Assembly: GCA_016839945.1 (NCBI GenBank)
Contig: JAEOTE010000037.1
Span: forward strand, 1-14,773
From: Candidatus Heimdallarchaeota archaeon
GTDB lineage: Archaea > Asgardarchaeota > Heimdallarchaeia > Heimdallarchaeales > Heimdallarchaeaceae
Length of the DNA: 14,773 nucleotides
Direction: 5' to 3'
The notes beneath the pieces are model-generated. The model did no database searches. It was not told the origin of the DNA and saw nothing but the letters and a program-made list of their open reading frames with translations. Made by a program: the position numbers and the translations under genes. Shown one piece after another: positions 1-14,773 of this stretch (position 1 is the stretch's first letter; the number at the start of each line of letters is the position of its first letter).

Positions 1-62
1 ATATCAAAAATCCCCTTTAGAGCGAGGACAATTTAGTTTTTATCTTGCGCATGGGTGTTAAA

Positions 63-3000
63 ATGTCTAAGAAAAAGGATAAAACAGATACTAATAGTCG
101 TTGGATTTTAATAAATTCTATGTTTGACGAACTTGGAAAGGTTCGACAGCATCTAGATTCTTTTAATGATTTCATCGGAAAGGGATTACAGTCAGTAATC
201 AAAGAAATCAAAGTAATAGAGCCTGAAGATTCTGAATTTTATGTTAAATTGGAGAGAGTTGAAGTTGAAGAACCAACAGTTCGCGAGGCTGATGGTTCTC
301 AAAGTACAATTTACCCAATGGAAGCAAGAATCCGTAATCTAACTTATGCTTCCAGATTAAATCTATTCATGACACCTATTCGTCGTGACGTAGAAAATAA
401 TGTTGAGATACCTTTGGAAACAATAAGTGTATTCATTGGTTATCTTCCTATTATGCTCCATTCAAAAGGATGTCAACTATACAACAGAAATGCTGAACAA
501 CTGATTAAACTTGGAGAAGATCCAAACGATCCTGGTGGTTATTTTCTTGTAAATGGTAGTGAACGTGTTATTGTTACTCAAGAAGATTTGGCACCAAACA
601 GAATTCTTATTGAAAAACTTAGCAGCAAAGGAAATGTAACAAGCGAAGCTAAAGTTTTTAGTGTTATTCATGGATTTAGAGCGCCAGTAACAGTAGAACA
701 TACAAATGATGGACAACTACGTGTAAGTTTTCCAAGTATGCCAAGAAAGATATCTCTTATTTTGCTCATGCGTGCGTTAGGTATTGATAGAGACGATATG
801 ATAGCTATGGCTATAAGTCCTACACCCAAATTAAGAACAAGAGTGATGTCCATTCTAATGAGAGAATCCTCAGAAATAGATTCTACTGAAGAAGCACTGG
901 ATTACATCGGAAAAAGGGTTGCTGTTGGTCAAACAAAAGAGTACCGAATAAACAGAGCAATGCAAGTTTTAGACAAATACTTGTTACCACATCTTGGGAA
1001 TGATGAAAATTCCCGATTGAAAAAAGCATTTTTCTTAGCTCGAATGGCTCAAAGATTATTGGAGCTAGAAGCAGGAATCAGAAATGAAGATGATAAAGAT
1101 CATTATGCAAATAAACGATTAAAGTTAGCTGGTGATCTCTTATTAATGCTTTACAGAGTTGCTTTCCATGCTTTATGTAGAGATATTAAGTATCAACTAG
1201 AAAGAGTTACAGTTAGAGGACGTAAACCAAATCTCAAGACTGCTGTTCGTGCTGATCTCATTACAGAGAGATTAAGACATGCATTAGCTACTGGAAACTG
1301 GACTGGAGGCAAATCTGGAGTTAGCCAGCTTTTAGATAGAACAAATTATATGTCTGCCTTAAGTCACCTTCGTAGAGTTGTAAGTCCTCTAAGTAGGAGT
1401 CAACCTCATTTTGAAGCAAGAGATTTGCATCCTACACATTTTGGTAAGATTTGTCCTAATGAAACTCCAGAAGGACCTAATTGTGGTTTAGTAAAGAATT
1501 TGGCTCTTCAAGCCTATATTAGTGTAGGGTTGGACAGCAAAGAAGTTGAGAAAAAATTAGTTGATGATTTGAAGCTTAATAAAATCGAACCAAAAGATTT
1601 GTCAGAACCAAGTTCACCTTTAACAAAACTTGTTGCTGATCCAAATTACTACAAAGTTTTTCTTAATGGCAGTTTTCTTGGTGTCGTAGAAAACGGGAAA
1701 GAATTTAATCAAAAACTAATAGAAAAGAGGCGCGTAGGAGATGTTCACCATGAAGTTAATGTTGCATGTCATGAAGATACTAAAGAAGTTATGATAAATT
1801 GTGATGCAGGAAGAGTACGACGTCCCTTGATTATTGTAAAAGAAGGTGTAGTACAACTTTCCAAAGAAATGCATACTTGGATAAAGAATGGCAAGTGGTC
1901 TTGGTCTGATCTTCTAAGAAATCAAGTGATAGAATATGTTGATGCGGAAGAAGAAGAAAATCTCTTCATTGCAATTGATGAAGATAAAGTTGAATCTGAT
2001 TCTACTCATATGGAAATCACACCAAGCACTATTTTAGGAATTTGTGCATCTCTAATTCCGTATCCAGAACATAATCGTTCTGATCGTAATGTTTACGAAG
2101 CAGGAATGGCAAAACAAGCTTTAGGAATATTTGCAGCTAACTTCCGTAATCGAATGGATACAAGAGCACATATTCTTCATTATCCCCAAAAACCTCTAGT
2201 TAAAACTCATGGAATGGATGCAATACAATTTGAGAGTAGACCCGCTGGTCAGAACTTTATTGTTGCTATTTTATCCTATGAGGGGTACAACATGGAGGAT
2301 GCTTTACTAATAAACAAAGCTGCGATTGAGAGAGGTTTGGGTCGTAGCACCTTTTATCGAACATATGATGCAGAGGAAAGAAAGTATCCAAATGGACAAG
2401 AAGATACTTTTGAAATTCCAGACGATACTGTAAGAGGATACAAAGATGAATCCCAATATGTTCATCTTGGAGAAGATGGAATTATTGAACCTGAAATCGC
2501 AGTAGATGGTAGTAGAGGAGAAGTTCTAATAGGACGAACAAGTCCTCCAAGGTTCTTAGAAGAATACACTGAATTTGATGTTCCACCACAAAATAGAAGG
2601 GAAACAAGCAAAGCAATGAGACATGGAGAAAAAGGAATTTCTGATATGGTTGTTCTTACTGATACAAATGAAGGTAATAGATTAGTAAAAGTTAGAGTAA
2701 GATCAGAAAGAGTCCCCGAAATAGGAGACAAATTTGCGTCTAGACATGGACAAAAAGGTGTTATTGGTTTAATAATACCACAAGAAGATATGCCTTTTAC
2801 AGAATCAGGTATTGTTCCAGACATAATAATTAATCCACATGCTGTTCCATCAAGAATGACTATAGGAATGTTAATGGAATTACTAGCTGGTAAAGCTTCA
2901 GCTCAAGGAGGTAAAGCTATTTACGGAACAGCTTTTAGTAAAACAAAATTAACTGATTTACATCTTGCATTAAAAGAAGCAGGTATGCACCCATATGGCA

Positions 3001-3461
3001 GAGAAGTAATGTATGATGGTAAAACAGGTAAAAGACTTGAGGGTAATATCTTTGTAGGAGCACAGTTTTATCAAAAACTACATCATTTAGTACAAGACAA
3101 AATTCATGCACGTGCAAGAGGTCCAATTCAGATGCTAACTAGACAACCAACAGAAGGAAGAGCAAGAGAAGGTGGTTTGAGATTTGGTGAGATGGAAAGA
3201 GACTGTCTTATAGGTCATGGTACATCAATTCTTCTAAAAGAAAGGTTGCTAGATGAATCAGATAAAACAGAAGCGCTTATTTGTTCCGAATGTGGATTCT
3301 TAGCAATGTACGATCGCAATCGTGATCGATATCATTGTCCCGTATGCAAAGAGGAAACTACTGTTGCAAAAGTTATTATAAGTTACGCCTTTAAACTACT
3401 ATTACAAGAACTAATGAGTTTGGGGATTGCTCCTCACATAGAACTGGAAGATATAGCTTAA
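63..3461 (+). CDS. rpoB: DNA-directed RNA polymerase subunit B (Rpo2), unsplit single polypeptide
   Basis: Motifs GGYFLVNGSERV, CPNETPEGPNCGLVKNL, GYNMED, GDKFASRHGQKG, NPHAVPSRMT, GGLRFGEMERDC and a C-terminal CSEC..CPVC zinc site. The ORF is open from 45; ATG at 63 preceded by GGGTG (53-57) is the preferred start. Confidence 0.99.
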   Translation: MSKKKDKTDTNSRWILINSMFDELGKVRQHLDSFNDFIGKGLQSVIKEIKVIEPEDSEFYVKLERVEVEEPTVREADGSQSTIYPMEARIRNLTYASRLNLFMTPIRRDVENNVEIPLETISVFIGYLPIMLHSKGCQLYNRNAEQLIKLGEDPNDPGGYFLVNGSERVIVTQEDLAPNRILIEKLSSKGNVTSEAKVFSVIHGFRAPVTVEHTNDGQLRVSFPSMPRKISLILLMRALGIDRDDMIAMAISPTPKLRTRVMSILMRESSEIDSTEEALDYIGKRVAVGQTKEYRINRAMQVLDKYLLPHLGNDENSRLKKAFFLARMAQRLLELEAGIRNEDDKDHYANKRLKLAGDLLLMLYRVAFHALCRDIKYQLERVTVRGRKPNLKTAVRADLITERLRHALATGNWTGGKSGVSQLLDRTNYMSALSHLRRVVSPLSRSQPHFEARDLHPTHFGKICPNETPEGPNCGLVKNLALQAYISVGLDSKEVEKKLVDDLKLNKIEPKDLSEPSSPLTKLVADPNYYKVFLNGSFLGVVENGKEFNQKLIEKRRVGDVHHEVNVACHEDTKEVMINCDAGRVRRPLIIVKEGVVQLSKEMHTWIKNGKWSWSDLLRNQVIEYVDAEEEENLFIAIDEDKVESDSTHMEITPSTILGICASLIPYPEHNRSDRNVYEAGMAKQALGIFAANFRNRMDTRAHILHYPQKPLVKTHGMDAIQFESRPAGQNFIVAILSYEGYNMEDALLINKAAIERGLGRSTFYRTYDAEERKYPNGQEDTFEIPDDTVRGYKDESQYVHLGEDGIIEPEIAVDGSRGEVLIGRTSPPRFLEEYTEFDVPPQNRRETSKAMRHGEKGISDMVVLTDTNEGNRLVKVRVRSERVPEIGDKFASRHGQKGVIGLIIPQEDMPFTESGIVPDIIINPHAVPSRMTIGMLMELLAGKASAQGGKAIYGTAFSKTKLTDLHLALKEAGMHPYGREVMYDGKTGKRLEGNIFVGAQFYQKLHHLVQDKIHARARGPIQMLTRQPTEGRAREGGLRFGEMERDCLIGHGTSILLKERLLDESDKTEALICSECGFLAMYDRNRDRYHCPVCKEETTVAKVIISYAFKLLLQELMSLGIAPHIELEDIA

Positions 3462-3477
3462 AGAAGACATCTTGATA

Positions 3478-3885
3478 TTAAATTCTTGATTCCAAGATTT
3501 TTTCATACTCAATTTCAGAGAGTTCTCTAGAATCATAGAGTTTTAACCTTTCTCCAATTATTTTAGCTAAAAGATGATAACAAATTGATTTCTCTTCCCT
3601 ACCCAGTACTCTGATTTGAAAATCTGTGCATTCACAGAAAGTTGAGTTGATTATGATATAGTTTTTGCTCTTGCCCTCAACTTCCCAAAAAAACAAATCT
3701 TTGTTTAGAAGTAATTTGTGAAGTCTTTTTTCTTTAAGGATTTTTACCGCTTTTTCTCCCCTTAAGCCAAAATATGCAAGAATTTCATTTTCTGTAATTT
3801 CTGATAATCCTTCTTCCTTTTCAATTAGTTTCATAAGTTTTTCGAGCTTTTGTTCATCTTCTGTAGAGGGATTATTCATTTTCAT
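3478..3885 (-). CDS. SWIM zinc-finger protein (Sws1/ZSWIM7-like)
   Basis: CECTDF...CYH (CxC-x15-CxH) preceded by WEVEG..KNY beta strands and a helical N-terminus (FGLRGEKA). Small single-domain protein. Confidence 0.8.
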   Translation of the reverse strand: MKMNNPSTEDEQKLEKLMKLIEKEEGLSEITENEILAYFGLRGEKAVKILKEKRLHKLLLNKDLFFWEVEGKSKNYIIINSTFCECTDFQIRVLGREEKSICYHLLAKIIGERLKLYDSRELSEIEYEKILESRI

Positions 3886-3947
3886 CTAATCTTTTGTTTA
3901 TATGAAATTGAGAAAAGGCTTCAGAGTATAAATATATTTTCTCTTAC

Positions 3948-4382
3948 TTATTGTTTTATCATTACATCTGCTAAATCAAATTGTCTGAGTACTAGTCTCT
4001 TGATTTTGTTAATGTTCTTTCCATTTCTTCCAATAGCTCTCCCTTTGTCTTTGTTATCTACTTCAATAGTTGCAGTTTTACCATTTTTTCTTTCCAAAAA
4101 GCTAATTTCTTTGATTACAATTGGAAGAAAACAATTTCGAATAAATTTAGCAGGATCTGATGAATGTTCTATTACAGCAGCTTCTTTTGCAATTAGTTCT
4201 TGGAGTTTTTTGATATTTATTCCTCTTTTACCGATAGCAAGGCCTGCTTGTCCCTCAGAGACAACAAAAACTACTTTGTTATCTTCTTCATCTACAATGC
4301 AGTCTTTTATTGTAACATTGACAATTCCTTGAAAAATTGTGATATATTGCATTTCCGTTTGTGATAGTTTAACTGCTGGCAT
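3948..4382 (-). CDS. nusA: Archaeal NusA (two KH domains)
   Basis: GLAIGKRG and GRAIGRNGKN KH loops, 144 aa, next to rpl30e. Confidence 0.97.
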   Translation of the reverse strand: MPAVKLSQTEMQYITIFQGIVNVTIKDCIVDEEDNKVVFVVSEGQAGLAIGKRGINIKKLQELIAKEAAVIEHSSDPAKFIRNCFLPIVIKEISFLERKNGKTATIEVDNKDKGRAIGRNGKNINKIKRLVLRQFDLADVMIKQ

Positions 4383-4544
4383 TTTACATCCATCTTATTA
4401 GCAATTAGCTTATTTAGTTTTGTTATTTATAATATTACTATATCATAGATTTACTGTAAGAAAGTCCTTTTTTTCATTTTACCTTTGTATAAAATAATAT
4501 TTAAACGTATTTGGAGTGTTTCAAGCATGTGATATATCTCCATC

Positions 4545-4847
4545 CTACTTCTTTTTCATAGCTTTTAGTATGTCACTATCTCCCATTTCATGAAGAGTTA
4601 AAACTGCTACAAAATGAGGTCTCCCACAAACCGCTCCTAGATCATATGAAGAACTTGGAAATTCTAATACAGGAATCTCTGATAAATTTGCATAACGATA
4701 AACATCATCTTTTATATTTTGAGGTGTGTTTTTTGCCACTATAACGAGCTTTGCTTGCTTATTAAGCAAGGATTTCATGGCTAATTCAGTTCCATAGGAT
4801 ACTTTTCCAGTATCTACTGCTATTCTTATACTTCTGTTCAAATCCAT
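4545..4847 (-). CDS. rpl30e: 50S ribosomal protein L30e
   Basis: AVDTGKV.YG, KLVIVAKN, DLGAVCGRPH and GDSDIL motifs; GGTGA Shine-Dalgarno 6 nt upstream of the ATG. Confidence 0.98.
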   Translation of the reverse strand: MDLNRSIRIAVDTGKVSYGTELAMKSLLNKQAKLVIVAKNTPQNIKDDVYRYANLSEIPVLEFPSSSYDLGAVCGRPHFVAVLTLHEMGDSDILKAMKKK

Positions 4848-4891
4848 TGGTTGTCACCAATCGCTTACTTGGACTGTTTTCTTACACTAAA

Positions 4892-4907
4892 TTCTTAAAT
4901 TTTTTCA
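4892..4907 (-). promoter_or_regulatory. Putative BRE-TATA promoter of rpl30e
   Basis: Minus strand reads GAAAAAA-TTTAAGAA about 45 nt upstream of the ATG; SD GGTGA at 4854-4858. Confidence 0.45.
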
Positions 4908-4940
4908 CTCAAGAGTTTTCTTTTGTGTTATAAGAATTAA

Positions 4941-5831
4941 TTATATTTCAAAAGCTCCTGTAAATAGTGCATCCCAAGCTTTACTCCAACGATCTGGGTG
5001 TGCCACATCAATCCAAAAAGCAGTTTTAGGGCAAATATACGCTTTTAATTTCTTGTCTTTTATTAGTAAGGGAATAATATCATTCGAAATGGATTTCCCC
5101 TCTGATTCATTCAAGTAATCAAAAATTGCAGGTTCAAAAACATAAATTCCTGTGTCAATATATCCACTTTGTTGGGATTTTGTAGGTGTTTCTTCAAATT
5201 TTACAACTTGATAACCAGTTAAATCATCAACATAAAAGACACCATAATCCGAAAAAACCGCTTTATCACTTTCTTTTCCCATTGATAAATAATAATCATT
5301 TACACTTACACCACAAATAGTTGCAATAGATTCTTTCTTATGGCCCTTATGAAAGTCTATTATGCTTTCCAGTTTTATATCAGTTAAAATGTCTGAATTC
5401 ATGACAATAAATGTTCCAGTAACAAGGTTTCTAGCATTATAGATAGCTCCTGCTGTATCAAGATTTGATGATTCACTTACATAACTAATATCCAATCCGT
5501 TCCAATTTTGACCAAAGTGTTTCATTACTCTATTTCCTAGCTTTCCAATCAGTAGAACAACATCAGTAATTCCACTTTTTGCAATTAACTCCAAATTATA
5601 TTCAAGCAATGGTTTATAGCCTACTGGAATCATTGCTTTGGGGATAGATTCGGTTAAAGGTTTTAATCTTGCTCCCTCTCCTCCAGCAAGAATAAGGGCT
5701 TTTATTTTTCGAAGCTCAAATTCTTTCTCAATGATTTTAATTAGAAAATCCTTTATAGATCCAGATCCTTTTTTCTCTCTTAGTGCATCCCAAATTCTTT
5801 CAGGAAATTCCACTGTAAATTTATGTACCAT
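4941..5831 (-). CDS. Sugar-phosphate nucleotidyltransferase-family protein with N-terminal ribbon-helix-helix-like extension
   Basis: ILAGGEGARLKPLT...PK signature, NSD, YGV and WID motifs. The ~40-aa N-terminus KFTVEFPERIWDAL...SIKDFLIKIIE fits an RHH pattern. Start is ATG 5831 or GTG 5840. Confidence 0.85.
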   Translation of the reverse strand: MVHKFTVEFPERIWDALREKKGSGSIKDFLIKIIEKEFELRKIKALILAGGEGARLKPLTESIPKAMIPVGYKPLLEYNLELIAKSGITDVVLLIGKLGNRVMKHFGQNWNGLDISYVSESSNLDTAGAIYNARNLVTGTFIVMNSDILTDIKLESIIDFHKGHKKESIATICGVSVNDYYLSMGKESDKAVFSDYGVFYVDDLTGYQVVKFEETPTKSQQSGYIDTGIYVFEPAIFDYLNESEGKSISNDIIPLLIKDKKLKAYICPKTAFWIDVAHPDRWSKAWDALFTGAFEI

Positions 5832-5843
5832 AATTATCACACT

Positions 5844-5880
5844 TAATTATACGTATTTTATCAACATAATTATATGTATT
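5844..5880. repeat. 14-bp direct repeat TAATTATA(C/T)GTATT x2, candidate operator
   Basis: 5844-5857 taattatacgtatt and 5867-5880 taattatatgtatt are 13/14 identical with a 23-bp period. The first copy contains the palindrome ATACGTAT. Confidence 0.5.
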
Positions 5881-6011
5881 ATATTCTAGATTGGTTCTTT
5901 TATTTGTTTTTGTTTCTGTAGTAACGTTATAAAGAATCAATTCAATGAAACCAATAACCTTTTTAAAATTCTGCAATAATGGGTTGTTAGTTTCGCGAAT
6001 TATAGGTGAAA

Positions 6012-7118
6012 ATGCTGTCTAATAGAATATCTACAACAAAACATGCAATGGAAAGACAAAAAAGAAAACAGGAAATAGCTGAAAAATACAATTTTTCACT
6101 TGACCAAATTCTTGATTTAAGTACAGGTGACAATCTTTTCATTCCTCCTTCTATGATTCAAAAAACTCTAATAAAAGAAATCCAAGCAATTGATTTGCGT
6201 GAAAGTTACCCTATAGATTATTATTCGATTATTGAGGAAATTTCCCGATTTGTGGGAGTTCAGACCTCACATATTTATCCAGGTTTAACCCATGGTCAGC
6301 TTATTCAACGATTAGTCTCAGTTATCACTAAAGTTGAAGATACAGTTTTATTACTTAATCCAGATAAGGGGATATATTACCAAATAGCAACTAATAATAA
6401 ATTGAACATTCAGACTGTAGATTTAACAGATAATTTTGAACTGGATTTTGAAGCGCTATTACTGAAAATTAAAGAAATTAAACCAAAAGCAATCATTTTT
6501 TCTTCTCCGCATTATCCAACAGCTAATCAATTTCAAGAAAATGAGATCTTAACTCTTGCTAAAGAAATAGAAACACAAATCATCATAGATGAATCATATG
6601 TTGAATTTGGAAAATACACACTTTCTAATCAAGTTCAATTCTTCGATAATTTATCAGTAGTTAGATCTTTTTCCAAAGCATGGGGATTAGGAGCAATTTC
6701 GTGCGGATATGTTGTATCCAACCCAGAGCTAATTAATAATTTGAAAGAAAATTTTCTAATTGAAGAGATTCCTCCAATTCATCTCTTAGCTACAAATTAT
6801 GTCTTGAGAACGCCCTACAAATTCTTTGAACTAATTAATAGTTTCATTACCGAAAGAAAAAGAGTAATTGAGCACTTGAGAATGTTGAAAGGGTTGAAGA
6901 TATATAGAAGTGATACAAATTTTCTTTTTATTAAATTCAAACAAGATGTAAAAGAATTATATAATCAGCTGTGTAGTAAAGGGATAATTATACAAACTTT
7001 TGAGAAATATAGGCAATTTAAAGACAGAGAAAAATATTTCTTAGTTACTTTGGGGGATGTAAGTATAAATGATCGCTTTATTCTAGCTATCATCGAGCTT
7101 CTGGAATCTATTTTGTAG
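6012..7118 (+). CDS. HisC/CobD-like class I/II PLP-dependent protein with degenerate active-site motifs
   Basis: DESYVEF and RSFSKAWGL (Schiff-base Lys), YP and TNF motifs and overall HisC length. AGGTGA precedes ATG 6012 (ORF open from GTG 6006). Confidence 0.85.
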   Translation: MLSNRISTTKHAMERQKRKQEIAEKYNFSLDQILDLSTGDNLFIPPSMIQKTLIKEIQAIDLRESYPIDYYSIIEEISRFVGVQTSHIYPGLTHGQLIQRLVSVITKVEDTVLLLNPDKGIYYQIATNNKLNIQTVDLTDNFELDFEALLLKIKEIKPKAIIFSSPHYPTANQFQENEILTLAKEIETQIIIDESYVEFGKYTLSNQVQFFDNLSVVRSFSKAWGLGAISCGYVVSNPELINNLKENFLIEEIPPIHLLATNYVLRTPYKFFELINSFITERKRVIEHLRMLKGLKIYRSDTNFLFIKFKQDVKELYNQLCSKGIIIQTFEKYRQFKDREKYFLVTLGDVSINDRFILAIIELLESIL

Positions 7119-7136
7119 AAATTCTTTCTTGATTTA

Positions 7137-7655
7137 TTATCTGAACTTTACATAATAACGTTTTAGAGGACTTCCACATTCTGTACAGTTAGTTCTTTTT
7201 GCTTCAAATTTTGTGTTGCATACATTACATTTCCAGAAGTATTGACGTTTGCTTTTTATTTTGAAAAACTGGGATTTAACTGGAATTTGCAGAAAAGCAC
7301 ATAAATTTTGAATTGCATTATCATCACTTAAAATAACAGAATTAGGATAGTCTAAGGCTAATGCTATGACCTGTATATCTGTTATTGATAAAGAATCTAA
7401 ATCCCCTGATTCGGATGCTTTAATTCTTATTTCAGAAAGAGCATCATTAGAGGGTGTATCGAAAATAGTCTTTTCGCTTCCTTCTATCAATTGAAAAATG
7501 GTTTGAGCTTTATGAGATTTTATTTCTTCTTTGAGTCCTTCTGGTAAAAGTAAAAACTCATTTATTGCCAAATTTTCTTCAATAGAAGAAAAATGTATAA
7601 TTGCTGTTGTGTCAACAATCAAATACATCTTATCATTCTGATTATTTATCTTCAT
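7137..7655 (-). CDS. nob1: Nob1 rRNA maturation endonuclease (PIN domain plus zinc ribbon)
   Basis: VDTTA, EEIK, LSITD..VIALAL and SDDNAIQN PIN motifs plus WKCNVC...CTECGS zinc ribbon. Start uncertain (7655 or 7628). Confidence 0.9.
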   Translation of the reverse strand: MKINNQNDKMYLIVDTTAIIHFSSIEENLAINEFLLLPEGLKEEIKSHKAQTIFQLIEGSEKTIFDTPSNDALSEIRIKASESGDLDSLSITDIQVIALALDYPNSVILSDDNAIQNLCAFLQIPVKSQFFKIKSKRQYFWKCNVCNTKFEAKRTNCTECGSPLKRYYVKFR

Positions 7656-8502
7656 TAAGATCATCAAAATTAAATTTGAGTAACTTTTCTCTTACACGTT
7701 CTATGTAATTATCTGAAAATCTTATGAAATTAATTTTATCTTTTGATTCAGATACAGAAATGGATTCTTTGTATCCTAAGCTATAATAGGATTTACCATC
7801 AATAACAACTTTTCCAGCTCTATATTTGCTTAGATTTTTGATTTTTATTTCTTTATCTGAAGGTATGACTATTGGTACTATTTTCTTAGAAAAAGGGCAT
7901 ACTGGCACAAGTATGACTGCATTAATATTGGGCATGAGTAAGGAACCTCCTGCTGATAAAGAATGTGCACTTGAACCTGTACAACTCGCTACAAGTAATC
8001 CGTCACCGTACAAGGTGTAGAAATATTGACCATCAACATATACTTTTAGCAATAGATTTTGCCCTACATTATCTGAAGCTACAAGTACATCGTTAACAGC
8101 TGAAAAGTTTGGATAATTTTCAGAGTATATTGATATTGTATTATGTTCTTCAATGAAATATTCTTGTTTTTCAATTTTATTTATGGCTTCTTCAAATTCT
8201 TCAGGAACTATTTCAGATAGAAAACCAACTCTTCCACAGTTAATGCCTAAAATTGGAGTATTTTTCCAGCTCGCGAAAGTTTTCAGAATTGTTCCATCTC
8301 CCCCAAAAACCATAATAAGATCTATTTTATCATCTTTACAAGCTTTGTATTCATCATCGATTTTCTTAGCTAAGAAGCTATCAAGAAGCACTTTATATCC
8401 TTTCTTTTTCAATTTACTAAAAGCATCTATTGCAAATTTCTTTGAATCAGCCTTTTTTGAACTTGTAATTAATATACATGATTCTTTGGATATCAAATGC
8501 AT
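7642..8502 (-). CDS. nadK: NAD(+) kinase
   Basis: GGDGT, GINCGRVGFL, ND and GDGLLVASCTGSSAHSLSAGG motifs. Confidence 0.95.
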   Translation of the reverse strand: MHLISKESCILITSSKKADSKKFAIDAFSKLKKKGYKVLLDSFLAKKIDDEYKACKDDKIDLIMVFGGDGTILKTFASWKNTPILGINCGRVGFLSEIVPEEFEEAINKIEKQEYFIEEHNTISIYSENYPNFSAVNDVLVASDNVGQNLLLKVYVDGQYFYTLYGDGLLVASCTGSSAHSLSAGGSLLMPNINAVILVPVCPFSKKIVPIVIPSDKEIKIKNLSKYRAGKVVIDGKSYYSLGYKESISVSESKDKINFIRFSDNYIERVREKLLKFNFDDLNEDK

Positions 8503-8549
8503 CTTATGATATGAGAAAGATTCAAATTTAAAAAAGTTAGGTATTGACT

Positions 8550-9716
8550 TTATTTTTTTCTCAATTTAGCAATAAAATATCCTAAAGTATTATCCATTCC
8601 GGGTAAGAACCTTTGAAATGGGGAATCATATTTCTCATGAATAGATCCCATTTTTGATAATTTATATTGTTGTTCTAAAATTCTGAAATTGTAATTTTCT
8701 GCGAATTTGCTTATAATCTCCTCATTTTCTTCTTTAGTGATTGTACATGTAGAATATACAATTGTCCCTCCTGGTTTAAGTAAACTATTGCAAGCATAGA
8801 TTATTGCTTTTTGATATTTTGACAAATCCTTTATTCTTTTAATAGATGTATTAAAAACCAAACGTGGTCTTAATCCCAATGAAGAACAAGGGGGATCAAT
8901 TAATATCTTATCAAATTTAACTGTCCAAGTGTCGCTAAAATCTATTATATTACCAATTTTGATTGATATGTTCTTAATTTTGAATTGTTCAATTCTATTT
9001 CTTAATTTTTGTATTCTTTTTTTAGACCTGTCCACTGCTATTATCTTTGACTTATTTCCCAATAGCTCACTTAGATGTAAGGTTTTGTTTCCAGGAGCTG
9101 CACAACAATCCAGAATTGTTTCGTTAGATTTTGGCTCTAAGTTCATTGAAGTAAGAAAAGCAGGAACACTTTGAAAAAATACAGGATAATCCTTTAATCC
9201 AGATTGTTCTAAACTTGGAACTCTATATGGAGATGCTAGGTTTTTTGCAGCTACTCCATGCTTCTTATTCAGCATTTCATGATGACTCATTAACGCTTTA
9301 GCTTTAGCAACGGCTATTCCTTGTTGATTTACTATTTGAACAAAATCATTTTTTTTAACTCTATTTGCTCGTTTAACGCCTGGCACGAAAACATCTGCCC
9401 CTTGATAAACCATTTCAGCAGCTTGATTATCCACGATTATTTCTTTGAGATGCTCTGTTGATTTCAGTTTAAATTTCCCTTTAGGGGTACAAATGATCAA
9501 ATTAGGAAAAATGTCATGTACTTTAGCACTAAAGTTATTTTTATGTAACAAATCCAAGATTTTATCGGCTATTGATACTTCTTGGTAAATATGTAAACTA
9601 TAATCTTCTGTAGGAGTTATAATTTTCTGAAGAAAATTTCGACTTCGCTTTTTTCCTAATAATTCCAATAAATATTTCTTCATTTCTTCTGAAATAAGTG
9701 GTAACTTGGAAGCCAT
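8550..9716 (-). CDS. PUA-domain RsmB/NOP2-family RNA m5C methyltransferase (NSUN6-like)
   Basis: PUA segment AEMVYQGADVFVPGV; DCCAAPGNKT (motif I), DPPCS (motif IV) and YSTCT (motif VI), with both catalytic Cys present. Confidence 0.92.
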   Translation of the reverse strand: MASKLPLISEEMKKYLLELLGKKRSRNFLQKIITPTEDYSLHIYQEVSIADKILDLLHKNNFSAKVHDIFPNLIICTPKGKFKLKSTEHLKEIIVDNQAAEMVYQGADVFVPGVKRANRVKKNDFVQIVNQQGIAVAKAKALMSHHEMLNKKHGVAAKNLASPYRVPSLEQSGLKDYPVFFQSVPAFLTSMNLEPKSNETILDCCAAPGNKTLHLSELLGNKSKIIAVDRSKKRIQKLRNRIEQFKIKNISIKIGNIIDFSDTWTVKFDKILIDPPCSSLGLRPRLVFNTSIKRIKDLSKYQKAIIYACNSLLKPGGTIVYSTCTITKEENEEIISKFAENYNFRILEQQYKLSKMGSIHEKYDSPFQRFLPGMDNTLGYFIAKLRKK

Positions 9717-9736
9717 ATTTCAACCAATCACAGAAA

Positions 9737-10234
9737 TTACTTTATGAGATCATAAAAAGTGACATCATTACTTTCGGTGTTTAATATTGCAATTGTTGCT
9801 TCGCCATATAAATCTCCAAAGGTTTCACCAGGATTTATTAAAACAGTCTTTCCTTCTTGCAAGGTTTCCTTATGATGAGTATGTCCTATAATTACGTAAT
9901 CATATTCTTGGGAATGTAGTAGTGCGTTTGTAATAATCTCGTTTGTTCCATGATAAAGTGCAAATTTCTTGCCACCAAGTTCAATTTCACCTAATTCATC
10001 GAAAAAAATACCAATATCTTCTATTAGTTTCTTTATAAATTGAACATCGCCAAGATTATTACCTGAACAGAGATAAAACCTATTCTTAAAGTCAGCAAAC
10101 AGAGGTATGCAGAAAGGTGAGACCAAATCTCCAGCATGCATAATTACTTCTACATTATCTTCTTTGAAAATCTGAACAGCTTTTTTGATATTTTGGATAT
10201 TATCGTGTGAATCACTCATTATACCTATTTTCAT
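9737..10234 (-). CDS. YfcE/MJ0936-family metallophosphoesterase
   Basis: SDSHDN, HAGD, GNN, YHG, GHTH and INPGE motifs, 165 aa. Confidence 0.95.
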   Translation of the reverse strand: MKIGIMSDSHDNIQNIKKAVQIFKEDNVEVIMHAGDLVSPFCIPLFADFKNRFYLCSGNNLGDVQFIKKLIEDIGIFFDELGEIELGGKKFALYHGTNEIITNALLHSQEYDYVIIGHTHHKETLQEGKTVLINPGETFGDLYGEATIAILNTESNDVTFYDLIK

Positions 10235-10280
10235 TTCAAATAGATATTTCCTATTATGTTAAAATATTTTTGTTTCAAAA

Positions 10281-10393
10281 TGGTGCGGGGAGGGAGATTC
10301 GAACTCCCGGACCACTAAGGACTAGAACCTGAATCTAGCGCCGTTTTGGTAAGTATGCTTCTGCATCACTTTTGACCACTTGGCTATCCCCGC
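10281..10393 (-). tRNA. tRNA-Leu(CAG), genomically encoded CCA, with 28-nt D-loop intron (10345-10372)
   Basis: Acceptor stem GCGGGGA/TCCCCGC+ACCA, anticodon arm CTAGA-TTCAGGT-TCTAG, long variable arm, T arm GGGAG-TTCGAAT-CTCCC. Removing the intron gives an 85-nt tRNA with D arm GCCAAGTGGTCAACGGC. Confidence 0.95.
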
Positions 10394-10430
10394 TTTTTAT
10401 TCGAATAGTCAAAAATTTTTTTCTAATAAG

Positions 10431-10440
10431 ATATATAAAC
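10431..10440. promoter_or_regulatory. Candidate TATA element in the divergent tRNA-Leu/ubiD spacer
   Basis: atatataaac reads TATATAAA on + and TTTATATA on -, about 40-45 nt from both gene starts. Confidence 0.4.
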
Positions 10441-10484
10441 CATTGTATCTTTTGTTTTTTACTAATTAATGAACCAGTGGTAAT

Positions 10485-11765
10485 ATGAGTTTTCGTGATT
10501 ATCTCAACTCATTGAAGTCTTCATCTCTTCTAGTAGAAATCAATGAAGAAGTAAGTTTGGAGGGGGAAGTTACAGAGCATCTTCAAGCTCATGATGGGAA
10601 GGCAGTTATATTCAACAATATTATAGAATCGCAATTTCCTTTAGTTGGTAACCTCCTTTCTTCAAGAGAACAGCTCAAATTCATTCTGAATGGAGATAAG
10701 AAATTTCATGATAGTTTTAGAGATTCTTTATTAAATCCGCTTAATCCAGAGGTTTGTAATCAAAGCTTAACCTTTGAAAACGCTTTTTCAAGTAATTTGT
10801 TAAGCTTACCAATTCCCAAGTTTTTCGAACAAGAAGGAGGAAGATACCTAACTTCTGGAATCATCTTTTCAAATTTTCCGGGGACTGATAACCCTAATTT
10901 AAGTATTCACAGAATGATGATAATCGATAACCAAAGAGGTGCAATAAGGTTAGTTCCTAGAGATCTTCATAATATTTTCAATTATAATTGCGAAAAAGGA
11001 GAAGATACTCCGATTGCAATTGTGGTTGGTTATCATCCTGCATTAGCTTTGGCTGCTTCTTCTCCTTTAATAAAAGGTGAAACTGAACTAAATATTGCTA
11101 ATAGTCTTTTGAGAGGAAGTCTAGAAGTTGTAAGAACCCCCAAATATGGTATAAAAGTTCCAACTGATGTAGAATTTGTTCTAGAAGGAAAAATACTTGC
11201 CGATCAATTCATTGTTGAAGGACCTTACGTTGATATTACTGGTACTTTAGATGAGATGAGAAAACAGCCCATTGTTGAAATTGAACAGATTTATCACCGA
11301 AACAATCCTATTTTTCAAACAATCTTGGCTGCCCATAATGAGCATTATATTCTTATGGGATTCCCTCGAGAAGTAAAGATCTATAGTAAAGTAGCTTCAG
11401 TCATTCCTGAGGTTCATGATGTTTATTTAACTCCAGAAGGATCAGGTTGGTTAAGTGCCATTATTTCTATTTCAACAGAAAAAAAGGATGGTGCAAAACT
11501 TGCAGCAAAAGCAGCTTTTGAAGCCCATCCTTCACTAAAATGGTGCACTATCGTTGATGAGGATATTGATGTTTGGAATAGAGAGGAAGTTGAGTGGGCA
11601 AGGATAACAAGGGCGGGGGAAGGGGACATAGAAATAATAAATAAGGTTAGGGGGTCAAGCCTAGATCCATCAAAAAATCTAGACGATAAAACATCAATAA
11701 GAGTAATAATTGATGCAACAAAGAAAAAAGACAGAGATCAGGGGGGATATGAAAAAGTAATGTGA
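10485..11765 (+). CDS. UbiD-family prFMN-dependent decarboxylase, likely anhydromevalonate phosphate decarboxylase (archaeal modified mevalonate pathway)
   Basis: SIHRM, EGPYVDITG, EHYILMG.PRE, AAFEAHPSLK..IVDEDID and GSSLDPS resemble the archaeal MJ1133/APE_2078-type UbiD as recalled. The substrate assignment is inference. Confidence 0.85.
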   Translation: MSFRDYLNSLKSSSLLVEINEEVSLEGEVTEHLQAHDGKAVIFNNIIESQFPLVGNLLSSREQLKFILNGDKKFHDSFRDSLLNPLNPEVCNQSLTFENAFSSNLLSLPIPKFFEQEGGRYLTSGIIFSNFPGTDNPNLSIHRMMIIDNQRGAIRLVPRDLHNIFNYNCEKGEDTPIAIVVGYHPALALAASSPLIKGETELNIANSLLRGSLEVVRTPKYGIKVPTDVEFVLEGKILADQFIVEGPYVDITGTLDEMRKQPIVEIEQIYHRNNPIFQTILAAHNEHYILMGFPREVKIYSKVASVIPEVHDVYLTPEGSGWLSAIISISTEKKDGAKLAAKAAFEAHPSLKWCTIVDEDIDVWNREEVEWARITRAGEGDIEIINKVRGSSLDPSKNLDDKTSIRVIIDATKKKDRDQGGYEKVM

Positions 11766-11855
11766 AGAAAGGGAGACATTTATCAAAGTCATTTTTTAGA
11801 GAGATTTAAAAAAATATTTAAAGAAAAACTGAAGATATTCCTTAGAGGTTAAAAA

Positions 11856-13166
11856 ATGAATTTGATGAATGAGTTAAATAACTCTGATTTTGAAGTTGCT
11901 GACATGCTCCTAAGAGAACTAAAACGTCAGGAAGAAGGAATAGAATTGATTCCTTCAGAAAATTATACATCTAGAGCTGTTCTTCAAGCCATGGGTAGTG
12001 TTTTTACAAATAAATATTCAGAAGGCTATCCGAAAAAAAGGTATTATGGAGGAAATGAAATTGTTGATGAAGTTGAGATTCTTGCAATTGAAAGAGCAAA
12101 AGAGCTTTTTGATTGCGAACATGTAAATGTTCAACCCTATTCAGGGTCTCCTGCTAATCAAGCAGTCTTTTTTGCTTTACTAACCCTTAAAGATAAATTT
12201 TTAGGATTTAATCTGACTTCTGGTGGTCATCTCACTCATGGTAGTCATGTAAATTTCTCAGGAAAGAACTATGCCTGTGTTAGCTATGATGTTGATGAGA
12301 AAACAGAAATGCTCGATATGGATTCCATCCACAAATTAGCAGTTCAAGAAAAGCCTAAAATGATTATATCAGGTTTGACTGCATATCCCCGAAAAATTGA
12401 TTTTAAGGCATTCCAAGAAATTGCAGAAGAAGTTGACGCCTACCAATTAGCAGATATTTCTCATATATCTGGATTAGTAGTTGGTGGTGTGCATCAGAGT
12501 CCTATACCACATGCAGATGTAGTTACAACAACAACTCACAAGACTCTAAGGGGTCCTAGAGGTGCAATCATTATGAGTAAAACTGAGGACAGGTTACATG
12601 ATATCCATCATCCTAATTCAAAGAAAAATCTTGCACAACTGATAGATTCTGCTGTATTTCCAGGATTACAAGGAGGACCTCATGATCATGTAAATGCAGC
12701 TAAAGCAGTAGCATTTGGGGAAGCTCTTAAACCAGAATTCAAAGATTACGCTAAACAAGTTGTTAAAAATGCCAAGGTTTTAGCCGATGAACTGATGTCA
12801 CTTGGAATAAAATTAGTGACAAATGGAACAGATAATCATTTGATTCTTATAGATCTTCGTCCCGAGGACCTAATTGGAAAAGGTGGTATTATTCAAGAAG
12901 CATTAGATGATGCAGGAATAACACTAAACAAAAACACAGTCCCATATGAACCCTCTAGTCCATTTAATCCATCAGGACTCAGATTAGGAACTCCTGCTAT
13001 TACAACTAGAGGTATGAAAGAATCTGAAATGAAGGTTATCGCAGAAGGTTTGACAAAAGTCATAAAGTCCAAGGGTGACCCATCAGTAAGTGCTGAGATT
13101 AAAAAAAGCATTTTAGAATTAACAAAACAATTCCCATTATATCCAGGATTATCAATTCTGAAATAA
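11856..13166 (+). CDS. glyA: Serine hydroxymethyltransferase, bacterial-type
   Basis: LIPSEN, YSEGYP..RYYGG, GGHLTHG, TTTHKTLRGPRG, FPGLQGGP and SGLRLGTPAITTRG; GAGGT SD upstream. Confidence 0.98.
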   Translation: MNLMNELNNSDFEVADMLLRELKRQEEGIELIPSENYTSRAVLQAMGSVFTNKYSEGYPKKRYYGGNEIVDEVEILAIERAKELFDCEHVNVQPYSGSPANQAVFFALLTLKDKFLGFNLTSGGHLTHGSHVNFSGKNYACVSYDVDEKTEMLDMDSIHKLAVQEKPKMIISGLTAYPRKIDFKAFQEIAEEVDAYQLADISHISGLVVGGVHQSPIPHADVVTTTTHKTLRGPRGAIIMSKTEDRLHDIHHPNSKKNLAQLIDSAVFPGLQGGPHDHVNAAKAVAFGEALKPEFKDYAKQVVKNAKVLADELMSLGIKLVTNGTDNHLILIDLRPEDLIGKGGIIQEALDDAGITLNKNTVPYEPSSPFNPSGLRLGTPAITTRGMKESEMKVIAEGLTKVIKSKGDPSVSAEIKKSILELTKQFPLYPGLSILK

Positions 13167-13176
13167 CAACACTTGC

Positions 13177-13196
13177 TTTTTTACTCTCTCTTTTTT
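13177..13196 (+). terminator. Putative oligo-T terminator after glyA
   Basis: Pyrimidine tract with two T runs immediately after the glyA stop, at a convergent junction. Confidence 0.4.
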
Positions 13197-13529
13197 CTAT
13201 TTTGGAAGTTTTTCTTCAATTTTTTGCATTATTTTCAGTAAAAAATCAGTTTCTGTTTCTTCAAGACTCAAGGATATTAACACTAACTTTTGCAATTTTA
13301 TTGCTAATCTTTCACCCATCATTCTTACAAAATTTTCATTCTTTGATCCTGTTATATAAAGAGTAGAAGCTGGCACAATAGAAGTTCCAGGAATCGAAAC
13401 GCCAAAAGTACCTATTCTTGGTTTTTCTTCAAAAATATAAATTGAAAAAGCGTTTTCAAATGAAATCATAATTGTTCCAAAATTTCTTTCATCTATCTCA
13501 AAAGTTATTGTTTCTGTAACTGCATCCAT
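13197..13529 (-). CDS. Proteasome assembly chaperone 4 (PAC4/PSMG4)-like small protein
   Basis: 110 aa; the ASTLYITG...ERLAIKLQKLVLISLSL...DFLLKI pattern parallels PSMG4 (ST.LLG...QRLARKT.KQVFVS.NL) as recalled. Not confirmed by a search. Confidence 0.6.
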   Translation of the reverse strand: MDAVTETITFEIDERNFGTIMISFENAFSIYIFEEKPRIGTFGVSIPGTSIVPASTLYITGSKNENFVRMMGERLAIKLQKLVLISLSLEETETDFLLKIMQKIEEKLPK

Positions 13530-13590
13530 TAATTTATGTTAACAATTTTGCTTATTAATTCTATCTCCAGATACTTGGTTGCTTTGTTCT

Positions 13591-14535
13591 TTATATGCAA
13601 AATCCTTTTTCTCCAATTGTTTCATAATTCGCATAATATTCTCTCAAACAATTTAGTTGCTCGTGACTCCTCTTTATATTTTTGAGTTCAAATGCTAGAA
13701 GTAAATTACTCGCTAGCATACATACAGTTGCTGGACCACTTCCTCCCGGAACCGGTGAAATATAGCTTGCTGTTTTCTGAAGGTCATCAAAATCTACATC
13801 ACCTATTAGTTTACCATCCTCAAAGTTTACTCCAACATCAACCACTACTGCAGATTCCTTAATCATCCCCTCTCTTATTAGATGAGGATGTCCTACAGCA
13901 GCTATCAAAATATCAGCTTGTTTAGTATATTCTTCAAGTGGTTTTGTTCGAGAGTGACACATTGTAACTGTTGCATTTTCTTTGAGAAGTAGATGAGAAA
14001 CAGGTTTTCCAACAATCATACTTCTTCCAACCACAACTACATGTTTTCCCTCTAATGGTATTTTATAGTATTTTAGTAAAGCTAGAATTCCTAAAGCAGT
14101 TGCTGGAACTAGGTTTGGAATCGCTTTAGCCCAAGCATAGACATTGTTTGGTGATAAACCTTCCACATCTTTACTCGGTAAAATAGTCTCAATTATTGTA
14201 TCTGAATCTATGTGTGAAGGTAGTGGCATTTGAACTAATATTCCATCGATAGAATCATCTTCATTTTGTTTCTCAATAAACTTGATTAATTCTTTTTCAT
14301 ATGTATTTTCAGGAAGACGAAAAACTTCAGATTCAACGCAAAGATTTGAAAAGAATTTTTCTTTCAGTTTAATATAAGATTCAGACGCAGGATTACTACC
14401 AATAAGTATTGTTGATAATTTTGGTAGTTTATTGTAATTTTGCAAAAAGAATTCACAACGTGGTTTTAGAATTTTTTCCAAATAATCGTTTGCAAATTGT
14501 CTACCGTCTATTATTTTAGATGTCAACCTAATCAC
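13591..14535 (-). CDS. folD: Bifunctional methylene-THF dehydrogenase/cyclohydrolase
   Basis: YIKLK, GILVQMPLP, KDVEG, GRSMIVGKP, CHSRT, GDVD and PVPGG.GP motifs. Start is GTG 14535 or TTG 14526. Confidence 0.97.
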   Translation of the reverse strand: MIRLTSKIIDGRQFANDYLEKILKPRCEFFLQNYNKLPKLSTILIGSNPASESYIKLKEKFFSNLCVESEVFRLPENTYEKELIKFIEKQNEDDSIDGILVQMPLPSHIDSDTIIETILPSKDVEGLSPNNVYAWAKAIPNLVPATALGILALLKYYKIPLEGKHVVVVGRSMIVGKPVSHLLLKENATVTMCHSRTKPLEEYTKQADILIAAVGHPHLIREGMIKESAVVVDVGVNFEDGKLIGDVDFDDLQKTASYISPVPGGSGPATVCMLASNLLLAFELKNIKRSHEQLNCLREYYANYETIGEKGFCI

Positions 14536-14763
14536 TTCTTTATTCTTTATTTTTTTAATCTGTTTAATAAATTCTGAGTAGTAACAAAATTAGGATTAGT
14601 TATTTTACTCATAATATGTTTAGCAGATATTAACACTTCTTTAAACTAGTAAATATTATAGGTTTGTAATCAAAAGGTTTTTATCAATTAGATAAGGAAA
14701 AGGATTAAGATTACTACGCTAGTGTAGGTTAGAGTAGAGATTCAATGTTTTTGGAGTTAAAAA

Positions 14764-14773
14764 ATGAGCTCGG
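14764..14773 (+). CDS. Probable start of a gene running out of the window
   Basis: GGAG-TTAAAAA-ATG, nearly identical to the glyA start context (GAGG-TTAAAAA-ATG), with a BRE/TATA-like AAAAGGTTTTTATC at ~14672-14685. Confidence 0.4.

Follow-up and report, generated by a model that had tools for sequence, protein, structure and literature searches.

The window analyzed here, a 14,773-nt stretch of DNA from a Candidatus Heimdallarchaeota archaeon, encodes a protein, RHH-NTase, that appears to be the Heimdallarchaeaceae member of a family joining an RHH domain to a nucleotidyltransferase (NTase) fold, in this case a divergent RHH domain and a short-form sugar-nucleotidyltransferase fold. That it is a ligand-sensing RHH regulator or trigger enzyme built on the NTase fold, acting by the mechanism proposed below, seems to us evenly balanced. 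A ligand-sensing regulator is well supported for the family because of catalytic erosion, a pseudoenzyme sister family (f5), and a tandem site that precedes the gene in CPR relatives. The first-pass annotation of this DNA had suggested that the enzyme fold was repurposed as a ligand sensor, which these three observations strongly support for the wider family; in the window protein, however, the NTP-side residues are intact and no operator was found for its type, so that a sensor-regulator role for this member is only partly supported.

An RHH-like N-terminal domain in Heimdallarchaeia and beyond

The gene and its main parts are as follows.

4941–5831, minus strand: RHH-NTase gene, 296 aa, with ATG at 5831 (open reading frame and translation)
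5703–5831, minus strand: N-terminal RHH-like domain, residues 1–43 (strand 3–9, helix 11–21, G-S-G-S turn, helix 26–42)
4989–5702, minus strand: NTP_transferase (PF00483) domain, residues 44–281 (Pfam, E 7.5e-39)
5253–5294, minus strand: family-specific insertion YYLSMGKESDKAVF, residues 180–193, 14 aa with an invariant Lys190 (alignments)

Full-length orthologues with 62–99% identity to the protein were found at 28 genome loci, all starting with MVHKF and exclusively from Heimdallarchaeota assemblies, including those of Ca. Heimdallarchaeum aukensis and endolithica, whose genomes are complete. When 301 genomes of the phylum were searched with a profile built on the first 43 residues, matches came from 25 of 28 genomes of the window's own family (f1) and 19 of 21 genomes of f5, which belongs to the same class. 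Every match was a single copy in an open frame of ~283–323 codons, and the 28 other families in that search gave zero matches.

A profile search covering 1.84 billion representatives showed that ~40 clusters, defined at 50% identity, share this architecture of an N-terminal extension of 43–48 aa and a short NTase (257–318 aa in total). Most carry a CPR-type N-terminus, R-[LI]-T-I-T-L ... NRSHAIE, which Pfam RHH_1 matched in 26 of 32 cases and whose profile matched the RHH domain of Escherichia coli NikR with an E value of 9.8e-8. The Heimdall-type N-terminus, HK[FY]T[IV]EF..W..G.G.IKD[FY]I, was present in six more clusters, one of them annotated as Hodarchaeales. In the ESM Atlas, two-domain look-alikes came from Nitrososphaerota and Roizmaniibacteriota (TM 0.81–0.84 over residues 3–296), clusters with co-occurring PF00483 and PF01402 came from Methanobacteriota (80% of members) and Roizmaniibacteriota (18%), and archaeal PF00483 clusters of 278–286 aa came from Bathyarchaeota, Nanobdellota, and Woesearchaeota. 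Literature searches for an RHH domain combined with a PF00483-type NTase returned nothing relevant and no paper with this architecture, and the family, spanning CPR bacteria and several archaeal phyla, is apparently new to the literature. In a tree of NTase domains the window protein falls within starred clades beside others of the Heimdall type, and the AU test does not reject a topology that unites the 40 fused proteins in a single clade (p 0.39), which is compatible with a single origin of the fusion as far as these sequences indicate.

Residues 1–43 of RHH-NTase, on whose translation the first-pass reading depended, are translated and strongly constrained. The pN/pS ratio is 0.10 over codons 1–43 vs 0.23 over the remainder (283 diverged pairs), and mean column conservation is 0.88 in the N-terminus vs 0.82 in the enzyme domain. 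AF2 models an extended segment at residues 1–10, a helix at 11–21, a turn, and a second helix at 26–42 that passes directly into enzyme strand 1 with almost no linker. The full-length model (pLDDT 87.9) and that of the isolated domain (pLDDT 83) agree on this N-terminal structure, both being monomer models whose alignments included CPR RHH rows that may have biased them.

When the isolated domain was compared with 48,161 PDB representatives using VIA, the top 50 matches were essentially all RHH proteins (Z 4–5.8, rmsd 1.5–2.7 over 41–43 residues). The PutA RHH (PutA52) was the best of these (Z 5.8, rmsd 1.6 over 42 aa), and TacA, NikR (Z 5.6), AmrZ, Arc, MazE, ParD, omega, and ParG were also among them. 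Foldseek likewise ranked RHH proteins first, though with a query of this length its scores do not reach significance. Sequence profiles gave a fainter signal. Aligned with hhalign, a 12-sequence Heimdall-type profile fell in register over 42 columns with the N-termini of RHH_1-positive fusions (P 8e-4, probability only 25%), and an alignment of 15 Heimdall with 7 CPR N-termini was not significant, improving only with more diverse rows. Against PDB sequences, a mixed N-terminal profile found only weak CopG matches (E 0.24), and an Atlas feature search with residues 1–46 gave no usable match. The RHH domain proposed in the first-pass annotation thus stands as a fold, on the structural comparison, the monomer model, and the in-register alignment, but not as a Pfam assignment, since neither residues 1–43 nor 12 Heimdall-type N-termini had a Pfam match. 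We consider the predicted RHH fold well supported.

His3, Lys4, Thr6, Glu8, Gly22, and Lys27 are invariant across f1 and Ser25 is nearly so; the glycine turn and the start of helix 2 read K-G-S-G-S-I-K, as in an RHH turn. Lys4, Thr6, and Glu8, at alternate strand positions, and the G-x-S-x-K start of helix 2 occupy the canonical DNA-contact positions of the fold, by analogy with RHH-DNA complexes. These features bear on the view that the protein is an ordinary active short-form nucleotidyltransferase whose RHH-like part only dimerizes, in place of the missing beta-helix oligomerization domain, and does not bind DNA. The direct passage of helix 2 into enzyme strand 1 is what such a protein might have, but the invariance of the solvent-facing His3, Lys4, Thr6, and Glu8, in an N-terminus constrained more than the enzyme domain, argues against a purely structural role. 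Taken with the evidence from the active site and upstream DNA given below, we regard this explanation as unlikely.

Erosion of the active site

Three sites in the NTase domain are central to the argument.

5652–5693, minus strand: NTP-binding signature ILAGGEGARLKPLT, residues 47–60, intact
5187–5189, minus strand: Thr215 codon, at the site of the (F)xEKP lysine
5082–5084, minus strand: Asn250 codon, equivalent of VTC1 Lys196

The PF00483 match scores 134.2 bits against a curated cut-off of 21.2, and NCBIfam returned sub-threshold matches only, to many sugar-1-phosphate nucleotidyltransferase models. The best Foldseek matches for the domain are tlr0611, VTC1, GMPPB, and MurU (E ~1e-22 to 1e-20). 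GMPPB/VTC1, the CugP-type tlr0611, MurU, and RmlA share the fold and the NTP-binding signature with RHH-NTase at 27–30% identity; short-form NTases, however, lack the RHH domain and the 14-aa insertion, whereas RHH-NTase has Thr215, Asn250, and Asp125 and no beta-helix. Because the genome encodes six further PF00483 paralogues, RHH-NTase is not needed for housekeeping synthesis.

The extra loop and the missing C-terminal beta-helix described at first pass were both confirmed. The loop is the insertion YYLSMGKESDKAVF, a lineage-specific element missing from every non-family homologue in our alignments and modeled by AF2 with a pLDDT of 65–76. The C-terminus has no hexapeptide or beta-helix tail, the AF2 model closing instead with a helix at residues 279–291. 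The altered motifs listed for the protein were also found as described: GGEGARLKPLT..PK is intact alongside FEETP, LDTAGA, NSD, IDTG, and WIDVAHP. GGEGARLKPLT is accompanied by IPKA, which supplies the P-K lysine, and the signature is kept across f1. In the LDT motif Gly125 has become Asp, the NSD motif retains the catalytic Asp, and IDTG reads INTG in 24 of 29 f1 members.

The reported loss of the substrate-side EK lysine (Thr215) is real and is joined by a second loss of a phosphate contact at Asn250; the equivalent Lys196 of VTC1 contacts the Man-1-P phosphate (PMC9168903). Of the 111 unfused representatives, 80 carry Lys or Arg at position 250, which is G, S, N, R, or K in f1. Alignment of homologues showed that the change at position 215, Lys in all 111 unfused representatives, is characteristic of the f1 crown clade (T/P/S/I/L), but that basal f1 members retain K or R.

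Among pseudoenzyme-type positions, only Lys215 and Lys250 are lost in RHH-NTase, and the nucleotide-side residues are present. Across 29 f1 sequences, Gly53 is conserved in 29 and Arg55 in 28, while Lys65, Asp147, Glu214, and Asp275 are invariant, Asp147 and Asp275 being the Mg-binding/catalytic aspartates. The sugar-contact residues Glu214, Gly197, and Asn/Asp226 are also retained in the family. Catalysis by RHH-NTase may persist because Gly53, Arg55, Lys65, Asp147, and Asp275 are conserved, and Lys218 or Lys190, both invariant in f1, might stand in for Lys215 to judge from the alignment. Conservation of the NTP-side residues, both aspartates, and the sugar contacts is what an active, RHH-dimerized enzyme would be expected to show. 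Set against this, position 215 drifts freely between T, P, S, I, and L in f1, although it is Lys in every unfused relative surveyed (111/111).

The sister family f5 has gone further. In all 14 sampled genomes Arg55 has become Ser or Gly, Lys65 Ala or Pro, and Asp275 His, and Glu214-Lys215 is replaced by SS, SG, or similar pairs, with the N-terminal domain almost unaltered despite the lost catalytic residues. The gene is single-copy in 19 of 21 genomes and flanked by polyprenyl synthase and GT2 glycosyltransferase genes at all 7 loci examined. By its sequence f5 is clearly a conserved pseudoenzyme, and retention of the N-terminus after loss of the catalytic residues is again contrary to a role confined to dimerization of an active enzyme.

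An NTase fold without catalysis could also act through protein contact, as a GMPPA-like subunit that binds NDP-sugar and modulates a catalytic paralogue or a glycosyltransferase without binding DNA. GMPPA, an NTase paralogue without catalytic activity, binds GDP-mannose and regulates GMPPB (PMC11228364; PMC9168903), a precedent for retaining an NTase fold to sense a nucleotide sugar once catalysis was lost. The location of the f5 pseudoenzyme, with a polyprenyl synthase on one side and a GT2 gene on the other, and the presence of six PF00483 paralogues in the genome would suit such a subunit. GMPPA, however, works by protein-protein contact through its beta-helix domain, which mediates the GMPPA/GMPPB contacts (PMC9168903), and has no DNA-binding domain, whereas RHH-NTase lacks that contact module and has an RHH-like domain. 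This fold and the operator-like site of the CPR relatives point to DNA, and we think a GMPPA-like role improbable.

Erosion of the kind seen in f5 extends through the fused proteins. Our census covered 151 best representatives (40 fused, 111 unfused) at Gly53, Arg55 (Arg or Lys accepted), Lys65, Asp147, Lys215, and Asp275. At least one of these core residues was non-canonical in 34 of 40 fused vs 10 of 111 unfused representatives (Fisher's exact p 7.6e-19), a comparison between clusters that are not phylogenetically independent and in which the fused representatives are possibly more divergent overall because the N-terminus adds to their match score. Residue 55 is Arg in 11/40 fused vs 110/111 unfused representatives; the corresponding figures are 32/40 vs 111/111 for Lys65, 32/40 vs 111/111 for Lys215, and 31/40 vs 106/111 for Asp275. 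Asp147 is retained in all 40 fused representatives, and the base/sugar-pocket residues Thr126, Gly197, and Gly228 are at least 95% conserved in the fused set. With the pocket kept, it is therefore mainly residues that handle phosphate (the G-loop, Lys65, Lys215, and Asp275) that have eroded.

Gene neighborhood and upstream sites

The features that flank the gene in the window are listed here.

4545–4847, minus strand: rpl30e, 93 nt downstream of the RHH-NTase gene end; not a conserved partner
5832–6005, no strand assigned: divergent intergenic region between the RHH-NTase and aminotransferase genes (footprinting, 25 loci)
5841–5884, no strand assigned: direct repeat of two 21-nt copies with core TAATTATAYGTATT, 23-bp period, directly upstream of the start codon
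6006–7118, plus strand: HisC/CobD-like class I/II aminotransferase gene, divergent (Pfam, NCBIfam; under the hisC cut-off)

The same-strand neighbors of RHH-NTase are rpl30e, followed by a NusA-type KH protein gene (nusA), and a SWIM-like gene. The position just upstream of rpl30e-nusA noted at first pass is correct for the window, but a regulatory link between them is unsupported because basal lineages have lost or inverted this arrangement but have kept the HisC-like aminotransferase adjacent, and we attribute it to synteny only. The orientation and adjacency of rpl30e vary in loci L041, L042/43, and L098: in L041 and L098 rpl30e and the RHH-NTase gene are transcribed divergently, and in Ca. 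Heimdallarchaeum rpl30e is not nearby.

The aminotransferase gene adjoins the NTase gene in 28 of 28 Heimdall loci in several orientations, mostly divergent, with the NTase gene preceding in L041 and the aminotransferase gene preceding in L042/43; in L098 the aminotransferase lies three genes away. The enzyme is unlikely to act in histidine synthesis as a housekeeping HisC because no IGPD, HisD, or HisC above the curated cut-off was detected in the 88%-complete genome. Such persistent association suggests, at the level of gene order, a functional or regulatory pairing of NTase and aminotransferase, although it may be mere synteny because all these genes lie in one conserved syntenic block.

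The pairing admits a biochemical reading in which RHH-NTase is an active nucleotidyltransferase whose acceptor is new and not a sugar, namely a phospho-amine made by the HisC/CobD-like PLP enzyme, the product is an NDP-activated amino alcohol, and the RHH domain autoregulates the divergent pair. HisC/CobD enzymes use phosphorylated substrates. The two genes are still adjacent after at least three rearrangements, the aminotransferase is unlikely to be a housekeeping HisC in a genome without detected IGPD or HisD, and PDB 6pd1 is a fused NTase/aminotransferase; loss of the sugar-phosphate lysines beside an intact NTP site would also fit a changed acceptor. Residues contacting the hydroxyls of the sugar are conserved, however, the L098 aminotransferase is three genes off, the f5 partners are instead a polyprenyl synthase and a GT2 glycosyltransferase, and adjacency within one syntenic block may reflect synteny alone. 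On balance we give this pathway a low probability.

Evidence for DNA binding comes from the CPR branch. In a survey of both strands of 35 CPR-type loci (254 kb), TATGA-N5-6-TATGA occurred 34 times, 32 of them upstream of the fused gene and on its strand, with 21 within 150 nt. The exact form TATGATNNNGTATGA, a tandem TATGAT-N3-GTATGA, was searched in five whole CPR genomes with a reversed control. It occurs once in four of the genomes and twice in the fifth, and in each of the five a site fronts the RHH-NTase gene; the reversed control gave 0–1 matches. This is strong comparative evidence, from sequence, that members of the CPR branch would bind DNA and autoregulate, and an operator-like site in relatives counts against an RHH domain that serves dimerization only. 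The CPR repeat unit includes GTATGA, a hexamer published as the NikR half-site in E. coli (PMC7055735). The presence of GTATGA in these repeats agrees with the NikR-like strand of the CPR proteins.

The window's own upstream region gave a different result. Footprinting across 25 loci revealed two conserved blocks, reading AAAACTAAAAAG and AAAAAACCTATTGGTT in most relatives, that may be promoter elements. Neither block is enriched across the genome; the genome-wide frequency of AAAACTAAAAAG is no higher than that of its control, which removes it as an operator candidate. Two further candidates were rejected. The TAATTATAYGTATT direct repeat occurs in the window and in one relative only, the 99%-identical locus L018, and is not enriched genome-wide (12 matches vs 17 for the control), and AAACCTATT, found near both f1 and f5 genes, occurs at control frequency. 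No k-mer upstream of the NTase gene was common to f1 and f5. By footprinting, enrichment, and k-mer comparison, then, the Heimdall type yielded no operator that is conserved or enriched in the genome, a result that agrees with the enzyme-with-dimerization-domain alternative.

Proposed mechanism and implications

If RHH-NTase is a ligand-sensing regulator, two chains would pair through the RHH beta-ribbon and then bind DNA, the NTase-fold domain would take up a nucleotide ligand, either NTP-Mg or NDP-sugar, and occupancy would alter DNA binding. NikR and PutA, each with an RHH domain combined with a ligand-binding or enzymatic body, are the models for this scheme. That the window protein binds DNA, which ligand it takes, and which genes it controls are inferred from these comparisons. 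Probably the protein is a trigger enzyme, or else an enzyme that is weak or altered and in transition to a pure sensor, because the NTP-side residues are kept and the two lysines for the phosphate of the sugar-1-phosphate are lost.

NikR, a nickel-responsive repressor, likewise has an N-terminal RHH domain and a ligand-binding body in a single chain, but its C-terminal domain is ACT-like and metal-binding where RHH-NTase has the NTase fold. Its site is GTATGA-N16-TCATAC, whereas in the CPR relatives the repeats are direct and have a period of 10 bp, and the Heimdall-type strand HKFTVEF differs from RVTITL. PutA, a trigger enzyme, also pairs an RHH domain with an enzyme body, in its case proline-catabolic enzyme domains. 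The PutA enzyme folds are unrelated to the NTase fold, and PutA is fully catalytic, whereas catalysis is doubtful in RHH-NTase and, to judge from their residues, appears lost in many family members.

More broadly, and with slightly less than even confidence, we propose that RHH-NTase fusions are a widespread family of undescribed nucleotide- or nucleotide-sugar-sensing transcription factors, derived from sugar nucleotidyltransferases and repeatedly decayed to pseudoenzymes, in CPR, DPANN, Thaumarchaeota, Methanobacteriota, and Heimdallarchaeia. The Heimdallarchaeial branch would then couple nucleotide-sugar status to how glycosylation genes, or those of an unknown aminotransferase pathway, are expressed. 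If so, the family would add a new type of sensor to the few RHH one-component regulators, and would display the transition from enzyme to sensor at intact, partly eroded, and fully dead stages. The CPR branch offers a testable protein-operator pair in TATGAT-N3-GTATGA. Heimdallarchaeia stand among the archaea closest to eukaryotes, and because the gene is single-copy and near-universal in two of their families, it would provide a handle on the regulation of nucleotide sugars and glycosylation in these uncultured organisms.

Repeated elements upstream of the RHH-NTase genes

A tandem direct repeat with a period of 10 bp, TATGAT-N3-GTATGA, is conserved a short distance 5' of the genes that encode a ribbon-helix-helix N-terminus fused to a PF00483 nucleotidyltransferase fold (RHH-NTase) in the CPR loci, which belong to bacterial relatives (loci L046-L097, e.g., L089, L084, L085, L072, and L096). 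A search of five whole CPR genomes for the exact motif returned a single match in four and two matches in the remaining one, and in all five the RHH-NTase locus holds a match. The repeat unit contains GTATGA, the published half-site of Escherichia coli NikR (PMC7055735).

In one subclade of the Heimdall type, comprising proteins like that of the window, a conserved upstream block is present in duplicate with a period of 17-18 bp:

L023, L026, L027, L029, L033, and L044, about 45-65 nt 5' of the NTase start: duplicated block AAACTAAA

Gene neighborhoods of the relatives

In further CPR loci, the RHH-NTase gene has a gene for a TrmB-family regulator as its immediate 3' neighbor or at a distance of two genes, with genes for a glucosamine-6-P isomerase-like protein, an IspD-like NTase, HAD, and PfkB close by:

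L017 5853-6599; L014-L016 around 7949-8686: TrmB-family regulator gene region

In the sister Heimdallarchaeial family, f5, the RHH-NTase is predicted to be catalytically dead; in seven loci its gene is flanked by one for a polyprenyl synthase and one for a GT2 glycosyltransferase, all three on one strand:

L099 3954-7419; L116-L121: polyprenyl synthase / RHH-NTase / GT2 arrangement

A stand-alone RHH_1 gene (58 aa) lies two genes beyond this arrangement in six of the seven. In one other relative (L005 8532-12891), the neighboring rpoB product is 1637 aa long and includes an intein (PF14890), unlike the 1138-aa intein-free RpoB of the window.

Taxonomic label of a near-identical locus

L018 (JBHLQZ010000017.1) was deposited as "Candidatus Thorarchaeota archaeon." Its NTase is 99% identical to that of the window, and the products of neighboring genes are 91-98% identical. 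The label is probably a taxonomic misassignment, because all other full-length relatives whose record titles give a phylum are labeled Heimdallarchaeota.

The divergent aminotransferase

Window 6006-7118 (+): HisC/CobD-like aminotransferase, top hisC match of the genome

Although the best in the genome, this match scores 170 bits, under the hisC cut-off of 277 bits. The genome, which is 88% complete, yielded neither IGPD nor histidinol dehydrogenase, so the aminotransferase probably has a role other than histidine synthesis.
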